In this document: piece after piece, positions 1-64,000 of the stretch
Position numbering within the stretch: the stretch's first letter is position 1
Layout: the number at the start of each line of letters is the position of its first letter
NCBI GenBank assembly: GCA_001563335.1
Contig: LRSL01000055.1
Location: 1-64,000, forward strand
Direction of reading: 5' to 3'
DNA length: 64,000 nt
Source of the DNA: Candidatus Thorarchaeota archaeon SMTZ1-45
GTDB taxonomy: Archaea; Asgardarchaeota; Thorarchaeia; Thorarchaeales; Thorarchaeaceae
The notes under the pieces: generated by a model
What the model saw: the letters and a program-made list of their open reading frames with translations, nothing else
What the model was told of the DNA's origin: nothing
Database searches by the model: none
Program-made: the position numbers and the translations under genes

Positions 1-496
1 GACTTGCACTAGCCCACACCATTCCTTCACGTGCCATCTGAGCAGCTAAAGCCTCACCCTCCGATGGTGCCTGAATGACAGGAATTCCTAATGCTGTGAG
101 CAGACCCTTGCTCTCATCAATCATGGAAGTTGTCAATCGGGAGCTACTTTTTGCCGCCTTAAGAGCATCCTCGATTCGTCCCTCAGCTTGAGCTGTCTTC
201 CATTCAATGTATGCAGCTTCGCGGATCTCTCTCCTCTTTTGAACTTCCTTGGCTTTTAATGTGGGAGCTTCGCCATCGAAGACATAGACTGGTAGAATTC
301 CATTCTCTAGTAAGTTGATGTTCCGATAGAACAGCCCACTCAGGTGGCTGGTAACTCGTCCCTGTCGGTCAGACAATGGCGTACCATCGGGTTGCCTTAT
401 GCTGGATAAAAATGCATAGATTGTGTTGAATGCATCAACAGCTATTTTCTTTCCAGACAAATCTTTCAGGGAGATTGCTGTTGCATCAACTGTCAT
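1..496 (-). CDS. fen: Flap endonuclease 1 (5' part; runs off window start)
   Basis: Not in ORF track. Manual translation from ATG at 496 gives [41 protein letters not shown]...[10 protein letters not shown]...VYVFDG...QAPSEGEA, the XPG-N/FEN1 motifs. Confidence 0.93.
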   Translation of the reverse strand, partial: [165 protein letters not shown]

Positions 497-626
497 TCAT
501 ACAATATATGACAGCTCAAGAATATATGCTTCGGGATGACACTCACACTTCGACAGATTTATAATAACTCATCAGCACGCCCCCAAAACTGGTGCTTATA
601 GCATCTGTAAATCTTCTGGTGATAAC

Positions 627-803
627 TTGGCAACGATGAGAGCTATCCGATGTACATCCTGTCACGCTTCTGTTTCTCCACAGGAAGATGGCGTGAAATT
701 TCAATGTCCATCATGTGGTGAATTCACCATATGGCGTTGTGAGTCATGTAGACGATTTTCGAATAGGTACACATGCCCTAACTGTGGATTTGAGGGACCA
801 TAA
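627..803 (+). CDS. Small Zn-ribbon protein (HVO_2753/DUF1610-like), 58 aa
   Basis: Not in ORF track. TTG start after GGTGAT; CTSC..F.CPSCG..IWRCESCR..Y.CPNCGFEGP*. Conserved archaeal position upstream of aEF-1beta. Confidence 0.9.
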   Translation: MATMRAIRCTSCHASVSPQEDGVKFQCPSCGEFTIWRCESCRRFSNRYTCPNCGFEGP

Positions 804-826
804 CCAAATTCTAGAGATGATATCAA

Positions 827-1093
827 ATGGCACGAGTAGTTATGACCCTCCGAATAATGCCTGAGGATGTTGAAATTGACTTAGATGATCTACTTGAGAG
901 AATCAAGCGTGTGATTCCAGAAGGAACAGACTTGGGAGCTACAGAAACGCAGCCCGTGGCCTTTGGTCTTCAAGCACTCAGAATGAATCTTTCACGCGAC
1001 GAGTCTTTGGGTGGCACTGATGATATCGAAGAGGCAATAGGCGCTGTGGAGGGAGTATCACAAGTCGAAGTAGAAAGAGTGTCTAGAATGTAG
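827..1093 (+). CDS. ef1b: Elongation factor 1-beta
   Basis: 88 aa; IMPE.VEIDLD.L and PVAFGL.AL motifs. Confidence 0.93.
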   Translation: MARVVMTLRIMPEDVEIDLDDLLERIKRVIPEGTDLGATETQPVAFGLQALRMNLSRDESLGGTDDIEEAIGAVEGVSQVEVERVSRM

Positions 1094-1302
1094 TAGGCGC
1101 GGAATCCAAGCGTTCTTGATTCATTCAGAGCTCTTTGAAAGGTATTAAGCACCCATAGAGTAACATAGCTAAGTTCTGTATCTGAATATATTGGTAAACA
1201 AAGAAACATTGAATAACGGAAACTGGACGATTCTTAATGATTGAACTAATCACGTCCGGTTTCTCATACTATAATAATGGTATAGGAGGATGCTTCAAAG
1301 AA

Positions 1303-3510
1303 ATGGTCGAAATAATCCTAAAGGTCGCAGAGGCCGAGCACAGAGATATTGGTAGGTTCATAGTCCGTATTGACGCTGTTTCAATGGAGAAGCTGGGAGT
1401 TAGAACTGGGGATATTATCCAAATCAAGGGCAAAAGGTTGACTGCAGCCATTGCATGGCCAGCATATCAAGGTGATAAGGGTAGAGAAATTATTCGGATG
1501 GATGGTCGAATCAGAAGGAATGCAGGCGTGAGTCTAAGCGAGAAAGTGACCGTTACAAGAGCTAACGAAGAGCCTGCAAAGAATGTGACTCTTGCACCCA
1601 CATCGGTTCCAATCAGACCAGAACCTCGATTCGAGGAATTTGTCAAGAGGAAACTCCTCAACTGTCCTGTTACGACCCAAGATACTGTGTTTATTCCGAT
1701 TCTTGGAAGGGCTATTCCCTTCAAAGTCACCTCCATAAAACCAGCTGGTACAGTGGTAGTACAACATTCAACAATTCTAGCCATAGCAGAGAAACCAACA
1801 GGGGATGTTGTGGGTGCAGCACAGGTGACCTATGAGGAGATTGGTGGACTATCTGACGCAATACAGAGAATAAGAGAGATGGTTGAACTCCCAATGAAAC
1901 ATCCTGAGATCTTTAAGAGATTGGGAATTGACCCACCTCGAGGGCTTATTCTTCATGGACCACCAGGTACAGGAAAGACACTGCTAGCCAAGGCAGTTGC
2001 TGGTGAGTCTGAGGCCAACTTTGTTCATATCAATGGTCCAGAGATTATGTCCAAGTTTTATGGAGAGTCAGAGCAGAAGCTTCGAAAGATTTTCGAAGAG
2101 GCTGAAGAAAACGCGCCAAGTATCATATTTATTGATGAGCTAGATGCTATCGCACCTAAGAGAGAAGATGTGCAAGGCGAGGTCGAGAGACGTGTAGTTG
2201 CACAGCTTCTGGCAACAATGGATGGGCTTAAGGTACGTGGTCAAGTAGTAGTAATAGGTGCAACAAATCGTGTGAATGCGCTTGATCCCGCTCTTCGGCG
2301 GCCAGGTAGATTTGACAGAGAGATTGAGATTGGAGTTCCAGATGAAACAGGAAGATTGGAAGTACTTCATATTCACTCAAGAGGCATGCCATTGACCACG
2401 GAGGGTAGTGGGACAGTAGACTTGCAGAATCTGGCAAAGATCACTCATGGATTTGTAGGCGCAGACCTTCATGCACTATGCAGAGAGGCTGCAATGAAAG
2501 CTCTTAGAAGATACCTCCCTCAAATCGATTTGGAGGCCGAGGAAATCCCCCAAGATGTGCTGGATAAACTTGAGGTTCATAATGGAGATTTTCTGGAGGC
2601 ATTGAAAGAAATTCAACCCTCTGCAGTCAGAGAAGTGTTCATTGAAGTTCCGGATGTGAAATGGAGCGACATTGGAGGATTGGACCAAGCAAAACAAGAG
2701 CTAAAGGAAGTTGTTGAATGGCCGCTCAAAAGACCAGAGTCATTCCGACGACTGGGAATCACACCACCCAAAGGAGTCCTTGTTTTTGGACCACCTGGTT
2801 GTGGAAAGACTCTCCTAGCAAGAGCTGTGGCAACTGAGAGTGAGGCCAACTTCATTAGTGTTAAGGGACCAGAGCTAATATCAAAATGGGTCGGAGAAAG
2901 TGAAAAAGCTATCAGAGAAGTATTCAGAAAAGCAAGGACCGCTGCGCCTGCCATTATCTTCTTTGATGAAATTGACGCGTTGGCACCAACAAGAGGAGCT
3001 GGAGGAGATGGTCCTGGAGCAGTACACAATCAGAGAGTAATCAGCCAACTCCTAACAGAGATGGATGGATTGGAGTCAATGAAGGATATCGTTGTTATCG
3101 CTGCGACAAATCGTCCAGAATTAATAGACAAAGCTCTCCTAAGAACTGGCAGGTTTGATCGATTTGTCTATGTGGATGCTCCAAATGCAGAGAGTAGAAG
3201 GGCAATTTTTGAAATCTATACTAAGGGTATGCCCCTTGATGCAGATGTCGAAAAGCAGTTTGACAAACTTGTTGAACTAACAGAGGACTATGTCGGAGGA
3301 GACATCGAAGCAATCTGCAGAGAAGCTGGAATGAGAGCTTTGAGGGAGAATATGGAAACTGAGGCTGTTTCTTGGAAGCATTTCCAAGATGCTATTGGGT
3401 CCGTGCATTCATCAGTGACTAAGGAGATGCTAGAACGCTATAGAAAGATGGATCAAACGCTTCGTAGAACCACTGAAGTAGACGCTGCAGCACATGCAAT
3501 GTATGGCTAA
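1303..3510 (+). CDS. cdc48: Cdc48/VCP/p97 AAA+ ATPase
   Basis: Two AAA modules ([15 protein letters not shown]; [14 protein letters not shown]), N-domain, C-terminal HbYX-like MYG. Start moved to ATG 1303 after GGAGG. Confidence 0.97.
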
Positions 3511-3529
3511 GCAATGAGGTGAGAGAGAA

Positions 3530-3790
3530 TTGGCCCCGTGGAATGCAATGCCTATGACAAATTTGATTGTTGATATTGTAAAGAAACGACGAGGAGTCAT
3601 CCTGGATGATGAGCTCATAAGGGCGTTGAAAAAGGAACTTGGAGCAGAGCCTAGTGAGGCTGAACTCAATGAAGCTTTACTAGTCCTCGAAATAAATGGG
3701 CTTGTTCATGTCAGTCAAATAACAAAGACAAAACGTCGAATCGAGGTCATCACTGAAGCAGAAACTTTCCTCGCTGTAGACGAAGACTAA
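3530..3790 (+). CDS. Small winged-helix-like protein
   Basis: 86 aa; ELNEALLVLEINGLVHV wHTH-like pattern; GAGGTGA RBS; directly after cdc48. Confidence 0.7.
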   Translation: MAPWNAMPMTNLIVDIVKKRRGVILDDELIRALKKELGAEPSEAELNEALLVLEINGLVHVSQITKTKRRIEVITEAETFLAVDED

Positions 3791-3808
3791 ACCTCAGGTG
3801 TAATCCCA

Positions 3809-4270
3809 ATGAGAGGAATAAGAGTCCTTGCAGCGGGAAAGTTCGATATACTTCACTTGGGACATATCTCTTATCTTGAACAGGCAAGAGAACTGGCGGG
3901 AGAAAATGGAGAACTAATTGTAGTAATTGCCCTCGATAAGACAATTCTCAGAGAGCGAGGTGCCCCACCTGTGTTTCCACAGGAGCAAAGACGCAAAATT
4001 GTAGAGTCGTTAAAATTTGTTGACAGGGCTGTAATTGGTCTTGACACTGATGACCATACTTTGATTGTTTCAGATATAAATCCAGATATCATTGCCCTTG
4101 GTTACGACCAGTATACGGATACCGATTCACTTGAGGCTTATTTTGTAAGTAAAGGAATGAAGACCAAGATTGTGAGATTGGAGAAACGTGATGCTGATGG
4201 TCTGTGTTCGTCTACATTGATAAGAGAGCGTATAATTGACTATTATCGCGAGAATGGAACACCTCGGTAG
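3809..4270 (+). CDS. ribL: FAD synthetase / cytidylyltransferase-family nucleotidyltransferase
   Basis: GKFDILHLGH (HxGH), PDIIALGYDQ, SST motifs. Confidence 0.85.
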   Translation: MRGIRVLAAGKFDILHLGHISYLEQARELAGENGELIVVIALDKTILRERGAPPVFPQEQRRKIVESLKFVDRAVIGLDTDDHTLIVSDINPDIIALGYDQYTDTDSLEAYFVSKGMKTKIVRLEKRDADGLCSSTLIRERIIDYYRENGTPR

Positions 4271-4274
4271 GGAG

Positions 4275-5627
4275 TTAAATAATAAGTTCTCCTCGAGTTT
4301 CAGCTTCTTTCATTAGCTTTATTTTCCGGTCTCTGCGATCAAATTCCCATTTCCATAGTAAATATGTCATTCCTGCAAGAATGCCAATGAGAATTAAGCC
4401 AAGGAAAGTACCCACTCTCAAAGGAAAGTGTCCCACGAAATCACGTAGAGGACCAGGATCTCCACTGAAATATGGCCAATTGCATAATAGTCCAAATGCA
4501 TAGAGAAAACCAACCACTACCATTTCTTTCAAGTATCCACTAGCTCGTTTATCACTGTCAAAGAGAATTACAAGTGGTGCAAGCCAGTAGAGATACCAAG
4601 GCATGACCCACCGAAAGACAAAGAGTATCCCTGGTAACAAGTAAAGGTAGAAATACTTGAGCTCAAGTATTTTTTGCCAAAGCGATTTCCCTTCAAGGTC
4701 AGTTTTTGCTGGTAAATATTGTCTTATGGTAAAAATCATGAAGGGGACATAGATGACAAGTGGAATCGCTGCAGGTAGCCACCAATAGTATGAGATTGGG
4801 TCTGTGGATAAGTTAGGTGTACCCCATATCAGTCCAGGATACATAGAATTCACAATGTATTCACTGTAACTGGATGTATTGAGGATGTGAGAGATAAGAG
4901 ACTCAAAACTTGCTCCGAAGAATGATGGAATCACTGTAGCAAACATTGAAACAATAAACCAAACTGAGGATACAGGATTCATAATAAAGTAGAGGGGAAA
5001 TAATACAGCTGGATACACCTTAGTCTGTACACTTAATCCTAAGGTAAACATTGCTTTCCCATGCTGGTTTTCTTGCCAAAGAACCATGGACATGAAAAAT
5101 AAGCAATCCACAAGTGGTTCGAGTTTACCACCACCAGCAGACATGATGAGTCCGTATACAAAGTATCCAGCGAAGAACATTCGTGCCCATTGTTTAGTCT
5201 GTAGTTTTTCTTTCAGAAGAATAGAAAGTAAAACAAGGTTCAGGTTGAATACAAGTACTAATATGAAATTAAGCCAGAGTGGTTGCAGTCCTCCCGCACC
5301 AGGGAACAACCATGTAGCTATTGCAAAAAAAATGAACCCAAAGATTGGGTACTCATAAGCCACCCCGCCCAAATAATCAGGTAGTACATGGTATGTGTCG
5401 TTGTAGGGAAAACCTAAAGCTGCCATAGAATCAGCGAGATGCGTGTCATTCATAGTATAGACGCTAAATCCATAGATCCAGAAAGCTTCACCATACATCT
5501 CACTTCGATTTCGGTCTCTCTGGATAACTAGAACATCAGCTATAGGTATTGCGATTAGTGAAACTACAAGCGTTAGTACGAGGTACTTTCGATACCTGTA
5601 TATATGCAGACTAATCGCTGACAGCAT
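4275..5627 (-). CDS. Polytopic membrane protein, GT-C fold (GT87-like) glycosyltransferase candidate
   Basis: About 11 hydrophobic segments; YEYP loop motif, LGLSVQTKVYP, PWYLYW typical of GT87/PIG-M-like proteins. Confidence 0.6.
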   Translation of the reverse strand: MLSAISLHIYRYRKYLVLTLVVSLIAIPIADVLVIQRDRNRSEMYGEAFWIYGFSVYTMNDTHLADSMAALGFPYNDTYHVLPDYLGGVAYEYPIFGFIFFAIATWLFPGAGGLQPLWLNFILVLVFNLNLVLLSILLKEKLQTKQWARMFFAGYFVYGLIMSAGGGKLEPLVDCLFFMSMVLWQENQHGKAMFTLGLSVQTKVYPAVLFPLYFIMNPVSSVWFIVSMFATVIPSFFGASFESLISHILNTSSYSEYIVNSMYPGLIWGTPNLSTDPISYYWWLPAAIPLVIYVPFMIFTIRQYLPAKTDLEGKSLWQKILELKYFYLYLLPGILFVFRWVMPWYLYWLAPLVILFDSDKRASGYLKEMVVVGFLYAFGLLCNWPYFSGDPGPLRDFVGHFPLRVGTFLGLILIGILAGMTYLLWKWEFDRRDRKIKLMKEAETRGELII

Positions 5628-5710
5628 TATACACTCAACTGAGGCTTCTGGCTAAAGCAGAGATAATAAGCTTGCTGTTACAAGACAACATATACTGCGT
5701 CTTGTTCTGA

Positions 5711-7663
5711 CTATGTGAGATATGTTGGGCAAGGCCAATTGTCACACTTGAGACAGTTCGTGCACTTCTTTTCATCAACAGAGATCTTACCAGAATCTAT
5801 GGAGAGTGCACCATGTTCACACTGAGGAACACAAGAACCACATTCTTGGCAGAATATTGCTCGTTTTACAGCACGTTCCATCTTTTCGGTCAACCGGTCC
5901 ACAGTTTTTTCATCAGTCCCCCTGACAACTACGGACCCTGAGCTAAAGAGAGAGATGCTATTCTCACCAGTTGTTGTCCTTAGAGCACCCATCTCTTCCG
6001 ACAGTCTTGTTTTACCGAATATTGGAAATACCTTTGAAACTCGATTCAAATCGATTCCTGAGGAGAAAGTACCCTCTAGGCTGAACCCAGATTTTGTACA
6101 GGGTGCAATACCCTTAGTCACTTGAAGTTCTAGATTTTCCCCTGGACTAGATCGGTCGGGTTTGATGTCCAGACCAAGTTTGTTGACCAGATTCATCTGT
6201 CCCTTAGGTAGTGTTTTCCATCTCCAGAAACCCATCTCAATCCATTCGCTTGGGAACCCATACTTCCTTGCCCAGTCTTGCATCATGGATGTCCATCTAG
6301 CATGATACTCTGGATGAGTTTCTCGTAGACTCTCTAGCTCGGCTAGAGGTGATGAGGGACATAGATAGCAGCCCATCCTATGATACCCTTGGTTGTATAA
6401 TGGATTGAAGGCAGCCTTTTCTCTGAAAATATAGAGCCATACCTCAAGGGCATTCCAATTCTGGATTGGATTGGCAGAGATTTGTCCAGGAACCCATGGG
6501 TTCTCAGTGACACGAGGTTCAATAGAACGTTGAAATGACTCCAGTTTTCGTTGCCCCATGAAACTCAGTGTTTCTCCTCCTATCTCGTCCGCAATCGAGG
6601 TGGCTGCTGGACCAAGCTTCAACACTTTGCAGCACCAGCGAAAGTCGCGGGCAGGAGGGCCAAAAACATCAACTGATTCCCAGAATCGATCACCAGCCTC
6701 CTGTCCAATGATTAGGACCTTTCGACTTTCTGCAAAGTTCCTTATGTACTCTACAGTTTCAGGAAGTTCGATGCCTGTATCCATAAAGAAGACTGGTGGA
6801 CTGTATTCCATTGCTTTTTCCACGACTAAGTATGTTGCAAGTGAGTCCTTGCCACCACTGAAGCCAACGACTATTGGAATGTCTTGCTTTGAAGCAGTTC
6901 GTTTGATGAATGAGATGGCTTCCTCCTCGACTTTGACCAAGTCATTAAAATTGGACTTCACAACATCCTCCCATGTGGATGTTTTTTCATTGTCCGAAGA
7001 GAGAGCAGGGTCTGCAACTGCTCGGATCTTCACTGCAAAGCCTTTCTTCTCCTTTGCCATCTCTTCGCCATTCATCCGAGATATGCCTGAGGCAATGACC
7101 TGACCATTAGGGTCAGTCAGCCACACTTCATCGTCAACCTGAATCTCTGAGTCACACCCTGCAATACCTGGGACCATGAGATTGGCTCCATCCTTGAGGT
7201 ATTTCAGGACTCCATCGTGTATTGTGATCCATTTCTGCTTGCTCACAGCACCTATTCTACGGGCACCCTCGAGGGAGAGCAGAAAAGTGTAGGTCAGGTT
7301 TTTGATTTCAAACCTTAATCGACCAACAATGTAGCCATCAACAATTATCTCATACATTGCATCAAGTGAGGGAACTTTGTTCATCACAATTGTTTTGTTG
7401 GATGGCAGAATTGATTCTCCAACGCCCTCACCAAATTGTGCGTTAAGTGCTTTCTTTGCCTTTTCAAGATGGCCATCCATAGAAGGGAATGGGTCTCCTG
7501 GTGGAGAGATATCAACCGTTCTTGGCATCGTTCCGCAAGTGCTACATTCAGTGAGAGCTATCCTAGGAACATTGCATACATCACACCAGAAGAAACGGAT
7601 TTTTGCAAGATACGGAGCATGACCTCTTCGAAATTTCCTAGGTCTTCGATTTCCTCTGGCCAG
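5711..7663 (-). CDS. PAPS-reductase-family protein with N-terminal Zn ribbon, PUA domain and C-terminal ferredoxin domain
   Basis: FSGGKDS PP-loop, RWCCKVLK, GCYLCP, C-terminal CxxCxxCxxxC. The frame stays open upstream of the tracked ATG 7528 through WCDVCNVP..CSTCG; proposed CTG start at 7663. Confidence 0.85.
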   Translation of the reverse strand: MARGNRRPRKFRRGHAPYLAKIRFFWCDVCNVPRIALTECSTCGTMPRTVDISPPGDPFPSMDGHLEKAKKALNAQFGEGVGESILPSNKTIVMNKVPSLDAMYEIIVDGYIVGRLRFEIKNLTYTFLLSLEGARRIGAVSKQKWITIHDGVLKYLKDGANLMVPGIAGCDSEIQVDDEVWLTDPNGQVIASGISRMNGEEMAKEKKGFAVKIRAVADPALSSDNEKTSTWEDVVKSNFNDLVKVEEEAISFIKRTASKQDIPIVVGFSGGKDSLATYLVVEKAMEYSPPVFFMDTGIELPETVEYIRNFAESRKVLIIGQEAGDRFWESVDVFGPPARDFRWCCKVLKLGPAATSIADEIGGETLSFMGQRKLESFQRSIEPRVTENPWVPGQISANPIQNWNALEVWLYIFREKAAFNPLYNQGYHRMGCYLCPSSPLAELESLRETHPEYHARWTSMMQDWARKYGFPSEWIEMGFWRWKTLPKGQMNLVNKLGLDIKPDRSSPGENLELQVTKGIAPCTKSGFSLEGTFSSGIDLNRVSKVFPIFGKTRLSEEMGALRTTTGENSISLFSSGSVVVRGTDEKTVDRLTEKMERAVKRAIFCQECGSCVPQCEHGALSIDSGKISVDEKKCTNCLKCDNWPCPTYLT

Positions 7664-7706
7664 TTGGATCCAGCTCCATTAGCTATGATGGCACCACTCA
7701 GGGAAG

Positions 7707-9463
7707 CTATTTCCCTGTTGTTATAGGGATGTCAAGCTTCTTCAGCGTGTCTGAGGTTGGTCGACCTTCTTTATCCCACCCTCGAAGTTTGTAGTACTCT
7801 GTTAGCATCATATCAAGATGTACAATTCGCTTTCTTGAACCTCCCTCCGGGAGCGGTTTGAAGAACCTTGGTGGAAGAGTGTCATCTTGTGAAGTGAGTC
7901 CCTCTCGGAGATTGAAGAGACGTTCTAAGTTGTAGATTCGTTCACCTAACTGAAGTAAATCACGACCTGTGAGATTGAGACCTGTTCCAGCAGAGAGCAT
8001 CTCGGCATAATCGTCAACAGTCCATGCAAAGTTTGTGAACCTACAGACGACCATACAGTCCATTGCTGCAGAGAGGTCCTGATAGAGCATCACAAGGTCA
8101 GCCTTTCCATCAGGTCTATCACGGTCTACAAGAACAGGGGAACCCAGTACCTCGGGTCCAATCAAATAAGACCTTAGATGACAACCTCCACGGTTCGACG
8201 TGGCATAACCAAGAGCATGTCCCTGTGCACCACGAGGATCATATGCAGGGAGTTCAAGTCCCTTTACCTGCATTGCAAGCTCGGGAGCTCCATACCTCTC
8301 AGCAAGTCTCTTTGATCCCTCACTTATTTCAGCCCCAAGACCTCGCATATGAGCAATATCATCTAGGATATCAAGAAGACCAGTTGTGTCACCAAATCTT
8401 AGAGGCGCTTCAAGATTTCCCTTTTCTACAAGTTCCATTGCAGCTCCAATGGTAGAACCTGTAGATATTGTATCTAGACCAAGACGATTACAATGGTCAT
8501 TAGCAATGGCAATCCATTCTAGGTCGTTTATACCACACTGAGGACCAAGAGCCCATAGAGACTCATATTCAGGCCCTCCAACTTTCTTTCCTTGAATTAG
8601 ACTGACACGTCCGCACCCAATGGGACAACCATGACAGTGGTATGTTCCTGCTGAAAACCGTTCAAGGAGCTTTTCGCCAGACACACCCTCAGCATCATTG
8701 AATGTACCCTCTTGGAAATTGTGTGTGGGAAGCATACCCAGTTCATTCGCCACACTCACGAGTACTGGTGTACCATACACAGGAAGCGATTTGTCAGTCA
8801 CAGCATTCTTCTTGATGAGTCTACGAGCACGTTCTACAGCATCCTTGAGTCTTTCGGGGTCATGTACTCCAACCTCTCCTGTGCCTTTTGCAACGATTGC
8901 TTTGAGGTTCTTTGACCCCATAACAGCCCCTCGGCCATCAGTCCTAGATTTTCCCCGGCTGGGCCAATACAGGCAACTTGAGCCTTGGGGTCAGTTTCTT
9001 CCAACAACTCATCAGTTGTGGCATATGTGTCCTTTCCCCAAAGCTTTGAGGCGTCTCTAATCTCAACATCATCATCATTAATCCATAGATAGACAGGAGT
9101 TTCTGCTTTTCCATGAAAGACAACAGCTGCGAACCCTGCGCGTCTTAGCTGAGCACCAAAGTACCCTCCTGCATGAGAGTCAAATATCGTACCAGTTGTT
9201 GGAGACTTGGTTACTACAACAAACCGTCCTGCAGTTGGGACACTCGTTGCAGTTGATGGACCTACTGCAAACACAAGGATGTTGTCAGGAGTCAGAGCAT
9301 CCGTCCCCGGTGCAAGATTATCAAAAAGGAGCTTGACTCCAAGCCCTCTACCTCCGAGATACTGTCTGAATAGATCAGGAGGGAGAGACTCTTTATGAAT
9401 GCTTTTGTCGTTCAGAGAAACATGCAGGAGTGGTGCATCTGAATAGAGTGAAGATTTTGACAT
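7707..9463 (-). pseudogene. aor: Tungsten aldehyde:ferredoxin oxidoreductase, split into two frames (8834-9463 and 7707-8921)
   Basis: N-part YLGGRGLG..KSP.TG..CIGPAGEN; C-part GAVMGSKNLKAI, CHGCPIGC, GPEYE, GLDTIS, SNRGGCHL. Frame change near 8930 with conserved residues missing. Confidence 0.8.
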
Positions 9464-9475
9464 GTTGTTTACCTC

Positions 9476-10297
9476 CTAATCATTGAAGACGTTGTGTTCT
9501 TTATCAGGACAAGTGAGACATCGCTCTTTGTACCACTTGTAGACTTCCTTCGGTTGCTTTGCCATGTTAGCCTGTCGACTTGGACAAGTCCAACATGGCT
9601 TGTCAGGTGCCATCCACGAGTCACTATATTTAGCCCACCGAAAGTCTTCAACTATTGCAACACCTGCACTCGTTCCAATTCGATCAGCTCCAGCATCAAT
9701 CACACGAATTGCATCTTTGAATGAACGAATTCCACCAGCAGCCTTGACACCCATTGATGGACCAACTGTTTCACGCATTAGCCTAACATCATGTGGTGTA
9801 GCGCCCATTGGACCAAACCCAGTAGAGGTCTTGACAAAATCAGCTCCAGCCTCTTTACATATGATACATGCTTTTCGTTTCTGGTCATCCGTGAGGAAAC
9901 CCGTTTCAAGTATAACCTTGATATGTGCATCTCCAGAAGCTTCTACAACTGCTTCAATATCACGTTTAACAAGGTCATAGTTCTCATCTCGCATGGCTCC
10001 AATATTCATGACCATGTCAACCTCTTGAGCTCCAGCACTGACAACATCAGCTGTTTCGCAAGCTTTCACCTCAGGTGTTGTAGCGCCAAGAGGAAATCCT
10101 ACCACAATACAAACCTTCACCGAGGTGTTTCTCAGAAGTTCCACAGCATATGCAGTATGAACTGGATTGATACAGACCGCTGCAAAATTGTAGATTGTTG
10201 CTTCATCACACAGTTGTTTGATCTTCGCTTTGGTTGATTCTGGTTTGAGAACTGTATGATCAATATACTTGGCTAATTTTTCCACTGTGAGATCCAT
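9476..10297 (-). CDS. deoC: Deoxyribose-phosphate aldolase with Cys-rich C-terminal extension
   Basis: IDHT.LKP, VGFPLG, KVILET, FVKTSTGF, VKAAGGI, RIGTS. Confidence 0.95.
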   Translation of the reverse strand: MDLTVEKLAKYIDHTVLKPESTKAKIKQLCDEATIYNFAAVCINPVHTAYAVELLRNTSVKVCIVVGFPLGATTPEVKACETADVVSAGAQEVDMVMNIGAMRDENYDLVKRDIEAVVEASGDAHIKVILETGFLTDDQKRKACIICKEAGADFVKTSTGFGPMGATPHDVRLMRETVGPSMGVKAAGGIRSFKDAIRVIDAGADRIGTSAGVAIVEDFRWAKYSDSWMAPDKPCWTCPSRQANMAKQPKEVYKWYKERCLTCPDKEHNVFND

Positions 10298-10367
10298 GGA
10301 GATGCCTCCAGATGTGGAAAAGCTGCACTCATCACAATAAACCCTTCGAATTCACCAAGCAACGTGT

Positions 10368-10709
10368 TTATCGGGTGCCCAAATACGATTTGATGTCATC
10401 CAAGACCTCTTTCTGAAGTCTGATTACATCATGGACTTCTATTTCCTCTGCATCTTTCACTACAGAGTTCAATTGGACCACTGTCCCAACTGCATCCACC
10501 TTTGAGAAATCAACAGGGAATTCCACTTCGGCGCCTTTCACAATAAGCTCTGAACGTGTTGGATTTAGGGCAATTCTGATGCTTCTTACAATACCAATTC
10601 GCCTAGCTCTATTGTCCAAGACTTCCTTTCCCAACAGTCGTCCGGGCATACTGAGTTCATATAGCTCTGCTTCGACACTGGGCATGGTTTCCTTAGTCGT
10701 TGTGGTCAT
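10368..10709 (-). CDS. PRC-barrel domain protein
   Basis: LLGKEVLDNRARRIGIV and V.FSKV.AVG.VV.L PRC-barrel pattern. Confidence 0.7.
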   Translation of the reverse strand: MTTTTKETMPSVEAELYELSMPGRLLGKEVLDNRARRIGIVRSIRIALNPTRSELIVKGAEVEFPVDFSKVDAVGTVVQLNSVVKDAEEIEVHDVIRLQKEVLDDIKSYLGTR

Positions 10710-10811
10710 TTCAATTTGGCTCCTTGCTCTATTACTTCTGTTTGTAGGAGGCTTTTTACAGTGAGTATTATCACTGATAGGTGGAAATTATACATTATCT
10801 ACGAGGCTTTG

Positions 10812-13118
10812 ATGTTGGCCAAGGCAGAGTCCTATGTGAATGAACCAATGGTACGAAAGAGTAGTATCGAATATAGAGCGTATCAGGTCAATCTCGCTGA
10901 GGTCGCAACCAAAGAAAGCACAATGATTGTTCTGAGTACTGGTCTAGGTAAGACTGTGATTGCTGCGCTCGTTGCAGCAAAGCGCTTAGTGCAATATCCA
11001 GAATCTAAGATTCTCTTCCTAGCTCCATCAAGACCTTTGGTCGACCAACAAGCGCGCTATCTCAGAAGAGTACTAGACCTTGATGAGAACTTAATCGTCT
11101 GTTTGACAGGACATGATTCACCAGAACAAAGACGGGAAATCTGGAAGGCGGCTTGTGTGGTTGTCATGACACCACAGGCTCTACAAAACGATCTTGTCCA
11201 GAGAAGCTATAGCCTAGAGGATGTAACGCTAATTGTATTTGATGAAGCCCATCGCGGTGTTGGTAACTATGCATATACCTTCGTTGCAGAACTCTATGAG
11301 AAACAGGGAATCAACAGAAGGAGTCTTGGACTAACTGCATCTCCTGGCCATCAGGCTGAACACATCAGAATGGTCTGTGAGAACCTCAGACTTTCACATG
11401 TTGAGGTTAGAGATGAGAAGAGTCGAGACGTACGTGATTATATTGTATCAATAGATTCTGAGATGCGATTTATCACAATACCTCCGGAGATTGAGGTCTT
11501 GAGGGATATCCTCTACTCAATCATTGATGTATATAGAACTCCAATAATCAACCAAGGCTTCAATCTTCCAGATGCACGACGAATGACTCGAAAAGAGATC
11601 TTGAAAACTCAGAAAGTGGTCCGAAAAGAGATAGGCTCATACACAAAACCACCTCGAGCACTGTATCTCGTCATTCGAAATCTCACAGCGCTACTTCGAG
11701 TTGTACATCTCTTGGAGTTTGTTGGAACGCAGGGTCTGATGCCAACTCATAGGTATATTCAAGGTGTCTACGAAGAAATTCGCAACAAGAAAAGCTCGAA
11801 AGGTGTCAAAGATCTAGTTTCAAGGTCAGAGTTCAAACAGTTTGAGAGCTTGCTTGGAGCTCTAATTGATAAAGGACTCACCCATCCTAAGGCAGATGCC
11901 ATACTAGAGATTGTAAGCGAGCAGCTTTCTGTTAATCTAGATTCTCGGATTTTGATATTCACGCGTTTTCGGGATACAGCAGTCGAAGTGAGTGAAACTC
12001 TAGAGCAGTTGGAGGAGGCACGAGTCAGTCGTTTTGTGGGACAGAGCTCTCGTGGCTTAGACAAGGGGTTTAGTCAGAAAAAACAGGTCGAGATTCTTGA
12101 TGGATTTCGGAATAATGAGTTCAATGTCTTAGTTGCCACACAAGTTGGTGAGGAAGGTCTTGACATTCCTGAGTGCAATTTGGTAGTGTTCTATGACTGC
12201 GTGCCATCTGTTGTACCGTATATACAACGTCGTGGTAGAACAGGACGTCATTCCCCTGGACGTGTAGTGATCTTTGTGGCAAAAGGAACTCATGATGAGT
12301 TCTACCATTGGAGTGTGATTAGTAAATTGAAGAAGATGCCATCAGCTCTGAAGGAAACAGAGAAAGAAGAGGAGGAAAAGCAGACAAGCCTTGACGAGTT
12401 TGTCAGTGAGGATGATGAGCAAGTTTTAGAACGCATGATAAGCAAAGCTCCTAAGAGGCAAGATGACCGAATTCGACTCATTGTCGATTCCCGAGAACTT
12501 CCAACAGCTGTTGCACGTGAGCTTGCCAGACTTGATGTTGAGATATCTGGAGAGAGTCTTGAGATTGGTGACTATGTGGCTTCTGAGGATGTAGCAATCG
12601 AGCGTAAAGAAACTGGCGATTTCATTCAGTCACTTATTGATGGTCGACTCTTTGTCCAGTTGTCTGCTCTACGTTCAGCGTATCGTCGTCCGGTTCTCAT
12701 AATTGAAGGAGAGCAAATCATCGGATTGCGAGCTGTAAATCCAACATCGATTTACGGGGCGCTTGCATCAATTGCCATCAGGATTCAAGTTCCAATACTT
12801 TGGACTCGAAACGCTGAAGAAACAGCTAACGTTCTCTATAGGATTGCACACCTTGAACAGAGTGAGTCCAAGAAGCCTCTTAGAACGCGATCAGGTGAGA
12901 TAAGAGGAACCGACGCGGAAGCGCTCGAATATATTCTATCTGGTTTCCCGGGTATAGACACAGTTACCTCCAGAGCAATCCTATCAGAGTTTGGCACCTT
13001 GGAGAAGATTTTCACAGTGGAGCAGAAAGAACTACAAAAAGTGAAAGGTGTTGGACCTAAGATTGCAGGACGTATAAGACGTCTATTGACTACAAGATAC
13101 CCAGGCTCAAAAAGCTAG
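10812..13118 (+). CDS. hef: Hef helicase-nuclease (FANCM/XPF homologue)
   Basis: EYRAYQ, TGLGKT, DEAH, TAS, QRRGRTGR; ERCC4 nuclease VDSRE..GDY..ERK..D; HhH pair. Start moved to ATG 10812. Confidence 0.95.
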   Translation: MLAKAESYVNEPMVRKSSIEYRAYQVNLAEVATKESTMIVLSTGLGKTVIAALVAAKRLVQYPESKILFLAPSRPLVDQQARYLRRVLDLDENLIVCLTGHDSPEQRREIWKAACVVVMTPQALQNDLVQRSYSLEDVTLIVFDEAHRGVGNYAYTFVAELYEKQGINRRSLGLTASPGHQAEHIRMVCENLRLSHVEVRDEKSRDVRDYIVSIDSEMRFITIPPEIEVLRDILYSIIDVYRTPIINQGFNLPDARRMTRKEILKTQKVVRKEIGSYTKPPRALYLVIRNLTALLRVVHLLEFVGTQGLMPTHRYIQGVYEEIRNKKSSKGVKDLVSRSEFKQFESLLGALIDKGLTHPKADAILEIVSEQLSVNLDSRILIFTRFRDTAVEVSETLEQLEEARVSRFVGQSSRGLDKGFSQKKQVEILDGFRNNEFNVLVATQVGEEGLDIPECNLVVFYDCVPSVVPYIQRRGRTGRHSPGRVVIFVAKGTHDEFYHWSVISKLKKMPSALKETEKEEEEKQTSLDEFVSEDDEQVLERMISKAPKRQDDRIRLIVDSRELPTAVARELARLDVEISGESLEIGDYVASEDVAIERKETGDFIQSLIDGRLFVQLSALRSAYRRPVLIIEGEQIIGLRAVNPTSIYGALASIAIRIQVPILWTRNAEETANVLYRIAHLEQSESKKPLRTRSGEIRGTDAEALEYILSGFPGIDTVTSRAILSEFGTLEKIFTVEQKELQKVKGVGPKIAGRIRRLLTTRYPGSKS

Positions 13119-13801
13119 TATACACGAGGATTCTTGCCTTTTCCTCGCTCATAGGCCTCGCGTAGGACATCTGTGATCTTCCTACTGATTTCCCAATAAT
13201 CTAGGTAATCGTTTTGTTCAAGTCGGACGAGACTGAGAATACTACGGAACAACATATACAATTTAGGGTCAATCTCACAGATCTCGCCGAGGCTTTCCTT
13301 GGCAAACTGTAGCCCTCTTAGGTAAATCTTGTCTCGTTTTGTCATAGCCTCAGCTATTTCTTTCATCTCTTGTTTATCCTTTAGCTCGAAACCCAATTGT
13401 TTCATCGTACCTATGATGTCAAGTGTCCGATCCAGTTCAGACTCAGCTTGATCAGGCAGTTCATCCATATCCCCAGTGGCTATGAAGACGTTCTCAGCAG
13501 TTGCCCTCCAGAGCTTCTGCATGATATGACTATCACCATTTCCTGCTGGTTCGTAGCCATCTTGCTCCACCAAGCCACACTTCTCGAGCTCTTTGATGTG
13601 ATATCTTACGGTTTGAGGTTTGATTTCCTTTTCAGGATCTTGTTTTGATAGAAAATCGATGAGTTCTGTAGTAGACATTCGTCGGGCTCTCAAGGCATGA
13701 AGTATCTGTCTACGACTTTCGTCACTTAGGACTTTGTACGCATCGATTGCTTCTTCACCAGTCAGGACCCGTATCGTGTCGATTGGTTTCGCCCCCTGCA
13801 T
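13115..13801 (-). CDS. ArsR-like winged-helix transcription regulator
   Basis: LSDESRRQIL.AL...TVRYHIKELEKCGLVE. Confidence 0.8.
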   Translation of the reverse strand: MQGAKPIDTIRVLTGEEAIDAYKVLSDESRRQILHALRARRMSTTELIDFLSKQDPEKEIKPQTVRYHIKELEKCGLVEQDGYEPAGNGDSHIMQKLWRATAENVFIATGDMDELPDQAESELDRTLDIIGTMKQLGFELKDKQEMKEIAEAMTKRDKIYLRGLQFAKESLGEICEIDPKLYMLFRSILSLVRLEQNDYLDYWEISRKITDVLREAYERGKGKNPRVY

Positions 13802-13867
13802 CAGAATTCAACCTTACCTCAAACTATAAGCTTTGAGAAATGTACAAAGTCATATTTTACACGACAG

Positions 13868-13890
13868 CTAATAGCCCACAGGGCTACTAG
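13868..13890 (-). terminator. Hairpin downstream of small HTH gene
   Basis: Minus strand CTAGTAGCCC-TGT-GGGCTATTAG, 10-bp stem with one G-U pair; no clear U tract. Confidence 0.35.
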
Positions 13891-13908
13891 TGTCGGAATT
13901 CCATTGGT

Positions 13909-14172
13909 TTATGCAGGCACGTAGATCCATTGCCGCATGTCCTGCAGGCATGGTACGCGCTTGATTAGTTTCTTCTTCAAGAGTTTTCTAAGAGCATATC
14001 TGACAGTTCGAGGTGCGAAAGACACTTTGTCCAAGAGTTGCTTTGGTGTAACGCCACCCTTACCGCTACTCCTGAGAATATCTAGGACTATCATCTGACT
14101 CTTAGTGAGCTTCATGTTCTTGAGCTCTTCTTGGAGTTGTTGATCACTCATCATTTTTGAATACCTTCCCAT
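13909..14172 (-). CDS. Small MarR-like winged-helix protein
   Basis: LTKSQ.IVL.IL...RTVRYALRKL.KKKLI.RVP.L.D.RQ..Y. Confidence 0.8.
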   Translation of the reverse strand: MGRYSKMMSDQQLQEELKNMKLTKSQMIVLDILRSSGKGGVTPKQLLDKVSFAPRTVRYALRKLLKKKLIKRVPCLQDMRQWIYVPA

Positions 14173-14301
14173 TGTAATTTGTCAATTTTGTGAGGTTTTC
14201 TAATAGAAATTGCCTCAATCAACTAAATATTTGACCAACAAAGTTACTTATTAACTTATCGCCGTGTGGAGTAGTATGTCGCGGTGTGTGACTGCGAATA
14301 C

Positions 14302-14314
14302 TTAACATTGTTAA
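14302..14314. promoter_or_regulatory. Palindromic operator candidate TTAACA-T-TGTTAA
   Basis: Perfect inverted repeat in the divergent intergenic region between the two HTH genes and glmU. Confidence 0.35.
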
Positions 14315-14413
14315 TATCATTATTTGAAAGAAACGATCAAAGGCTTACTGGATGTATTTATCTAATTGCGGGAAAGTCTATAACTCCGAAGAACATGAGC
14401 TAGATGACCAGCA

Positions 14414-15691
14414 ATGAAAAAAGCCGTCATACTTGCAGCAGGTGACTCAACAAGATTGTTGCCGCTATCAGCCAACCAACCCAAACATGTTCTTCCTATT
14501 GCTGGGAAACCTTTAATCTTTCACACATTGGAAGCACTGGAAAAGGCAGGGATCAGAGAAACACTTGTAGTCTATGGATATCAAGCAAGTAAGCTTCGAG
14601 AAGCTGTAGAAACACGTGCCTGGAAGATGAAGATTTCATTTGTAGATCAAAAAGAACGAAAGGGAACTGCTCACGCTGCAGGATATGCCAAGAAGTTTGT
14701 AGGAAAGAGTAATGCAATTTTGATGTATGGTGATGTTATGGTTGGTCCTAATACCTTTGAGGGTCTTATTGAGCGTCATAAGAAGAGAAAGTTTGACTTG
14801 ACACTCTCAGTTAAACCAATTGAGAATCCAAGTGCATATGGAGTTGTTAAAGTACAAAGAGGCAAAGCCAAAGCTCTCATTGAAAAGCCTGAGCCAGAAC
14901 AAATGGTTAGCGATCTTGTGAATGCAGGAATCTATGCAATCAGCTACCCAATATGGGAAGCAATAGAGAAGACTGAACTCTCCCCAAGAGGAGAATATGA
15001 GATAACCGATTCAATATCTATGCTGATAGAGAAAGGTAATGTTGGGGCTTATTCATTACCATCTTGGTGGCTGGATATTGGAAAGCCCTGGGATTTGCTT
15101 GAAGCAAACAGGCTGTGTCTTGAGCAGTTGGAAAGACGTGTTGAAGGCACAGTAGAAGATGGGGCCACTGTGAAGGGCAAGGTCATTGTAGAAGAAGGCA
15201 CCCTGATGAAGAGTGGTGCATATATTGAGGGTCCAGTTTTCATAGATGGGGAATCTGTCATTGGGCCGAACTGCTATATTCGACCACATACATCTCTTGG
15301 AAAGAGAGTCAAGATTGGAAATGCTGTAGAGATTAAGAACTCAATCATAATGAATGACACTAATGTTGGACACCTCTCATATGTCGGTGATTCTATAATT
15401 GGTCAACGATCAAACTTTGGTGCAGGAACCATCACAGCTAACCTTCGTCATGATAACGAGACCATCTTTGCGACTGTAAAAGGTGAGCGTATAAACTCTG
15501 GGAGACGAAAACTTGGAGCTATCATCGGTGATGACGTAAAAACTGGTATTGGAACATCGATAAGTCCTGGGGTGGTGCTTCATCAGGGCTCTCAGACGGG
15601 AGTTGGTGTTATCGTCAAACGGGACATTGCACCGTATAAACTAGTTACTGTAAAACAGGACCAATCTATAATGGATGTAGAACGCCGATAG
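14414..15691 (+). CDS. glmU: Bifunctional sugar-1-phosphate nucleotidyltransferase/acetyltransferase (archaeal GlmU-like)
   Basis: AVILAAG..TRL.PL...PK, EKP, hexapeptide repeats, HLSYVGDS, GAGTITAN.R. Confidence 0.92.
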   Translation: MKKAVILAAGDSTRLLPLSANQPKHVLPIAGKPLIFHTLEALEKAGIRETLVVYGYQASKLREAVETRAWKMKISFVDQKERKGTAHAAGYAKKFVGKSNAILMYGDVMVGPNTFEGLIERHKKRKFDLTLSVKPIENPSAYGVVKVQRGKAKALIEKPEPEQMVSDLVNAGIYAISYPIWEAIEKTELSPRGEYEITDSISMLIEKGNVGAYSLPSWWLDIGKPWDLLEANRLCLEQLERRVEGTVEDGATVKGKVIVEEGTLMKSGAYIEGPVFIDGESVIGPNCYIRPHTSLGKRVKIGNAVEIKNSIIMNDTNVGHLSYVGDSIIGQRSNFGAGTITANLRHDNETIFATVKGERINSGRRKLGAIIGDDVKTGIGTSISPGVVLHQGSQTGVGVIVKRDIAPYKLVTVKQDQSIMDVERR

Positions 15692-15705
15692 AGAGGAGTG
15701 ATGCT

Positions 15706-17232
15706 TTGTCATCCAATAAACTGAAAGAGTTCAACACAGTAGTAAAGGACTCAAGCAGTGTCAATGTTCTCTTCGGGTACTGTTATCCATCCACATACAG
15801 AGCAGGAATGACTGGACTTGCATTGCATATCTTTTATGCGATTTTAAACTCAAGAGAGGACACCTCATGCGAGAGATACTTCCGATATGATACTCCATCT
15901 CCAGCTCTTTCAGTAGATAGTCAGAGACCTCTGAAACATAATCACATTATTGGATTTTCACTTACTTATGAAGAGGACATAGTCAATCTAGTACAGATGC
16001 TCGACTCAGGTGATGTGCCAGTTCTTTCTGAGAAAAGAACCGAAGATGACCCTTTGGTCATTGTTGGAGGACCAGTCATCACTGCAAACCCTGAGCCCTT
16101 TGTTGATTTTGTAGATGCATTTGTAATTGGGGAAGGAGATGCAATAATTCATGATATTGTAGATGCAGTTGCATCTGGAAGTTCACGGAAAGAGGTATTG
16201 GCGCAATTTGCGGAACTCAACGGCGTATATGTTCCAACGATTCCAAGATTGAATATTGATAGGAATATCATTCTTGACCTTGATTCACTCGAGTATCCCA
16301 TTTCTCAGATTGTTCCCGATGTTCCAGAGGATTCAAGACTTGAGCCTGTTTTCGGAAAGTCGTTTCTTCTTGAGGTGACTAGAGGTTGTGGTCACTCTTG
16401 TCGATTTTGTCTCATTGGTCATGTATGTCAACCAAGAAGAACTAGAAGTCTTGACAGACTGAAATATCTAGTCAATATGGGGATAGAAAATACACCCGTA
16501 GGTAAAGTATCCATGATAGGATCTTCTCTTGGAGACCTTGATGGATTGGAAAGCCTTGTTTGTTGGACCGTAGACCAAGGCCTTGGAGTTTCTGTACCAT
16601 CATTACGTGCAGACTCTGTGAGTGAACCACTCTTGGAGTGTTTGGTTAAGAGCGGACAACGAACACTAACAATTGCTCCGGAAACGGGATCACAAGATCT
16701 GCGAAAATCGATTGGAAAAGGATTACAGAACTCTGACATCGAGAATGCTGTGGAAGTGGCAGCACGATCTGGTTACAACGCACTGAAGCTCTATTTCATA
16801 ATTGGACTTCCAGGGGAGACTGATGATGATATTAAGGCCTCTGTAGACATGATTATCAACTTAGCAAAAGCCTCTAGTTTGAAGGTCACAGCCAATATCA
16901 ATCCCTTCATTCCTAAGGCGCAAACTAGATGGGAAAGGGAACCCCAACCACCAATAGAAGAACTACGTCGAAAGTTGAAGCTGATTGAAAGAGGTGTGAA
17001 AGGGAGAGTAAAAGTAACGATTGAATCACTGGACCCAAGAAATGCAAGGATACAGGCGGCGCTTTCAATTGGAGACCGGTCATTAGGCAGGGTGATTCGG
17101 AATGCAGCTACCTATGGAGGATATGGAGGGTGGCGGCGGGCTGAGAAAGAAACTGGAATCCCGTTCTTTTCATTAGCAAATGATGCAGAAAGACTACAAA
17201 ATGAGTTGCCTTGGTCCTTTTTGCGCAAATGA
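15706..17232 (+). CDS. Radical SAM protein (B12-binding-like N-domain)
   Basis: EVTRGCGHSCRFC (CxxxCxxC), NPEP..F.DAF.IGEG, TIAPETG, LKLYFIIGLPGE. Confidence 0.88.
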   Translation: MSSNKLKEFNTVVKDSSSVNVLFGYCYPSTYRAGMTGLALHIFYAILNSREDTSCERYFRYDTPSPALSVDSQRPLKHNHIIGFSLTYEEDIVNLVQMLDSGDVPVLSEKRTEDDPLVIVGGPVITANPEPFVDFVDAFVIGEGDAIIHDIVDAVASGSSRKEVLAQFAELNGVYVPTIPRLNIDRNIILDLDSLEYPISQIVPDVPEDSRLEPVFGKSFLLEVTRGCGHSCRFCLIGHVCQPRRTRSLDRLKYLVNMGIENTPVGKVSMIGSSLGDLDGLESLVCWTVDQGLGVSVPSLRADSVSEPLLECLVKSGQRTLTIAPETGSQDLRKSIGKGLQNSDIENAVEVAARSGYNALKLYFIIGLPGETDDDIKASVDMIINLAKASSLKVTANINPFIPKAQTRWEREPQPPIEELRRKLKLIERGVKGRVKVTIESLDPRNARIQAALSIGDRSLGRVIRNAATYGGYGGWRRAEKETGIPFFSLANDAERLQNELPWSFLRK

Positions 17233-17340
17233 TGATTGAAAAACTAGCGCCATCTTGACAAAGCTCATAAGTCAATTCTCAGAAGTCTCTCTTGAGATAC
17301 ACTATGCCCTGTACGGGTCATGGTTGTCTGGTGACGATAC

Positions 17341-17685
17341 ATGTCTGAAGATGGTGAATTTCGGGAAACATTTCCCGCTCTCAGTAAGGAGCTTGAAGAG
17401 AAAACCACAAAGACATTGAAGATAGATGGTGTCCGGACAATGGCGGAGGAAACAGGTCCCAAGGGAGGCACAGAAACATTCACACCGGATGTGGTGGATT
17501 ATATTCGACGATGTGACACAGTGTCGCAGGCTCTTGAGATCGTTGATTATCTTATGAGAAGAAACGAGATTAGTCCATCGCAAGCTAGGGAGATAAAGGG
17601 TCAATTGAAGACTGATGGTCTTAGGAGCTTTGGCTCAAAGAAGGAAAAAGACCACTACCTCCACCACGGAATTGGTGAGGAATAG
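17341..17685 (+). CDS. DUF2095-family conserved archaeal protein
   Basis: FP.L.KEL..P.VVDYIRRCDT..ALEIVDYL..R.EI..GLRSFG..K. Confidence 0.75.
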   Translation: MSEDGEFRETFPALSKELEEKTTKTLKIDGVRTMAEETGPKGGTETFTPDVVDYIRRCDTVSQALEIVDYLMRRNEISPSQAREIKGQLKTDGLRSFGSKKEKDHYLHHGIGEE

Positions 17686-17875
17686 AACAGAATAGCCTTA
17701 AAATGTGGCTAAGACTTTCATGAGTTTTACATGCTTAGTAGAGCCTACTAGGTAACTAAGATACACATAGAGCAATTCTTTCATACAACTTTGTACGAGG
17801 AGGAGAGGGTTTGAGAAAGCAAAGCTAAGTAGAACGCGTGCAAAGACTGTTAGTGAGTCTGGATACGGACTTCAC

Positions 17876-19276
17876 TTAGCTTGGTTTGTAAACACCCTTG
17901 TCACGAGCCCACGAGATCGTTTCTGGGTCGCAACGCTTGAGTTCACGTTCTGGGAAGTCACTCAGGAGGTTCCACCCAATATCAAGAGTCTGCTCAAATG
18001 AACGGTCTTCAAACTCACCTTGGTTGATGAATTCAGTCTCAAATTTATCTGCAAACTTGAGATACTTCTGATCGCGGTCTGTCAAAGCCTCTGATCCTAC
18101 GACTGCAACAAGGTCTCTGAGGTCACGACCTTCAGAGTAAGCATAGTACAGTTGTGCCTGTATTTCCTTGTGATCAAATCGTGTCATTCCTTCACCTATT
18201 CCTTCTTTCATCAATCTGCTCAGTGATGGGCCAGGATCGATTGGTGGAAATATACCTCGTCTGTGTAGTCCTCTTCCAACGATAATCTGGCCTTCAGTGA
18301 TGTAACCAGTGAGGTCTGGGATAGGATGAGTCATATCATCCTGTGGCATGGATAGAATCGGCATCTGAGTGATTGTACCATTTCGCCCATGAATACGACC
18401 AGCTCGTTCATAGATAAGACTGAGATCTGTGTAGAGATAACCAGGATACCCGCGTCGTCCAGGCACCTCAGACCTGGCTGCACTGATCTCTCGAAGAGCC
18501 TCAGCATAGTTAGTCATATCGGTCAGGATTACAAGTACGTGCATATCAGCAGTGTAGGCTAAATACTCAGCAGCTGTGAGCGCCGCTCGTGGAGTGATGA
18601 TACGTTCAATTGCTGGATCATTCGCCAAGTTCAGAAAGAGTGTAGTGTGTTCGAGTGCACCTGTTTCTTCAAAGGACTGCATGAAATATTGTGCCTCAGT
18701 GGCTGTGATACCCATCGCTGCAAACACAATAGCAAAATCACCTTCCTCACCAGGAATCTCTGCTTGTCTTACAATCTGCGCAGCAAGTCTATTATGAGGG
18801 AGTCCGGATCCAGAGAAGATTGGTAGTTTCTGCCCACGGACAAGTGTGTTGAGTCCATCAATCGCAGATACACCAGTTTGGATTGGCTGTCGTGGATATT
18901 GTCGTGCATATGGATTGATGGGTGACCCGTAAATATCCCAATGATCCTCAGCAGTGAGCCGGGGGCCTTTATCCAATGGGTTTCCAGCGCCATCAAGAAC
19001 CCTACCTAGAATCTCAGATGAAACAGGAAGCTTTAGTGTGTCACCTGTGAAACGTACAGCTGTAGTGTCTGTATCAAGTCCGCTTGTCCCTTCAAAGACT
19101 TGGATTACAGCACGGCCCTTTCCTGTTTCTAGAACAGTGCCTGTGAGTAACTCACCAGCGGGTGACCTGATTTTCACAACTTCATTGTATGACACATCGT
19201 GAGTGTTTTCGACGACAAGTAGCGGACCACTTACGTCAGAAACGGTTCTGTAGACGATTGAGGATTCTTTAGACAT
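17876..19276 (-). CDS. atpB: A/V-type ATP synthase subunit B
   Basis: [43 protein letters not shown]. Start moved to ATG 19276. Confidence 0.97.
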
Positions 19277-19353
19277 TATAGAAACCGCCTTTGTCATGTG
19301 TTCTGTGCTTCGATGTCGTAAAAGTAGCTGAGTTTTAAGAGTTGCGAAGTGCT

Positions 19354-19869
19354 CTACAGCCATGCGGCAACATGAAAGAAGGCAAGAATCGGAGCCAGCA
19401 ATAGGGCTCGAACAATTAGAGACTTGCCCTTTCCAGTCATATCATTTGCGCTGGGGGTGAAGTATAAGATAGCACCAGCAAGCAGACAGATTGCAACAAT
19501 AGCATCCCCTAGCCAGACCAGTATCGAGATTATCTCCGCATCAGTCATACCAAGGAGATGAAGCCAGGCGCTTGTTGCACTTTCAACTGTGATTGTTTCA
19601 ACTCCACTGAGCTGAGCGAGTAGATTTATGATAAGGGGCCCACCGAAGAAAAGAACTATGCCTGCTGCAACCAAGGATTTTGCTAGACCATCGCTAAGCC
19701 CAGTTGCATATATCATCATGCCAATCAGGATGAAAATTAGGTAACCACGAATTGCCAGTGCAAAAAGAGCATTGAGTATCTCGCCTAATGTGCTGAACCA
19801 AGTATCAGGCAGTGGTATATCAAATGGCGACTGTATCAATAGAAGCACTAGATTGCCCATGTGACTCAC
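19354..19869 (-). CDS. Four-TM membrane protein with two TrbC/VirB2-pilin-like hairpin repeats
   Basis: Two similar units: [26 protein letters not shown] and [25 protein letters not shown]. Confidence 0.6.
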
Positions 19870-19904
19870 AGAAGAGAGTTAGCATGATTGGATATAATGA
19901 CCAC

Positions 19905-20456
19905 TCAAACGAGCTCTTGTTTTAGAACTTGAAAATCTTCTCTCATTCGGTTTTTGACCTTAGGGAATCTGAGTGCAGCTGCTGGGTGGTAGGTCATGAA
20001 GTATTTTCTATCATCGATCTCATGGAACTGGCCATGTGCTTCTGAAACCTTCCGTGGACCGAGAAGTGAAGTGATTGCCACCCCTCCCAAGAGAACTACA
20101 ACTTTGGGATTGATTATCTCAATCTGCTGTTCAAGATATGGTCTGCACGTGTTGATTTCGGCCTGAGTAGGAGTCCGATTCCTTGGGGGTCTTGACTTTA
20201 AGATGGATGTTATGAAGACATTATCTCTTGAGAAACCTATCTCTTGAATCATTGACGTTAGGAATTCACCAGATCTTCCAACAAATGGACGACCAGTTTC
20301 ATCCTCACTCGCACCAGGAGCTTCACCTATAAACATCACTTCTGAGTCCACTGAGCCTTCCCCAGGAACTGCATTGATACGTGTCTTATGTAGAGGACAA
20401 AGTGTGCAATTTCTGATTACATCATGTAATGCTTCAAGCTGCTTTTTTCGTGTCAT
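19905..20456 (-). CDS. udg: Family 4 uracil-DNA glycosylase
   Basis: CTLCPL, FIGEAPG..ED.TGRPFVGRSG, RPP.NR.P, TYHPAA. Confidence 0.95.
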   Translation of the reverse strand: MTRKKQLEALHDVIRNCTLCPLHKTRINAVPGEGSVDSEVMFIGEAPGASEDETGRPFVGRSGEFLTSMIQEIGFSRDNVFITSILKSRPPRNRTPTQAEINTCRPYLEQQIEIINPKVVVLLGGVAITSLLGPRKVSEAHGQFHEIDDRKYFMTYHPAAALRFPKVKNRMREDFQVLKQELV

Positions 20457-20520
20457 GTCTAGTTACTATATCACAATCTTAGCGATAAAAGCCACGAATT
20501 TCCAGATTACCGCTCACATA

Positions 20521-22329
20521 CTATTTTGCACTTTCTTGATACAACAGACCAGATTCGGACATCTCTTGAAACAGTGATTGAAACTCGCCTTCCATCTTCC
20601 GCTCTATTGCATCCATTGTTTCATCATACGAGTCCCAAGGTGCAATCTTCATTCTCGCAATGTTATCTAGAACACTGAGCTCTAGGATTCTTCGAACATG
20701 AACACCTAGCTGCACAGCTTCTGTCATCTTCTTTGTGAAGTTGATGATGATTCTCAACATACGATAGGTCTTACCCATAGGAGAGAATGTGTCAATCTCA
20801 TGAAGTGCACTCTGTGTCAGAAAGTCTTCCTTAATCATCCGTGCAGCTTCTAAAACTGCACGTTCAGATTCAGGAAGTGCATCAGGTCCAACAAGCTGTA
20901 CAATCTCTCTTAGTTCTTGATCTTTCTGCAAGAGAGCTAATGCTTCCTTTACTAGCTCTGGCCAGTCATTTCCCATGTTCATTCTTTGCCACTTCTCAAG
21001 AGTACCAAAGTATAGAGAATAGCTTGTCAGAGTGTTAATAGCAGGGAAGAATCTTCGGGCTGCAAGATCCTTATCAAGTGCCCAGAACACTTTAACGATC
21101 CTAAGAGTTGCTTGAGTGACTGGTTCTGAGAAGTCACCTCCAGGGGGTGAAACAGCCCCGCAGATTGTAATTGAGCCAAGTGTTTCTTTAGACCCAAGTG
21201 TCTTCACTCTACCACCACGCTCATAGAACTGAGCTAGTCGTGAACCAAGATAGGCAGGATAGCCCTCTTCAGATGGCAGCTGTCCGAGACGACCTGAAAT
21301 CTCTCGTAGTGCCTCAGCCCAACGGGAGGTTGAATCAGCCATAAGTGCTACGTCAAAGCCTTGGTCTCTGAAATATTCAGCAAGCGTGACAGCTACATAG
21401 ATAGATGCTTCACGCGCTGCCACTGGCATATTAGATGTATTGGCAATCAGAACTGTCCGTTCCATCAGGGGACGACCTGTCTTTGGGTCTTTCAGATGTG
21501 GCCACTCCTCAAGTGCCTCTGTCATCTCATTCCCACGTTCACCACAACCAACATAGACAACAACTTGTGCGTCTGCCCACTTAGCAAACTGATGGAGTGC
21601 GACTGTTTTTCCGGTCCCGAAACCACCTGGGATAGCACCAGTACCACCCTTTGCTTGGGGCATGAATGTATCAATGACGCGCTGTCCCGTCACCAAAGGG
21701 GTATCCATTCCAACACGTTCTTTGAAGGAACGACCCACTCTGACGGGGGTTCTCTGCATCATCATGACATTATGGACATCACCATGTTGATCTTTCACTT
21801 TACAGATAGTTTCATTGACTGTGTACTCGCCCTTCTTAACTATCTCAACAATCTCGCCCTTCACTCCAAAGGGAATGAGAATTCTGGATGTGATGATACC
21901 TGTTTCAGGCACCTCACCAATGATGTCGCCAGGTTCAACATTGTCGCCTACTTTTACGGTGGGATTGAACTCCCATTTCTTCTCTTTGTTAAGACCTTCA
22001 ACACTGAGCCCTCTTGTTATGAAGTCACCAGACATTTCTCGTAGGTCGGGTAGTGGTCTCTGAATACCATCATAGATTGATCCCAGAAGACCAGGTCCAA
22101 GTTCTACTGAAAGAGAGTCCCCTGTGGCTTCAACTGGCTCACCAGGAGCAACACCAGATGTTTCCTCATAGACCTGGGCTGTGAACTCTTCTTCTCCAAC
22201 TTCAATCACTTCGCCAATTAGCTTTTGGTGTCCTACTCGCACGACTTCGTACATACGAACAGCAGGAATACCAGAGCACTTGACTACGGGTCCTGCAATA
22301 CTTTCAATACGCCCAGTTTGTCTAGTCAA
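20521..22329 (-). CDS. atpA: A/V-type ATP synthase subunit A
   Basis: [41 protein letters not shown]; no intein-sized insertion. Confidence 0.97.
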
Positions 22330-22356
22330 TGTTCATATCTCCAGTTTGGTCTTAGC

Positions 22357-22680
22357 CTAGATGTTAATCTCGATTCCAACAGCTCTGCGAATCAGCTCTT
22401 TTAGCACTGTTTCATAGGCGCCAGTGGTTCCATTTCTGTCTGGTACCAGCAATATAACTGGTATGGGTGATTGTGAGAACTCAACGATTGTATCTTCTAC
22501 TTCCGCAGCTAATGGTTCGGTGATGATGATAAGTCCCATAGCGGGGTCTCTGAAGAACTGATAGAGCAGATCACGGGTTTCCGCTGGAGTTTTTGGAATA
22601 GCACACTCGCTCACACCGACCAACCGAAATCCGGTGACTGTGTCCCTATCACCAATCACTGCAATCTTATCACTCGACAT
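22357..22680 (-). CDS. atpF: A/V-type ATP synthase subunit F
   Basis: KIAVIGD.DTVTGFRLVG ... LIRRAVGI. Start moved to ATG 22680. Confidence 0.92.
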   Translation of the reverse strand: MSSDKIAVIGDRDTVTGFRLVGVSECAIPKTPAETRDLLYQFFRDPAMGLIIITEPLAAEVEDTIVEFSQSPIPVILLVPDRNGTTGAYETVLKELIRRAVGIEINI

Positions 22681-22763
22681 GGTAGATACCACTGTAGTCG
22701 GACTTGGCTCATGCTTTAGCTGTCCACTAAAAAGCATTTGGAATGAACATGATTGATAGAAAT

Positions 22764-23249
22764 CTAACCTGCAAATTGAGTAATGATGTCTTGCTCCTCG
22801 ACAATTGTCCAGCAATACAGACATTTTAGCTGAACAGGGGTTCTAGAAACTACCTCATACTTGCTATGGATTGGTTCGCGCTCTTTATTTGTCACACACC
22901 GCTGATTAGGACATTTAAAGATGTCAGCAATTATCTCAGGTAGCTGAACACGTGTCTTCTTTATGACTTTGAAGTCCTCAATAAGATTGATTGTAGCCTC
23001 TGGTGCGACAAGTGCAATTCGTGCAACCTCTTCTTCTTTGAGAAATCGATGCTCAACTTTCACAATGTCTTTTTTCCCTATCTTTGAACTGGTTATGTTC
23101 ATAGCTAGAGAAACAACATTCCCATCCTTCCCTGTGATTCCTAGAATCTTTAGAACCTCTAGAGCTTTTCCAGCTCTGATATGATCAATCACAGTTCCAT
23201 CATGAATCTTGACAATTCTGATTTTTTCAGTACCAACTTTCTCAGACAT
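22764..23249 (-). CDS. pyrI: Aspartate carbamoyltransferase regulatory chain
   Basis: GTVIDHI, KKDIVKVE, P.ATIN.I, CPN.RCVTN, C.YC. Confidence 0.95.
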   Translation of the reverse strand: MSEKVGTEKIRIVKIHDGTVIDHIRAGKALEVLKILGITGKDGNVVSLAMNITSSKIGKKDIVKVEHRFLKEEEVARIALVAPEATINLIEDFKVIKKTRVQLPEIIADIFKCPNQRCVTNKEREPIHSKYEVVSRTPVQLKCLYCWTIVEEQDIITQFAG

Positions 23250-23388
23250 ATAAGACACACGCAGCTCGTCATATCATTCACCCAGTTTTAGACCTTATCA
23301 TTCAGAGCGCGAAAAACGTTCATCTTCTCAAAGGCGAAGGTTGATATGGACAACCGCTTGAACAGTCCCAGAAAACGGTGGAATTGTC

Positions 23389-24726
23389 TTGGTTTTAGAA
23401 GGTCTAGGAAAGTCACTGAACTCCGCTCTAAAGAGGCTGTTTGGCGCAAGCGTAGTAGACGAGGAACTCGTGAAGGAGCTAGTGAAGGATATCCAACGTG
23501 CATTGCTAGTTGCTGATGTTGATGTCAATCTTGTGATGGCAATAACCAAGAGAGTACAAGAACAAGCATTGGATGAAAGACTGCCAAGAGGTGTGTCCCG
23601 TCGTGAACATATTGTCCGTGTTGTGTGGGACACCTTAGCCTTCTTTCTTGGGGAAAAGACCGTCCCTCTAACAATCAATCCAGGAAAACCCAACCTTGTC
23701 ATGATGGTTGGCATTCAAGGATCTGGTAAAACAACCACAATCGGAAAATTGGCACGTTACTACCAGAAGAGAGGTATCAGGACTGGAGTGATTTGCGCAG
23801 ACAACTTTAGACCTGGAGCATATAATCAATTGAAGCAGTTGGCTGAGAAATCAAATGTGCCCTTCTGGGGAGATGAGAGTGAAAAGGATGCCATAAAACT
23901 AGCAAAGCAAGGCGTCAGAGAGATGCAAAAGAAGGGAATCGAGCTCATCCTCTTGGACACCTCAGGTAGACACAGAGAAGAAACAGGGCTAATCAAGGAG
24001 ATGCGCGATATCTCAAAGAGCGTGAAACCTCAGGAGATTGTGCTTGTAGTAGATGGTACTCTTGGTCAACAGGCAGGGGTCCAAGCGGCTGCATTCAAGA
24101 AAGCCACAGATATTGGATCGATAATAGTGACCAAGCTTGATGGAAGTGCCAAGGGAGGTGGTGCCCTCTCTGCAGTGGCTGCAACTCAAGCACCTATCAA
24201 ATTCATTGGCCTTGGAGAGGGGATGGATGCGATCGAACCTTTCAATCCAACAAAATTTGTTGGACGTCTTCTTGGTATGTCAGACATCCGAGGACTGATT
24301 GAGAAGGTCAAAGAGGCCCAGATAGAGGTTGAAGAAGATGCAGCTAAACGAATCATGAAGGGACAATTCACACTAAAAGACATGATGGCTCAAATGAAGC
24401 AACTCAAAAAGATGGGGCCTATCGGAAAAGTAATGGAGATGTTGGGGCTTCAATACAAACTTCCTGATGGCATTGCTGAGATTCAAGAAGAGAACATGAA
24501 ACGTTGGGAAGTCATTATGAATTCAATGACCAAGGCAGAGCTGGAAGAACCCAAGCTGATCAAATCATCAAGAATCAAGCGTATTGCGAAAGGTTCTGGA
24601 ACCTCTCAGAAGGACGTTAGAGACCTCTTGAAGCAGCATGACCAGATGAAGAAGATGATGAAACACATGGGAAAGCAGCGACGCGGGCGAAAGGGAGCTA
24701 TCCCTGGTTTTCCAGGACTCCAATGA
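23389..24726 (+). CDS. srp54: Signal recognition particle 54 kDa protein
   Basis: [29 protein letters not shown], Met-rich M domain. Confidence 0.97.
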
Positions 24727-24750
24727 ATGCATCCATAGGTTACCAAAGTT

Positions 24751-25212
24751 GTGATGCTCATGCGTCATTATCTAGTGAGATTCGAAAAGTTTCCAATAGA
24801 TAAGAGATCTGTAAGAGCAGGTCAAAACAGCCCCGAAGTTGTGACTGCATGCAGATGCATCAATGTTGGACTATTTCTATCAGGAAGCCTTAGGCAAGAC
24901 GTGGCAGTGTCCATAGCAATAGGAGTTCCGGATGATTTGATAGTGATTTCATTTCTTGGAAAATCATTGAGAAGGGTTTCGCCAGAGGAGAGGTCAATTT
25001 CTTTTTTCCTGTTAAAGTCAATTGAAAAGGCGCAGAATCTCAAGATTGATGATATGTTCACTATGGACAATGGAATCGAATTGATACGAGCTTCAAATGA
25101 AAAGATCTTAGAGCTATGGGCCTCTGAAATTATTCAAGTTCCCTCATCCAATCCAGAAAGGTATATTCTCGACACCAACCTGTCTGCAGATAGGATAGAA
25201 AACAAACCATGA
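24751..25212 (+). CDS. TrmY-like (tRNA m1-psi54 methyltransferase) protein, divergent and apparently C-terminally truncated
   Basis: CRCIN.GLFLS.SLR.DV and LRRVSPEERSI match the TrmY N-terminal half; the C-terminal SPOUT knot motifs were not seen. Confidence 0.55.
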   Translation: MMLMRHYLVRFEKFPIDKRSVRAGQNSPEVVTACRCINVGLFLSGSLRQDVAVSIAIGVPDDLIVISFLGKSLRRVSPEERSISFFLLKSIEKAQNLKIDDMFTMDNGIELIRASNEKILELWASEIIQVPSSNPERYILDTNLSADRIENKP

Positions 25213-25273
25213 AGAAAGCTTCATAATCACAGAGTTTCTGTTTTCAGTGAAATCAGCCGATGGGTGTGATTCT

Positions 25274-26449
25274 TTGCCTACCAATGTTACCCCAGAATTC
25301 GACAAGCAGAGGATTATTTACGAGGAAACAGAAGACCTCGCTCAGCGGATAGTAGAGCTTGAAAAACTTCTATCTCTTGCACCTAGACACAAGGGTGCAG
25401 AGAGAATGGTGGGGGACTACAGAAAGAAGTTGGCTACACTCAAAGCTCAGTTTGAGAAGAAACGAGAACAGGAACGTGCGCGTCGAAGTGGTAGTTCAGA
25501 TGAGGGTGTTATACGAAAAGAGGGGGCTGGTCAAATCTGTCTTATTGGCGTCACAAACAGCGGAAAATCATCGCTGATCAATGCAGTCACTAATGCAGAA
25601 TTTGATGTTGGTGACTATCCATTCACAACACCAATTCCCACTCCTGCCATGTTAACTCTGGAGGACATCAATATTCAATTGGTGGAACTTCCAGGCGTCT
25701 TTGAAGGCAGCAATGAAGCAGGAATTGGTCGGCAAGCATTATCCGTAGCTAGAAATACTGATTGTATTGCTCTGGTTATTGACCTCTCTCAGGATATTGA
25801 GCAGCAGATGAGGATTATTCTTGGGGAGTTGGATGCCGCCCGAATTCGTCTTAACAAGGAGAAGTCTGCAATCAGGATTGAGAGAGTTGGTCTGGGGGGT
25901 CATATGATCTACGGTGCCCAGAATTTTCAAGGTGACATTGAAGAGGTCAAGGAATATCTCAAAGCACGTAGAATCACAAACATAATTGTACGGTTTCAAA
26001 AACCAGCCACATTCGAACAGCTAGTTGATGCAATGGACTCAAGTGTTGCATATGTTCGAGCAATGATTATTGCCACAAAGGGTGACGCAGAGGGGTCTGA
26101 GGCTAGATTCAAGGAGCTTGAAGAGAATTACAGCCATCGCTTTGACATAATCCCAACCTCCGCCTTGAGAAAAGAGAATCTTGATGGCATGAGCTGGGCA
26201 TTCTATGAGCATCTTGATATTCTTAGGGTCTATACAAAGATTCCAGGAAAAAAGAGAGAGGACAAACCCATTGTACTTCCTGAGGGTTCAGTAGTTGAGG
26301 ATGCTGCACGAAAGGTGCACAAGGAACTCTTTGTGGAAAGGTTCCGCTCAGCTGTCATACTACGAGACAATGACAAGATCAGGAGGAGAACTGTAGGTCT
26401 CAGTTATCCGCTTCAGGATGGAGATGTATTACAGCTTGCCCACAGGTAG
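25274..26449 (+). CDS. DRG/OBG-family GTPase with TGS domain
   Basis: PTN start, P.HKG.E, GVTNSGKSS, YPFTT, RVYTK.PG, L.DGDVL. TTG start at 25274. Confidence 0.92.
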   Translation: MPTNVTPEFDKQRIIYEETEDLAQRIVELEKLLSLAPRHKGAERMVGDYRKKLATLKAQFEKKREQERARRSGSSDEGVIRKEGAGQICLIGVTNSGKSSLINAVTNAEFDVGDYPFTTPIPTPAMLTLEDINIQLVELPGVFEGSNEAGIGRQALSVARNTDCIALVIDLSQDIEQQMRIILGELDAARIRLNKEKSAIRIERVGLGGHMIYGAQNFQGDIEEVKEYLKARRITNIIVRFQKPATFEQLVDAMDSSVAYVRAMIIATKGDAEGSEARFKELEENYSHRFDIIPTSALRKENLDGMSWAFYEHLDILRVYTKIPGKKREDKPIVLPEGSVVEDAARKVHKELFVERFRSAVILRDNDKIRRRTVGLSYPLQDGDVLQLAHR

Positions 26450-26458
26450 GGATGGCAT

Positions 26459-27196
26459 TTGACAGAGTTTCCAAACCTGGTTGTAGTTCTAGTTGGTCCA
26501 GAGAATCCCGGGAACACCGGGTCTGTGGCCAGAGCTTTAGGGAACTTCGGAGTGAACGAGCTAAGAATAGTTGGGGAAGACCATCGACAGGACCAATTTG
26601 CTCAGATGCTCTCAGTGCACGCTCATGAGATTTTGAACAATGCGGGAGTTTTTAAGAGCCTAGGTTCTGCCCTTGCTGATATTGACTTAGCGTGGGCTGC
26701 AACTGCAAGAACAGGTGGAAATCACAGCGTCACAAGAGCCTTGGTGCCTCTCTCTGAATTGCCTGATCCAAATGCGCTTGAAGGTCGTATTGCACTAGTC
26801 TTTGGAAGAGAGAGTACAGGATTGTTCAACGATGAGATAGCGTTGTGTGACCTTGCCTTTACAATTCCAGCTTCGAAGGAATATCCAAGTCTAAACCTCA
26901 GTCATGCGGTGTCAATTGTACTTTATCATCTGTTCTCAAAATTCGCTCCAGAAGAGCCACGAAGGCCCTATGAGACGCGAGCAGCAACATATCAGGAACG
27001 AGAACAGGTGTACAAATTTTATGATGCTATAGTGGATCATTTGAACCTAAAGGAGCATAAAATCCCAATCGCGAAACAGGTCTTCAGAAATCTTCTAGGA
27101 AGGGCCTATATGACAGGGAGAGAGGTCTCTACACTTACTGGAGTCATCAGACGAATCAGTGAACTTGTAAATGAGCGCGAAAAGCCTGAAGATTAG
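26459..27196 (+). CDS. trmJ: TrmJ/LasT SPOUT RNA methyltransferase
   Basis: PGNTGSVARAL.NFG, ALVFGRE..GL, YPSLNLSHAV. Confidence 0.9.
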   Translation: MTEFPNLVVVLVGPENPGNTGSVARALGNFGVNELRIVGEDHRQDQFAQMLSVHAHEILNNAGVFKSLGSALADIDLAWAATARTGGNHSVTRALVPLSELPDPNALEGRIALVFGRESTGLFNDEIALCDLAFTIPASKEYPSLNLSHAVSIVLYHLFSKFAPEEPRRPYETRAATYQEREQVYKFYDAIVDHLNLKEHKIPIAKQVFRNLLGRAYMTGREVSTLTGVIRRISELVNEREKPED

Positions 27197-27732
27197 TTCC
27201 CATAGCCCATCTTACGTTTCAGTTCAGGGTCAATCTTGTCGAAGACTATCTTGCATGGAGTAGGCATCTTTGGTGCTGCTTTCTTTAGGGCGGTCATTGC
27301 TGGACCTATGTGTCGAGGGTTCACTCTAACTGTAATCAACGGTTGTCCTGGTCGAACTCGTGCGGCGAGCCCTATTACTTTGCCCCATGCCCTTCGCATT
27401 CCATCCTGAACACGGTCTGCACCAGCTCCGGAGATCATCTTATTCTCACGGAGATAGTGGTAGGGTTTGACACGCATCCGCAGGTGATAGTTCTGTCTAC
27501 CTACCTTCTTGGTCATCTCCCTGTTGGAGGCAATACGTGCAGCCTCAAGGGCTTGATGTCTAATCTGGCATCTTTCAAGACCAACCAGGGATAGCTCAAC
27601 CTCAAATACACCGCTTGCGTCACCCATGTCAAAGCTAGTCAATCTGCTAGGGGGCTGTCTATGAATATACCGCCGCCTGACAAATGGCTGTCTATCACAT
27701 TCTCTGTAACAATGACCTGGTCGCTTTCCCAT
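27193..27732 (-). CDS. rpl10e: 50S ribosomal protein L10e/uL16
   Basis: RP.HCYR, ALEAARI, LRENKM..GAGADR..DGMR.AWGK. Confidence 0.96.
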   Translation of the reverse strand: MGKRPGHCYRECDRQPFVRRRYIHRQPPSRLTSFDMGDASGVFEVELSLVGLERCQIRHQALEAARIASNREMTKKVGRQNYHLRMRVKPYHYLRENKMISGAGADRVQDGMRRAWGKVIGLAARVRPGQPLITVRVNPRHIGPAMTALKKAAPKMPTPCKIVFDKIDPELKRKMGYGN

Positions 27733-27816
27733 AATCATCACCAATTGGTCCTTTAGCCTAGTAGCTGGCTAGAACTACTCGAAACCGCGGGGATTCCAAT
27801 AAAAGGATTATGGACT
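27708..27816. repeat. Direct repeat copy 1 (rpl10e first codons plus upstream region)
   Basis: About 80% identical by hand alignment (89/109, 2 gaps) to 34893-34999. Confidence 0.85.
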
Positions 27817-27905
27817 AGACCTTGAAGAAAAGATTGCAATTCGAGAAGGGAGCATTGGTTCGATTCGTCTAGTCAAATGATGACGATAACTGCAGGACTA
27901 GCCCA

Positions 27906-28871
27906 CTAGAGGAGAATAATAGAGCTGCTAAGACCTAAGATGAGAAGTATTATTAGTATTAGGATAATTTCAAGCCACGTTCTATGTTCAATTATCTTTC
28001 TCTTCACATAATGTCTTGTTATTCTGATTTTCTTGTACTGCGCATAGCTGTAAACGGTTAGCGTAGCTGAGAACAGTATTATCCCCGCGGTGACGATTAT
28101 TCTATTTGTTGGGTAATCCCAGAAGCCATTATTGATTGTTCTTAACACTTCAGCTGATTCGGTAACGTGGTTCAACGGATCATATACAACAACCTTCAAA
28201 ACGTACACAGAGTTTTCGTATCGAGTGGTGTCCCAGAGTAGTACACCCTCCAATGTGGTCCCATTGATATCAATCGTTTCATGACAATTAAATGATGATG
28301 TAGCAACAACTGTGTCATTAGCATGGAGTTCGACCATGTAAATAAAAAATCCCTCATCATGCACCCTGAAGCTCACATTTGTGATACCGGTAAGTGGTCC
28401 ATCAGGAATGTGAGTTTCTTGGATTACCGGGCCTTCAATATCCCTTCCAACACGACCCTCAATTGTCGCTGCTGAGTCTGCAAAAGGGACACCGCTAACC
28501 TTGGAAAACCAGACATACCAAGTGTCACTATGTGTTGCTTGGAAGAAAACCATGTTCAACCGACCCTCTTGTGCAGGATAACTATAATCCTCATGCTTAG
28601 TAGTTGGCTCACTCCCATTCATGATGGCATCTTGACCTGCTTGGTCAACAATGAAGAAGTAAATACCTTCTCCATCGATAATCCGAAAACGCGCATATAG
28701 GAGCTCGTCCTGGGTGAAATATAATGAAACATTGTGATACTCCCCGGGGTTTATTGTGAGTAACTCCATGTCCTCAACAAGGTCAGCCGTAACCTCTCCT
28801 GATTCGCAGAAGACTAGACAACATATAACCAAAATACAAAGAATAACCGTCCTACCTGTTGGCAAACACAA
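27906..28871 (-). CDS. Secreted/membrane-anchored protein with Ig-like beta domain
   Basis: N-terminal hydrophobic signal; D..GP.I..P..G..NVSF.V.D..WDT..Y.L.V..YD Ig-like pattern; two C-terminal TM segments. Confidence 0.7.
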   Translation of the reverse strand: MCLPTGRTVILCILVICCLVFCESGEVTADLVEDMELLTINPGEYHNVSLYFTQDELLYARFRIIDGEGIYFFIVDQAGQDAIMNGSEPTTKHEDYSYPAQEGRLNMVFFQATHSDTWYVWFSKVSGVPFADSAATIEGRVGRDIEGPVIQETHIPDGPLTGITNVSFRVHDEGFFIYMVELHANDTVVATSSFNCHETIDINGTTLEGVLLWDTTRYENSVYVLKVVVYDPLNHVTESAEVLRTINNGFWDYPTNRIIVTAGIILFSATLTVYSYAQYKKIRITRHYVKRKIIEHRTWLEIILILIILLILGLSSSIILL

Positions 28872-28962
28872 TCCTCCTACGGAAATAAGAACACATCAGC
28901 TAAATTATCTTTCGACCTCAAAAAAGGAGCTTCTCATTCACCTGTAGTATCAGCCCGCCATA

Positions 28963-29019
28963 CGTTCCTACACGGATGTGTGGCTTCTCGATGATCGGTA
29001 TCTCAAACAACCGGAGTAC
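28963..29019 (+). repeat. Island repeat, copy A
   Basis: 48/57 identical to 32442-32498. Confidence 0.8.
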
Positions 29020-29056
29020 CATCATCTTTCATAAGGATTAACGTACTAACATCATT

Positions 29057-29701
29057 GTGGTTTCAGCTGTTCTCTTGATTCTTGGTCTACTGGTTATCGT
29101 ACTACGAGTCAGCAACATTCACGATGGACAAGCATGTTCTGAAAGAATCTATGACTCCCTATATGACTCATGCACAACACTAAGTTCTGACTCCCCAGTA
29201 GTTGGTCCTAATATCAGCTGGTTTCCTGATCCGAATGTCACTATGGCCATCGATGGCTATTACAATGGTCAGAACCAAGAAATCTTCGATTATTGGGTTT
29301 GGGTAAATGATTCTCTAGGAGTTGACTCTGTGATCTTTCGTTTCAAGTGGAGTAACGACGAAAAGTGGCTGAACAGAACTACTGGATTAATAGAGGGGGA
29401 TGAGTTTCATGGGAGGTACAAAGGGAATCTAACTTGGCCAGCTCCCGGTGGTGGCAATTTTCAGTTCAAGGTATTCGCCAACAATACGTTAGGATACTGG
29501 AATGAAACTAGTCCTATGTCTGTTTGGTTTGGCTACTTGTACTGGAATCCGATTTACACCCCACACTTCTGGATTCTGTTCGTGATTCTTCCACTGGTGT
29601 CATTGATTGGTCTAGTTGGAGTTTGGAAGCTTAGACAAAAACGCACGTTATCTTGGACGCATGTGACATCAGCCCACAAAGGATTATGGACTGTGACCTG
29701 A
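29057..29701 (+). CDS. Membrane-anchored extracellular protein (Ig-like domain, many N-x-S/T sequons)
   Basis: Signal-like N-terminus; V.DS.GVDSV..FKVFANNTLG.WNET; C-terminal TM followed by basic residues. Confidence 0.7.
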   Translation: MVSAVLLILGLLVIVLRVSNIHDGQACSERIYDSLYDSCTTLSSDSPVVGPNISWFPDPNVTMAIDGYYNGQNQEIFDYWVWVNDSLGVDSVIFRFKWSNDEKWLNRTTGLIEGDEFHGRYKGNLTWPAPGGGNFQFKVFANNTLGYWNETSPMSVWFGYLYWNPIYTPHFWILFVILPLVSLIGLVGVWKLRQKRTLSWTHVTSAHKGLWTVT

Positions 29702-29827
29702 GAACAAAGAAATATATCGGGTAAATTCTCAAGTGATTACCACCTTCCTCAAAGAGCATAAATTGATTCATGTCAATGTATTCTGCGTGGCGTGTGCAAG
29801 CACGATTCAGATTTTGGGGGATAAAGA

Positions 29828-30607
29828 TTGAATCCAATTGAGATTAGAAATCTTGTAAAGTCCTATGGTCATTTGATTGCTGTCAATAACCTATCTTTCG
29901 ATGTTCGTGAGGGTGAAATCTATGGTCTACTAGGACCAAACGGTGCTGGGAAGACAACAACCTTGAAAGTTTTGATGGGACTTTTAGATCCTGATTCAGG
30001 AACTGTCAATGTCTTTGGAATCAGTTCGGTTTCTGATCCTATTGAGGTTAAAAAAAGAGTAGGTTATGTTCCTGAAGAACAACTTCTCTATAATTCGTTA
30101 ACATCTCGAGAAATCCTTGAGTTCGTAGCGTCAATTCGTGGCCTCGATTATTTTCATGCAAAAAACCGAGTGACAGAGATGGCTCGTGCACTTGATTTTA
30201 CAAGTCACTATAATAAACCAATTGTGACATTATCTCAAGGGAATAAACAGAAGGCAATGCTTCTCATAGCAATGCTACATGCTCCTGATTTGCTGATACT
30301 CGATGAACCTTTCTCTGGTTTGGATGTTAGAACAACGCGGATAATGAAGGACGTTATTCGTATTCACACAGAAAAAGGTGGATCAGTATTATTAAGTACA
30401 CACATAATGGAGATGGCTGAGGGTCTCTGTGATCGTGTTGGTATTATTGATGAAGGTGTTTTGGTAGCAGAAGGAACTCTGGAGGAGCTTCGGGATCAAG
30501 CAGAATCTGAAGGAGCTACGCTGGAGAATGTATTTCTGAAACTAACAGGTGAAGAGGAGGAAGTCAGAGAGGGCGTCGATGCATTACGGGAGGCTTTGGA
30601 CAATTGA
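29828..30607 (+). CDS. ABC transporter ATP-binding protein (exporter type)
   Basis: GPNGAGKTT, LSQG, LILDEP, STH. Confidence 0.95.
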   Translation: MNPIEIRNLVKSYGHLIAVNNLSFDVREGEIYGLLGPNGAGKTTTLKVLMGLLDPDSGTVNVFGISSVSDPIEVKKRVGYVPEEQLLYNSLTSREILEFVASIRGLDYFHAKNRVTEMARALDFTSHYNKPIVTLSQGNKQKAMLLIAMLHAPDLLILDEPFSGLDVRTTRIMKDVIRIHTEKGGSVLLSTHIMEMAEGLCDRVGIIDEGVLVAEGTLEELRDQAESEGATLENVFLKLTGEEEEVREGVDALREALDN

Positions 30608-32250
30608 ATTTTCGTGAGCGTTGGAAGATTGCAGGTACCATCGCTCAGGAAATTAGATTTCATGGAATGCTAGAAGCCAACCCTTCCAATCTTTCTAGAA
30701 TCAAAGAGAAACCTGAACGTGTTGTTAATCAAATTAAGAGAAGTGCATCATGGAATGCAATCCTGACGGGGTTTGTCATCATTATGATTGGTTTTCTGAT
30801 GGTGGCGTCAGTATTATTCCTTGGAATACCTGGTGAACGCGAACTGAATTTTGCTATATCGCTTGGAATCTTCCTTGGTCTGGGTTTTGTAATAATATTC
30901 TTTGTAAATCTGACCTCCGCAGCCGGATTCTTCAATGCAGGTGCTATGCTATTACCTTCTACATTGCCATTTAGCAGACCCGATCTGGAGGGATTGATGA
31001 CCTTGGTCTTTGTACGAATATTCGTAGCTCCCTACGTCCTGCTTCTGACTATTTTTCCTTTAATAACATCTCTTGCTTTTGGGATTGTCACAGGAATCTT
31101 TGTTCTTGGAGCATTAGTAACAACGCTGATTTTATCTCTAGGTGCCTTAATCAGAGCAGCGGGATGGTTTCATCAGAAATCGCAGTCTGGTGACGAGTCA
31201 GCATTTTCGGTCATCATTCGAGTTGGGGCAGGCATAGGAATGACTCTCGGTATTGTCATGGCTTACGGCGCTATGAATTTTGTACCATATATTGTTGAAT
31301 TTATCATCTTTGTTTCAACAGCTTTTAATCCGGAAGTTCTGAGTATTTTTGCTCTAATTTTCCCATTCTCCTTTGGATTCGTTGGGGCAATGTTGACATA
31401 TGGTCTTGTATTCTCTCTCCCAACAAACACTATTGCTATTGCTGCATCAATCATCTATGTTTTTCTAAGCCTGCGAAGTTATCGTTCAAGCGGTCGAATA
31501 TTGCGTTCTCTTGCACTAGGCGGTGTGCCCATGGCAGTAGCATCCACTATAAGGCCAATCGATTTGCATATCTCTTCTTCAATTCCTGCTCTCATTAGAA
31601 AAGATATCCGAGTCGCAACTCGGAGTCTTGGTTCAATTATGCTCCTTGTGTTTCCTTTTCTTATGATCTTTGTAATCCTTCCTACTTTATTCATCGGATA
31701 CACTGAATCTACCGTTATACGGAGTTTTTCGGTTTTAATGGTGGTGGGATATGCTACAATGTTTGCAGGCCTCTCAATAATGGGGCTACTTGGGCTTGAT
31801 ACACAGGGAGCGTCAGTGTATGAAGGATTACCACTTCAAACAAGACAAGTTCTTAACTCTAAGATAACCATATTCGCCATTTCTTATGCGGCTACATTAT
31901 TGATTGTTTTCGTATTACTCCTATCTAGTCGCTTAATTTCACCATTTCTTCTATTCATACCATTATTTCAACTACCTTGTGGGTATTCAATTGGTGGAGC
32001 TGTAGGTGGTGTAATTTATAGGATACGTGGTGGTGGTCGAGTAACTTCAGTGAATCTTGTAGGTGACCAGGCAGTATCATTCATGGCCCTGATAGTAAGT
32101 GCAATAGTTGGCTTTCTACCTTTGATTGGTTATTCTGTTATCTTATTGCAAACTGGGAGTCATTTGCTATCAATCCTCTCCCAACTGTCAATATCGTTGC
32201 TTGAAATGGTTCTGTTACTAATTGGTATACCCCGTGTCTTGAGAGATTAA
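30604..32250 (+). CDS. ABC exporter permease (~12-13 TM)
   Basis: Overlaps ATPase stop; two hydrophobic halves with L.TLP and ..LP motifs and KD.R linker. Confidence 0.82.
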   Translation: MNFRERWKIAGTIAQEIRFHGMLEANPSNLSRIKEKPERVVNQIKRSASWNAILTGFVIIMIGFLMVASVLFLGIPGERELNFAISLGIFLGLGFVIIFFVNLTSAAGFFNAGAMLLPSTLPFSRPDLEGLMTLVFVRIFVAPYVLLLTIFPLITSLAFGIVTGIFVLGALVTTLILSLGALIRAAGWFHQKSQSGDESAFSVIIRVGAGIGMTLGIVMAYGAMNFVPYIVEFIIFVSTAFNPEVLSIFALIFPFSFGFVGAMLTYGLVFSLPTNTIAIAASIIYVFLSLRSYRSSGRILRSLALGGVPMAVASTIRPIDLHISSSIPALIRKDIRVATRSLGSIMLLVFPFLMIFVILPTLFIGYTESTVIRSFSVLMVVGYATMFAGLSIMGLLGLDTQGASVYEGLPLQTRQVLNSKITIFAISYAATLLIVFVLLLSSRLISPFLLFIPLFQLPCGYSIGGAVGGVIYRIRGGGRVTSVNLVGDQAVSFMALIVSAIVGFLPLIGYSVILLQTGSHLLSILSQLSISLLEMVLLLIGIPRVLRD

Positions 32251-32369
32251 ATAGAAGATATTGTTGTCAAACTGTACACATGGATTCTTTCTTGCTGTAG
32301 AGATGATTATCGTTGCTGAATTGGTCTGGTGGTGTCGATTAATTGAGAATGGATGAGATGTGTTTCATG

Positions 32370-32498
32370 CGAGAATAAATCGCCCTACTTTGTATTAATC
32401 CCGAGAGAGAGTCACACTGGTAGCACCAGTGGATCGAGTCGCGTTTCTACACTGATGTGTGATATCTCGGTTATCGGTATCTCAAATAACCGGAGTGC
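32370..32498 (+). repeat. Island repeat, copy B (decayed coding-like remnant)
   Basis: 5' half is 43/57 identical to 34073-34127; 3' half is 48/57 identical to 28963-29019. Confidence 0.75.
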
Positions 32499-32613
32499 AG
32501 GCTTGCTCGAACATGCTTACAATTCAGATGAACAGTACACATCAACAACCTTCCAACATTTTATCAACATCCCAAGCGGGATATAGACGAATGATATGAG
32601 AACGTGACATTGA

Positions 32614-33072
32614 ATGATAATTATCACTGTGGTCACACTACTAGCATGGAGATTACTCAGACGCTTTAGAAAGCAGTATTCACTTGCCATATTTCTCGTT
32701 GTGATAGCTATAACCTCATTTCTCGTCATGTACGATGTTAAGACTGCTGGAGTGTTTCGAGAGAACATAACGCCGGATTATGACATTGTTCACTACAACA
32801 GTTTCGTATTGTTCCCATTTGTTGTTCAGAAGCATCACAACTGGTCATCGCAGGAGTACTTCTATCGAGTTCTCCTCTTGGGTCGCGAAGGGAGTGTGAA
32901 GTATGAGGAAACTCCAAAGCCAGACCAGAGCGAGTACATGCATTTGTCCCTCGTAGTGATCTCTGCAATATTCTGTGTTCTAGGGTTCCTCTCCGCTTCA
33001 TTGGTAATTATCGTTGTTGAGTTTGTTAATTGGTATCGATTCAGGAAGGGAGTGCGGTGCGAAGAAAGGTAG
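32614..33072 (+). CDS. Hypothetical membrane protein
   Basis: 152 aa; 2-3 TM segments. Confidence 0.6.
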   Translation: MIIITVVTLLAWRLLRRFRKQYSLAIFLVVIAITSFLVMYDVKTAGVFRENITPDYDIVHYNSFVLFPFVVQKHHNWSSQEYFYRVLLLGREGSVKYEETPKPDQSEYMHLSLVVISAIFCVLGFLSASLVIIVVEFVNWYRFRKGVRCEER

Positions 33073-34037
33073 TGGTAATATCAATAGCAGTAATTATCCT
33101 AGTCCTAATCCTTGTCTATTTTCGACCTCCTTCTTATCATACGACACCAGAAGGAATTCCAGTTTTAGATTCCGTCTTTGCAGAATTAGTTGACCAAGAT
33201 CCAGATCCGGTTGTTTTCCCACAGTTTCCGGTTGTTGAAACTCCATTATCTATCACGATGGATTGCGACTACAGCCAATTTGAAAAAGTGAATGAGAGCA
33301 TTGCACTGTTAGCATCGATTGAATTCAGCTTGAAAGTCTGGTATCTGACGGAATATAATCTGACAATAGACACAGATTGGACTATTCTTGATGACGAAAT
33401 TTGGCGTTTCAGATTCCATGATGATAGTGTAGATGTCTATGTGTCAGTGAATTCGATATCGGGGAAAGTTTGTGGTTTTTCTTCCGTATGGCCTATTGGT
33501 GAATCACCATTCTTGCCAAATACATCGGAAAACCAATTTGCCAACTCTTCAGAACTGGAGCAATTAGCAATCGATTTCTTCAATCAATTCAACTACTCAT
33601 TATCACCTCATGCAAGATATATTGGTCCTAATCTAAGATATGACTATGCCTTTCATCATGACGTTTTTGTGATTTCATTTTCTAACGTAGTTAATAATAT
33701 ATTAATCGAAAGTGGAATACATCTTCGTCTTGATGTTGAAGCAAATGCAATCTTAAGTTTCAGTTATACTTGGGTACATGTCGATGCCCTTCCAATAGAG
33801 AATATAATTTCCCTTGAACAAGCTAGTCAATATGCACGGAGTTATCTAACAGAAGAAGCTAATATTTCGCAATTTACAATAAATACAGTAGAACTTCTTT
33901 TCGACAGGACTTGGACACCAGTAGGCGACCTTTATCGACTAGGCTGGATTGTTTCCATTGACTCTGAATATATAGTAGGGTTAAAGATTGATGCAAAAAG
34001 TGGATTCATCTATGATATTGGATACAAGGTAGTCTAG
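33057..34037 (+). CDS. Signal-anchored extracellular protein with PepSY/YcdB-like repeats
   Basis: RRK plus hydrophobic anchor; repeated motifs V.VNSISGKV, LDVEANAI, IS.EQA..YA..W.V..KIDAKSG.I. Confidence 0.65.
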   Translation: MRRKVVVISIAVIILVLILVYFRPPSYHTTPEGIPVLDSVFAELVDQDPDPVVFPQFPVVETPLSITMDCDYSQFEKVNESIALLASIEFSLKVWYLTEYNLTIDTDWTILDDEIWRFRFHDDSVDVYVSVNSISGKVCGFSSVWPIGESPFLPNTSENQFANSSELEQLAIDFFNQFNYSLSPHARYIGPNLRYDYAFHHDVFVISFSNVVNNILIESGIHLRLDVEANAILSFSYTWVHVDALPIENIISLEQASQYARSYLTEEANISQFTINTVELLFDRTWTPVGDLYRLGWIVSIDSEYIVGLKIDAKSGFIYDIGYKVV

Positions 34038-34072
34038 TCTGCTGAAACTAATAGCAGAATTTTCGTTTTCTA

Positions 34073-34127
34073 CGAGAATAAACCATCCAATCTTGTATCA
34101 ATTCCGAAAGATTCACACTGGTGGAAC
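34073..34127 (+). repeat. Island repeat, copy C
   Basis: 43/57 identical to 32370-32426. Confidence 0.65.
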
Positions 34128-34252
34128 TGGCAGTCTGGCATAAAAACATCCATGTCTATTCCACTTGTATATTACACAATATCTTCAACTCTTCTGATAT
34201 TATTAAAAAATCTTAAAGTCAAAAAGGGGTTATACATAATTGGGGATTTGAT

Positions 34253-34861
34253 TTGGATGAAAATCAGCCTGAGCAGGTCAGGAATAGAGTAATTGAGAGT
34301 ATTAAAACGCAGAGAGCAATTCTTGTGCGGCGTGTTGCAATCATACTACTGCTTCTTTATTTTGCCGTTATGGTGGATGTTGGAAGTTACGTCTACGGGA
34401 CTGTCGATCATGGGTTCTATTTTACATATCTTGGATATGACATATTCCCCATACCGTATCAATGGGCGGTCCTTCTACCTGTAATAACTGAACTGGACCC
34501 ACTCAGATCATTCATCTTCTTCACTTTCATCGGGCAAGGGATATGGATTGTCTGGGCGTTATTAGGTATCATTTACATTGTGATGCCACTTGTTCATTGG
34601 GCATACAACATCAAGAGAGAACCAGATTCGGAAATTATGCAAGTTCGATCAGATAAGGTTGAGAAAATAGGAGTCATCACAGGGATAGTTGCAGTTCTCT
34701 CGGTATATCTTTCAGTTGTAACTTTCAGGATCAATCTCGTGAATTATGGTCTTCTGCCACTAGTATTAGTATCAAGCTTATCAATCGTGGTCATATGTTT
34801 CCTAGTAATTGAAATTTTAAATATGATTAGAAATAAGACAAGGAAAATTCCAGTCACTTAG
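34253..34861 (+). CDS. Hypothetical membrane protein
   Basis: 202 aa; about 4 TM segments. Confidence 0.65.
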   Translation: MDENQPEQVRNRVIESIKTQRAILVRRVAIILLLLYFAVMVDVGSYVYGTVDHGFYFTYLGYDIFPIPYQWAVLLPVITELDPLRSFIFFTFIGQGIWIVWALLGIIYIVMPLVHWAYNIKREPDSEIMQVRSDKVEKIGVITGIVAVLSVYLSVVTFRINLVNYGLLPLVLVSSLSIVVICFLVIEILNMIRNKTRKIPVT

Positions 34862-34892
34862 TGATGAATCATTTAGAAACACTAGATCAATC

Positions 34893-34999
34893 AACAATGA
34901 TCTGGTTCTCTCCCATAATCATCACAAATTGGTCTTTTAAACTAGTATCTAGTCAGAACTACTCGAACCAACGGGGAGTCAGTACAATGATTATGGACT
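34893..34999. repeat. Direct repeat copy 2 (degenerate rpl10e 5' end/promoter)
   Basis: Matches 27708-27816; a 1-nt deletion destroys the rpl10e frame (MGENQIIVD*). Confidence 0.85.
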
Positions 35000-35028
35000 G
35001 TGATCTGATTGCATCTGACATTTGTAAA

Positions 35029-35541
35029 CTACATATGTCGAAGGCACACTTCGAATTGTGTTTGAAAGACAGCTGAGCCGGTATCTAAGTCAATGAAACG
35101 AAGTGCCCAAATGTATGCTCCGATAAAGCTTACACCAAAATAGCCAGTGGAGTATTCTGTGCCTGTCAAATCCCAACCGCCTCCACTACCATATCCCTCA
35201 AATGAATCTATCTTGTCAGAGTCGTTGAGTGACATAAAACTGGTTAATGTCATATGTGCATAACCAAATTCTAGTATGAAATTATCTTCATTTTTGTTAT
35301 GACTAAATAAGACACCCTCAACACCAACCCCGTACTCCAGATGGTCATCATCAATAATGAACTCCCTACAGAACCATTCCCCGTTGCTTAAACTGATACT
35401 TTCTCCGGGACTCGAATATATGATCTCTCTTTGTCCCAAATACATTGGAATGATACTAGGGCCTACTAATATTAGAAATAGCACTGAGAGGACACCAATA
35501 GAAAACAAGATTCGTCTTCTTTTTGTTGTTTCTTCCACCAA
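35029..35541 (-). CDS. Hypothetical signal-anchored protein
   Basis: KRRR plus TM segment, then a beta-rich domain. Confidence 0.6.
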   Translation of the reverse strand: MVEETTKRRRILFSIGVLSVLFLILVGPSIIPMYLGQREIIYSSPGESISLSNGEWFCREFIIDDDHLEYGVGVEGVLFSHNKNEDNFILEFGYAHMTLTSFMSLNDSDKIDSFEGYGSGGGWDLTGTEYSTGYFGVSFIGAYIWALRFIDLDTGSAVFQTQFEVCLRHM

Positions 35542-35623
35542 GATTCATCCTCTGGGTTTCTTATCTTCACTGATTTTTGTAAAATTCGTTCTACTGGATA
35601 AATAGCTTTCAAAACTTATGTAC

Positions 35624-35655
35624 TCTTGTCCAGGTCTTGTCCAAGACTTGGACAA
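35624..35655. promoter_or_regulatory. Operator-like inverted repeat TTGTCCAAG-A-CTTGGACAA with an extra TCTTGTCCA half-site
   Basis: Perfect 9-bp arms at 35637-35655, between divergent genes. Confidence 0.5.
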
Positions 35656-35769
35656 TCTCTTCATAATAGATGTTATTTGTGATCATGCATAATGACGTCA
35701 AATGAGTAGTCGTGTTTGAAACGAGATAGAAGATATTGCTTAAGAACAAAAGATGGTTATCGTTGATAC

Positions 35770-36162
35770 ATGAAAGAAGAGCTCATAGCACCCTGTGGCA
35801 TGAACTGTGCAATATGTGTTGCATACTTTGGATATAGAATGGATGGAGGCAGGAGAAAGACTGCATGTAGTGGTTGTAGAATTAAGAACAAGGATTGTGC
35901 CTTTGTCAAAAAGCAATGTGAACTTCTTTCCAAACACCAGATTGAGTATTGTTTCGAGTGCGATCACTTTCCTTGTGAGCAGTTAAAGAAACTTGACAAG
36001 CGCTACAGAATTAGATTCAATATGAGCAGTATTGAGAACTTGGAGAACATAAGAGATAATGGAGTTAGAAAGTTCCTCAAACAGCAAAGGACAAGATACA
36101 GATGTCCTGAATGCGGTGGCACTATATGTGTTCACACCAACAGATGCTATAGTTGCTCTTGA
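35770..36162 (+). CDS. DUF3795-family Cys-rich protein
   Basis: IAPCG.NC..C, C.GCR, YCFEC..FPC..L, CPECGG.IC.H..RC..C. Confidence 0.85.
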   Translation: MKEELIAPCGMNCAICVAYFGYRMDGGRRKTACSGCRIKNKDCAFVKKQCELLSKHQIEYCFECDHFPCEQLKKLDKRYRIRFNMSSIENLENIRDNGVRKFLKQQRTRYRCPECGGTICVHTNRCYSCS

Positions 36163-36218
36163 AATCAAGAGATTGAAAAGGAGTACTGATACAAGATATA
36201 GAGAAGGAGTATTGAATT

Positions 36219-36437
36219 ATGGGAAAGAAAGGAGTTGCAGCTGGTGTTCTGACCTTCCTTGTAGGGTTGGTGTTAGTCATAGATGACCTCCACGACTTTG
36301 TCGCAGGGACTGATTTTCTTCACTTCCTGCCAGACTTTGACCCCTATATCATCTTTGGATTCCAGCTACACCATCTCTACATTGGTATTGTATTAATCCT
36401 GATTGGACTAGCCATTGCCATGAAGTATGATGAGTAG
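36219..36437 (+). CDS. Small two-TM membrane protein
   Basis: GGAG RBS; F.LHHLYIG motif. Confidence 0.65.
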   Translation: MGKKGVAAGVLTFLVGLVLVIDDLHDFVAGTDFLHFLPDFDPYIIFGFQLHHLYIGIVLILIGLAIAMKYDE

Positions 36438-36449
36438 CGCACTTGAAGT

Positions 36450-36854
36450 CTACTTCTCACTCTTCACACGAGGCTCAGCGACGACCTGAATTGGATTACC
36501 CTCAGGGTCCTTCAGATTGAAGTAGGAAACCATGTCAGGAATATCCATGATGTCAGATGTGTCTAGACCTTTACTTTCGAGGTATGTCTTGCAAGCATCG
36601 AGATCATCAACATCCAAAGTAAGAGTTCCTGAACCTTGACGATGTTCACCATCGCGAATGAGGTTGATACCAAGCTTGGCGCCCCTTGCAGGGAGTGCAA
36701 ACTCAGCCCAACCGACTTCAGCACCTCCGTCCCAGGTTATGTCAAAACCCATGATTTCAGAGTAGAACTTTTTCGCACGATCAAAGTCCTTCACTTGATA
36801 TTGAAAATATACGGATCCTTCTTTGTAGGGCATTGGCCATTTCTTATCGCTCAT
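36450..36854 (-). CDS. VOC/glyoxalase family protein
   Basis: VKDFDRAKKFY.E..GF, VDDLD, KDPEGN.IQ. Confidence 0.88.
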   Translation of the reverse strand: MSDKKWPMPYKEGSVYFQYQVKDFDRAKKFYSEIMGFDITWDGGAEVGWAEFALPARGAKLGINLIRDGEHRQGSGTLTLDVDDLDACKTYLESKGLDTSDIMDIPDMVSYFNLKDPEGNPIQVVAEPRVKSEK

Positions 36855-36912
36855 AACAATCATGCTATTCAGGTATAATTGTGATTTAACTATTGTGAAC
36901 ACAGTAGAGGTT

Positions 36913-37848
36913 CTATAAACCTTGAAGGCATGCGATTGCAATCAATGGGAAAAGGATAGTTGCATCACCAATAACGGTCTCAAAGTTCGCTTCTGTCTGT
37001 ACTTTTTGCCAGGATATCCCCTCATCAAGGGGTGCACCACCAAGACTACCACCCTCAGGTCGGTCAAGTGTGATTTGAACAGCCATGTCGAGACCCCCCC
37101 TAAGAATAGTAGAACCCATGGTGAAGTGCTTTGTGAGACCTCCTCCAAGCATGATGGCTCCGGTTTTTTTCTGTTCTGTCACAATTTTACCAAGAATTCT
37201 GAGATCCTTCACAAAGTCAAGGGCAAGATTCTTGGTTGTGCTGTAAGTATAGAGATGAAATCCTAACATGGAGTCCATGAGACCGGGAGAGAATATCGGA
37301 ATATTATGAAGAGCAGCCTGTTTGACGATGGAGTTGTCATCTTCGATTGTCATGCCAAGTTCAGTAAGAAATTCACTTGGAGCAAGAGTTGTCAGTTTCT
37401 CATCAGAGAGTCTGTCGAGGAATCCATAGATACCCTTCTCGAAGAGCTCAAAGTCCTTTTCGTGCACGAAAATGTCTGCTATTCGTCCCATTCCAGCCTC
37501 GCGAAGTTCAACATCATCCTTTGAGGGCGGAACTCTGAAGTGGCTGCCTCCATATGCCTCGACAAGATCATGTACAATGTTTGCGCCACTTGTGACGATA
37601 GCTTGGATGAAACCCTTCTCAACAAGATGACGAACAATGTTTCGTAGACCTCCTGGAACCATAGGTCCAGACATAGAGAGGAATGTAAAGCAGTCCGTGT
37701 CGTCAAACATGCGCTTTGTAATTTCAGCAGCTCTTCCCAGTCTTCCTGCTCCAAGAACACCCACCTTTTCCATGGCTTTGAGATAATCAGGGATTTCCTT
37801 GATCTTAGTAGGGTCTACATGGTTGACCTTGTCCAAATCAGTCACCAA
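36913..37848 (-). CDS. dys: Deoxyhypusine synthase
   Basis: SG.MVPGGLR, TSGANIVHD, GGG..KH, GSLGGA..DEGISWQK, GDATI.FP. Confidence 0.92.
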   Translation of the reverse strand: MVTDLDKVNHVDPTKIKEIPDYLKAMEKVGVLGAGRLGRAAEITKRMFDDTDCFTFLSMSGPMVPGGLRNIVRHLVEKGFIQAIVTSGANIVHDLVEAYGGSHFRVPPSKDDVELREAGMGRIADIFVHEKDFELFEKGIYGFLDRLSDEKLTTLAPSEFLTELGMTIEDDNSIVKQAALHNIPIFSPGLMDSMLGFHLYTYSTTKNLALDFVKDLRILGKIVTEQKKTGAIMLGGGLTKHFTMGSTILRGGLDMAVQITLDRPEGGSLGGAPLDEGISWQKVQTEANFETVIGDATILFPLIAIACLQGL

Positions 37849-37905
37849 GAGCGAACCATGAGCTTGCTGAGATAAGTCATTCTGTTGAGATGAAATGAAA
37901 GAAAC

Positions 37906-37944
37906 GAGCCCAGGCCATATTCCGGGAGGGCAGGACCTGGACTC
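37906..37944 (-). other. Stable hairpin followed by pyrimidine tract, upstream of dys
   Basis: Minus strand GAGTCCAGGTC...GGCCTGGGCTC then GTTTCTTTCATTTC. Confidence 0.45.
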
Positions 37945-38098
37945 ACAAATCCAGAACGAATTCTAAATATATTATGACAGGAACAATGTTCAGGTTTGTT
38001 TCGACTCTAGATACTGTTTGACGAATTGTTGTAGAGTGGGGAGGCTTCCGAAAGTAATCATTAGAAGCGTACTTCAATACGTTTAAACGCTAAGACCC

Positions 38099-38746
38099 AT
38101 GGCTTGTCTTATGCAGCTAAGTCCCTATAGCACTCTCCCCCTAGTAATCATTGTTCATGCACTATTTATGCAAGGAGTGTGGCTCTTCTTAGGTCGTCGA
38201 GCTCGGGACATATATCTTGGAGACATTATGCACTTTCGAAAGCCATCATCAGTGCTCTCAAGATACTACGATTGGCGTGTCACGAAATTCCTTAATGCGC
38301 TGATTGAGGGCATTGTGTTCTTAGTCATTCTGCTTGCTTCGTTAATATTGATATCAATAATACTGGTTGACTTTGCTGCGTTTATAGATGCAATTCTCTA
38401 TGTCTTGTTTGTGATGTTCCTCTCCTTCTTGAGCTCTATCCAAATGGCATGGCGTGTCAAAGAGATCAATCAGCGAGAGAACGAATTGAGGTCTTCAATT
38501 AGTTCATCCACGGATAAGATTGGCGTAGCAAGAGAAATGATTGAGAATCTAATTGTCCAGGGACCTATGGGGGATGGGAGAATCTGGTTTGCTCTATACA
38601 GACTGGCTCAAAAGCCAAACCAGGTTGGATGGGCAATTAGGGATGTACTTTTTGAGAAGGCGAAAGAGTTGAGGGCAATGGATCAATATTCAACTAGGGA
38701 ATATAATTCAGCCACACGTGACAAAGGACCAGGAATAGAATCTTGA
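38099..38746 (+). CDS. Hypothetical membrane protein
   Basis: Three TM segments plus a cytoplasmic helical C-terminus. Confidence 0.7.
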   Translation: MACLMQLSPYSTLPLVIIVHALFMQGVWLFLGRRARDIYLGDIMHFRKPSSVLSRYYDWRVTKFLNALIEGIVFLVILLASLILISIILVDFAAFIDAILYVLFVMFLSFLSSIQMAWRVKEINQRENELRSSISSSTDKIGVAREMIENLIVQGPMGDGRIWFALYRLAQKPNQVGWAIRDVLFEKAKELRAMDQYSTREYNSATRDKGPGIES

Positions 38747-38826
38747 ACCAGGGCTAAAGGCTATTCAGTAAGTCTTATATCCGATTCCAAAGGCGTTCAC
38801 GAGAATCCCATTAGGAGGAACTCCAT

Positions 38827-39111
38827 ATGTCAAAGAGTGACGTTCTAAAAGGCCGTAGAGGCGTTGTCACAAGTTATCGTAGGGGAAAGCACCTACAGCA
38901 TCCAAATCAAGTGATTCTGCTATTCAATGAGATCAAGACCAGATCCGAGGCTTCAACACTTGTTGGTCGTAGGGTGAAGTGGATCTCGTCTGAGGAGAAG
39001 GAGTTCCTAGGCAAGGTGCTTGGTCCACATGGAAACAGTGGGGCAGTTCGTGCTAAATTCCGGACAAATCTACCCGGGCAAGCTATTGGAACCCCAGTTG
39101 TCCTATTATAG
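38827..39111 (+). CDS. rpl35ae: 50S ribosomal protein L35Ae/eL33
   Basis: YRRG...Q.PNQ, G.V..PHGNSGAVRAKF..NLPGQAIG. Confidence 0.95.
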   Translation: MSKSDVLKGRRGVVTSYRRGKHLQHPNQVILLFNEIKTRSEASTLVGRRVKWISSEEKEFLGKVLGPHGNSGAVRAKFRTNLPGQAIGTPVVLL

Positions 39112-39152
39112 ACAATCACGAACTTTTATCTAGCTAGCAGAGGATGCCTAAT

Positions 39153-39226
39153 TGGCTCCGATGATGCAACTGGCTATCTGAGGGCAGAGATGCCCAGCGA
39201 CGATTCATAGTTAGACTGAGGAGCCA
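39153..39226 (+). ncRNA. Box C/D guide sRNA
   Basis: Terminal stem TGGCTCC/GGAGCCA; C box ATGATG; D' CTGA (39178); GGGCA-GAGA-TGCCC hairpin; C'-like CGACGA; D CTGA (39216); two 11-12 nt guides; TTTTAT ~25 nt upstream. Confidence 0.8.
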
Positions 39227-39267
39227 CATCTTGAACACATTTGTCTGCTTATGGTTGGAGAAATATT

Positions 39268-39846
39268 ATGCTTGAGTTGTTGCTGTATTTCACTGCATAC
39301 TTTCTTGCAGGGCTCTCACTCAAGCTAGGAGATGACCTACTGGATGAGCTTGATAGGTCTCAACTGGCCATGATTCCTTTGTCTATTGCGGGACTTCTAT
39401 TTGGCCTACTCATGACAATCTCAGAGTGGGACTTGGTTCTACTGACCAGCATAGTGATTGGTGTCTTAGTTTCAGGGAAAGTGAATAATCCCCAATTCAT
39501 TGTGGGGTTTGTGTTAATCTTCGGAACTTTGCTAGTGGTTGGAGTTCCAGTTGTTACAGACTGGTTAGAGTGGATGACTTTACTCATCATTCTCTTCATG
39601 GCAGCAGTCCTTGATGAGAAAGGAAATGATTGGGCAGATAAGGAGAAATCACCATTGGCCTTCAAAATGTTCGAGTATAGATTCGTGCTCAAGATAGTTG
39701 TGCTTGGCCTTGTGATACCTTGGCCAATGTTTCTTTTAGCAGCAATTGGACTTTGGATCTTTGATCTTGGGTATGAATCTGCTGGGTGGCTAATAAAAGG
39801 ATTATCAAGCAAGAGTCTTGTAAGCAAGACTACAACAGACATCTAG
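39268..39846 (+). CDS. Conserved archaeal membrane protein
   Basis: About 6 TM segments; K..DD..DE, GKV.N, LDE.GN, F.YR motifs. Confidence 0.7.
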   Translation: MLELLLYFTAYFLAGLSLKLGDDLLDELDRSQLAMIPLSIAGLLFGLLMTISEWDLVLLTSIVIGVLVSGKVNNPQFIVGFVLIFGTLLVVGVPVVTDWLEWMTLLIILFMAAVLDEKGNDWADKEKSPLAFKMFEYRFVLKIVVLGLVIPWPMFLLAAIGLWIFDLGYESAGWLIKGLSSKSLVSKTTTDI

Positions 39847-40812
39847 AAAAACAGGATCTAGTCCCTTTTCTCGGGCGAAGTCTACCCCTTCTTGACTTAT
39901 CAGAGCAATTCCATTTACACCACTCAGAATCGCATATCGGTCGGTCTCAATTTTGTGTTTTCCCATTGGTCGAGCACATCCCAAGAGAAGTGGAACTTCT
40001 TTCATTCCTAATCTTGCAATGGTGATTATGCGTCCAATGTCCTCAGGAGCTGGTGGGTTGATGTCTTGCATTGGTGTCTTCCTCAAGGGACTCAACGCAA
40101 TAATTACAACTGCAGCTGGATTGCCTTGGGCAATCATATCCAAAGCTTCAATCTCACCAGTCAGTCTTCCATAATCGAGACCTACGAGTACATGAGGCAC
40201 AGTTGGTATACCAAGATCCTCAAGGATGTCAAGTGAACGTCGCATCTTCTTTGGTCCATCTTTAATGTGATAGACCTCCCTTGAAACACGCTCACTGCCA
40301 ATGACATCAAGCATTGCTGCGTCAATCTGGGCCTCTGCTAAACCTCGAGCTGTTTTTTTACTAACAAGACCAGTATGCACTACAATCTCGAGGTCTAATT
40401 CAGATTTCACCCTTTGAATTGAGTCAGTGAATCGCTCCAGAGGGACGTATCCCTTTGAGTCAGACCCGCCACTAATCAATACACCTTCTCCACCCAACTT
40501 TTTGATTTCTTGGCACCTATCAAACAGACTCTCAGGAGTGAACGTGGACTCCATTCCCTTCAAAAGCCGTCCATCACAATGTTCACATTTGAGAGAACAT
40601 GATGTGCCTGTCACACTGAGTGATGCAAAGTTCTGGGAGCTTACTTGAACATGGTCTTTGATCTCATATGGATATGCTGTTGGGCTATAGCATAGAAGGT
40701 CATGATCATAGATAATTAATCGCTGATCAAATCCTTCTTTCATTAACTCCTTAAGCTCATTGGATGATGCTTGTAGGACTGCATATCCTTCATTGATTAT
40801 ATCAAAGCTCAC
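39805..40812 (-). CDS. lipS1: Radical SAM protein, archaeal lipoyl synthase LipS1-type
   Basis: SVTG.SCSLKCEHC, LISGG, GCAR and C-terminal CC motifs described for LipS1 (TK2109 family). Confidence 0.72.
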   Translation of the reverse strand: MSFDIINEGYAVLQASSNELKELMKEGFDQRLIIYDHDLLCYSPTAYPYEIKDHVQVSSQNFASLSVTGTSCSLKCEHCDGRLLKGMESTFTPESLFDRCQEIKKLGGEGVLISGGSDSKGYVPLERFTDSIQRVKSELDLEIVVHTGLVSKKTARGLAEAQIDAAMLDVIGSERVSREVYHIKDGPKKMRRSLDILEDLGIPTVPHVLVGLDYGRLTGEIEALDMIAQGNPAAVVIIALSPLRKTPMQDINPPAPEDIGRIITIARLGMKEVPLLLGCARPMGKHKIETDRYAILSGVNGIALISQEGVDFAREKGLDPVFLDVCCSLAYKTLA

Positions 40813-40940
40813 AGGAGTACCTCGTGATTTCTGAGTATACCTAGGTTTTTAGAATTGTTATGTATGCTAAAGAGTAACAAACAAGTACATCTTGAGTTTC
40901 TTTTGGACTCATCTCCAAACTTGATGGCAGGTGGCATACT

Positions 40941-42380
40941 GTGTCTACTGTGCAAACAGATTCAATCAATCTCTTCTTTAATGCAAAAAGCGTAGCTATC
41001 TATGGTGCTTCTGCAAGTCAGAACAGTGTGGGTCAAGCAATAGTTCAGAACTTTATCAAGCCACAATACACGGGGAAGGTCTATGGGGTCAATCCAAAAT
41101 ATACACAGGTCCTAGGTATTCCCTGTTTTCCTACACTCCAAGATATAGAGGCACCAATAGATTTAGTCGTTGTAGCGGTACCCGCCAGAATTACACCAAG
41201 GGTCTTTGAAGATATTGCAGCCAAGGGGTCCAAGGCGGTTATTGTGATATCAGGAGGATTCTCAGAGACTGGTCCCAAAGGAGCAGAGATTGAGGATGAG
41301 ATTGTTGCAATAGCTAGGAAGAGTGGAATTCGAATAATAGGTCCAAACTGCGTGGGAGTTGTGGATACACACAGTCACATTGACACATTCTTCTTACCTG
41401 AGTATCGATGTGGGCGTCCAAAACCCAGTAATGTGGCAAATATCTCTCTTGTATCTCAGTCAGGAGCGTTTGCCGCTGCAATATCTGACTGGACTGCTGA
41501 GCTTGGTCTGGGGATAAGCAAGCTCATCAGCTTGGGAAACAAGAGCGACATTGATGATGATGATCTTCTTTGCTATCTTGGAGATGACTCTACAACCCAA
41601 GTCATATGTTATTACACAGAAGGCTATGATGAGGACAAAGGTCGTACGTTCTTTGACACAGCAAAGACTGTGACTCCACGCAAGCCAGTTCTCGTTGTAA
41701 AATCAGGAAGAGGAAAGAGAGCTAAGGCAGCTTCAATGTCACACACAGGGTCTCTTGCTGGGTCTGATAATATCACTGATGCAGCCTACAAACAAGCTGG
41801 AATAATTCGGGCAAATAACTTTGAACATATGTTTGACATGGCTAAAGCGCTAGCTATGCAACCAGCAGCGAAAGGCGACAGGGTTCTAATGGTCACTAAT
41901 GGGGGTGGTCTTGGTGTAATGACCACTGATGCTCTTGAAGCATTAGGGCTTAACATACCAAGTCCCTCAGCTGAACTTGTGAAGAAGTTCAACGAGAAAT
42001 TACCTGCGTATTGCGCAGTGGGTAATCCAATCGATGTGGTTGGGGATGCAAACTCAGGTAGGTATAATGTGGTACTTGAAGAGGCAATTGCGAGTGGCGA
42101 ATATGACATCTTCGTGGTAGGCATGTTACTGCAGACACCTAGTCTGGACATGGATGTTACCAATGTGATTTCAAACCATCAGCGTTCATCAGGACTTCCA
42201 TTTGTTGTTGTTTCCATGGGAGGAGGATTCACAACAAAAGCAGGTGAGATAATGGCGCTGATGGGAGTTCCGACCTACCCAACAGGTGAGAAGGCAGCTC
42301 TTGCTGTGAAGGCTCTCGCGCAATATGGAGAGATCAGGTATGGTGCCAAGTTCAGCAAAACAATGGTGTCGGACAAATGA
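40941..42380 (+). CDS. acdA: ADP-forming acetate/acyl-CoA ligase alpha subunit
   Basis: SVA..GAS, GGFSE, GPNC.G, SQSGA, SHTGSLAG (phospho-His), NP.D..GDA. Confidence 0.93.
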   Translation: MSTVQTDSINLFFNAKSVAIYGASASQNSVGQAIVQNFIKPQYTGKVYGVNPKYTQVLGIPCFPTLQDIEAPIDLVVVAVPARITPRVFEDIAAKGSKAVIVISGGFSETGPKGAEIEDEIVAIARKSGIRIIGPNCVGVVDTHSHIDTFFLPEYRCGRPKPSNVANISLVSQSGAFAAAISDWTAELGLGISKLISLGNKSDIDDDDLLCYLGDDSTTQVICYYTEGYDEDKGRTFFDTAKTVTPRKPVLVVKSGRGKRAKAASMSHTGSLAGSDNITDAAYKQAGIIRANNFEHMFDMAKALAMQPAAKGDRVLMVTNGGGLGVMTTDALEALGLNIPSPSAELVKKFNEKLPAYCAVGNPIDVVGDANSGRYNVVLEEAIASGEYDIFVVGMLLQTPSLDMDVTNVISNHQRSSGLPFVVVSMGGGFTTKAGEIMALMGVPTYPTGEKAALAVKALAQYGEIRYGAKFSKTMVSDK

Positions 42381-42428
42381 TATAATAGGATGGACAAATC
42401 AGCAACAAGAGAGAGGTCTGAGTCATAG

Positions 42429-43160
42429 ATGAAAGAAGCGAAAAAAATCTTCAAGGCTGCTCGTGAGGAGGGCAGGACCTTTGTTCTTGAACACGAAGCA
42501 AAGGACATCATGAAGGCATATGGCATCCCAATTCCAGCCTATGCAACTGCAACTACGGTTGAAGAAGCAATTGAGAAATCCAAAAGCATGGGATTTCCCG
42601 TTGTACTCAAGATCCTTTCCAAAGATATTCTGCATAAGTCAGATGCAGGAGGCGTGAAGATTAATCTCAAGAATGAGGACGATGTTCGAAAAGCCTTCGA
42701 TGAGATTATGAAGAATGCAAAGAAGTATGGAAAAGAGAAAGGTTTGGAGATTGACTTGAGTCGTGGGGTTTTCATCTCCGATTTTGTAGACATGGGGACT
42801 GAGATCATTGTGGGAGTCACAAAGGATCCACAATTTGGTCATGCTCTTATGGCAGGTCTGGGCGGCATCTTTGTCGAGGTTCTCAAAGATGTGTCATTCA
42901 GACTGATTCCATTCTCAGAAACTGATGCTAGGGAGATGTTAAGCGAACTCAAAGCATACAAGATTCTCGAGGGTGTGAGAGGCGAGGGTCCCCGGGACAT
43001 TGACGCGTTAGTCGAAGTAATGCTCGCAGTTTCAAAGATGGTTGAGGAGAACCCTGAGATAATTGAACTTGACTGTAATCCAACATTCGTATATGAGAAA
43101 GGAAAAGGTGCCCTCGTGGTTGATGCGCGGATTTTGATAGAAAACCTCAACGAAACTTAG
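42429..43160 (+). CDS. acdB: ADP-forming acetate/acyl-CoA ligase beta subunit (ATP-grasp)
   Basis: FPVVLKI.S.DI.HKSD.GGV, DPQFG, ELD.NP, VDAR. Confidence 0.93.
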   Translation: MKEAKKIFKAAREEGRTFVLEHEAKDIMKAYGIPIPAYATATTVEEAIEKSKSMGFPVVLKILSKDILHKSDAGGVKINLKNEDDVRKAFDEIMKNAKKYGKEKGLEIDLSRGVFISDFVDMGTEIIVGVTKDPQFGHALMAGLGGIFVEVLKDVSFRLIPFSETDAREMLSELKAYKILEGVRGEGPRDIDALVEVMLAVSKMVEENPEIIELDCNPTFVYEKGKGALVVDARILIENLNET

Positions 43161-44353
43161 TCACTAATCATAGTATGAAGAAGAACTAGACCTCTCTTGA
43201 GATCGATGTCCTTCAGAGGATCTTTTGATGATGTCTTTGTAGCTGTGGCTAGAAGCAACAAGAGTGCAACCAATCTAGGCACAAGTCTAGCGTACTGAAG
43301 TAGGAAGTCTTTGTTTCCAGTTGAGTCTACAACAAGACCTTCAAGACGTCTTATCAAAAGCTGAATCCTCTCTTCTACGCCATTATCAAGTTTAAGTCCT
43401 CGAAAAAGCTGAATCGCCACTGATTCATCTTGCAAGAAGGCAGATGAAACACCAATATTCTCGAACATCTGCAAAGCATTGAGAATAGTAGAGTCGTAGT
43501 GCTCATCTTCGAGCCGTTCTATCTCTTGTTTTACAGCCTGAAGTTGACCTAGAAAACGGAGTGAGTTTGTCAGTATAGTCCGCGAAGCCCCAGAGGTGGC
43601 TGGAGCCATTTCTGCTAAATAATCACCATGAACCTTCTCAAGGCGTGCAGCAGCTGACGAGTTCAGTTTTCTCTCGAACCCTGGAGAGAATCCAACACTT
43701 GCTGCTTTTGGCAGAACAGGATGCGACCCCAATCTACGAATTACAGTCAGCGCTTTGAAATCCTCACTTGGAACATAGAAGCAAAGTATTCGGAGTATGT
43801 CATATGCTGTTTCAAAGTCAGTTTCTGATATCACATTGCGACCTTGTCCTTTGCATGCAAAAGCACTAAGAATAGCCCATGAAGAAATAAAACTCTCACG
43901 AAGGTCATCTCGTTGGACTTTATCTGCCACCTCATGTTCTTTCAAGAAACGAAACAATTTCTCTGCAGCACCTGAGATTCTCTGTAGAGTATTGGGTCCA
44001 AATTGGAGGTCAGTTATGGACTTAATGAAGTTCCTTGGTTCCCTAGAGGGTGGTCTTAATACAAAACCAGGCTCATTTCTGGTCATTAGCCACCATTTTG
44101 ATGTTGAAGTGAAATAGTCAAGCACATCAATTGCTTCAGTGACATCAGTTGGATTTGCTAGATCTCGGGATTCTAAATATGCCACAAGTTTCGTGAAGAG
44201 ACTGACAAATCGTGTTAGATGGACTGATATCTTGGACCCTAAGAACAGAAAATCTGTAAACCTAGTTACTACTATTTCGATTTGTTTAGGGACAGAGTCC
44301 TCTACCGTTATTCCTAGCAAACCTTTGTAGACTTCAACTGGAGTTCGCGTCAA
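43157..44353 (-). CDS. Hypothetical all-helical protein with ~4 internal repeats
   Basis: 398 aa; recurring A....R..h...Dh..A..hL motif. Confidence 0.7.
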   Translation of the reverse strand: MTRTPVEVYKGLLGITVEDSVPKQIEIVVTRFTDFLFLGSKISVHLTRFVSLFTKLVAYLESRDLANPTDVTEAIDVLDYFTSTSKWWLMTRNEPGFVLRPPSREPRNFIKSITDLQFGPNTLQRISGAAEKLFRFLKEHEVADKVQRDDLRESFISSWAILSAFACKGQGRNVISETDFETAYDILRILCFYVPSEDFKALTVIRRLGSHPVLPKAASVGFSPGFERKLNSSAAARLEKVHGDYLAEMAPATSGASRTILTNSLRFLGQLQAVKQEIERLEDEHYDSTILNALQMFENIGVSSAFLQDESVAIQLFRGLKLDNGVEERIQLLIRRLEGLVVDSTGNKDFLLQYARLVPRLVALLLLLATATKTSSKDPLKDIDLKRGLVLLHTMISD

Positions 44354-44414
44354 AACTCTGCAATCTCCTGTTATGTCAATTCACTGATTTTGACATATAA
44401 AAGCTGACAAGATA

Positions 44415-45191
44415 CTACTTACCAAATCTTCTAGACCGTGCTCCATAGGAACGTAAAGCGCGCCATATATCAATCCGGCGAACAGCTGGCCAGTAAACTT
44501 GTGCAAAGTAAAGCTCTGAATATGCGGATTGCCACAAGAGAAAACCAGAGAGTCGTTCTTCACCTGATGTACGAATTATAAGATCAGGGTCAGGTATACC
44601 ATTAGTGTATAGGTGGCCTTCTATAATGTCCTCATCAATCTGAGATGATGACAATTCGCCAGTTTCAATCTTTTCACCAATCGCCCTCACAGCATCAACA
44701 AGCTCAGCTCTTCCAGAGTATCCAATAGCGACATTTAGAATGTGGTCATTATATTCTTTGGTTTCCTCCTCGGCATCTCGGATAGCTTTCTGAACTTTTT
44801 CAGGAAGAAGGTCAACTCTTCCAATAGCCTGTATTCGAACTCGATGACGGTGAACATCCGGATTCCCGACGACTTCACTAAACTTTTCTTCTGCAAGAGC
44901 CATTATCTCCTCGACTTCATCCTTTTTCCTCTGAAAATTCTCGATAGAGAAGGCATACAATGTGCACACTTTCACATTAGCCTCCCAAAGAATACGCAAC
45001 ACATCCATCACCTTCGCAGCACCCCTTTGATGACCAAACCATGGAACCTCAAGGCCATGTTTTCGTGCGTATCTACGGTTCCCATCTAGAATAATGCCAA
45101 CATGTCGTGGAGCACTATCTTTGTCTAATTGTCTGAAGAGATAGTATTCATACAGTCTATACATAGGACCAGATAGGTTCAATTCTAACAC
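44415..45191 (-). CDS. uppS: cis-prenyltransferase (undecaprenyl/dolichyl-PP synthase)
   Basis: HVGIILDGNRR, YAFSIENF.R, PDLIIRTSGE.RLSGFLLWQ, RRFG. Confidence 0.96.
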   Translation of the reverse strand: MLELNLSGPMYRLYEYYLFRQLDKDSAPRHVGIILDGNRRYARKHGLEVPWFGHQRGAAKVMDVLRILWEANVKVCTLYAFSIENFQRKKDEVEEIMALAEEKFSEVVGNPDVHRHRVRIQAIGRVDLLPEKVQKAIRDAEEETKEYNDHILNVAIGYSGRAELVDAVRAIGEKIETGELSSSQIDEDIIEGHLYTNGIPDPDLIIRTSGEERLSGFLLWQSAYSELYFAQVYWPAVRRIDIWRALRSYGARSRRFGK

Positions 45192-45253
45192 ACTCTACTA
45201 AACTAAAATGGAAACCTCAACTTAATAGAGTTGATGTTGTGTTGGTAGATGCA

Positions 45254-45625
45254 TTAGATCATTTTCGCAATCTTCTCTGCAGCACGTTTCATATCTAAGA
45301 ATATGAGACCTAGTTTGGCATTTGCAGTGGTGGAAACAGTCAGACAAGCGTTGATGCCAGCTGCCGTGACCAACAACCAGCCATCGACACCCTTGACATT
45401 GACTTGCTCAAGGTTGCCTTTCCCAAGCTCTATCGCCGCTCTCTCACCAAGACTCAGCATAGCAGCAGTCATTGCTGCGACCTTTGCCTCATCTACATCT
45501 GTGGGAAGAGCCGAAACAATTGGTAACCCTTCTACACTAACTATAGCACAGGCTTCAATCTCGGGAATGCTTCCTTGTAGTTCGTTCAGAACACCTTCGA
45601 GAGTATTTTCGCGGGTCTCTGCCAT
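45254..45625 (-). CDS. Roadblock/LC7 (MglB-like) protein
   Basis: IVSVEGLPI.S.LP..VAAM.AA.LSLGER..EL.KG.LEQV..LGLIFLDM. Confidence 0.92.
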   Translation of the reverse strand: MAETRENTLEGVLNELQGSIPEIEACAIVSVEGLPIVSALPTDVDEAKVAAMTAAMLSLGERAAIELGKGNLEQVNVKGVDGWLLVTAAGINACLTVSTTANAKLGLIFLDMKRAAEKIAKMI

Positions 45626-45638
45626 TTGGTCTCACCTG

Positions 45639-46211
45639 TCATTTGTACATTCTTTTCAGGATGACTTCTCTTGCTATTGCTTGAAAAGCCCTCTTAACTC
45701 CTACGCCCTGTACAGCAATTGTTTCATAGATGGGTACATTTCCACCAAGACCAAGTAGGTCGAGCATTTCATCTCGTGACATCCTGTTTGGTAAGTCTCG
45801 CTTGTTTAGCATGACTACTATCGGAATTTCACGACCAAGAGCATCACCGAGGAACAACTTTAGCTCCTCGAAACTCTCTGTGTTCTCATCGCGCTGATCC
45901 GGTGAAGAGTCTGCAACAAATAGGATTCCATCAGTGCCCTGAAGCACCACCTTTCTCTGATGCCTGTGTCGTTTCTGTCCAGCCACTGTGAAGACATCGA
46001 AAAGCACTCGGCCACCCGCTGACATAGGGACATAGTCAAAGAACAGCGTACGATTGGTTTCATCCTCAATTGCAGTGAACTCTCCCTTCTGTAGCCCTTC
46101 TACTTTTCCATAAAGCCAGCGGAGCGCGGTTGTTTTGCCTCCTAGGGACGGGCCATAGAATACTAGTTTGAGATGAATTCGTCCCTTGTCGTCTTTTCGA
46201 ATTGTAAACAC
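45639..46211 (-). CDS. mglA: MglA-type small GTPase
   Basis: KLVFYGPSLGGKTT, RTLFFD, FTVAGQ, L.G.DG..FVADS, NKRD. Confidence 0.88.
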   Translation of the reverse strand: MFTIRKDDKGRIHLKLVFYGPSLGGKTTALRWLYGKVEGLQKGEFTAIEDETNRTLFFDYVPMSAGGRVLFDVFTVAGQKRHRHQRKVVLQGTDGILFVADSSPDQRDENTESFEELKLFLGDALGREIPIVVMLNKRDLPNRMSRDEMLDLLGLGGNVPIYETIAVQGVGVKRAFQAIAREVILKRMYK

Positions 46212-46273
46212 CTCATTGTGTCACTGCAGAGGTCCCTGTAGTGGGATGTTGGTTGAGTAAAGTTCTGTCTAAT

Positions 46274-46315
46274 AAAAGCCTTTGTGGCACGAGAGGGTGC
46301 CCTCGGACGGCTTTT
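46274..46315. terminator. Hairpin with A/T flanks between mglB-like and mglA
   Basis: AAAAGCC...GGCAC-GAGAGG-GTGCC...GGCTTTT. Confidence 0.45.
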
Positions 46316-46399
46316 TGGTTGACTGAACTGATTCACTCCAGTACTCATGATTACTGGAACAGCCAAGCGTGGATACATCTGTGTGTGATATGTATGATT

Positions 46400-46864
46400 T
46401 CACACACGCTCGAGCTCAGCCAGGGCAGATTTTAGGTCTTCTTCGTCAAGCTCGCTCTCTTTGGGAGATAATGGCTCCACTGCAAGGAACTTGTCAAGCT
46501 CATTAGCTAGTTGTACACCTTGTTTCTTCATCACAAGCCGGATCAGACCAATATTCACCTCTGCCTCAGAAACTACACAGAGTACACCTTTCCCACAAGC
46601 TGAGGCGAAAATTTTGCCCTCCGAGAACTCAGAAGTGACTATCTCAAGCTCCCCAATCTGCAGGTTCTTGCCCTGCTCCTCACTTGCACAGAAGACCGCA
46701 CTGGCAATGGCTCCAATTGAGTCGACGTCTACTGGGTAGTAGCTCAGCTTCGACACATTAGCTATTGTGAGGCCTGTCTTGTCGACTAGTATGACCTTTT
46801 TGATACCTTTGTCTTGGCGAATGATCTCTGTCAAAATTTTATCAAACGCCTTTGGGTCGCTCAT
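46400..46864 (-). CDS. mglB: Roadblock/MglB-like protein with acidic C-terminal helix
   Basis: VILVDKTGL.I, IGAIASAVF, GKIF..V.IGLIRL; tail ESELDEEDLKSALAELE. Confidence 0.82.
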   Translation of the reverse strand: MSDPKAFDKILTEIIRQDKGIKKVILVDKTGLTIANVSKLSYYPVDVDSIGAIASAVFCASEEQGKNLQIGELEIVTSEFSEGKIFASACGKGVLCVVSEAEVNIGLIRLVMKKQGVQLANELDKFLAVEPLSPKESELDEEDLKSALAELERV

Positions 46865-46890
46865 TCATAGTTCACCTCAATCTTATTCTC

Positions 46891-47193
46891 TTACTGATTG
46901 TTCTTAAGGACTACTAGGATGAGTCCTTCGTTCACTTCCGGTGCGATGTTAATCTGACCCTTGGTTGTATCCAAGGTCAGAAATGACAACGACCCCTCTC
47001 GAAGTTCTCGCACAGCATCTAGTGCTTTTCCAACGAGGGAGGTGATTATTGCAGCGACGTTCTCTGTAGTTTCCGGGTCTAGATCACTACTGAGTGGCAG
47101 ACCTTCCAAGGTGGTCACGACAACTCCTCGGACTCCTTCTTGTGACTTAAGTTTAGAAAGAATCCCTTGGAGCTTTTCTTGGCTAATCACCAT
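46891..47193 (-). CDS. Roadblock/LC7 protein
   Basis: GVRGVVV.T.EGLPL.SDL..E.VAA..L..L.L.T..G.I.IAP..LILVVL. Confidence 0.9.
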   Translation of the reverse strand: MVISQEKLQGILSKLKSQEGVRGVVVTTLEGLPLSSDLDPETTENVAAIITSLVGKALDAVRELREGSLSFLTLDTTKGQINIAPEVNEGLILVVLKNNQ

Positions 47194-47431
47194 ACAGAGG
47201 CCTCGCTGATTCAACTGTGCCTTAACATCTACGCCGCAGTTGACTATTTTAGACTTGTGGAGATATGTTACCAACCCACGTAGCTCATTTGCGCATTTGA
47301 AGAATATTTGGGGTTGTGTTACATCATCTGTGGGGATTTTATACCTTCATTCATAATAAAGAATTGATTCCAGTGTCGTTCCTGGAAGGACATGAATAAT
47401 GCCCAGTAAACAATGAACGATTGTGTTACAT

Positions 47432-47471
47432 AAAAAAAGAAGCGTGGTCGTGTTAGAAAAACACACGACCA
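47432..47471 (-). terminator. Intrinsic-type terminator after the Sec23/24-like gene
   Basis: 9-bp perfect stem TGGTCGTGT/ACACGACCA followed on the minus strand by CGCTTCTTTTTTT. Confidence 0.65.
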
Positions 47472-47490
47472 TTGATTTTGATTCAAAGTA

Positions 47491-49113
47491 TTAGGCTTCT
47501 TCATCTTTGTCAAAGAGTTTCTTTGAGCTTCTTTTCATCTGAGCAAGACTACCTGTGAAAGCTTCATCAGCAGCTCCTGATGGGCCTGCAGCTGGAGCCT
47601 CAGCCATCATCTCCTCCTGACGAGTAATCTCAGCCTCCTCGTTGTTCAAGACATTGTCAGTCTTATCCAACATTGCTTGAACGCTAGCAGGAGCAGACTT
47701 TGCCTTTGTCTTCAGAGCCTTTCTGAATGAGGCGATCCGCTCTCGCCCCTTCTCCCTATCACCACGGAAAGACTCTTCCCCAGCTTTCTGTGTCACAAAG
47801 GTTGCACCAACTGTTGGGTCGAGGGTTTCCATTATTTCTTCCTCTTTCTTGGTAACACGAAGCTTGGTTGTCACCACACGAACTCTTCGTGCACCCTCTT
47901 CATCAGTGTAAGATACTTGGACCTGTATTGGTACTTCAGGCGCCTTAATCTCCATTTCTGGTTCAACCTCAAAGTATAGCTCATGATCCTCACCAACAAC
48001 TCCAATCTTACTCTCGCCGTTCTTCTTCAACTGGTCAACAACAGCCCGGGAAACTCCAGAGGCATCTTTGACTTTCACACCTGGAGGTGTGACAAGCCGC
48101 ACCTCTACATCCCTACCTAGAAGAGATGCTCCAGCCAATTCAGAGAGACTGCGATCAAGCTCATTTGGAGTCACATAGTACATCTGACCACCAGTTGCTT
48201 CAGGTAAGAGCCCTAACGTCTGAAGCTCCATGCCAGCACCTGAGGCAATACCAACTACATCGACCGCGGTACCGAGTTCCATGAACATCTTTCCTAGGTC
48301 CTCGTAGTATTTACTCGCAGGAGTGACCTGATATCCCTCAAGAGCACCAATACCTTCGTTAGCAAGCCCATCCGTGAGAAGGACCACTCTTCCAACATTG
48401 CGATGCTTGGCAATGACATAGGCCATTCCAACTGCTGGGCCCAACGCAGTGCCACCTTGGTCACGGAGTGTTTGTACATGCTTTTTTAGCCGGTCCTTGT
48501 TCTTTCCCACACCTACTAATTTCACCTGGTCAAGAAGCTTCTTTGTAGACTCCATGATATCTTTAAGACTCGCAAAGGAGTCTCTCGGAAGTTCAACTGG
48601 ATTTCCGTTTTCCAGATTTCGAGCAACAACAGAGCTCTCAAACTCTATCAATCCAAACATGGTGTCTGGTGCGTTCGCGGCAAGACTGTCAATGGATGTG
48701 TTCAGACTGCGTTTAACTGCAGCTAGGTTTGCTCCAGCCATTGATCCTGAAACATCAATTAGCCCAAGAAATGAACGTCCGCCTACAGAGATTGTTTCCG
48801 TTTCGGTGGTTGTGTCTGGTGGCGGGTTAACAATGAAATCGGTGTCATCACCTGCTACTACAATCTCACCCTCAATGACATTTAGAGTTCCACAGAAAGG
48901 ACAAACAAAGTGTTTGCCCACCTTTGGATCGTCTTCTATTTGGTCTACACTAAGAAGGAAGCCATTACATTTGTGGCATGCAATGGGCTTTCCTACAATC
49001 TTTGTGGTTTCATGCGCAAGATGACCAAATTCTACACGCAGGACATATGGAATATCGCTCAGTACTTTTTTCGAAGCTGGAAAAGCCGCTGAGCTAGTTC
49101 TCAACATAGGCAT
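47491..49113 (-). CDS. Sec23/Sec24-like protein (Zn finger + vWA trunk + beta-sandwich)
   Basis: PIACHKC..FVCPFCGTLN; LIDVSGSM; TALGPA; LLTDGLAN.G.G; EATGG; QVSYTDEEGARRVRV.T. Confidence 0.82.
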   Translation of the reverse strand: MPMLRTSSAAFPASKKVLSDIPYVLRVEFGHLAHETTKIVGKPIACHKCNGFLLSVDQIEDDPKVGKHFVCPFCGTLNVIEGEIVVAGDDTDFIVNPPPDTTTETETISVGGRSFLGLIDVSGSMAGANLAAVKRSLNTSIDSLAANAPDTMFGLIEFESSVVARNLENGNPVELPRDSFASLKDIMESTKKLLDQVKLVGVGKNKDRLKKHVQTLRDQGGTALGPAVGMAYVIAKHRNVGRVVLLTDGLANEGIGALEGYQVTPASKYYEDLGKMFMELGTAVDVVGIASGAGMELQTLGLLPEATGGQMYYVTPNELDRSLSELAGASLLGRDVEVRLVTPPGVKVKDASGVSRAVVDQLKKNGESKIGVVGEDHELYFEVEPEMEIKAPEVPIQVQVSYTDEEGARRVRVVTTKLRVTKKEEEIMETLDPTVGATFVTQKAGEESFRGDREKGRERIASFRKALKTKAKSAPASVQAMLDKTDNVLNNEEAEITRQEEMMAEAPAAGPSGAADEAFTGSLAQMKRSSKKLFDKDEEA

Positions 49114-49298
49114 CAGTATTTGCCTCCAAAATAATTCGAGTGACCTTTGCGTGAGGAGTTTTAAGTGATTCTACGAAGAATGCTTCTTCGTGTACAAGAT
49201 AGTAATCTATAATGAACACTACAGACCAACACACAAGATATTTACATGCCTAATACCTGAAAGCAGATAGACAATTCAGGCCTCTTGGGAGGAATTTC

Positions 49299-49664
49299 AT
49301 GATGGATAAAGCTAAGATTGAAAAAGTTGTATCAGAAACGATGGCTGCCAATGCAGATTTGGAAGGTATAGTCATATGTGATGCTAAAGGAAGTGTGCTC
49401 TTTGGTCACACAATTAGTGGAGGGACAAAGCATTCAGACATAGCAAACCTTGCGGTGAAGATAGCAGCTAACTCGTCCCAGCTCTCAGCTGGTCTAGACA
49501 AGGGGGGCCTGAAGGAAGTCAATATTGCATCAGATACCGGTTTCATTCTTATCCTCGGCGATGTTAAATTGGTACTAACGGGAGTCGCAGGAGAAGGAGC
49601 GAGAGAGTCACTAGGGCTTCTCAGAATGGCTCTGCGAAGAGCGCTTTTGCAAATGGTTACATAG
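49299..49664 (+). CDS. Roadblock/LC7-like protein
   Basis: LEGIVICDAKG.VL..L..GL.KG.L.EV.I..D.GFILI..LGLLRM. Confidence 0.8.
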   Translation: MMDKAKIEKVVSETMAANADLEGIVICDAKGSVLFGHTISGGTKHSDIANLAVKIAANSSQLSAGLDKGGLKEVNIASDTGFILILGDVKLVLTGVAGEGARESLGLLRMALRRALLQMVT

Positions 49665-49676
49665 AACCAGCCCAAA

Positions 49677-49700
49677 AAAAGTCAACAGAGTTAGACTTTT
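49677..49700 (+). terminator. Hairpin/terminator after roadblock gene
   Basis: AAAAGTC-AAC-AGA-GTT-A-GACTTTT. Confidence 0.4.
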
Positions 49701-49863
49701 CAACACATTAGAGAATGCCCTCCAAGCCTGAATACGTTATCCAGATATAGCTGGAGTATTACTAAGGTCATACCAACCGTATTTAGGCCTCTGTAAAATC
49801 AGAATAACACAATTGGTCACGCTAAGGTTGTTCTGACTGAAACTTGCCGGAAGGGAATGGGAC

Positions 49864-52800
49864 TTGGTTCATATTGAGAAGCTTGTATGCAAGGGCTTCA
49901 AATCATTTGGACGAGAGACAGTCACCATTAAGCTAAACCCAGGTTTCACGTGCATAGTTGGACCAAATGGATCTGGCAAGTCCAATGTTGTTGATGCCAT
50001 TCTCTTTGTGTTGGGACAACTAAGTGCTAAGACTCTTCGTGCTAATGTGTTTTCGGACTTGCTATATTCTCCGCCGAAACCAAATATGCCTCCAAAAGCT
50101 AAGTCTGCTCATGTAGAGTTGCACTTCGATAATAAGGATAGAAAATTACAGATTGATGCGGATCGTGTTGTGATTGAAAGAGAATTAGATGATTCTGGAA
50201 AATCAGTATGCCGCATCAATGGAAAAGTAGTTACTCGTACTGCAGTGTTGGATGTATTAGGCGCCATTGGAGTGGACCCCAATGGGTACAACCTTGTCCT
50301 CCAAGGGGAGATTGCTCAGATGGTCAAGGTTAGTCCAATAGAGCGAAGGAAATTGATAGAGGATATCGCAGGAATATCAGCTTATGATGAACAGAAGGAA
50401 CGCGCTCTCAAAAAGCTGGCTGAAAGTGAGAGCAACTTGGGTAAAGTTGACATGCAGCTTCAGGAAAGGCGCCGACAGCTTGAGAAATTAGAAGAAGATA
50501 TGTCTGATGCGCGTAGGTATCAGAGTCTCCATAATCAGACACGAACACACAGAGTTGACATTCTCGCATGGAGTACCATAAAGGGTAATTCTAGGATTGA
50601 AACCATCAACGAAACGCTGGCGCAACGCGCTGAAGAGGCCGAGAGTCTTGTCAAGGAATTTGTAGAAGTGGAAACAGGTATACAGAGCACGGAAACTGAG
50701 ATTGAGAAGATAGATCATGAGATTGATCAGATCACTGGAGGAGATTCAACTAGGGTATCAGAACAGTATGGTATAGTTTCTGCTGCTGTTTCTCATGTAA
50801 GAGGTGACCTGGAGAGAGCTCAAGCAGAGTTTGACAAGGTAGCTGGAGAGATGTTGGCGCTCAGTGAGGAACTTGAAACTGTACAAGATGAGATTAGTCA
50901 CAATGAACAGGTTTTGGCGGACAAGAACAACGAACTGACTGGTCTTGAAAAAGAGATAGCAGGTACAGCTGCAGAGATCATCCGATTAGAGGACATGTCA
51001 GAAAGGGCACAGATTGAATATTATGAAACTACACTACGGCTTCAGGATTTGAACAATCAAATGAGACACCTAGATGAGGGTGTTTCTGAAGTTCGATCAA
51101 CGATAAAGTCAGACAACAGGGAGTTAGGACTTGCATATGAGGAACTAAGAGATGCAAAGGAGAGTCTGGAGAAGACTGAAGCAGAGATTTTACAATTGAA
51201 GGAAACCGTTCCTGAGAAGAGAACTGAGCTCGAAAAGTCCGAACAGCTCGAGCGAACTCGACAGGCTGAAATCGATGATTTGACTGAACGGCTTACAACT
51301 GTAGATGCAGAAGTTGCAGAGAGCACAAAAATAGTAGCTCAGACAAGAGAGGAGCTCATCAAGGTAAAGGCACGTCAAGACGCTTTGAAAGAGGCAGAGG
51401 ACGCGTTTCTTAAGAGACGTCGTGCAATCGCCACAGTTCTGGAGCTTAGAGATGCAGGTGCAATTGGTGGAATATATGGCACAGTAGCAGAGCTTGGAAC
51501 AATTGACCCAGACTATGCGGTAGCATTGGAAATAGCTGGGGGCAATAGACTCTCACATATTGTTGTTGAGAATGAGCGTGTTGCAACGGAATGTGTCAAC
51601 GTGTTGAAGAATGAGCGAGTTGGTAGAGCCGCGTTCATTCCACTTGACAAGATTAAGACTAGTGCTCCTGGAAAACTCCCCAAAGATGATGGAGTTATCG
51701 ACTTCGCATTGAACTTGGTGAAGTTTGATCCTAAAATGCACCCAGCATTTGAGTTTGTATTTTCTGATACAATTGTGACTGAGGATTTTGAAACAGCAAA
51801 ACGGCAAGGGTTCCAAGGACAGAGAGCAGTATCTCTTGAGGGAGATCTTGTAGAGCGTTCTGGATTGATTACAGGGGGATATTTCCAACAGGCCACAGCT
51901 GGGCTGTCGCTCCAGGTGGAGGACACTAGCCCTGAGATTGAGGATCGTCTTAAGGGATTGGAAGAGATTCTGACCGAGCTTCGTAGCAAGCAGGATGTTC
52001 TTCGGAAAGAGCTAAAGAGCTATGAAAAGGAAGTTCAAGGTCTTTCAAAGACAAATTACAAACTCCGTATGGAACTGGAGCGATTAGAAGAACGATTTGA
52101 AGAGCAAAAATCTAGATCTACGATATTACAGGAGCGAATAGACAAGGCGAGCCTCACAATCAATGAACTTGAATCTCAGATAAAAGACCTTCAAGAGCGC
52201 GATGATGAACTTAGTGTACAGCGAGAGAGAGTTCGTACTCAACGTGATGAAGCTAATGAAGCATTGGTCACCTCGGATGCCAACAAGCTCAATCAGGAAA
52301 TCAAGGATTTGAAGGAAGTACTGGAACAATATCAGAAACAAAGAGAGAAGCTTCAGAGTGAAATCACCTCTGTAAGAGTTGCGATTGATGAACGGCTTGG
52401 ACCTAAAGCCATTGAGCTTGAATCCAAGATTCAAGCTCACGATGCAATTATTCCAGGCCTTGAGGAGGAAGTGAAACGACTACAAATGGGACTCTCAGAG
52501 AGAGAAAGAGAGTTTGAGAAGCTCAAGGAAGAGCGGGAACGCATTGATGAGGCTGTAAAGGATAAGCGAGTTCGCCAGCTTGAATTAAAAGAAGACCTAC
52601 GAAATCTAAGGCTGCGGCATGAAGAGATTCGTGAAGCACAGACATCCAATGAAAAGGCAGTATATCGGCTTCAGACCGAACAAGGCAGACTAGAGGCGGA
52701 TGTCGTTGGATTTGTAGCTGAACTGAACACAGTTGGAAGCGCCCAAGAGGCTCTTGAGGAGAGAGCAGAAGAACGGGAACTCACCTACAAAGAGATAGAG

Positions 52801-53454
52801 GAACTTGAGGAGAAAATCAAAGAGATTGAGAGAGAACTCGAAGCCATGGGACCTGTCAACCTGAAGTCTCTGACAGACTATGACTTGGAGAAAGAACGGT
52901 ACGAAGAAATTGTTGACAAAAAGACTAGGTTGGAAAATGAACGAAAAGAGATACTTGTGTTCATGGAGGAACTTGAGGCTGAAAAAACACAGAAGTTCCT
53001 CACCGTCTACAACGAGATTGCTGACAACTTTTCAAAAGTTTTTGCAAAGCTTTCTCCTGATGGTGAAGCCAACCTCATGCTTGAGAATCCCGAACATCCT
53101 TTGATGGGAGGAATAACAGTCAGATCAAAACCACGCGGAAAAGAGCTGGTCACTCTTGATGCGATGAGTGGCGGAGAGAAGACGCTTACTGGATTGGCAC
53201 TCATTTTTGCCATTCAGATGTATAGTCCTGCAAGCTTCTACATATTTGATGAGATAGATGCTGCGCTTGACAATGTTAACGCTCATAATGTGGCACTACT
53301 CATCTCAGAGATGTCGAAAAACTCACAGTTTGTTGTTGTGTCCTTGAGAGACACCACAGTTCGAAAAGCTGATTTATTGGTTGGAGTATCAAATCAAGAT
53401 GGAATCTCAAGGATTGTTTCAGTCGATTTGGAGGAGGTTGCTACATCAGCATGA
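49864..53454 (+). CDS. smc: Chromosome segregation protein SMC
   Basis: GFKSF, GPNGSGKSN, coiled coils, hinge (G.YG.V.EL; GDL..SG.ITGG), MSGGE, DEIDAALD. Confidence 0.97.
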   Translation: MVHIEKLVCKGFKSFGRETVTIKLNPGFTCIVGPNGSGKSNVVDAILFVLGQLSAKTLRANVFSDLLYSPPKPNMPPKAKSAHVELHFDNKDRKLQIDADRVVIERELDDSGKSVCRINGKVVTRTAVLDVLGAIGVDPNGYNLVLQGEIAQMVKVSPIERRKLIEDIAGISAYDEQKERALKKLAESESNLGKVDMQLQERRRQLEKLEEDMSDARRYQSLHNQTRTHRVDILAWSTIKGNSRIETINETLAQRAEEAESLVKEFVEVETGIQSTETEIEKIDHEIDQITGGDSTRVSEQYGIVSAAVSHVRGDLERAQAEFDKVAGEMLALSEELETVQDEISHNEQVLADKNNELTGLEKEIAGTAAEIIRLEDMSERAQIEYYETTLRLQDLNNQMRHLDEGVSEVRSTIKSDNRELGLAYEELRDAKESLEKTEAEILQLKETVPEKRTELEKSEQLERTRQAEIDDLTERLTTVDAEVAESTKIVAQTREELIKVKARQDALKEAEDAFLKRRRAIATVLELRDAGAIGGIYGTVAELGTIDPDYAVALEIAGGNRLSHIVVENERVATECVNVLKNERVGRAAFIPLDKIKTSAPGKLPKDDGVIDFALNLVKFDPKMHPAFEFVFSDTIVTEDFETAKRQGFQGQRAVSLEGDLVERSGLITGGYFQQATAGLSLQVEDTSPEIEDRLKGLEEILTELRSKQDVLRKELKSYEKEVQGLSKTNYKLRMELERLEERFEEQKSRSTILQERIDKASLTINELESQIKDLQERDDELSVQRERVRTQRDEANEALVTSDANKLNQEIKDLKEVLEQYQKQREKLQSEITSVRVAIDERLGPKAIELESKIQAHDAIIPGLEEEVKRLQMGLSEREREFEKLKEERERIDEAVKDKRVRQLELKEDLRNLRLRHEEIREAQTSNEKAVYRLQTEQGRLEADVVGFVAELNTVGSAQEALEERAEERELTYKEIEELEEKIKEIERELEAMGPVNLKSLTDYDLEKERYEEIVDKKTRLENERKEILVFMEELEAEKTQKFLTVYNEIADNFSKVFAKLSPDGEANLMLENPEHPLMGGITVRSKPRGKELVTLDAMSGGEKTLTGLALIFAIQMYSPASFYIFDEIDAALDNVNAHNVALLISEMSKNSQFVVVSLRDTTVRKADLLVGVSNQDGISRIVSVDLEEVATSA

Positions 53455-54170
53455 TGAATGAAGATTCTCCCTTCTGGGCAACTCCACCCTACATTCTTCT
53501 CACAGATGTGCTCCAACTAGATAAAGTTGAACCTTGGAATGTAGATGTCGGTAAGCTTGTGGTTGGTTTCCTTGATGAGATGAAGCGACTGGGAGATATT
53601 GATTTTCGTATCTCAGGAAATGCACTATACTCAGCATCTGTGATTTTCATGAGAAAAACCAGAGAGTTAGTTGAACTTGGGCTCCTACCACCAGAGGAAG
53701 ATGATGATGAGGATTTCGTGATTCCGCTCATTCGTCCCCCCTTCAGACTGACAAATCGGCGTGTGACGCTTGAAGAGTTACTTGTTGCTATGGATCAGGT
53801 TCTCAGCAAGGGTGTCAGACAACGAGCTATTACTACCAAACGAAGATACAGCTCAAGAGCGGATCCATTGACATTTGAGATGAACAAAGACCAAGCCAAC
53901 ATTGAGGAGACAATAGCTGATGTCTATGGAGATCTCTGCAGGATAATGAAAGTTGGAGAGGTGTCAAGGTTTACTGATGTACTTATGAATAACACAAGAC
54001 AAGAGATTGTGAGAGTCTTCTTTTCACTCCTGTTCCTTTTTGCAAGAGCTTACATTGACATTTGGATGGATGAAAATAGCATCATCTGGGTAAAACTAGA
54101 GGGACCTCCTAAGGCGACTAAAAAGGACAAGTCTAGTGATGAGGGGATAAAACCAGAGATTAAGACCTAG
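53451..54170 (+). CDS. scpA: Segregation/condensation protein A (kleisin)
   Basis: PW.VDV, FRISGNAL, VTLEEL, V.VF.SLLFL; overlaps the smc stop. Confidence 0.88.
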   Translation: MMNEDSPFWATPPYILLTDVLQLDKVEPWNVDVGKLVVGFLDEMKRLGDIDFRISGNALYSASVIFMRKTRELVELGLLPPEEDDDEDFVIPLIRPPFRLTNRRVTLEELLVAMDQVLSKGVRQRAITTKRRYSSRADPLTFEMNKDQANIEETIADVYGDLCRIMKVGEVSRFTDVLMNNTRQEIVRVFFSLLFLFARAYIDIWMDENSIIWVKLEGPPKATKKDKSSDEGIKPEIKT

Positions 54171-54171
54171 G

Positions 54172-54726
54172 GTGTTGTCAATGGATGATGATATGATCAC
54201 ACTAGAAGCAGCCCTTTATGTTTCGGGTCGAGCTCTGACTTTAGAGGAACTGGCAGACATCATTGGTAAGTCTCAATCTACTGTGCAGAAGATACTTGAT
54301 GAATTAAGCTTCGAATATAGCAAGAGAGAGAGTGCTTTAGAGGTAGTTGCTCTACCAAAGGACCGGTATGTGATGCAGTTGAAACCAGAACTCACTCCCC
54401 GCGTTGGTAAACTAATACCAGGAGGACTCCTCTCATTCGCAACTCTTCAGACTCTGGTTTTTGTTGCTCTCAAACAGCCCATACTTCAATCAGAGCTTGT
54501 ATCTCTACGAGGAACACATTCCTATGATCATATCAAAGACCTTGTTGACAAGAAGTTCATTGATGCTGTACCTGAGGGTCGCTCAAAGTTATTAACAACA
54601 ACCCAACTCTTTGCTGATTATTTCGGTCTGGATAGTGATAGAGTCAAACTCAAAGCACAACTCAAGTTCAAAATGAAGAAAATACTTGAAGACCAGAGTG
54701 AAATTAAAGAACCATCTACACATTAG
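54172..54726 (+). CDS. scpB: Segregation/condensation protein B (kite)
   Basis: LEAALYVSG, TL..VA.KQPI..L..RG, TT..F.DYFGL. Confidence 0.92.
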   Translation: MLSMDDDMITLEAALYVSGRALTLEELADIIGKSQSTVQKILDELSFEYSKRESALEVVALPKDRYVMQLKPELTPRVGKLIPGGLLSFATLQTLVFVALKQPILQSELVSLRGTHSYDHIKDLVDKKFIDAVPEGRSKLLTTTQLFADYFGLDSDRVKLKAQLKFKMKKILEDQSEIKEPSTH

Positions 54727-54733
54727 ACCGGTT

Positions 54734-55747
54734 CTAACACACCCTTGGTATAGGCTCTCCATAAGGCACCTGGAGTATTTTACGACCTCCGATTTTAGTT
54801 CTCATGACGACTCTGGCTTTACCATCAAGAACCTTTCCAACTACACGAGCATCATTGGTGGTCTTGTGTTTTGAAAGAGCACTTAGAATGTCATCAGTAT
54901 TGGTTGAGTCCACAATCATGACTGCTGTGCCTTCACAGGCCATATGAAGTGGATCAAGACCAAGTACATTACATAAGGATTGTACTGCTGGACGAATAGG
55001 AATTAGGTCTTCTTGTAGCTCAAATTCAACCTTTGATTTTGATGCAATCTCGTTCAGTGCGACTGATGTGCCGCCCCTGGTTGGGTCCTTCATGGCATGC
55101 ACTCCGCCTATATCAAGACATGAATGAATAGGGTCCCAGAGAGGTGCTACATCACTGACCAAATTAGTATCAAACTTCAGTCCTTCTCGATGCGCTAGTA
55201 ATGATGTTCCATGATCACCAACTGGTCCTGTCAGGATTATGTCATCACCTGGTCTGGCACCACTGTCTTTGATGGGATGGTCTAGGTATGGAATCCCTAT
55301 GCCTGTTGTTGACATAACAATCCCATCAAGAGTGCCAGGGGGCATCACCTTTGTATCACCAGCTATCATAGCCACGTCAAGTGGTTCGATGATGCTATTG
55401 AGAGACCGAAGCATGGTTTCAAGGAGCGCGATTTCAACTCCTTCTTCTACAATCACTGTGTTTGTCATTGCAACTGGTCGAGCGCCCATAACAGCCAAGT
55501 CATTAATGGTGCCACATGCTGTCAGAGTTCCCAAATTACCACCTGGGAATACTATTGGATGTACAGTATGAGCGTCAGTGCAGACAATTAAGTTAGCACC
55601 TGCAGCTTGAAATGTGGCTCCATCGTCCATCTCATCCAGACCTATATCCCCAATCTTTCTTCGACCAAAGGAGGGGATTATGACACCTTCCAATAGACGA
55701 TGCATTACCTTTCCACCAGCCCCATGTGCTGTTTCAATCTTAGACAT
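54734..55747 (-). CDS. hypE: Hydrogenase maturation protein HypE
   Basis: AHGAGGK, FPGG..G..GT.NDLA, GDTKV, DPTRGG, C-terminal PRVC. Confidence 0.96.
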   Translation of the reverse strand: MSKIETAHGAGGKVMHRLLEGVIIPSFGRRKIGDIGLDEMDDGATFQAAGANLIVCTDAHTVHPIVFPGGNLGTLTACGTINDLAVMGARPVAMTNTVIVEEGVEIALLETMLRSLNSIIEPLDVAMIAGDTKVMPPGTLDGIVMSTTGIGIPYLDHPIKDSGARPGDDIILTGPVGDHGTSLLAHREGLKFDTNLVSDVAPLWDPIHSCLDIGGVHAMKDPTRGGTSVALNEIASKSKVEFELQEDLIPIRPAVQSLCNVLGLDPLHMACEGTAVMIVDSTNTDDILSALSKHKTTNDARVVGKVLDGKARVVMRTKIGGRKILQVPYGEPIPRVC

Positions 55748-55896
55748 TATCGATTCTCCAGCTAAGTGGTATCCTGAAGCAACCCCTGAAAGTATTTGAA
55801 GAGGTCGCTTTGGTCATGAGAAGAAGTTGGCCACTAAGCAAGATTTAAAACGAATCTACAAGGAGCCTCATTGACCTAACTAAGAGGTAGTCAGAA

Positions 55897-56274
55897 ATGG
55901 GTGTCTGGCATAGAAGATCATCACGAACATCCACCGGAGCTCGATTAAGACGTTTCAGAGGCAAGAGAAAGCACCAGATGGGGCGAACTCCAACTGAAAC
56001 TCTAATGGGTGAAGCCAAAAGAATATCAATCGATAGTAGGAGTAAAGCAAAGAAGACCCCAGCCCTCCGTCTGACCCAGGTTAACGTTACCGACCCATCA
56101 AAAAATGTCACATACCGTGCTGAGTTACAGGATGTCGAGAAGAACCCAGCTAATATGGACTATCAGCGAAGGAAAGTCATCACACGCGGTACTATCATCA
56201 AAACCTCGAAGGGGCGTGCAAGGGTAACAAGCAGGCCAGGGCAAGATGGCATTCTGAATGCGGTACTAATCTGA
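55897..56274 (+). CDS. rps8e: 30S ribosomal protein S8e
   Basis: R.KRK...GR.P..T, NPAN..Y.RR.VIT.GTII, SRPGQDG..NAVL. Confidence 0.97.
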   Translation: MGVWHRRSSRTSTGARLRRFRGKRKHQMGRTPTETLMGEAKRISIDSRSKAKKTPALRLTQVNVTDPSKNVTYRAELQDVEKNPANMDYQRRKVITRGTIIKTSKGRARVTSRPGQDGILNAVLI

Positions 56275-56301
56275 GAAACTGGCTCTTGCTCACAGTTCTC
56301 T

Positions 56302-56697
56302 CTAAGATGATGGAGATTCAACAATCTCCGCTTCTATACTTGTTATCACGAAATCCTTTCCACCTGTGATTTTAGTAGAACTACTTCTGCATCTTGGACA
56401 CTTCATAGGTGCAAAAACAGCTATCTGATCGGGAATATCAGGGTCTATCTTTGACTCGCCTTCAAATCCACAGTCACTACAGAGGAGTCGACCTCTGACT
56501 GTCTTGATCCTTAACTCTGCACCCTCCAGGATTGAATTTCTACTGGCAATCTCGAAATTGAAAATTAGTTGTTCAGGTACAAGAAATGTGAATTCTCCAA
56601 CTTCTACATTTACAACTGACACTTTTGATGCCCTATTGCTCTTTGCTGCTTGGAGTGCAGTGTCCACAATAGAACAGGCTGCGGAGAATTCGTGCAA
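56302..56697 (-). CDS. hypA: Hydrogenase maturation nickel chaperone HypA
   Basis: MHE start, CSDC..CPRC.S..I.GG. Confidence 0.94.
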   Translation of the reverse strand: MHEFSAACSIVDTALQAAKSNRASKVSVVNVEVGEFTFLVPEQLIFNFEIASRNSILEGAELRIKTVRGRLLCSDCGFEGESKIDPDIPDQIAVFAPMKCPRCRSSSTKITGGKDFVITSIEAEIVESPSS

Positions 56698-56826
56698 CTA
56701 GTCACACCAATTGGAGCTTGTTTGAAGTCCTGTTAAGTCATTTCCGATATAGTCAAAGGTCAGACTCTTTATATGAATCAGTGTCCACGGAAGGATTGTT
56801 CTGTTATGATTTAAGAGGGAGACGCT

Positions 56827-57432
56827 TTGTCAAAGACACCTAAAGAGTCAAGGAAGAAATCTGCGTCTAAGAAAGAAACAACGAGTAGTAAAAAGACCTC
56901 ATCCAAGCAGACAAAAAAGAAGGTATCTGAACCCAAGACAAAAGCTAGTGAGAAGAAGACTACTAAGACAAAGAAGACACCCGTCAAGAAGACAAGTCAA
57001 AAGAAATCAACACCTAAGATGACTGTAAAGAAAAAACCTGCGAGAAAAACTCTCAGCAAAAGTGAGAGAGAGATGCTTAGCGAACTGGAAACCGAGATAC
57101 ATAGTGATGACGAGCAGGTGTGTCTGGGAGCTGTCGAGCGTCTTGGCGCTTTGAAACATCCTGATGCAACACGTGTTTTGATTGTCGCATTGGCTGATCA
57201 AAGATACATGGTCAGGATTCATGCAGCAGCTCAGCTTGGTGAACGGAGGGACAAGGAGTCAGTGGATGCATTGGTAAAATCATTAAATGATGATTCAATT
57301 TTCGTTAGGCAGACTGTGGCTGGGGCTCTTGAGAACATAGGTGGTGCCAAAGCAAAGAAGGCTATCTCTAAGGCTGAGAAAGATGGTTTACTACTGGATG
57401 AATTGCCAGAGGGAAAAAGACTAGGTGAATAG
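56827..57432 (+). CDS. HEAT-repeat (PBS lyase-like) protein with Lys/Ser/Thr-rich N-terminal tail
   Basis: About 75 aa low-complexity basic tail, then three L.D....VR..AA..LG repeats. Confidence 0.8.
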   Translation: MSKTPKESRKKSASKKETTSSKKTSSKQTKKKVSEPKTKASEKKTTKTKKTPVKKTSQKKSTPKMTVKKKPARKTLSKSEREMLSELETEIHSDDEQVCLGAVERLGALKHPDATRVLIVALADQRYMVRIHAAAQLGERRDKESVDALVKSLNDDSIFVRQTVAGALENIGGAKAKKAISKAEKDGLLLDELPEGKRLGE

Positions 57433-57542
57433 GAGTTAGATGCTTCTTTGTCATTGTCAGAGAAGTAATGTATTTGACTACATTCTGCTTATATTGAAAG
57501 ATGTCAGGAAGTTGTTACAAGACTAGACGGAGAATATCTATC

Positions 57543-58079
57543 TTGAATGAAGAGATTACGAAGATTGAGTCGCAAATCAAGGATCTCGATTTAGATTACA
57601 TGCGTGGATTGGTTTCAGAGGAAGAATACAACAGGAAAATGGCTAACTTGAAGCAGCAACTTGAACAAGTCGGTGGCTCAACACAGACTGTTTCATCAGT
57701 TCAAAGAATCGAGTCAAAGGAACTACAAGCCACTAAGCTTCATCCCCCGCCAGTTGAAAAAAGAGCCACCGTGGATCCCGTAACAGCAGTGAAAAGAGCA
57801 GTAGAGGGCATGAGAAGACTTGCGTTGGAGAGAATAGCGCAAGAAGCAGGTGTTTCAACTATGAATGCCACTCAGATCCTAAGCGACCTTCTTGATGGAA
57901 GGGAATTATCTGGAAGAATTGATCATGAGAGAGGCGACTTCATTCTTGGAACTGGGAGCGGACCTCCACCAAAGACTATTGCGGTGTGTCCATATTGTAA
58001 GAATGATTTGAAGCGAATTGCAGTAAAGGGAGAAACTGTGACCTGTACCATGTGCAAAGAGTCATTCATCATTTCATGA
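57543..58079 (+). CDS. Protein with SHOCT-like helix, PCI-like winged helix and C-terminal Zn ribbon
   Basis: G.VSEEEY.RK..L; LERIAQ..GVS..ILSDLL..G.LSGRID...G; CPYC..CTMC. Confidence 0.7.
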   Translation: MNEEITKIESQIKDLDLDYMRGLVSEEEYNRKMANLKQQLEQVGGSTQTVSSVQRIESKELQATKLHPPPVEKRATVDPVTAVKRAVEGMRRLALERIAQEAGVSTMNATQILSDLLDGRELSGRIDHERGDFILGTGSGPPPKTIAVCPYCKNDLKRIAVKGETVTCTMCKESFIIS

Positions 58080-58094
58080 AATCAGTCTGGGTGG

Positions 58095-59372
58095 ATGCAA
58101 ATGGACTTCTTTCAGGCTTGTCTCAAGGCTGATAATCGAGAAGCTGTAAATGCTATCAGGAAGATGATTCCATCCTCACGCCCATCAGCAATTTGGGCTG
58201 TACTTATGCATGGCGCAGCATGGCACGAACAACGAACCTATGATACACCGCACTCAACAATCCTGGTGAATTCTATCCACAGAATGATTGAGGACCTGGG
58301 CAGCCATCCTGGACTTACACCTGAGGTCCCGTCTAAATCAGTCAGAATTACACTTGAAGAGGAGAAAAAGCTAGCAGTTCAGGAATTACTAGTTGAGCGT
58401 CTTGCCTATCATTTGGCTGATATTGACCACTGGAATCTGGAGAAAGGACCAAGCTACAATGTTGAGAAGAGCATTGATTCACCTGACAATGCAGTACGTA
58501 AGTTTGAGAGTACAATACGACAAAAGAGTCTAGTAGGTTCCTGGGAGGCTTCACTAATTCTAGCATCCCGAGATGAGCCTATTAGGTTAAGACGTGTGAT
58601 TGCTTCACTGGCAGCGGAAGAACCTGATAAGCTGGGACATGCTTTCATTATGCCAGTTTCACTCATTCTCGAGTTGCCTGGAGCTGAATATACTCGGCCT
58701 CAGATTGCATCATTGTGGCATCTAATGGAATATCTTGTAAGAAAAATACCCTCAAAATCTCCAGATGGGTACTCTCCAGATGATAATCTGTCAAAGCTGA
58801 CAAAACCGATTAGTCTGGTAGAGTATAGGAACGTCTTTTTGAACTCTATAGTGAATTATGGAATTCTTGGACACAACACAATCTTTGCTCAGAGAATTGC
58901 AGATGCAAACCAGAGAGGACTTGTGACTAAAGAGATGACTCTTTGGCTTATTGAGAAGTTGAAGCGGAACATTGGTAGTTCAATAACCTCTGCTAATGAT
59001 CTAGTATACGAGAGAGTCGTGAAAAAACAAGTAGACTCAGACTGGACTCAACAGCCTGAAGTTATCAGACTTCCGCACACAAAGGACACTCAAGACTGGG
59101 TCAATTCGAGTGATATTTCTGAAATGTGGACTACTATGACTCAGGAGAGCTCTAGTGAGTTTGAGAGTAGAGTTCCTGAGTTTGATGATGAGTGGCACTT
59201 GGTCCGATGTTGTCAATACATCATGGCGGCTCTTCTGAGTGAACCGCGAGCAGCTCATGTGATGATTTTCACTCATGCTGCTTGGAGTCTTGTAGACCAT
59301 GATCTGGTACCAAATGATTTAGCAGCTCTCCAGGTTCATAGAATGCTGCGTAAACACCTGAGTGAGTGGTGA
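58095..59372 (+). CDS. Hypothetical helical protein with four His-centred repeats
   Basis: 425 aa; PHSTIL, GHAFIM, GHNTIF, AHVMIF. Confidence 0.7.
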   Translation: MQMDFFQACLKADNREAVNAIRKMIPSSRPSAIWAVLMHGAAWHEQRTYDTPHSTILVNSIHRMIEDLGSHPGLTPEVPSKSVRITLEEEKKLAVQELLVERLAYHLADIDHWNLEKGPSYNVEKSIDSPDNAVRKFESTIRQKSLVGSWEASLILASRDEPIRLRRVIASLAAEEPDKLGHAFIMPVSLILELPGAEYTRPQIASLWHLMEYLVRKIPSKSPDGYSPDDNLSKLTKPISLVEYRNVFLNSIVNYGILGHNTIFAQRIADANQRGLVTKEMTLWLIEKLKRNIGSSITSANDLVYERVVKKQVDSDWTQQPEVIRLPHTKDTQDWVNSSDISEMWTTMTQESSSEFESRVPEFDDEWHLVRCCQYIMAALLSEPRAAHVMIFTHAAWSLVDHDLVPNDLAALQVHRMLRKHLSEW

Positions 59373-59447
59373 CCAGTCAACAAATCCGGATTCGTATTCA
59401 AGCATGCATTAAACAAATTTCGGAAGAGGAATATATCCTCTCAAGAG

Positions 59448-61010
59448 TTACTTTCCTTCTCCCTTACGATAGGACTCAGCAAGAAGATCAGGGATGTACC
59501 GAACCTGCATGTTTGTTTCCTTCATCATATCATTGATTTGGATTGTACAAAAAGGACATTCAGTAGTCACCATGTCAGCACCTGTCGCTTCAATATACTC
59601 CTTCTTTGTTAACGCAATCTTCTGGGATAGTTCACGTAGGCCTGCTCGAACTCCACCACCAGCACCACAACAGCGATTCTTGTATGGGTCATCAATGTAT
59701 TCTACACCTGGAATCATCTTGAGAAGCTCGATTGGTTCATCGTAGACGTGTTGACCTCGTCCCAAGTGACAAGGTTCGTGATAGGTTATCTTCAACTTGA
59801 TCTCCCCTTTTGGTGGGACTATGTTCTCCTTCCCAATCACTTGTATCATATATTCAGCCATATCATAGACCTTGTAGAGTGGTGGTTCACCTCGCTCTGA
59901 CTCAATGAAAGGTCTATGGTCTTCACGAAGTGTCTTTCCACATCCTGCACATGCAACTACCACGGTATCACAATTGTACTTTTTACAGGCTTCTTCGAAT
60001 ATTTCGGTCACCCTTCGTGCTGCAGCGTGAGCTGTGTTGAGGTCTCCAGTTCTGAAAGCAGGACTTGCACAACACCACTGTTCCTTCGGAACGACTACAT
60101 CAATGTTGTTACGGTTCAGGACATCAATCAATGCTTTCCCAGTGTTCTGCATTCGATAGTCTATGAGACATCCTGTGAAGAAGGCAACTCGACCGCGCGG
60201 GTTGTCCACAAAGAACTCTGCGTCTTTAACCTGCTTTAGAAGTGGCTCATCCTTAACGGGTACAGCCCTGCCAGTTTCATTGATAGAATCAAGAAATGCC
60301 TGTTGTCCCTCAGCTAATGGATAACCAGCCTCAACAGCCTTCGCACGGAGCAACTCGACTGCCAAAGCTGGGATGTCTATCTTTTTTGGACAGATATCGG
60401 TACACATCCTACAAGTCGTGCAACTATAGACTGACTCATTCATTGCCATTGCCACTCGATCCTCAACGTCACGTGGGTCAAGCTCGAGCCTGGCAAGTTG
60501 ACGAATAATCATTGGACCAGGATAATCCCAAGTTTCATGGACAATTGGACAGTTTGAAAGGCATGCACTGCATTCAATGCATTTGCGAATCTCACGAAGT
60601 TTCTCTATCTCTTCAGCACGGATGATCTCTGGATGTTGTGGTTGTTTATCGCGTGCAACGTAGGGACGGATTCGTCTAATACGAAAGGTTGTTTGAGCCA
60701 TGTCAGTGACCAGGTCCTTGATGACTGGCATCTTTTCAAGAGGTTCAAGGACTAGATTCTCATCAGGATTAACCTTGGTTCTGCATGCGATTCGGGCCGT
60801 TCTGTTTACTTTTACAGCACAGGAACCACACTGGCCGCCTCTGCACTCCCAGCGAAATGCCAAGCTTGAATCAAATTTGTCCTGAATATAGAGTAACGCG
60901 TCTAGGACCGTCATTCCAGGTTCATACTCAACATCGAACTCTTGAAAATACGGTGCATCATCACTGTCAGGATTATAGCGCTGCACTCTTGTTTTGATTG
61001 TCTTTGCCAT
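59448..61010 (-). CDS. tfrB: Thiol:fumarate reductase Fe-S subunit (2Fe-2S, 2x4Fe-4S, two CCG domains)
   Basis: CRGGQCGSC, CIECSAC..CP, CTTC.MC..CP, WCCASP, YHEPCHL, RCCGAGGG. Confidence 0.88.
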   Translation of the reverse strand: MAKTIKTRVQRYNPDSDDAPYFQEFDVEYEPGMTVLDALLYIQDKFDSSLAFRWECRGGQCGSCAVKVNRTARIACRTKVNPDENLVLEPLEKMPVIKDLVTDMAQTTFRIRRIRPYVARDKQPQHPEIIRAEEIEKLREIRKCIECSACLSNCPIVHETWDYPGPMIIRQLARLELDPRDVEDRVAMAMNESVYSCTTCRMCTDICPKKIDIPALAVELLRAKAVEAGYPLAEGQQAFLDSINETGRAVPVKDEPLLKQVKDAEFFVDNPRGRVAFFTGCLIDYRMQNTGKALIDVLNRNNIDVVVPKEQWCCASPAFRTGDLNTAHAAARRVTEIFEEACKKYNCDTVVVACAGCGKTLREDHRPFIESERGEPPLYKVYDMAEYMIQVIGKENIVPPKGEIKLKITYHEPCHLGRGQHVYDEPIELLKMIPGVEYIDDPYKNRCCGAGGGVRAGLRELSQKIALTKKEYIEATGADMVTTECPFCTIQINDMMKETNMQVRYIPDLLAESYRKGEGK

Positions 61011-61022
61011 CTTCTAGCCTCC

Positions 61023-62711
61023 TCATGGTAGCGTGATTTTGGTGATCACTAGGTCTTCCTTTCGCAGCTCCATCTCGCCATTTTTCCCCTTGCGAATAAT
61101 GATATTGTAATGGCCCTTCTCATTGGGGTCAGCATCAACTCGATAGTGAGCGCCTCTGCTTCCCTTCCGCATTACTGCTGCCTCTGCAACCATTCTAGCA
61201 GTTGTCACCATGTGAGCAAACTCTATTGCTTGATGCCAGCCAGGATTGAAACGTTTCACAGGAACATCGACCTTAATCTTAGGAACTACTTCTTTCTCAA
61301 TTCGTCTCAGTTCCTTGACTGCATACTGCATCTCGTCTTCTTTTCTGAAAATCTGGACCTTGTTCCACATAAGCTCGGTGAGCTCATCACGCGCATCTGC
61401 AGGAGATACGCCCTCCTTCCGCTTGAGCATCTCTTCAAGATTCACAAACTCACTCATAATCGCATCGCGGTCCACACCTAGATGAGTGTTCTTTTTCGCA
61501 TACTTAGCAGCATTTTCACCAGATAATGCGCCAAAGACTTGAGTGTCTGCAAGAGCATTCCCTCCGAGTCTGTTTCCTCCATGGACACCACCTGTACACT
61601 CACCAGCGGCATAGAGACCAGAAATGTTAGTGGCTGAGTCTTCATCAATCTTAATTCCGCCCATGAAATGGTGTGCGGTTGGTGACACTAGCATCGGTTC
61701 ATCTCGGATGTCAACTCCAGCGTCTTCGAACTGTTCAATCATGCTTTCCAGTCTAAACTCAATAATCGTTCGTGGGAGATGTGCTATGCTAAGATAGACA
61801 CCTCCATCAGGAGAACCTCTTCCCTCAAGGACCTCGGTCATGATAGACCGTGCAACTTGGTCACGACCAGCAAGCTCCATGACCTCAGGATAATACCGAT
61901 TCATGAATCGCTCGCCTTCATTATTCAGAAGAATTCCTCCTTCACCACGAACTGCTTCTGTGACCAGACGACCTTTGGCTGACTCGGGCTTGACCATACC
62001 TGTGGGATGAAACTGGACCATCTCCATATCGATCATCTCGCAGCCTGCTTCGTAGGCCATTCCATAGCCATCTCCAACATCTAGCTGAGCATTACTGGTA
62101 ACACTGAAGATTCTGCCTGCACCTCCAGTAGCCATGACTACAGCTTTCGCACGAAACACAAGGTAGTCTCCATACTTCAGGTCTACAGCACAGACACCAG
62201 CAATCTTACCATCTGTTACCAAGAGTTTAGTGGCAAACACTTCGTCAAACACACGAACTGATGACTTACGAATTCCCTCTGTGAGCGTGACCATTATCTC
62301 AGAACCGGTTCTGTCAGAGGCATAGGCAGTTCTTCGCCAGCTCTGTTTACCAAAAACTCTCTGAGCAATTTTACCCTCAGGAGTCCGATCAAAGACTGCG
62401 CCCATGTCTTCTAGGTCGAAGATTCTCTGCGGCGCATCTCTTACAAGTATCTCTGCCAATTTCTGATTGTTTAGGTAATTCCCACCGACAATTGTGTCCT
62501 TGAAGTGTGTTTCAGGATTGTCATCTGGATCTACATTACCCAGAGAAACATTATAGCCGCCCTCAGCCATGGCTGTATGTGCCTTACCGAGCAGCTCTTT
62601 GCTTAGCATGATGACGTCCAGGTTGTGTTTTGAGGCCGCTATTGCAGCACGGCACCCAGCTCCGCCAGCGCCAACAACAAGAACGTCACACATGATTGTC
62701 TTGTAGTCCAA
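61023..62711 (-). CDS. tfrA: Thiol:fumarate reductase / succinate dehydrogenase flavoprotein subunit
   Basis: GAGGAG, AHT.MAEGG, QFHPTG, TEAVRGEGG, HHFMGG, HGGNRLGGN.L, SRGAHYR. Confidence 0.9.
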   Translation of the reverse strand: MDYKTIMCDVLVVGAGGAGCRAAIAASKHNLDVIMLSKELLGKAHTAMAEGGYNVSLGNVDPDDNPETHFKDTIVGGNYLNNQKLAEILVRDAPQRIFDLEDMGAVFDRTPEGKIAQRVFGKQSWRRTAYASDRTGSEIMVTLTEGIRKSSVRVFDEVFATKLLVTDGKIAGVCAVDLKYGDYLVFRAKAVVMATGGAGRIFSVTSNAQLDVGDGYGMAYEAGCEMIDMEMVQFHPTGMVKPESAKGRLVTEAVRGEGGILLNNEGERFMNRYYPEVMELAGRDQVARSIMTEVLEGRGSPDGGVYLSIAHLPRTIIEFRLESMIEQFEDAGVDIRDEPMLVSPTAHHFMGGIKIDEDSATNISGLYAAGECTGGVHGGNRLGGNALADTQVFGALSGENAAKYAKKNTHLGVDRDAIMSEFVNLEEMLKRKEGVSPADARDELTELMWNKVQIFRKEDEMQYAVKELRRIEKEVVPKIKVDVPVKRFNPGWHQAIEFAHMVTTARMVAEAAVMRKGSRGAHYRVDADPNEKGHYNIIIRKGKNGEMELRKEDLVITKITLP

Positions 62712-62794
62712 CTACAGTCCTCCGATGAAAATTCTGTCCGTGATTGAACCGTCGGGGCTAGACCCTCTCTTTAAGAGTTACTGTTGAAACCAAT

Positions 62795-62825
62795 AAAAAA
62801 AGCGAGAGGCAGACTATAGTCTGCC
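62795..62825 (-). terminator. Intrinsic-type terminator after fumarase beta gene
   Basis: Perfect palindrome GGCAGACTATAGTCTGCC followed on the minus strand by TCTCGCTTTTTTT. Confidence 0.65.
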
Positions 62826-62837
62826 CTAGACCTATAA

Positions 62838-63446
62838 TCACTCTTTGATTCCAATTTTAGCATAAACATCCGCTTTTCGACTTGCAACTAACTTGTCCAT
62901 GTCTTCATGTATGCTACTTCCATGTGAGTCCATGGTGACTAACAGAGGGCCAAACTCCTCAGCAGTGATGACCCAAAGTGCTTCAGGCATTCCAAGATCC
63001 TGCCATTCATATGCCCGAACCTCTTTCAACCCTTTAGCTGCAAGCGCACCACATCCACCAGTGTAGCTACAATAAACAGCTCCAACTTCTTTCAGAGCTG
63101 CTAGAGTCTTCTTCCCCATTCCACCTTTTCCAACTATCATTCGGGCTTTGTACTTGCGGAGAAACTCGTCTTCGAACATCTCCAACCGACCACTTGTAGT
63201 AGGACCAGCTGATACAATAATCCACTTTCCACCCTTTTGCCAAGCCACTGGACCAACATGATAAACCACACTACCCTCAAAGTCTACAGGAGGTCGTTCA
63301 CCCTTCTCAAACATGTGTAGAGCTCGTTCATGCGCTTCATCACGGGCAGTATAGACATGTTCACCTGTGACATAGACCACATCACCAACCTTCAGTTTTC
63401 GTGCATCTTCTTCCGAGATTGGGGTTGTCAAATGATGTTCAACCAT
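62838..63446 (-). CDS. Class I fumarate/tartrate hydratase beta subunit
   Basis: TARDEAH, YHVGP, AGPTTS.R, GKGGM, LGMPEA.W, FGPL.V.MD. Confidence 0.93.
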   Translation of the reverse strand: MVEHHLTTPISEEDARKLKVGDVVYVTGEHVYTARDEAHERALHMFEKGERPPVDFEGSVVYHVGPVAWQKGGKWIIVSAGPTTSGRLEMFEDEFLRKYKARMIVGKGGMGKKTLAALKEVGAVYCSYTGGCGALAAKGLKEVRAYEWQDLGMPEALWVITAEEFGPLLVTMDSHGSSIHEDMDKLVASRKADVYAKIGIKE

Positions 63447-63447
63447 C

Positions 63448-64000
63448 TTAGTTTCCCTCCAATGGATGTGTAAGATATGATACCTTCAGGTCTTTCGTGA
63501 TTATTGCAGTACTACGCCTTGCAGCCCAGCACTGAACAGCTACACCAACAGGAAGGCTGGCTGGGTGCCGCATGGCATAATCGACCTTTACACCGAGAAC
63601 TGTTGTCTTTCCTCCAAGACCCATAGGGCCAATTCCTGTTGAGTTAATAGCGTCCATGAGCTCTTCCTCAATCTTAGCAACCTCAGGTTCTGGGTGTTTG
63701 TCATTAAGAGGACGTAGAAGTTGTTGTTTTGCGATTTTGATCGCTATATCTGAACCACCACCGATACCTACGCCGATGATGTTGGGAGAACAAGCGGCAC
63801 CCATGTAAGAGAGCGCGTTATCAACTACAAGTTTTTTCACTCCTGTCAGACCAACACCTGGTTTCAGCATTCCCACAATGCTGGCATTCTCACTACCTCC
63901 ACCCTTTGGAAATGCTGTGATCTCTACAGAGTCACCATCGACAATCTCCCAATTTATCCACGGAATCTTCGCACCAGTATTATCACCAGAGTTACCTCCA
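63448..64000 (-). CDS. Class I fumarate/tartrate hydratase alpha subunit (5' end outside window)
   Basis: Frame open to the window end: NSGDNTG..PKGGGSEN..AC.P..GVGIGG..GIGPMGLGG..HPAS.P..CWAAR. Confidence 0.93.
   Translation of the reverse strand, partial: GGNSGDNTGAKIPWINWEIVDGDSVEITAFPKGGGSENASIVGMLKPGVGLTGVKKLVVDNALSYMGAACSPNIIGVGIGGGSDIAIKIAKQQLLRPLNDKHPEPEVAKIEEELMDAINSTGIGPMGLGGKTTVLGVKVDYAMRHPASLPVGVAVQCWAARRSTAIITKDLKVSYLTHPLEGN

What the first reader, a model, noticed from the sequence alone, without database searches (positions are those of the whole stretch)
27708..34999. ~7 kb island bracketed by a degenerate duplication of the rpl10e promoter and first codons
Seen: 27708-27816 and 34893-34999 align at about 80% over ~108 bp. 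They cover the upstream region and first ~8 codons of rpl10e; the distal copy is frameshifted. Between them lie only membrane/secreted hypotheticals and an ABC exporter. Inference: an old integration into the 5' end of an essential ribosomal-protein gene, in which the incoming DNA restored the promoter and start codon and displaced the original. That is an unusual attachment site compared with tRNA 3' ends. No integrase remains, so this may be a recombination-fed variable locus.
Basis: partly seen in the sequence, partly recalled or inferred. Interest (0 to 1): 0.7.

Follow-up and report, generated by a model that had tools for sequence, protein, structure and literature searches.

The report
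Gene-cassette stack at the rpl10e promoter
The repeat is real: a dead spare copy of the rpl10e promoter and first eight codons marks the far end of a stack of swappable accessory-gene modules that related Asgard (Thorarchaeota) archaea build and exchange at the edge of this ribosomal-protein promoter, with no recombinase gene in sight.

Summary
Observation confirmed. 27708-27816 and 34893-34999 are 82% alike, the only two copies in the 3.5-Mb genome (E 3e-22). Copy A is the working promoter, leader and codons 1-8 of rpl10e. Copy B is decayed. Independent contigs from other studies bridge both junctions, so it is not a misassembly.

Interpretation partly supported. The 7.2 kb is not one old element. 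It is a composite of at least four modules inside a stretch (rpl10e to deoxyhypusine synthase) that differs in every related species (2.7-13.8 kb). Inside the island and in relatives the joints are a 16-base word, CAGTCCATAATCCTTT, the far edge of the rpl10e promoter, always co-oriented with rpl10e. It gave 32 matches in 28 genus genomes against 1 for a reversed control. Modules left and right of it are re-assorted.

The ABC-exporter module, bounded by the word, is 91-93% identical in six species whose flanking housekeeping genes are 76-83% identical, so it moved horizontally. Long joints like A/B occur in three lineages and all stop at codon 8/9.

No recombinase was found in 176 ORFs, and no tyrosine, serine or IS110-type recombinase or Cas1 in this genome. 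The mechanism is inferred. This scan noted the same rpl10e word before in a relative, and similar promoter-anchored arrays elsewhere in Thorarchaeota.

The parts
27193..27732 (-). rpl10e (ribosomal protein L10e/uL16), intact
   Evidence: Pfam Ribosomal_L16 E 1.3e-29. ATG at 27732 fixed by alignment with 20 relatives.
27708..27817 (-). Copy A: working promoter (core word plus T-rich box), leader with hairpin, GGTGA, ATG and codons 1-8 of rpl10e
   Evidence: 90-94% identical to the same region of the nearest relatives.
27802..27817 (-). Core word A (TAGTCCATAATCCTTT, 1 mismatch), the far edge of the conserved promoter
   Evidence: Conservation among relatives starts here.
27906..28871 (-). i1: 321-aa predicted membrane/secreted protein, no family
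   Evidence: Homolog (55% aa) in G010 lies next to the i7 homolog. A variant joint 27814->28965 that skips it is seen in single contigs of X1-X3 with sides of only 25-29 bases.
28963..29047 (-). Fragment of the locus-specific non-coding module (28963-29017) followed by a possible decayed core (29032-29047, 10 of 16); tentative
29057..29701 (+). i2: 214-aa ORF, no family; its end runs into core M
   Evidence: Contigs of three runs carry 23 extra bases after 29062, so its start is uncertain.
29678..29693 (-). Core word M, exact 16 of 16, an internal joint
   Evidence: Its left flank is orthologous to the rpl10e-ABC spacer of G022, and its right flank is unrelated to the promoter.
29694..32253 (+). 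ABC ATPase (29828-30607) plus 548-aa permease (30604-32250): a discrete mobile module
   Evidence: Pfam ABC_tran E 1.1e-30. 91-93% nucleotide identity in G022, G018, G008, G021 and G019, with matches ending at the core words.
32254..32268 (-). Decayed core word just after the permease stop
   Evidence: Alignment by eye with the intact word at the same place in G018, G019 and G021.
32271..32517 (-). Non-coding module of about 250 bases. In G005 its start lies between two cores; in G022 a core bounds it distally and only a decayed core lies on its rpl10e side. The expected distal core is missing here.
   Evidence: Found only at this locus in the genome. No significant fold (z -0.15).
32518..34892 (+). 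i5 (32614-33072), i6 (33030-34037), i7 (34253-34861): membrane proteins, no family
   Evidence: i5 relatives in G013 and G042; i7 relative (71% aa) in G010.
34893..35000 (-). Copy B: decayed spare of core word (34985-35000, 2 mismatches), promoter, leader and codons 1-8
   Evidence: The nhmmer profile match ends at profile position 120, one base past codon 8.
35029..37848 (.). Distal part of the locus. p1 (35029-35541, -) and DUF3795 (35770-36162, +) are still variable. Then the conserved flank: 72-aa membrane ORF (36219-36437, +), glyoxalase-fold protein (36450-36941, -), deoxyhypusine synthase (36913-37848, -).

Best explanation
Copies A and B are the outermost pair of joints in a promoter-anchored stack of gene modules, a kind of 'additive' flexible genomic island. 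The stack lies between rpl10e and the deoxyhypusine synthase gene in one clade of a Thorarchaeota genus.

Shown: the interval differs in content in every species. A 16-base word at the far edge of the rpl10e promoter recurs inside it, always in the orientation of rpl10e. Sequence blocks left and right of the word are re-assorted between species. The ABC-exporter module bounded by the word has moved between species recently. The 7.2 kb is therefore a composite of at least four modules: i1, i2, ABC-permease and i5-i7, plus a non-coding module.

Inferred: donor or circular DNA carrying one copy of the word recombines with the resident copy in a Campbell-type insertion. In the long form it carries the whole promoter-to-codon-8 segment. 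Each insertion therefore rebuilds an intact promoter beside rpl10e and leaves a spare copy on the far side. Copy B is such a spare, now decaying.

The enzyme is not encoded in the island or found in this assembly. My split is about 55% for a site-specific recombinase supplied in trans by an unbinned element, and about 30% for host recombination on short identity.
For: Variable interval: 2.7-13.8 kb between rpl10e and the deoxyhypusine synthase gene in the 14 genomes where both lie on one contig, with conserved flanks (SRP54, methyltransferase, DRG GTPase, SpoU, rpl10e on one side; glyoxalase, deoxyhypusine synthase, p5 on the other).

Near-empty forms in metagenome contigs: about 50 bases between the synthase gene and the word in L135; about 320 bases between glyoxalase and the word in L136 and L139.

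The word: 32 matches with at most 1 mismatch in 20 of 28 genus genomes, against 1 for the reversed control. 28 of the 32 lie on contigs that carry locus markers. 10 of 28 genomes hold 2 or more at the locus. In this genome the exact 15-mer occurs only at 27802-27816 and 29678-29692.

Precise joints: 38 words give 30 left and 11 right flank families. The ABC-upstream flank is joined to 4 different right flanks, a small-gene end to 3, and the MFS start to 3 different left flanks. Homology starts at the first base after the word.

Horizontal transfer: the ABC-permease module is 91-93% identical to G008, G018, G021 and G022, versus 76-83% for SRP54, DRG, SpoU, rpl10e, glyoxalase and the synthase gene in the same genomes. 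SRP54 is 92-94% identical in protein yet only 82-83% in DNA. The high-identity matches end at the words.

Long joints: three truncated promoter copies (this window, G004 contig C18, metagenome L160) end at profile positions 120, 119 and 124, that is at codon 8/9.

Circular permutation: in G010, the relative whose rpl10e is most similar, the homologs of i1 and i7 (the two end genes of this island) are convergent neighbours 126 bases apart.

Strain variation at core A in public runs: loose ends at 27778 and 27818 and a joint 27814->28965.
Against: No recombinase of any kind is linked to the word. None appears among 127 ORFs from 21 relatives' intervals or 49 ORFs from 16 metagenome loci. The genome has no PF00589, PF00239, PF01548 or PF01867 match, though it is only 87.7% complete and plasmids or viruses are usually not binned. 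Only 8 of 28 genus genomes have any tyrosine recombinase, none on a locus contig, and six such loci hold no word. All 38 matches to the 16-mer in viral contigs are unrelated.

No circular form or empty site of this particular island was seen. Many block boundaries in the interval do not coincide with a word. One expected word is missing at about 32517.

Among 53 metagenome loci only L160 has a second word, so extra words are confined to one subclade and could descend from few events.

About half of the extra words lie 60-95 bases upstream of a co-oriented gene (MFS, TPR, a small membrane protein). A role as a promoter piece is therefore not excluded.

The recurrent stop at codon 8/9 is not explained by recombination at the word.
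Confidence: 0.6

Rival explanations
1. One integrative element used a site inside the 5' end of rpl10e (crossover at codon 8/9). It carried its own promoter and first codons to keep the gene alive, and later lost its integrase.
For: Three long joints in three lineages stop within 5 bases of each other at codon 8/9. In G004 the displaced copy groups with G022a, as does the gene body, while the attached promoter groups with G013. Bacterial integrative elements are on record at the ends of ribosomal-protein genes, rarely at 5' ends, with a direct repeat that holds the gene end (passages of PMC5704250).
Against: The island is a composite with an exact internal word and decayed ones. Its ABC module is a separate unit in five relatives. 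There is no integrase in this island, in the L160 island or in the assembled part of the G004 one, and none in the genome. The sequences beyond the three break points are not homologous.
Confidence: 0.15
2. Nuclease-driven 'homing'. A selfish endonuclease gene cuts naive rpl10e alleles near codon 8/9. Repair from an allele that carries the island copies in the island together with a replacement promoter and gene start, leaving the old start as copy B.
For: It explains the shared inner boundary in three lineages, and why the spare copy resembles the local lineage in this window and in L160. The 6.2-kb L160 island encodes an HNH endonuclease (Pfam HNH E 3.5e-10; PHROG HNH E 3.3e-28).
Against: Only 1 of the 3 islands has a recognisable nuclease. 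None is found in this window. It does not explain the 16-base joints.
Confidence: 0.1
3. Purely local history. A tandem or segmental duplication of the rpl10e 5' region occurred within this lineage, followed by decay, deletions and ordinary gene turnover, with no targeted insertion.
For: A and B are each other's near relatives in codons 5-8 and the Shine-Dalgarno region. Unequal exchange can leave a truncated gene start.
Against: Random break points would not hit codon 8/9 three times. It does not give exact 16-base joints with unrelated flanks. It does not give a module 10-15 points more similar between species than its flanks. In G004 the two copies belong to different lineages.
Confidence: 0.05
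4. Copy B and the extra words are working regulatory DNA (spare promoters or a regulator's binding sites), kept by selection rather than scars of recombination.
For: In G004 the spare copy is intact and lies about 100 bases upstream of a co-oriented gene of at least 447 aa. Words precede the MFS gene, the TPR gene and a small membrane gene by 60-95 bases.
Against: Copy B here has lost its T-rich box and faces the 3' end of a convergent gene, as does the L160 copy. The extra words end before the T-rich box. Several face the 3' ends of convergent genes. RNA data could not be examined.
Confidence: 0.05
5. Assembly artefact (chimeric join at a repeat).
For: Several relatives' contigs break at or near the word (G010 C25, G004 C61, G002 C54).
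Against: Contigs from runs of other studies cross both junctions with 0-2 differences.
Confidence: 0.01

Closest known systems
Tandem accretion of integrative elements and decayed 'cis-mobilizable elements' (CIMEs) at one attachment site in streptococci (passages of the review PMC5704250)
   Same: Stacks of units are separated by direct repeats that contain the end of a housekeeping gene, ribosomal-protein genes included. The target gene stays intact. Many units have no recombination genes of their own.
   Different: Here the anchor is a promoter edge and 5' end in an archaeon. The short repeat is 16 bases. No integrase-bearing member of the stack was found in 28 genomes and 53 metagenome loci. 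How units travel between cells is unknown.
Additive flexible genomic islands next to tRNA genes in marine bacteria (recalled from the work of Rodriguez-Valera and Lopez-Perez; no call)
   Same: The chromosomal position is the same in all strains. Different accessory cassettes (transporters, surface proteins) are added one beside another, punctuated by repeats of the anchor gene's end.
   Different: The anchor is not a tRNA gene, and no integrase is present.
Integrons and integrase-less attC clusters; archaeal integrons (PMC9668308, seen as search listing and start of abstract only)
   Same: A fixed platform beside a promoter, an array of exchangeable cassettes, and cassettes shared across species.
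   Different: There is no IntI and no folded attC-type site. Cassettes are often multi-gene, in both orientations and with their own promoters. The joint is a plain 16-base word identical to the platform site.
Campbell-type integration and imprecise excision of lambda-like elements (textbook knowledge, recalled)
   Same: A circle with one homologous segment inserts and ends up flanked by two copies of it. Genes at the two ends of the insert are neighbours in the other form, as i1 and i7 are in G010.
   Different: No phage functions and no integrase are present, and the homologous segment is the host's own promoter and gene start.
Asgard mobile elements described so far: tRNA-targeting elements and aloposons of Heimdallarchaeia (PMC8813620, passages); integrated elements of Atabeyarchaeia with an 11-base attachment motif and tyrosine integrases (PMC11529989, passages)
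   Same: Short attachment motifs and site-specific integration in Asgard chromosomes.
   Different: Those elements carry integrases and use tRNA genes or an 11-base motif. None is reported at a ribosomal-protein promoter in the passages read.

Membership tests
Integron | Integron integrase (IntI, tyrosine recombinase) beside the platform | tested here: not met
   PF00589: 0 matches in the genome, and none among 127 + 49 ORFs of relatives' and metagenome intervals.
Integron | attC sites: imperfect palindromes at each cassette end | tested here: inconclusive
   No Rfam family at gathering score. The non-coding module beside some joints folds no better than shuffles (z -0.15). No dedicated attC model was run.
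Integron | Mostly single, promoterless, co-oriented ORF cassettes read from a platform promoter | tested here: not met
   Modules hold 1-3 or more genes in both orientations, most diverging from or converging on rpl10e.
Integrase-borne integrative element at a gene end (IME/ICE/provirus type), including CIME accretion | [quoted passage not shown] | tested here: met
   Copies A and B, G004 B' and L160. rpl10e is intact.
Integrase-borne integrative element at a gene end (IME/ICE/provirus type), including CIME accretion | An integrase in at least some members at the same site | tested here: not met
   None in 28 genus genomes' locus contigs or 53 metagenome loci. Unbinned elements could not be searched.
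Integrase-borne integrative element at a gene end (IME/ICE/provirus type), including CIME accretion | Several units in tandem sharing the same repeat | tested here: met
   2-3 words per locus in 10 of 28 genomes, all co-oriented.
Xer/dif site with elements exploiting it (IMEX, pdif modules) | Host Xer recombinase (XerA in archaea) | tested here: not met
   PF00589 is absent from this genome and from 20 of 28 genus genomes, including ones 93-97% complete.
Xer/dif site with elements exploiting it (IMEX, pdif modules) | 28-bp site of two 11-bp inverted arms around a 6-bp spacer (PMC2958812 passages) | tested here: not met
   By eye only 6 of 9-10 arm positions are symmetric, and the right arm varies between species.
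Casposon | Cas1-type casposase, terminal inverted repeats, 14-15-bp target duplication | tested here: not met
   PF01867: 0 matches. No inverted ends were seen at module borders by eye. Only the length of the repeat is similar.
Free-standing homing endonuclease with a carried copy of the host gene end | Nuclease gene inside the insert | tested here: not met
   None in this window. An HNH gene is present in the L160 island only.
Additive flexible genomic island | Same locus in all relatives, different cassettes, repeats of the anchor at the joints | tested here: met
Additive flexible genomic island | Anchor is a tRNA gene with an integrase nearby (as usually described; recalled) | tested here: not met
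   No tRNA in the window. The anchor is the rpl10e promoter, and there is no integrase.

The most novel reading that the evidence does not exclude
Thorarchaeota possess an undescribed gene-capture system. Recombinase-less cassettes are inserted at, and exchanged between species through, a short word at the upstream edge of strong housekeeping promoters. An enzyme supplied in trans (or a promoter-linked host process) always rebuilds the promoter. rpl10e is one of several such anchors; earlier notes of this scan name rpl13e, initiator tRNA, uvrB, an acyl-CoA dehydrogenase gene and the 23S trailer. The long A/B joints that stop at codon 8/9 would be a second, gene-internal recombination point of the same system.
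Probability: 0.35. Interest if true: 0.85.

Novelty: new variant of a known kind. Interest (0 to 1): 0.6.

Why it matters
If the reading holds, Asgard archaea have a way of stacking and trading accessory genes (transporters, surface proteins, possible defence genes) at fixed chromosomal platforms that is neither an integron nor a tRNA-linked island. It leaves no recombinase behind. That bears on how gene flow works in the archaeal lineage closest to eukaryotes. It also gives a concrete, testable site: a 16-base word and a codon 8/9 break point that could be used to fish for the missing enzyme.

On the practical side, the locus explains why assemblies of these genomes break next to rpl10e. It also marks a stretch where metagenome bins mix strains.

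Four literature searches (and 33 for Xer/dif) found no paper describing a cassette array at an archaeal ribosomal-protein promoter. Papers of subscription journals are not covered by that library.

Tried and rejected
- **dif/Xer idea.** The word plus the T-rich box looks weakly palindromic, but the genus largely lacks tyrosine recombinases and the arms are not conserved. Rejected.
- **Casposon-like target duplication.** There is no Cas1. Rejected.
- **Viral or plasmid carrier of the word.** All 38 exact matches in viral contigs are unrelated by blastn and tblastn.
- **Integrase contigs of relatives.** Six loci fetched, with no word at up to 3 mismatches.
- **Off-locus words.** G004:C55, G020:C415 and G022:C56 (1 mismatch each) look like chance matches; the latter two appear to lie in what looks like a shared coding sequence. 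G015:C90 is an exact intergenic copy that I could not explain.
- **Shared origin of the three long joints.** After the break this window and G004 share only about 8 of 10 bases, and the neighbouring genes are unrelated. Undecided.
- **Which of A and B is native in this genome.** Both fall in the same promoter clade. Undecided.
- **Automatic clustering of flanks.** The first run used a setting that was too loose and merged nearly everything. It was redone.
- **Consensus fold of the rpl10e leader.** RNAalifold found no pairs on 14 sequences.
- **The 140-base module as a structured RNA.** Not supported.
- **Distant relatives.** The word is not upstream of rpl10e in the seven genomes from other genera examined, nor in a second subclade of the genus.
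- **Expression.** Only DNA contigs were on offer, so nothing can be said.
- **Parts of the stretch with no contig cover in single runs.** No meaning is attached to these.

Full report
**1. The observation**

A search of the organism's own assembly (3.54 Mb, 119 contigs, 87.7% complete, 5.8% contamination) finds 34893-34999 as the only significant second copy of 27700-27820 (82%, E 3.4e-22). The remaining 10 matches are 14-22 bases long with E of 0.37 or more.

Both copies are on the minus strand. Copy A is continuous with rpl10e (27193-27732; Ribosomal_L16, E 1.3e-29). The listed ORF starts at a TTG at 27744, but alignment with 20 relatives puts the start at the ATG at 27732. Read in the sense of the gene, copy A holds:
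- a 16-base word (27817-27802);
- a T-rich box (a probable TATA box, by general knowledge of archaeal promoters);
- a leader of about 60 bases with a hairpin;
- GGTGA, the ATG, and codons 1-8.

Copy B has 2 mismatches in the word. Its T-rich box is changed from TTTTATT to TTGTACT, and it lacks one base in codon 4. Similarity stops one base after codon 8.

The window has no tRNA gene and no Rfam family at gathering score.

**2. Not a misassembly**

Only assembled contigs of public runs could be laid, not raw reads.
- The B junction is crossed by a 7.4-kb contig of X1 (possibly the source sample), by a 2.6-kb contig of X2 (33908-36544, 2 differences) and by a 579-base contig of X3 (34475-35053).
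- The A junction is crossed by X1 (27394-28998) and X2 (27504-27857).

X2 and X3 belong to other studies. The same table shows strain variants right at core A:
- a contig that follows the window up to 27818 and then continues with other sequence (X3);
- one that joins the window at 27778 from another leader type (X1);
- single low-depth contigs in X1-X3 that join 27814 to 28965, skipping i1. Their shorter sides are only 25-29 bases, so this is a hint only.

**3. The setting in relatives**

I did not test that label.

rpl10e was found in 38 of 41 genomes searched, and in 22 of 24 of the genus draw. In 14 genomes with both flanks on one contig the order is SRP54, small methyltransferase, DRG GTPase, SpoU methylase, rpl10e, then 2.7-13.8 kb of differing content, then glyoxalase-fold protein, deoxyhypusine synthase and p5.

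Metagenome contigs add near-empty forms:
- L135: the synthase gene ends about 50 bases from the word.
- L136 and L139: glyoxalase ends about 320 bases from the word.

The island of this window therefore lies in a hypervariable interval that extends beyond copy B to about 36218. GC is lowest (0.365-0.39) from 33 to 36 kb, across copy B, so composition does not follow the repeat.

**4. The 16-base word**

In the alignment of rpl10e upstream regions, conservation among relatives begins exactly at the word. Extra copies of the word, without the rest of the promoter, lie inside the variable interval and always on the strand of rpl10e.
- Across the 28 genomes of the genus, the word with at most one mismatch occurs 32 times in 20 genomes, against once for the reversed control.
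- 28 of the 32 lie on contigs that carry markers of this locus.
- Ten genomes have two or three at the locus.
- In this genome the exact 15-mer occurs twice, at 27802-27816 and 29678-29692. Copy B adds a third copy with 2 mismatches.
- The word is not upstream of rpl10e in the seven genomes from other genera examined, nor in a second subclade of the genus. Extra copies are confined to the subclade whose main site reads CAGTCC.

**5. The word is a joint where modules are re-assorted**

I clustered the 30 bases on each side of 38 words (four off-locus matches were left out).
- This gave 30 left families and 11 right families, two of which are the rpl10e promoter itself.
- The spacer upstream of the ABC gene is joined through the word to four different right-hand partners: the rpl10e promoter in G022, i2 in this window, an MFS gene in G018, and another sequence in G008.
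- The end of a small gene is joined to three right-hand partners.
- The MFS start is joined to three different left-hand partners.
- Homology between genomes begins at the first base after the word (for example G005 against G018, positions 1-1242 of both segments).
- At least nine unrelated right flanks abut the word at the same base, in front of the T-rich box. Decay of longer duplications would not give that.

**6. A module that moved between species**

The ABC ATPase plus permease unit (29694-32253) is 91-93% identical in DNA to G008, G018, G021 and G022. SRP54, DRG, SpoU, rpl10e, glyoxalase and the synthase gene of the same genomes are 76-83% identical to this window. SRP54 is as conserved in protein (92-94%) as the ABC ATPase (95%) but only 82-83% identical in DNA. 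The difference therefore lies at silent positions.

A genus-wide DNA search finds the high-identity unit in 6 of 28 genomes, always at this locus. The matches end at the words: G022 starts one base after its main word, G018 runs from word to word, and G008 ends at its word. Its position in the stack differs: next to rpl10e in G022, behind other modules here and in G018 and G008.

In this window and in G022 the word behind the permease stop has decayed (about 32254-32268). A non-coding module of about 250 bases follows. In G022 it ends with a word; here it does not.

**7. Anatomy of the 7.2 kb**

Read from rpl10e outward:
- core A;
- i1;
- a module fragment and a possible decayed word (29032-29047, tentative);
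- i2;
- exact word M;
- the ABC-permease unit;
- a decayed word;
- the non-coding module;
- i5, i6 and i7;
- copy B.

It is therefore a composite of at least four gene modules, not one element. The non-coding module occurs only at this locus in the genome. It recurs one to three times in relatives' intervals, co-oriented. It shows no significant fold. I cannot say what it is.

**8. Long joints**

A profile of the main site (155 positions, ATG at 96-98) finds truncated second copies in three places:
- copy B here (positions 6-120);
- G004 contig C18 (4-119);
- metagenome contig L160 (4-124; its working copy lies 6.2 kb away).

All three stop at codon 8/9. The G004 and L160 copies are intact.
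- In G004 the spare lies about 100 bases in front of a co-oriented gene of at least 447 aa, whose relatives in other genomes sit elsewhere.
- In L160, as here, the spare faces the 3' end of a convergent gene.
- What follows the break is unrelated in the three cases.
- The leaders belong to three different lineage types.

I therefore take them as independent events at one hot spot. A single old junction spread and homogenised by recombination is not excluded.

In G004 the spare groups with G022a (83.6%), as does the rpl10e body (84-87%). The attached promoter groups with G013 (80.8%). In this window A and B fall in the same clade and the direction is open.

**9. Circular permutation**

G010 has the most similar rpl10e (93% in protein). 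There, homologs of i1 and i7, the genes at the two ends of this island, are convergent neighbours 126 bases apart next to the conserved 72-aa gene. Genes that flank an insert being neighbours in another form is what insertion of a circle predicts. It is one observation and other paths are possible.

**10. The missing enzyme**
- No integrase, resolvase or transposase family appears among 127 ORFs from the intervals of 21 relatives' loci or 49 ORFs from 16 metagenome loci (of 84 ORFs listed I sent the 49 from loci that carry the word or the closest rpl10e).
- The genome has no match to Phage_integrase, Resolvase, IS110 transposase or Cas1. It has five TnpB-like genes on other contigs.
- Only 8 of 28 genus genomes have any tyrosine recombinase, never on a locus contig. 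The six such loci fetched hold no word.
- The L160 island has an HNH endonuclease and a weak, sub-threshold primase-like protein.
- Metagenome bins usually lack plasmids and viruses, so absence here is weak evidence.

**11. How it most likely works**

Shown: a variable interval, a co-oriented word at module joints, re-assortment at the word, one module transferred between species with the word at both ends, and long joints with a common inner end.

Inferred: DNA carrying one copy of the word (or of the whole promoter-to-codon-8 segment) recombines with the resident copy. An intact promoter is thereby always restored beside rpl10e and a spare is left distally. Spares then decay, as copy B has and as the words behind the permease have.

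The exactness of the joint in front of the T-rich box in at least nine unrelated flanks makes me favour a site-specific enzyme acting in trans (about 55%) over host recombination on 16-21 identical bases (about 30%). The codon 8/9 hot spot may be a second site of the same enzyme, the cut site of a homing nuclease, or the result of selection. I cannot tell which.

**12. Comparison with what is known**

The behaviour matches tandem accretion at one attachment site with decayed, recombinase-less units (CIMEs), and integration at the ends of housekeeping genes including ribosomal-protein genes (passages of PMC5704250). It also matches additive flexible genomic islands (recalled).

It fails the defining tests of an integron, a Xer/dif system and a casposon (see the membership table). 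Described Asgard elements use tRNA genes or an 11-base motif and carry integrases (passages of PMC8813620 and PMC11529989).

**13. Earlier notes of this scan (AI notes, leads only)**

One note on another genome of the genus reports the same word at the rpl10e promoter edge as the joint of a cassette array, with no XerA/dif and no recombinase. I reached the same reading before seeing it, and tested it here. Other notes report similar arrays in Thorarchaeota at rpl13e (with a tyrosine recombinase beside the site in relatives), initiator tRNA, uvrB, an acyl-CoA dehydrogenase gene, nrdD and the 23S trailer. I did not test these.

New here:
- the long A/B type of joint and its common end at codon 8/9;
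- the identity contrast that shows transfer of the ABC module;
- contig support from other studies;
- the near-empty sites;
- the i1-i7 adjacency in G010.

**14. Verdict**

It is a new variant of a known kind (an additive island or accretion array with a promoter anchor and no recombinase). Interest 0.6.

Noticed in passing
G000 contig C86:64178-64711 (outside the window): A second rpl10e gene, 72% identical in protein, in a different context (preceded by a coding gene). G022 and G003 also have two. This is either two related organisms in one bin (contamination 5.8%) or a paralog.
   Followed up: partly
window 29062: Contigs of three runs (X1, X2, X3) carry 23 extra bases after 29062, just inside the start of ORF i2. 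The window may have a deletion or a strain variant there, and the frame of i2's start is uncertain.
   Followed up: no
window 32361-32501 and 28963-29017; one to three copies in relatives' intervals: A non-coding module of about 140 bases, co-oriented with rpl10e. It is found only at this locus in the genome and often lies directly beside a core word. No significant fold and no coding potential were seen.
   Followed up: partly
window 27745-27800 and the same region in relatives: The rpl10e leader carries a hairpin in every clade, but with different stems and registers. RNAalifold gave no consensus on 14 sequences. It could be a feedback operator; this was not tested.
   Followed up: partly
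L160:3841-9435 (metagenome contig): The 6.2 kb between the spare and the working rpl10e promoter holds an HNH endonuclease with a CGNR zinc finger, a weak primase-like protein and three proteins of no family. It may be an integrated small replicon.
   Followed up: partly
L061 (G015 contig C90) 3063-3078: An exact copy of the 16-base word away from the rpl10e locus. It is intergenic, about 62 bases upstream of a small membrane-protein gene. Unexplained.
   Followed up: partly
whole genomes of the genus: 20 of 28 genomes, including ones 93-97% complete, have no tyrosine recombinase at all, so no XerA was detected. G020 has seven, three of them side by side on one small contig.
   Followed up: no
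window 29828-30607: The ABC ATPase matches PADLOC models mad3 (E 1.7e-25) and AriA. This is probably generic ABC/AAA similarity. The 548-aa permease has no family in Pfam, NCBIfam or PADLOC.
   Followed up: no
contig ends in relatives: G010 C25 (starts 12 bases before the word), G004 C61 (ends 77 bases after it), G002 C54 (starts inside rpl10e): Assemblies of several relatives break at or next to the word. This fits strain mixtures differing at this point.
   Followed up: no
window 36219-36437: A 72-aa membrane ORF next to the glyoxalase gene is conserved in nearly all relatives. It marks the true distal edge of the variable interval.
   Followed up: no

Follow-up and report, generated by a model that had tools for sequence, protein, structure and literature searches.

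The 74 nucleotides at 39153-39226 on the plus strand are a real, conserved gene for a box C/D guide RNA. The window, that is, the whole stretch of DNA that was analysed, comprises 64,000 nucleotides of a thorarchaeal genome. The identity of the gene follows from the anatomy, the conservation and the covariation of the element. Very probably it encodes a dual-box C/D sRNA of 74 nt, located just 3' of the gene for ribosomal protein eL33 and having its own promoter, whose D guide would direct methylation of the adenosine in helix 69 (H69) of 23S rRNA that is equivalent to A1913 of E. coli. From the anatomy, conservation, covariation, complementarity to rRNA and protein genes described here, we infer that the RNA is transcribed, assembled into an RNP and used in methylation.

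In the proposed mechanism the terminal stem would unite boxes C and D into a k-turn, and the internal hairpin would likewise unite boxes D' and C'. Both k-turns would be bound by L7Ae, and Nop5 and fibrillarin would assemble on them. Inside the pre-ribosome the 12-nt D guide would pair with the H69 loop of 23S rRNA, and fibrillarin would methylate the 2'-OH of the adenosine facing guide position 5; this nucleotide is equivalent to A1913 and corresponds to Am2256 of yeast. The D' arm would most likely pair about 21 nt further 3', at the equivalent of C1934, where its role could be that of a second, weaker methylation guide or that of a helper contact steadying the region during folding. Genes for the protein partners are present in the host genome: those for fibrillarin (290.7 bits) and Nop5 (Nop, 219.7 bits) are adjacent on contig C26, and two genes of the L7Ae family are found on contig C24.

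Anatomy and genomic setting

The original prediction described a terminal stem, C/D and D'/C' boxes, two guides, a hairpin with a GNRA loop and an upstream TTTTAT. Direct reading of the sequence finds every one of them, with the RNA itself confined to the 74 nt at 39153-39226 on the plus strand. The features of the RNA and its neighbours are, in order:

38827-39111, + strand: upstream neighbour, the gene for ribosomal protein eL33 (L35Ae; Pfam Ribosomal_L35Ae, E 2.8e-21)
39124-39129, + strand: TATA-like box TTTTAT, 24-29 nt upstream of the 5' stem
39153-39159, + strand: TGGCTCC, 5' strand of the terminal stem (stem I of the predicted C/D k-turn), pairing with 39220-39226 over 7 bp
Between the 5' stem and the C box, + strand: spacer, a single G
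39161-39167, + strand: C box ATGATGC, i.e. RUGAUGA with the final A changed to C (6 of 7 consensus positions)
39168-39177, + strand: D' guide AACTGGCTAT, 10 nt, directly 3' of the 7-nt C box
39178-39181, + strand: D' box CTGA
39182-39195, + strand: internal hairpin GGGCA-GAGA-TGCCC, occupying the canonical-stem position of a C'/D' k-turn
Between the hairpin and the C' box, + strand: a single A
39197-39203, + strand: C' box GCGACGA, with the GA dinucleotide retained and C at both U positions
39204-39215, + strand: D guide TTCATAGTTAGA, 12 nt, with T39211 at the N+5 position
39216-39219, + strand: D box CTGA
39220-39226, + strand: GGAGCCA, 3' strand of the terminal stem, pairing with 39153-39159
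39268-39846, + strand: downstream neighbour, an ORF of 192 aa outside the RNA, with no Pfam match

The C' box GCGACGA is two positions off the consensus, and the spacer from C to D' is 10 nt, i.e. shorter than 12. Between D' and C' a loop of 3-9 nt would be expected, whereas the spacer here is a co-varying hairpin. The terminal stem has 7 bp in the window, and only the inner 6 bp are conserved in relatives. The single-sequence fold of the element is unremarkable (z = -1.6).

The RNA starts 42 nt after the stop codon of eL33 and ends 41 nt before the ATG of the 192-aa ORF, and all three lie on the same strand. Across relatives the start of the sRNA is almost always found about 45 nt past the eL33 stop. 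At the position of the TATA-like box CGAAnTTTTATC is conserved in 19 of 20 copies from the genus; further, a TATA-like hexamer starting 28-31 nt upstream is present in 52 of 80 distinct upstream regions. TTTTAT is likely the sRNA's own archaeal promoter. Convergent with the 192-aa ORF there is an ORF of the radical SAM family (39808-40812 of the window, minus strand, Pfam E 1.1e-8), which is unrelated to the sRNA.

Conservation and covariation in Asgard archaea

Using BLAST, a full-length copy of the sRNA is found in 19 of 24 relatives from the same genus. A covariance model (R1), built from an alignment (A1) of 39 distinct copies, gives the copy in the window a score of 98.8 bits, and with it one copy per genome is found in 25 of 26 genomes from the same family. 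Over 151 Asgard genomes R1 reports one match per genome in 40, distributed by family as 25 of 26 genomes in f1, 1 of 1 in f2, 11 of 13 in f5, 1 of 5 in f17 and 1 of 1 in f18, and none in the other families. Of 400 Asgard genomes 101 contain a strict pattern made up of the C' remnant, the guide and the D box, compared with 5 matches in the reversed control; here the families are f1 (64/85), f5 (27/31), f13 (2/3), f24 (4/14), f33 (1/4), f18 (1/1) and f9 (1/135). The sRNA family spans at least eight Asgard families: f1, f2, f5, f13, f17, f18, f24 and f33.

The sRNA adjoins eL33 at 70 of 73 public eL33 loci. A strict sequence pattern caught 46 of these, and the covariance model added 24 of the remaining 27. 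Two of the three eL33 loci without a match are cut at the end of a contig. A covariance-model survey of Asgard genomes had been suggested in the original prediction, and it finds the RNA conserved in relatives.

To describe the structure we used a larger alignment (A3) of 78 distinct copies, in which double-sided changes are seen at all 13 modelled pairs. The fraction of cells that pair is 96.3% in A3, against 82.1% after shuffling (none of 500 shuffles reaches the observed value) and 12-48% when the partners are slid, percentages that should be read with the caveat that A3 was itself fitted to the covariance model. In the terminal stem compensatory changes occur at 6 of the 6 inner pairs among the 78 copies, and in the internal hairpin at 5 of 5, or at 4 of 5 when the first alignment is used.

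The boxes covary as well. Position 6 of the C box and position 1 of the D box, which make up one of the 13 pairs, change jointly from G-C to U-A in three distinct copies, while position 5 of the C box and position 2 of the D box change jointly from U/U to C/C at six loci (L060, L066, L105 and L124-L126; L122 repeats the sequence of L066 and is left out of this count). The C/D k-turn is supported by this covariation; its geometry, in which tandem G-A pairs are followed by a U-U and then a G-C pair, is drawn from the literature.

Relatives carry either A or G at the first position of the C box, matching the R of the consensus. Their D' box varies (CCGA, CAGA, CGTA, CCTA, CTTA), and their C' box can be GAGACGA, AGGACGA or the canonical ATGATGA/ATGACGA. 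The G of C' that faces position 1 of D' forms a C-G pair in all 39 aligned copies, and the core of the D' guide, GGCTA, is invariant across the same 39.

One clade belonging to the same genus but to other species (L018-L020, L050 and L053) has CGTA as its D' box and TTACGA as its C' box, with the D guide and the C and D boxes intact. In this clade CGTA and TTACGA would form an ordinary Watson-Crick helix and not a k-turn, and its sRNA may be turning into a single-guide form.

Predicted targets of the two guides

Reverse-complementing the D guide gives a sequence that includes TAACTATGA, the second A of which lies opposite the N+5 nucleotide, T39211. In all five 23S genes from the same genus H69 reads GGGAC-TAACTATGA-GTCTC, and in each of them the H69 loop pairs with the D guide at 10 of 10 positions (guide positions 2-11). 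The 23S of the host is assembled only from about position 2191 on (contig C43), and H69 is therefore taken from these five genomes. Covariance searches of the host genome returned no 23S or 16S; the partial 23S, located at the start of contig C43 and beginning 3' of H69, was found by BLAST with the 23S of a relative.

E. coli numbering confirms the target that had been proposed, the second A or A1913 equivalent: TAACTATAACGG begins at 1911 of E. coli 23S, which places the target at A1913. The length of the duplex has to be corrected. The original prediction gave 9 bp with two unpaired bases, but guide position 2 also pairs with the rRNA of the genus, and the duplex is therefore 10 bp with only position 1 unpaired. 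A duplex of 10 bp is the maximum that a box C/D RNP accommodates.

When the guide is slid along the 23S and 16S of a relative and the 26 tRNAs of the host, requiring a Watson-Crick pair at N+5, H69 ranks first (10/10) and the next-best site scores 8.0. None of 1000 shuffled D guides reaches 10. Among the 26 host tRNAs there is no target better than the rRNA matches for either guide. Further, 10 genomes contain an sRNA copy as well as a 23S gene, and in all 10 the best match of the genome's own guide is H69. The original prediction had named a better target elsewhere as grounds for giving up the assignment; among the rRNAs and tRNAs searched there is none.

Of 78 distinct copies, 76 have CATAGTTA as the core of the D guide. 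One exception, CATGGTTA, retains pairing by means of a G-U wobble, and the other, TATAGTTA in genome G050, is mirrored by a change in that genome's own H69. In two other Asgard families H69 contains G-UAACUAUAA, and the guides carry both matching changes. H69 of G050 and G036 reads GAG-TAACTATAA-CTC, and the corresponding guides, TTATAGTTAC, are altered at positions 10 and 2, which restores a perfect 10/10. The target differences in G050 are a G to A in the loop and a C to G before the loop, both mirrored in the guide; the same two changes recur in guide and target of G036, which represents another family again. This covariation between guide and target is the strongest evidence for the predicted assignment to H69. 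The two nucleotides beside box D vary freely (GA, AG, GT, GG, AA), and 77 of the 78 distinct copies keep the guide in one register (TTA, two nucleotides, D box). Most likely the D guide directs 2'-O-methylation of the A1913-equivalent adenosine at the tip of H69.

The target of the D' guide, which the original prediction left unidentified, can be narrowed to two candidates with equally good matches, the C1934 equivalent in 23S and a site in 16S. In the window the D' guide forms 8 of 10 pairs, with two adjacent mismatches, with GTAGCCAAATG of 23S, 21 nt 3' of the D target. With GTAGCCGGTTTG of 16S it forms eight Watson-Crick pairs and one G-U, and position 5 faces the C of the GUAGCCGG motif. 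The version of the D' guide that is in majority in the genus makes 9 of 10 pairs with the 23S site, and versions with an extra T make runs of 9-10 contiguous base pairs there, G-U included.

Shuffled D' guides score 9 or more in 112 of 1000 cases, and scores at this level being so common, the assignment in the window has no statistical weight of its own. The C1934-equivalent assignment gains weight from other families, since their differing D' guides also match the same strand and rank it first. In G028, G051, G099 and G050, which represent two other families, the top-ranked D' match lies 27-32 nt 3' of the same adenosine: at 27 nt downstream of the D target there are 10 of 10 pairs in G028 and scores of 9.5 in G051 and G099, and at 32 nt the score is 9.0 in G050.

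In four copies, L148 (G050), L152 (G046), and L169 and L170 (G048 and G036), the H69 guide is kept and the D' guides are complementary to a CUUG(C/U)CGG strand about 31-32 nt downstream. This match was scored against the genome's own 23S in G050, and in G046, G048 and G036 it is assigned by sequence likeness. The D' target of such G050-type copies would be the equivalent of G1945, which corresponds to the yeast Gm2288 position if the offset from A2256 is counted without indels. Gm2288 is listed as a methylation site in PMC11542601.

Another candidate for the D' guide was rejected. The majority version matches ATAGCCAATTG perfectly over 11 nt, at about 2530 of the 23S of G017, but this motif is part of a hairpin loop that varies: the four other 23S genes of the genus lack it, and the fragment from the host reads ATTGCCAATTG. 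Further, the site fits the D' guide of G017 itself poorly (7/10). In three further genomes with a D' guide of the window type no usable 23S was found.

The 23S genes of three genomes, G025 (L153), G036 (L024) and G026 (L021), break off a few bases past the 3' strand of H69, with the conserved GTAGCCAAATGC of G025 reappearing some 800 nt further on. These breaks are probably introns. Their location is precisely between the sites predicted for D and D' in this sRNA family, and a two-armed guide could conceivably hold the flanking exons together. Outside the window, the only assembled piece of host 23S (C43:1-1303; L140, L141) starts about 150 nt 3' of H69. Directly after CCCCAGGGGTAA it has an insert of about 790 nt with an ORF of 238 aa, in which a LAGLIDADG_3 domain is recognised (E 4.7e-9). 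This insert is probably an rRNA intron that carries a homing endonuclease. The relative G009 has the same junction sequence.

Alternative roles and relation to known guides

A real box C/D RNP could also sit at H69 and the neighbouring strand as a folding chaperone without methylation, or with only one catalytic arm. The D' arm is imperfect in most Thorarchaeota copies, with 6-9 Watson-Crick pairs of 10 in 64 of 78 distinct copies (counted over all families), and in the clade with CGTA and TTACGA an ordinary helix would replace its k-turn. Conserved guide pairing without methylation has also been discussed for Pyrobaculum, in the available text of PMC6009581. However, pure chaperoning would not need a register that is fixed in 77 of 78 copies. 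In the D arm, moreover, N+5 forms a Watson-Crick pair, the duplex extends over the full 10 bp and the C and D boxes are canonical, and these features suffice for methylation in reconstituted archaeal systems. We find the chaperone role improbable, and if it holds anywhere it could be for the D' arm especially.

The position of the element, between eL33 and the next ORF on the same strand (42 and 41 nt away) and with the eL33 synteny kept throughout the family, would also suit a cis-acting k-turn that binds L7Ae in the 3' UTR of the eL33 mRNA or in the leader of the downstream ORF, instead of a guide acting in trans. Archaeal sRNAs can be processed out of longer transcripts, according to the part of PMC7994747 that was available. 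However, the loci L134-L136 from another Asgard family carry the same RNA with no eL33 within 1.5 kb. At L035, L045, L054 and L093 several hundred extra bases separate it from eL33 (about 50 at L098 and L099), and three of the four far-separated loci have a TATA-like box upstream. Nor would a cis element need nine invariant nucleotides that are complementary to H69 and co-vary with it. Regulation of eL33 by such a k-turn is thus very unlikely, since the guide is kept where eL33 is not nearby and co-varies with rRNA.

We assign similarly little probability to a self-contained structured RNA with some other function, in which a helix between the two guides (CUGGCUAU with AUAGUUAG, including two G-U) would produce one long kinked hairpin. 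Both the single-sequence fold and RNAalifold draw this helix, and a run of 6-9 pairs is possible in 66 of 78 distinct copies, those of the Thorarchaeota type. However, none of its pairs shows a compensatory change: five of eight never vary, and in one the changes are confined to a single strand. Where the D' guide differs, which is the case in 12 distinct copies (other families and L051), the longest run is 3-4 pairs, and the D guide is unchanged. Lacking covariation and absent in other families, the helix was rejected as a conserved structure. The complementarity between the guides is an expected by-product, since the rRNA target of D' (UAGCCA) and the D guide (UAGUUA) differ by transitions only.

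Read as a box C/D guide for H69, the RNA resembles the archaeal dual-guide sRNAs of Pyrococcus, Sulfolobus, Pyrobaculum and other archaea, as they are described in the available text of PMC4644070, PMC6009581 and PMC7994747, in the order C, guide, D', C', guide, D and in its length (about 70 nt). It also shares with them a 12-nt D guide that follows the N+5 rule, a host that encodes L7Ae, Nop5 and fibrillarin, a predicted rRNA target in the hotspot of helices 68, 69 and 71, and two guides that would aim at neighbouring rRNA sites if the D' assignment is right. Excerpts of PMC4644070 give these three helices as predicted archaeal methylation hotspots, dense around A1912, and excerpts of PMC6009581 state that about 45% of Pyrobaculum sRNAs have both guides aimed at most 100 nt apart, a spacing that is typical for sRNAs of archaea.

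There are also differences. In contrast to the k-loop, which is the archaeal norm according to the same portion of PMC7994747, the thorarchaeal D'-C' spacer consists of a stem of 5 bp capped by a GNRA loop and would form a stem-closed k-turn. Unlike the textbook archaeal form, the thorarchaeal sRNA has a terminal stem of 6-7 bp. It further differs in the non-consensus C' box GCGACGA and in its host, an Asgard archaeon from sediment. Many eukaryotic snoRNAs likewise have an internal stem between D' and C'.

The predicted methylated nucleotide, the second A of UAACUAUGA or A1913 of E. coli, is the same as for yeast snR63 and human SNORD46 (U46), and a terminal stem with a k-turn is likewise common to them. 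We take SNORD46 to be the human guide for the adenosine equivalent to Am2256. That Am2256 in the yeast H69 loop is guided by snR63, as had been claimed, is stated in the available text of PMC2794176. The original prediction of an Asgard guide for an H69 site shared with eukaryotes holds in so far as the match and the covariation of guide and target support it; homology to snR63 or SNORD46 was not detected, since a search of 39153-39226 with its flanks that admitted E values up to 10 gave no match to their Rfam models. At the gathering score there are no Rfam matches in the window, and the best weak matches are to generic C/D models: sR22 with 18.2 bits (cut-off 40), SNORD83 with 18.2 bits (cut-off 35), and SNORD109A. 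Identical guides can arise independently since a guide must mirror a near-universal rRNA loop, and shared descent cannot be shown.

It is conceivable, if rather unlikely, that the family is an archaeal forerunner of the snR63/SNORD46 lineage and that guided methylation of H69 was already present in the Asgard ancestor of eukaryotes. This reading is favoured by the presence of the sRNA in at least eight Asgard families and by the D' guide of one of them, which would point to the G1945 equivalent, by offset the position of Gm2288 in yeast. The table of plant-conserved sites in PMC11542601, which has no Pyrococcus abyssi methylation in the Am2256 row, was also counted in its favour. If it is true, the stem-closed C'/D' k-turn, the long terminal stem and the decaying D' and C' boxes of some clades would be steps toward the asymmetric, single-guide snoRNAs of eukaryotes.

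In concrete terms, the closest archaeal relatives of eukaryotes are predicted to methylate the same H69 adenosine as yeast, plants and humans. This adenosine is located at a bridge between the subunits which is in contact with the A-site tRNA. Comparison within the family also shows, in one RNA, a fixed primary guide that co-evolves with its target and a second guide that shifts along the neighbouring rRNA strand. The RNA is a new example of a well-known class and leaves the knowledge of how such RNAs work unchanged.

Metagenome-assembled genomes seldom have their box C/D guides annotated. A literature search, which covered work other than the supplementary target tables of archaeal surveys, found no catalogue of Asgard box C/D sRNAs, and Asgard archaea go unmentioned in the available part of PMC7994747, a review from 2021. 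Scanning the host genome with a crude regular expression gives three canonical dual-box candidates, including the one at 39153-39226, and none in the reversed control. One other dual-box C/D-like candidate from this crude pattern scan lies outside the window, at about 9479-9555 on the minus strand of contig C66, with C box GTGATGG, D' CAGA, C' GTGATGC and D CTGA, and a D'-C' spacer of 32 nt.

Follow-up and report, generated by a model that had tools for sequence, protein, structure and literature searches.

The six adjacent genes described here probably represent two separate things lying side by side, namely an ancient MglA-roadblock module and a Sec23/24-like gene of a published kind. A sequence-only reading of the window (the whole stretch of 64,000 nucleotides analysed) had joined them into an MglA switch coupled to a COPII-like adaptor. 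All six ORFs proved to be real and lie where that reading had placed them. In one sub-lineage of the Thorarchaeota family to which the window belongs, the Sec23-like gene was shown to have been inserted between the divergent genes RblC and RblD; the module can do without it, and outside that sub-lineage the two are unlinked.

The first five genes all lie on the minus strand. RblA (45254..45625), a full-length roadblock protein of 123 aa matching Pfam Robl_LC7, is encoded directly downstream of the MglA-family small GTPase of the group-1 type (45639..46211, 190 aa), which matches MglA sequences in the PDB. A spacer of 188 nt (46212..46399) separates mglA from RblB (46400..46864), a roadblock protein of 154 aa with a C-terminal extension; next in coordinate order comes RblC (46891..47193), a short, dynein-LC7-like roadblock protein. 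The RblC ORF (46891-47274, minus strand) is open up to a TTG at 47274, and its start was corrected to the ATG at 47193, probably giving 100 aa, because RblC orthologues are 94-110 aa long. The Sec23/24-like protein (47491..49113, minus strand, 540 aa) is recognized by Pfam, an AF2 model, Foldseek and a family profile. A divergent intergenic region of 185 nt lies between its gene and RblD (49299..49664, plus strand), a divergently encoded full-length roadblock protein of 121 aa recognized by a PDB match and an AF2 model; an SMC gene (49864-53454) follows on the same strand as RblD.

The 297-nt gap between the Sec23-like gene and RblC holds a hairpin with a T-run (47432..47470, minus strand), read directly from the sequence: 7 bp (GGTCGTG/CACGACC) and then seven T, 21 nt past the Sec23-like stop codon. 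A terminator had been proposed at 47432-47471; the hairpin and T-run are visible, but the consensus terminator scan made no call at 47432-47470 (the loop is 11 nt and the limit of the scan is 8). The structure hints at separate transcription of the Sec23-like gene, which is probably its own transcription unit.

The GTPase matched four solved MglA sequences in the PDB at E 3e-38 to 9e-38, versus 6.5e-12 for the best Arf match. It carries Arg54 in switch I, T75-V-A-G-Q79 as G3 and N136-K-R-D139 as G4. In a set of 13 orthologues, T55, T75, A77, G78, Q79, N136, K137 and D139 never vary and the conservation of R54 is at least 90%, so the MglA signatures claimed earlier (RTLFFD, TVxGQ, NKRD) are correct. 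The protein is a group-1-type MglA, with the Arg finger, TVAGQ and NKRD, and its catalytic residues are intact. An orthologue at E<=1e-65 was present in 51 of the 61 related genomes, including eight families without any Sec23-like match.

The four roadblock proteins share 17-29% mutual identity and are distinct, ancient paralogues. RblA (Robl_LC7, E 4.8e-17; PDB 7f8m, "Robl_LC7 domain-containing protein", E 7.3e-25) has one-to-one orthologues of 49-77% identity that adjoin MglA in other families. RblB matches Robl_LC7 (1.3e-9) and MAPKK1_Int (1.3e-7) in Pfam, and MglB (E 2.9e-4) and LAMTOR2 (about 5e-3) in the PDB; it fails the NCBIfam MglB equivalog (22.2 bits, cut-off 200), its orthologues share 55-87% identity, and it is the most MglB/LAMTOR2-like of the four. 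RblC matches Robl_LC7 (2.5e-16), PDB 7f8f (94 aa, E 3e-26), an entry bearing the same name as 7f8m, and the dynein light chain roadblock (E 4.5e-13). All Pfam matches of RblD are sub-threshold (LAMTOR5, 23.2 bits, cut-off 27; Robl_LC7, 16.5, cut-off 23). Despite this, it is identified as a roadblock protein from its match to PDB 9jq8 ("Roadblock/LC7 domain protein", E 3.1e-8) and its AF2 model (pLDDT 86.4), which has the fold alpha-beta-beta-alpha-beta-beta-beta-alpha with N- and C-terminal helices.

These genes are kept together well beyond the window. The order UPPS-RblA-MglA-RblB-RblC<>RblD, without the Sec23-like gene, is maintained in several families of the phylum, and MglA with orthologues of all four roadblock proteins and no intervening Sec23-like gene was found in eight genomes (G030, G031, G037, G047, G057, G053, G039 and G043). 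In other families, all four paralogues have orthologues of their own, arranged in the same order. Each ORF could be placed in a single paralogue group (E 1e-36 to 1e-85), the runner-up group never being better than about 1e-17. Of the four-roadblock GTPase scaffold proposed earlier, the part that stands in outline, on conserved order and orthology, is that the four proteins and MglA form one old module common to many Asgard archaea; the conserved order fits the predicted hetero-oligomeric regulators of MglA.

The architecture predicted earlier for the Sec23/24-like protein (zinc finger, vWA trunk and beta-sandwich, without gelsolin) was confirmed. In Pfam, Sec23_trunk scores 41.0 bits against a cut-off of 27, and Sec23_BS scores 39.8 against 33.5; the zinc finger is below threshold (17.4 vs 25), and its cysteines C46, C49, C71 and C74 are invariant in 30 homologues. 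The MIDAS-type motif residues of the vWA trunk (D120-x-S122-x-S124, T222 and D248) are also invariant. The AF2 model (pLDDT 88.6, pTM 0.89) ends in a helical bundle (residues ~433-539), and neither the Pfam search nor the model contained a gelsolin domain. Foldseek matched the model to Sec23/Sec24 (E about 1e-31, TM 0.70-0.73 on the query), and the family profile matched Sec24 (E 6.9e-25) over a stretch that begins with the zinc finger and ends where the helical domain starts. Sequence and model together identify this protein, present as a single copy in its genome, as a genuine homologue of Sec23/24 that lacks gelsolin, and gelsolin-less Asgard Sec23-like proteins are already a published kind (PMC11914678).

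Whether the two belong together was judged from linkage in related MAGs, which are not independent samples. Among 38 genomes with a Sec23-like match, 24, all of family f1, have the gene 1.1-4.8 kb from MglA, and it adjoins the module in each of these 24 genomes with both on one contig. In nine the two genes are split between contigs, the Sec23-like gene lying near a contig end, four are unlinked and one has a weak vWA-only match. Among 54 archaeal loci, the gene is adjacent to module genes in all 31 with at least 57% identity to the window copy; at 45% identity or less, no module gene was found near it in any of 23 loci within the fetched flanks, which are short in several of them (e.g., 2.8 kb in L089 and 4.0 kb in L091). 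In the unlinked genomes G031, G037, G047 and G055 it lies on another contig amid unrelated housekeeping genes, the neighbours including GT2, DUF998, TauE, homoserine dehydrogenase, PHO4 and Fe-ADH, among others. In G030, a 96%-complete genome of the window's own family, the gene is deleted and the module is intact; a stub corresponding to codons 509-538 (30 codons, E 4e-7) remains upstream of RblC, and the rest of that genome gave no Sec23-like match. The Sec23/24-like protein had been proposed as an effector of the MglA GTPase, a proposal staked on linkage in related genomes; the synteny survey called for with it found the gene unlinked in all 23 distant loci and deleted in G030, and the proposal is not supported.

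Where the Sec23-like gene and the module adjoin, about 15 kb is collinear, including SMC, UPP synthase and acd, and the adjacency reflects common descent. The MglA-RblB spacer readily gains foreign genes in congeners: in G018, G013 and G019 it measures 2.3 to over 4 kb, versus 188 nt in the window, and carries an SAM methyltransferase with a TetR regulator, a radical-SAM/SPASM enzyme and ORFs without a Pfam family. The adjacency of Sec23-like gene and module has held in the 31 sub-lineage loci, across several genera, despite these gains, and selection could have retained it.

It might be supposed that, once its gene had been inserted, the Sec23-like protein became an effector of MglA-GTP in this lineage, serving as a GTPase-controlled membrane adaptor or proto-coat. 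The unbroken adjacency (31 loci; 24 same-contig genomes) and the intergenic region shared with RblD, which would make co-regulation possible, favour this idea, and eukaryotic Sec23 is described as both GTPase effector and GAP in PMC11914678. As MglA has its own, intrinsic Arg finger, the gelsolin Arg would not be needed. However, we consider such coupling very improbable: the more distant loci are all unlinked, the G030 deletion leaves the module intact, the collinear 15-kb block takes in housekeeping genes, and a terminator-like site lies 3' of the Sec23-like gene. MglA is 99% identical inside the genus versus 79-94% for the Sec23-like protein, giving no sign of both evolving together. Nor is coupling favoured by the eukaryotic relatives: the earlier proposal of MglA/COPII-like coupling meets a module conserved without the Sec23-like gene and fused relatives that carry a Ras-type, not an MglA-type, domain. 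In 18 of the 57 long relatives a circularly permuted Ras-family domain is fused N-terminally, which speaks for a partner of the Ras type rather than for MglA; four that were looked up, from echinoderms and a nemertean, are named "circularly permutated Ras protein 1-like". By sequence, the window protein is far closer to eukaryotic CPRas zinc-finger/vWA proteins (122-129 bits) than to canonical Sec24 (22 bits), sea-urchin CPRas aligning with residues 24-494 at 129 bits (E 9e-36), and no Sec23_helical or Gelsolin Pfam match was found in any of the 57. By Rosetta-stone reasoning, then, the partner might be a Ras/Rab-like GTPase whose gene lies at another place in the genome. With 10 matches, that genome encodes many small GTPases, and in three Heimdall-type loci the Sec23-like gene has a Rab-like GTPase about 3.9 kb away. 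This alternative is the less doubtful one, though still tentative, as the fusions occur in eukaryotes only, 39 of the 57 are unfused, and a conserved GTPase neighbour is absent from the archaeal Sec23-like loci scanned. Moreover, PMC11914678 reports that three Asgard Sec23-like proteins co-precipitated weakly with an Asgard Arf, regardless of nucleotide state, and CPRas function is unknown according to PMC2430557.

Somewhat less probably still, the protein may need no GTPase and be a signalling adaptor like the phosphorylation-controlled ArnA/ArnB complex of Sulfolobus (zinc finger, vWA, beta-sandwich). Both Foldseek (E 8.5e-16) and the profile (E 3e-13) matched 8s05, the structure of ArnAB ("archaeal ortholog of the Sec23/24 core motif"), the invariant MIDAS-type residues fit, and PMC12852372 notes the same domain arrangement in Sec23/24. 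However, Sec23/24 chains match far better (E about 1e-31, TM about 0.72, vs TM 0.44 on the query for ArnB), and no FHA protein or kinase was found beside the gene among the neighbours scanned. On the module side, not all four roadblock proteins need serve MglA, and RblD might be functionally paired with SMC instead. SMC follows RblD, co-oriented, in the window and in G028, G030, G031, G034, G035, G037, G047 and G057; RblD is also the least conserved paralogue (27-63% identity), and in G048 and G042 none was detected next to the module. This pairing seems unlikely to us. In G031, G037, G047, G057, G053, G039 and G043 the RblD orthologues are still divergent from RblC and the Sec23-like gene is absent between them; as the fetched flank has no SMC match in the last three, the constant neighbour of RblD is the module, not SMC.

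Under our preferred reading of two separate entities, the roadblock proteins would dimerize, as in the solved bacterial MglA-MglB complex and eukaryotic Ragulator. The dimer docking on MglA would most likely be MglB-like RblB with RblA, whose genes flank mglA, and, going by the bacterial and eukaryotic systems only, it might set the GTPase and nucleotide-exchange rates of MglA. RblC, dynein-LC7-like and without a C-terminal helix, might form a second scaffold or adaptor with RblD. The likeliest guess for the output is a spatial or polarity switch. The Sec23/24-like protein would act as a zinc-finger/vWA adaptor binding partners through its MIDAS-type site, and any GTPase partner would more likely be Ras/Rab-like than MglA.

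Among known systems, the module resembles the bacterial MglA-MglB polarity switch (Myxococcus xanthus, Thermus thermophilus): residues 11-185 of the GTPase match solved MglA (E 3e-38), the stretch between P-loop and switch I is ungapped, and the switch-I Arg, the Thr in G3, the catalytic Gln and NKxD are shared. As in bacterial MglA-MglB, roadblock genes flank the GTPase gene, and RblB, with its C-terminal extension, is weakly MglB-like; it is nonetheless far below the MglB equivalog cut-off, the host is archaeal, and there are four distinct paralogues instead of one MglB homodimer (with MglC as the accessory roadblock). The same kinds of proteins, Asgard MglA1-group GTPases and RB/RBLC7 proteins, are described from the same phylum (PMC10933270; 10.1101/2024.02.28.582541), and PMC13408092 presents an AF3 model of a Thorarchaeota MglA-MglB pair. 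As far as the accessible parts of these three papers go, they treat single proteins or one pair, place MK-D1 GTPase genes generally outside operons with RB genes, and do not mention the conserved five-gene arrangement. Ragulator with the Rag GTPases likewise combines four different roadblock-fold subunits with small GTPases, and weak profile matches to LAMTOR2, LAMTOR3 (MAPKK1_Int) and LAMTOR5 occur among the window roadblocks. However, Ragulator consists of LAMTOR2/3 and LAMTOR4/5 heterodimers with two long and two short forms, according to PMC10933270, whereas the window has three long and one short, and its MglA has no C-terminal roadblock domain.

The Sec23/24-like protein agrees with the Asgard "Sec23-like" proteins as PMC11914678 portrays them (zinc finger, trunk, beta-barrel, helical domain, no gelsolin; Sec23/24 as top PDB matches by Foldseek), a paper whose main text uses "operon" and "neighbo" 0 times. 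It shares with COPII Sec23/Sec24 the fold (TM 0.70-0.73) and the profile match to Sec24. Unlike Sec23, it has no gelsolin domain and therefore no Sec23-type Arg finger; it is a single gene rather than a paralogue pair, scores 22 bits against Sec24 as a single sequence, and neighbours a GTPase of the MglA type, not of the Sar1/Arf type. A literature search for CPRas together with Asgard returned no paper. Eukaryotic CPRas (cpRAS-VWA, PMC2430557) differs in its cpRAS GTPase domain, absent from the window protein, and the eukaryotic proteins in their long N-terminal extensions; CPRas and its unfused relatives match the window protein end-to-end through the zinc finger, vWA trunk, beta-sandwich and helical region, with the invariant D-x-S-x-S, T, D and Cys residues in common.

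The MglA-type GTPase gene of the window (45639-46211, minus strand) lies between two roadblock genes, separated from RblA on its downstream side by 13 nt and from RblB on its upstream side by 188 nt, an arrangement that is kept in other families. All six ORFs described in the sequence-only reading exist, and the GTPase motifs it quoted are correct as judged by conservation in 13 MglA orthologues: T75, A77, G78, Q79, N136, K137 and D139 are invariant in 13/13, and R54 in switch I is at least 90% conserved. With the window GTPase as query, solved MglA structures in the PDB were matched at E 3.2e-38 to 8.8e-38 and the best Arf at 6.5e-12; by its best sequence matches the protein is thus assigned to MglA rather than to Arf, Rab or Ras. 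The sequence marks of the MglA1 group (group 1) are present, namely the intrinsic switch-I Arg, Thr in place of Asp in G3 (TxxGQ), the catalytic Gln and NKxD, the residue roles being taken from the available parts of PMC10933270 and PMC3000849. MglA1-group GTPases are known from Asgard archaea (preprint 10.1101/2024.02.28.582541; PMC10933270), and one Thorarchaeota MglA-MglB pair has an AF3 model, mentioned in PMC13408092.

Three of the roadblock genes, RblA (45254-45625), RblB (46400-46864) and RblC (ORF 46891-47274), are on the minus strand, and their products scored 61.9, 38.1 and 59.6 bits against the Pfam Roadblock/LC7 family (Robl_LC7, PF03259), above its gathering cut-off of 23 bits. 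The start of RblC is most likely the ATG at 47193, giving 100 aa, because its orthologues are 94-110 aa long. The divergent RblD (49299-49664, plus strand) fell below the cut-off (16.5 bits), with LAMTOR5 also sub-threshold; its sole PDB match was 9jq8, a "Roadblock/LC7 domain protein" (E 3.1e-8), and an AF2 model built on 11 orthologues (pLDDT 86.4) has the order alpha-beta-beta-alpha-beta-beta-beta-alpha with both terminal helices present. From this match and the predicted topology, we take RblD to be a roadblock protein despite its sub-threshold Pfam score.

The mutual identity of the four proteins is 17-29%. RblA matched 7f8m (E 7e-25); RblC matched the 94-aa 7f8f (E 3e-26) and a eukaryotic dynein light chain roadblock (E 4.5e-13); RblB, which is extended at its C terminus, bears a weak resemblance to MglB and LAMTOR2. 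In every genome, each roadblock ORF was allotted to a single group out of four (E 1e-36 to 1e-85), with the runner-up never better than about 1e-17, using group HMMs built from the same loci on which they were scored, except G030 (a related genome of the window's own family), which was also correctly assigned. By these comparisons the four roadblock proteins are of different kinds. None of them is filed as MglB, because RblB is far under the cut-off of the MglB equivalog NF052242 (22.2 bits against 200) and RblA, RblC and RblD did not match it; the NCBIfam scan gave nothing above any cut-off. An MglB-like action of these proteins is therefore something that we only infer.

By analogy with MglA-MglB and with Ragulator, RblA-D would pair into dimers that bind MglA and control its nucleotide cycle. 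RblA and RblB would be the likeliest GAP/GEF platform, because they are encoded on either side of mglA. The earlier suggestion that the roadblocks form hetero-oligomeric GAP/GEF scaffolds is borne out as far as four distinct paralogues with conserved orthology are concerned; the oligomers themselves and their GAP/GEF roles are plausible by analogy.

The Sec23-like ORF (47491-49113, minus strand, 540 aa) matched the Sec23 trunk (vWA) at 41.0 bits (cut-off 27) and the beta-sandwich at 39.8 bits (cut-off 33.5) in Pfam. The zinc finger was sub-threshold (17.4 against 25), yet all 30 homologues compared have C46, C49, C71 and C74, and on these cysteines we count the N-terminal 4-Cys finger as present. 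An AlphaFold2 model on 30 homologues (pLDDT 88.6, pTM 0.89) placed Sec23 and Sec24 chains at the top of the Foldseek ranking (E about 1e-31, TM 0.70-0.73 on the query), with generic vWA proteins and the Sulfolobus ArnAB complex far lower; the archaeal family profile matched Sec24 at E 6.9e-25 and Sec23A at 8.8e-11. The model has a helical bundle at residues 433-539, where Pfam Sec23_helical gave no match, and the Foldseek alignments span 566-655 columns. The C-terminal gelsolin domain of Sec23 carries an Arg finger; Pfam and the model find no gelsolin domain in the window protein, whose chain ends at residue 540 within the helical bundle. Pfam, AF2, Foldseek and the profile thus agree with the earlier call of a Sec23/24-like protein lacking that domain. 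Source names on its close homologues are Candidatus Thorarchaeota. The fold and the missing gelsolin domain of Asgard Sec23-like proteins are already published (PMC11914678); as stated in the available text of that paper, all of them lack the gelsolin domain and the key Sar1-contact residues, and three pulled down with Asgard Arf did so weakly and independently of nucleotide state.

We then asked how closely this gene is tied to its neighbours. A Sec23-like gene was found in 38/61 related genomes (33/36 within the same family), and an MglA orthologue (E<=1e-65) in 51/61, including eight families with no Sec23-like match. Within the genus, MglA is 99% identical and the Sec23-like protein 79-94%. 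Manual comparison of coordinates across the 38 genomes placed the two genes on one contig, 1.1-4.8 kb apart, in 24, all of the window's own family; on separate contigs, the Sec23-like gene lying near the end of its contig, in nine; and clearly unlinked in four (G031, G037, G047 and G055), the remaining genome (G057) having a weak vWA-only match. In the close genera the whole region of about 15 kb is collinear (acd, a 398-aa protein without assigned family, UPP synthase (UPPS), the module and SMC), and adjacency there is therefore uninformative on selection. Where the two genes are clearly unlinked, the MglA orthologue forms a cluster of its own, flanked on each side by roadblock genes, and the Sec23-like gene is among unrelated housekeeping genes, none of which is common to the four; when a conserved neighbour was sought in the distant loci L031-L035, only the Sec23-like gene itself matched.

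The MglA regions of 13 further genomes, and three long-spacer regions of congeners, were compared as well. The order UPPS-RblA-MglA-RblB-RblC followed by divergent RblD occurs with no Sec23-like gene in G030, G031, G037, G047, G057, G053, G039 (where RblA is inverted) and G043. RblA, RblB and RblC are present and RblD was not detected in G048 and G042; RblC is the only roadblock gene adjoining MglA in G040 and G051. A wider scan, with one genome per GTDB species and a query alignment of 9 sequences, gave 54 archaeal loci. The module genes are adjacent in 31/31 loci whose Sec23-like protein is at least 57% identical to the window copy, whereas they are adjacent in 0/23 loci where identity is at most 45%, some of these 23 being contigs already in the genome comparison and a few having short flanks. 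Labels on these 23 loci include Thor-, Hermod-, Jord-, Frey-, Heimdall-, Odin- and Lokiarchaeota.

G030 is 96% complete and belongs to the window's own family; no Sec23-like gene was matched in it, its module is intact, and its MglA is 97% identical. Between its RblD and RblC, at L041:5983-6174 and in the right orientation, lies a Sec23-like remnant corresponding to the last ~30 codons (residues 509-538, 60% identity, E 4e-7), with no match elsewhere in the genome. The split in adjacency, the unlinked genomes and this stub together show that the Sec23-like gene entered the RblC-RblD interval in the ancestor of one sub-lineage of the window's family, and that it is dispensable to the module, since it can be lost without module loss.

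Several further observations were made in these regions. Locus L084, from a MAG labelled Candidatus Hermodarchaeota, has the Thor-type arrangement and encodes a Sec23-like protein that shares 77% identity with that of the window. In four more loci bearing the Hermodarchaeota label the gene is unlinked and the identity is 36-40%, so the L084 contig may be mislabelled. At three loci, two labelled Heimdallarchaeota and one Bathyarchaeia, a Rab-like GTPase (DTGGQE, GNKIDL, ETSAK) lies on the opposite strand about 3.9 kb from the Sec23-like gene (L099:1476-2099, L100:1416-2000, L101:1330-2040); it was not seen in L103, and L105 had only 2.4 kb of that flank. The MglA-RblB spacer, 188 nt in the window (46212-46399), spans 2.3 to >4 kb in the congeners G018, G013 and G019 (L051:1287-5053, L052:1490-3796, L053:1-4067), where it is occupied by unrelated genes for a SAM methyltransferase with a TetR regulator, a radical-SAM/SPASM enzyme and ORFs without Pfam family. 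In G047, RblB carries a 29-nt insertion (L044:8118-8146, minus strand) relative to the intact G057 orthologue, which shifts the frame; it contains a hairpin, the 91-nt region has a folding z-score of -3.2, and either a small archaeal intron or a frameshift might account for the insertion. A co-oriented SMC gene begins 200 nt after RblD (window 49299-53454 for the pair); the pair recurs in G028, G030, G031, G034, G035, G037, G047 and G057, and SMC had no match in the fetched flanks of G053, G039 and G043. The 398-aa protein between acd and UPP synthase (43157-44353), which has no Pfam or NCBIfam family, is 44-50% identical in other genera of the family. As for the proposed terminator, the hairpin and T-run are present at 47432-47470 and were not called by a consensus scan; this sigma-70-type promoter and terminator scan, not made for archaea, returned counts close to those expected from shuffled sequence (9 against 6.0 and 5 against 3.9), and no conclusion is based on it.

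A search of 1.84 billion cluster representatives for relatives of the Sec23-like protein gave 980 matches at E<=1e-3. About 40 archaeal-type proteins and fragments, mostly of 500-560 aa, head the list, and longer proteins (700-940 aa; E 1e-33 to 1e-22) follow. In a Pfam scan of the 57 longest relatives (at least 690 aa), VWA_2 was found in 55, Sec23_trunk in 45, the Sec23/Sec24 zinc finger in 20, an N-terminal Ras-family domain in 18, Sec23_BS in 16, and Sec23_helical or Gelsolin in none. D120, S122, S124, T222 and D248, which we take to be a MIDAS metal-site pattern, do not vary among 30 archaeal-type sequences, nor do the corresponding residues among the 57 long relatives. The Ras domain of one fused relative, P0169, has the motif order G3-G4-G5-G1, and all four fused proteins looked up carry the name "circularly permutated Ras protein 1-like" and belong to two echinoderms, a crinoid and a nemertean; among the unfused relatives, those with a named source are from Platysulcus, a choanoflagellate and Heterostelium. 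In CPRas (cpRAS-VWA) proteins, a circularly permuted Ras domain (G3-G4-G5-G1-G2) stands N-terminal to a zinc-finger/vWA module. Residues 24-494 of the window protein align to a sea-urchin CPRas protein with 129 bits (E 9e-36), as against only 22 bits with the best Sec24 in the PDB; the unfused Platysulcus relative scored 23 bits against Sec24A. By sequence, the Sec23-like protein is therefore much nearer to the eukaryotic CPRas zinc-finger/vWA proteins than to canonical Sec23/24. The CPRas family, with its 4-Cys finger and "Sec23/Sec24 trunk" half, was described in 2008 with function unknown (PMC2430557), and our literature search found no paper joining CPRas or circularly permuted Ras/Sec23 with Asgard.

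How, then, should the neighbourhood of MglA and the Sec23-like gene be read? The sequence-only reading had coupled them in a proto-coat module, in which the Sec23-like protein would be an effector of the GTPase. The synteny survey finds these genes unlinked in relatives, which that reading had itself named as a refutation, and such a coupling is not supported; because the two genes came together late and by accident in a single lineage, their physical link is removed as evidence. It is conceivable, though we consider it very improbable, that the inserted protein was taken over as an MglA-GTP effector within the one sub-lineage. That a bacterial-type polarity GTPase with an Arg finger of its own, tuned by four roadblocks, would then put a COPII-like adaptor on the membrane is an equally long shot; if true, the effector reading would be a natural experiment in proto-coat assembly. 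The complex prediction for the Sec23-like protein with MglA (score 0.00 in both runs, without controls) speaks neither for nor against binding. The Ras fusion in the relatives is a Rosetta-stone hint that the zinc-finger/vWA module may work with a Ras-type GTPase and not with MglA. More boldly, the Asgard Sec23-like proteins may be the archaeal group from which the eukaryotic CPRas zinc-finger/vWA proteins arose, acting with Ras-type GTPases. The closeness to CPRas tempers a reading of these proteins as direct COPII ancestors and favours Ras-type partners for experiments.

Since no known organisms are closer to eukaryotes than Asgard archaea, a physical connection of a GTPase switch with a COPII-like protein would have direct implications for the origin of membrane trafficking. 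The eukaryotic CPRas zinc-finger/vWA proteins are themselves unstudied. The conservation of MglA with four distinct roadblocks names the likely regulators of one Asgard GTPase. In the available sections of PMC10933270, GTPase/roadblock pairs are described as hard to read from Asgard genome layout and the GTPase genes of MK-D1 as generally outside operons with RB genes; because of the latter, the conserved five-gene cluster is a useful exception. No description of the MglA and four-roadblock cluster was found in the literature searched; the main text of PMC11914678 does not mention operons or gene neighbourhood, nor does the Vargova preprint mention neighbourhood or synteny.

Among known systems, the Haloferax Arco/Dip division oscillator (bioRxiv 10.64898/2026.07.23.738820) was weighed as a parallel and rejected: the GTPase there resembles SR-beta and has an amphipathic helix at its N terminus, and the partner is SepF-like, not roadblock. 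Ragulator combines two long and two short roadblock subunits with the LAMTOR1 anchor and Rag GTPases that carry a C-terminal roadblock domain, whereas the window has three long forms (RblA, RblB and RblD), one short form (RblC) and a single-domain MglA of 190 aa (Pfam). Compared with CPRas, the window's Sec23-like protein starts at the zinc-finger region and has no GTPase domain, the homology being to the C-terminal module only. Finally, the COPII inner coat consists of a Sec23/Sec24 paralogue pair with a Sar1/Arf-type GTPase, whereas the Sec23-like gene is single-copy in its own genome and the adjoining GTPase is of the MglA type.
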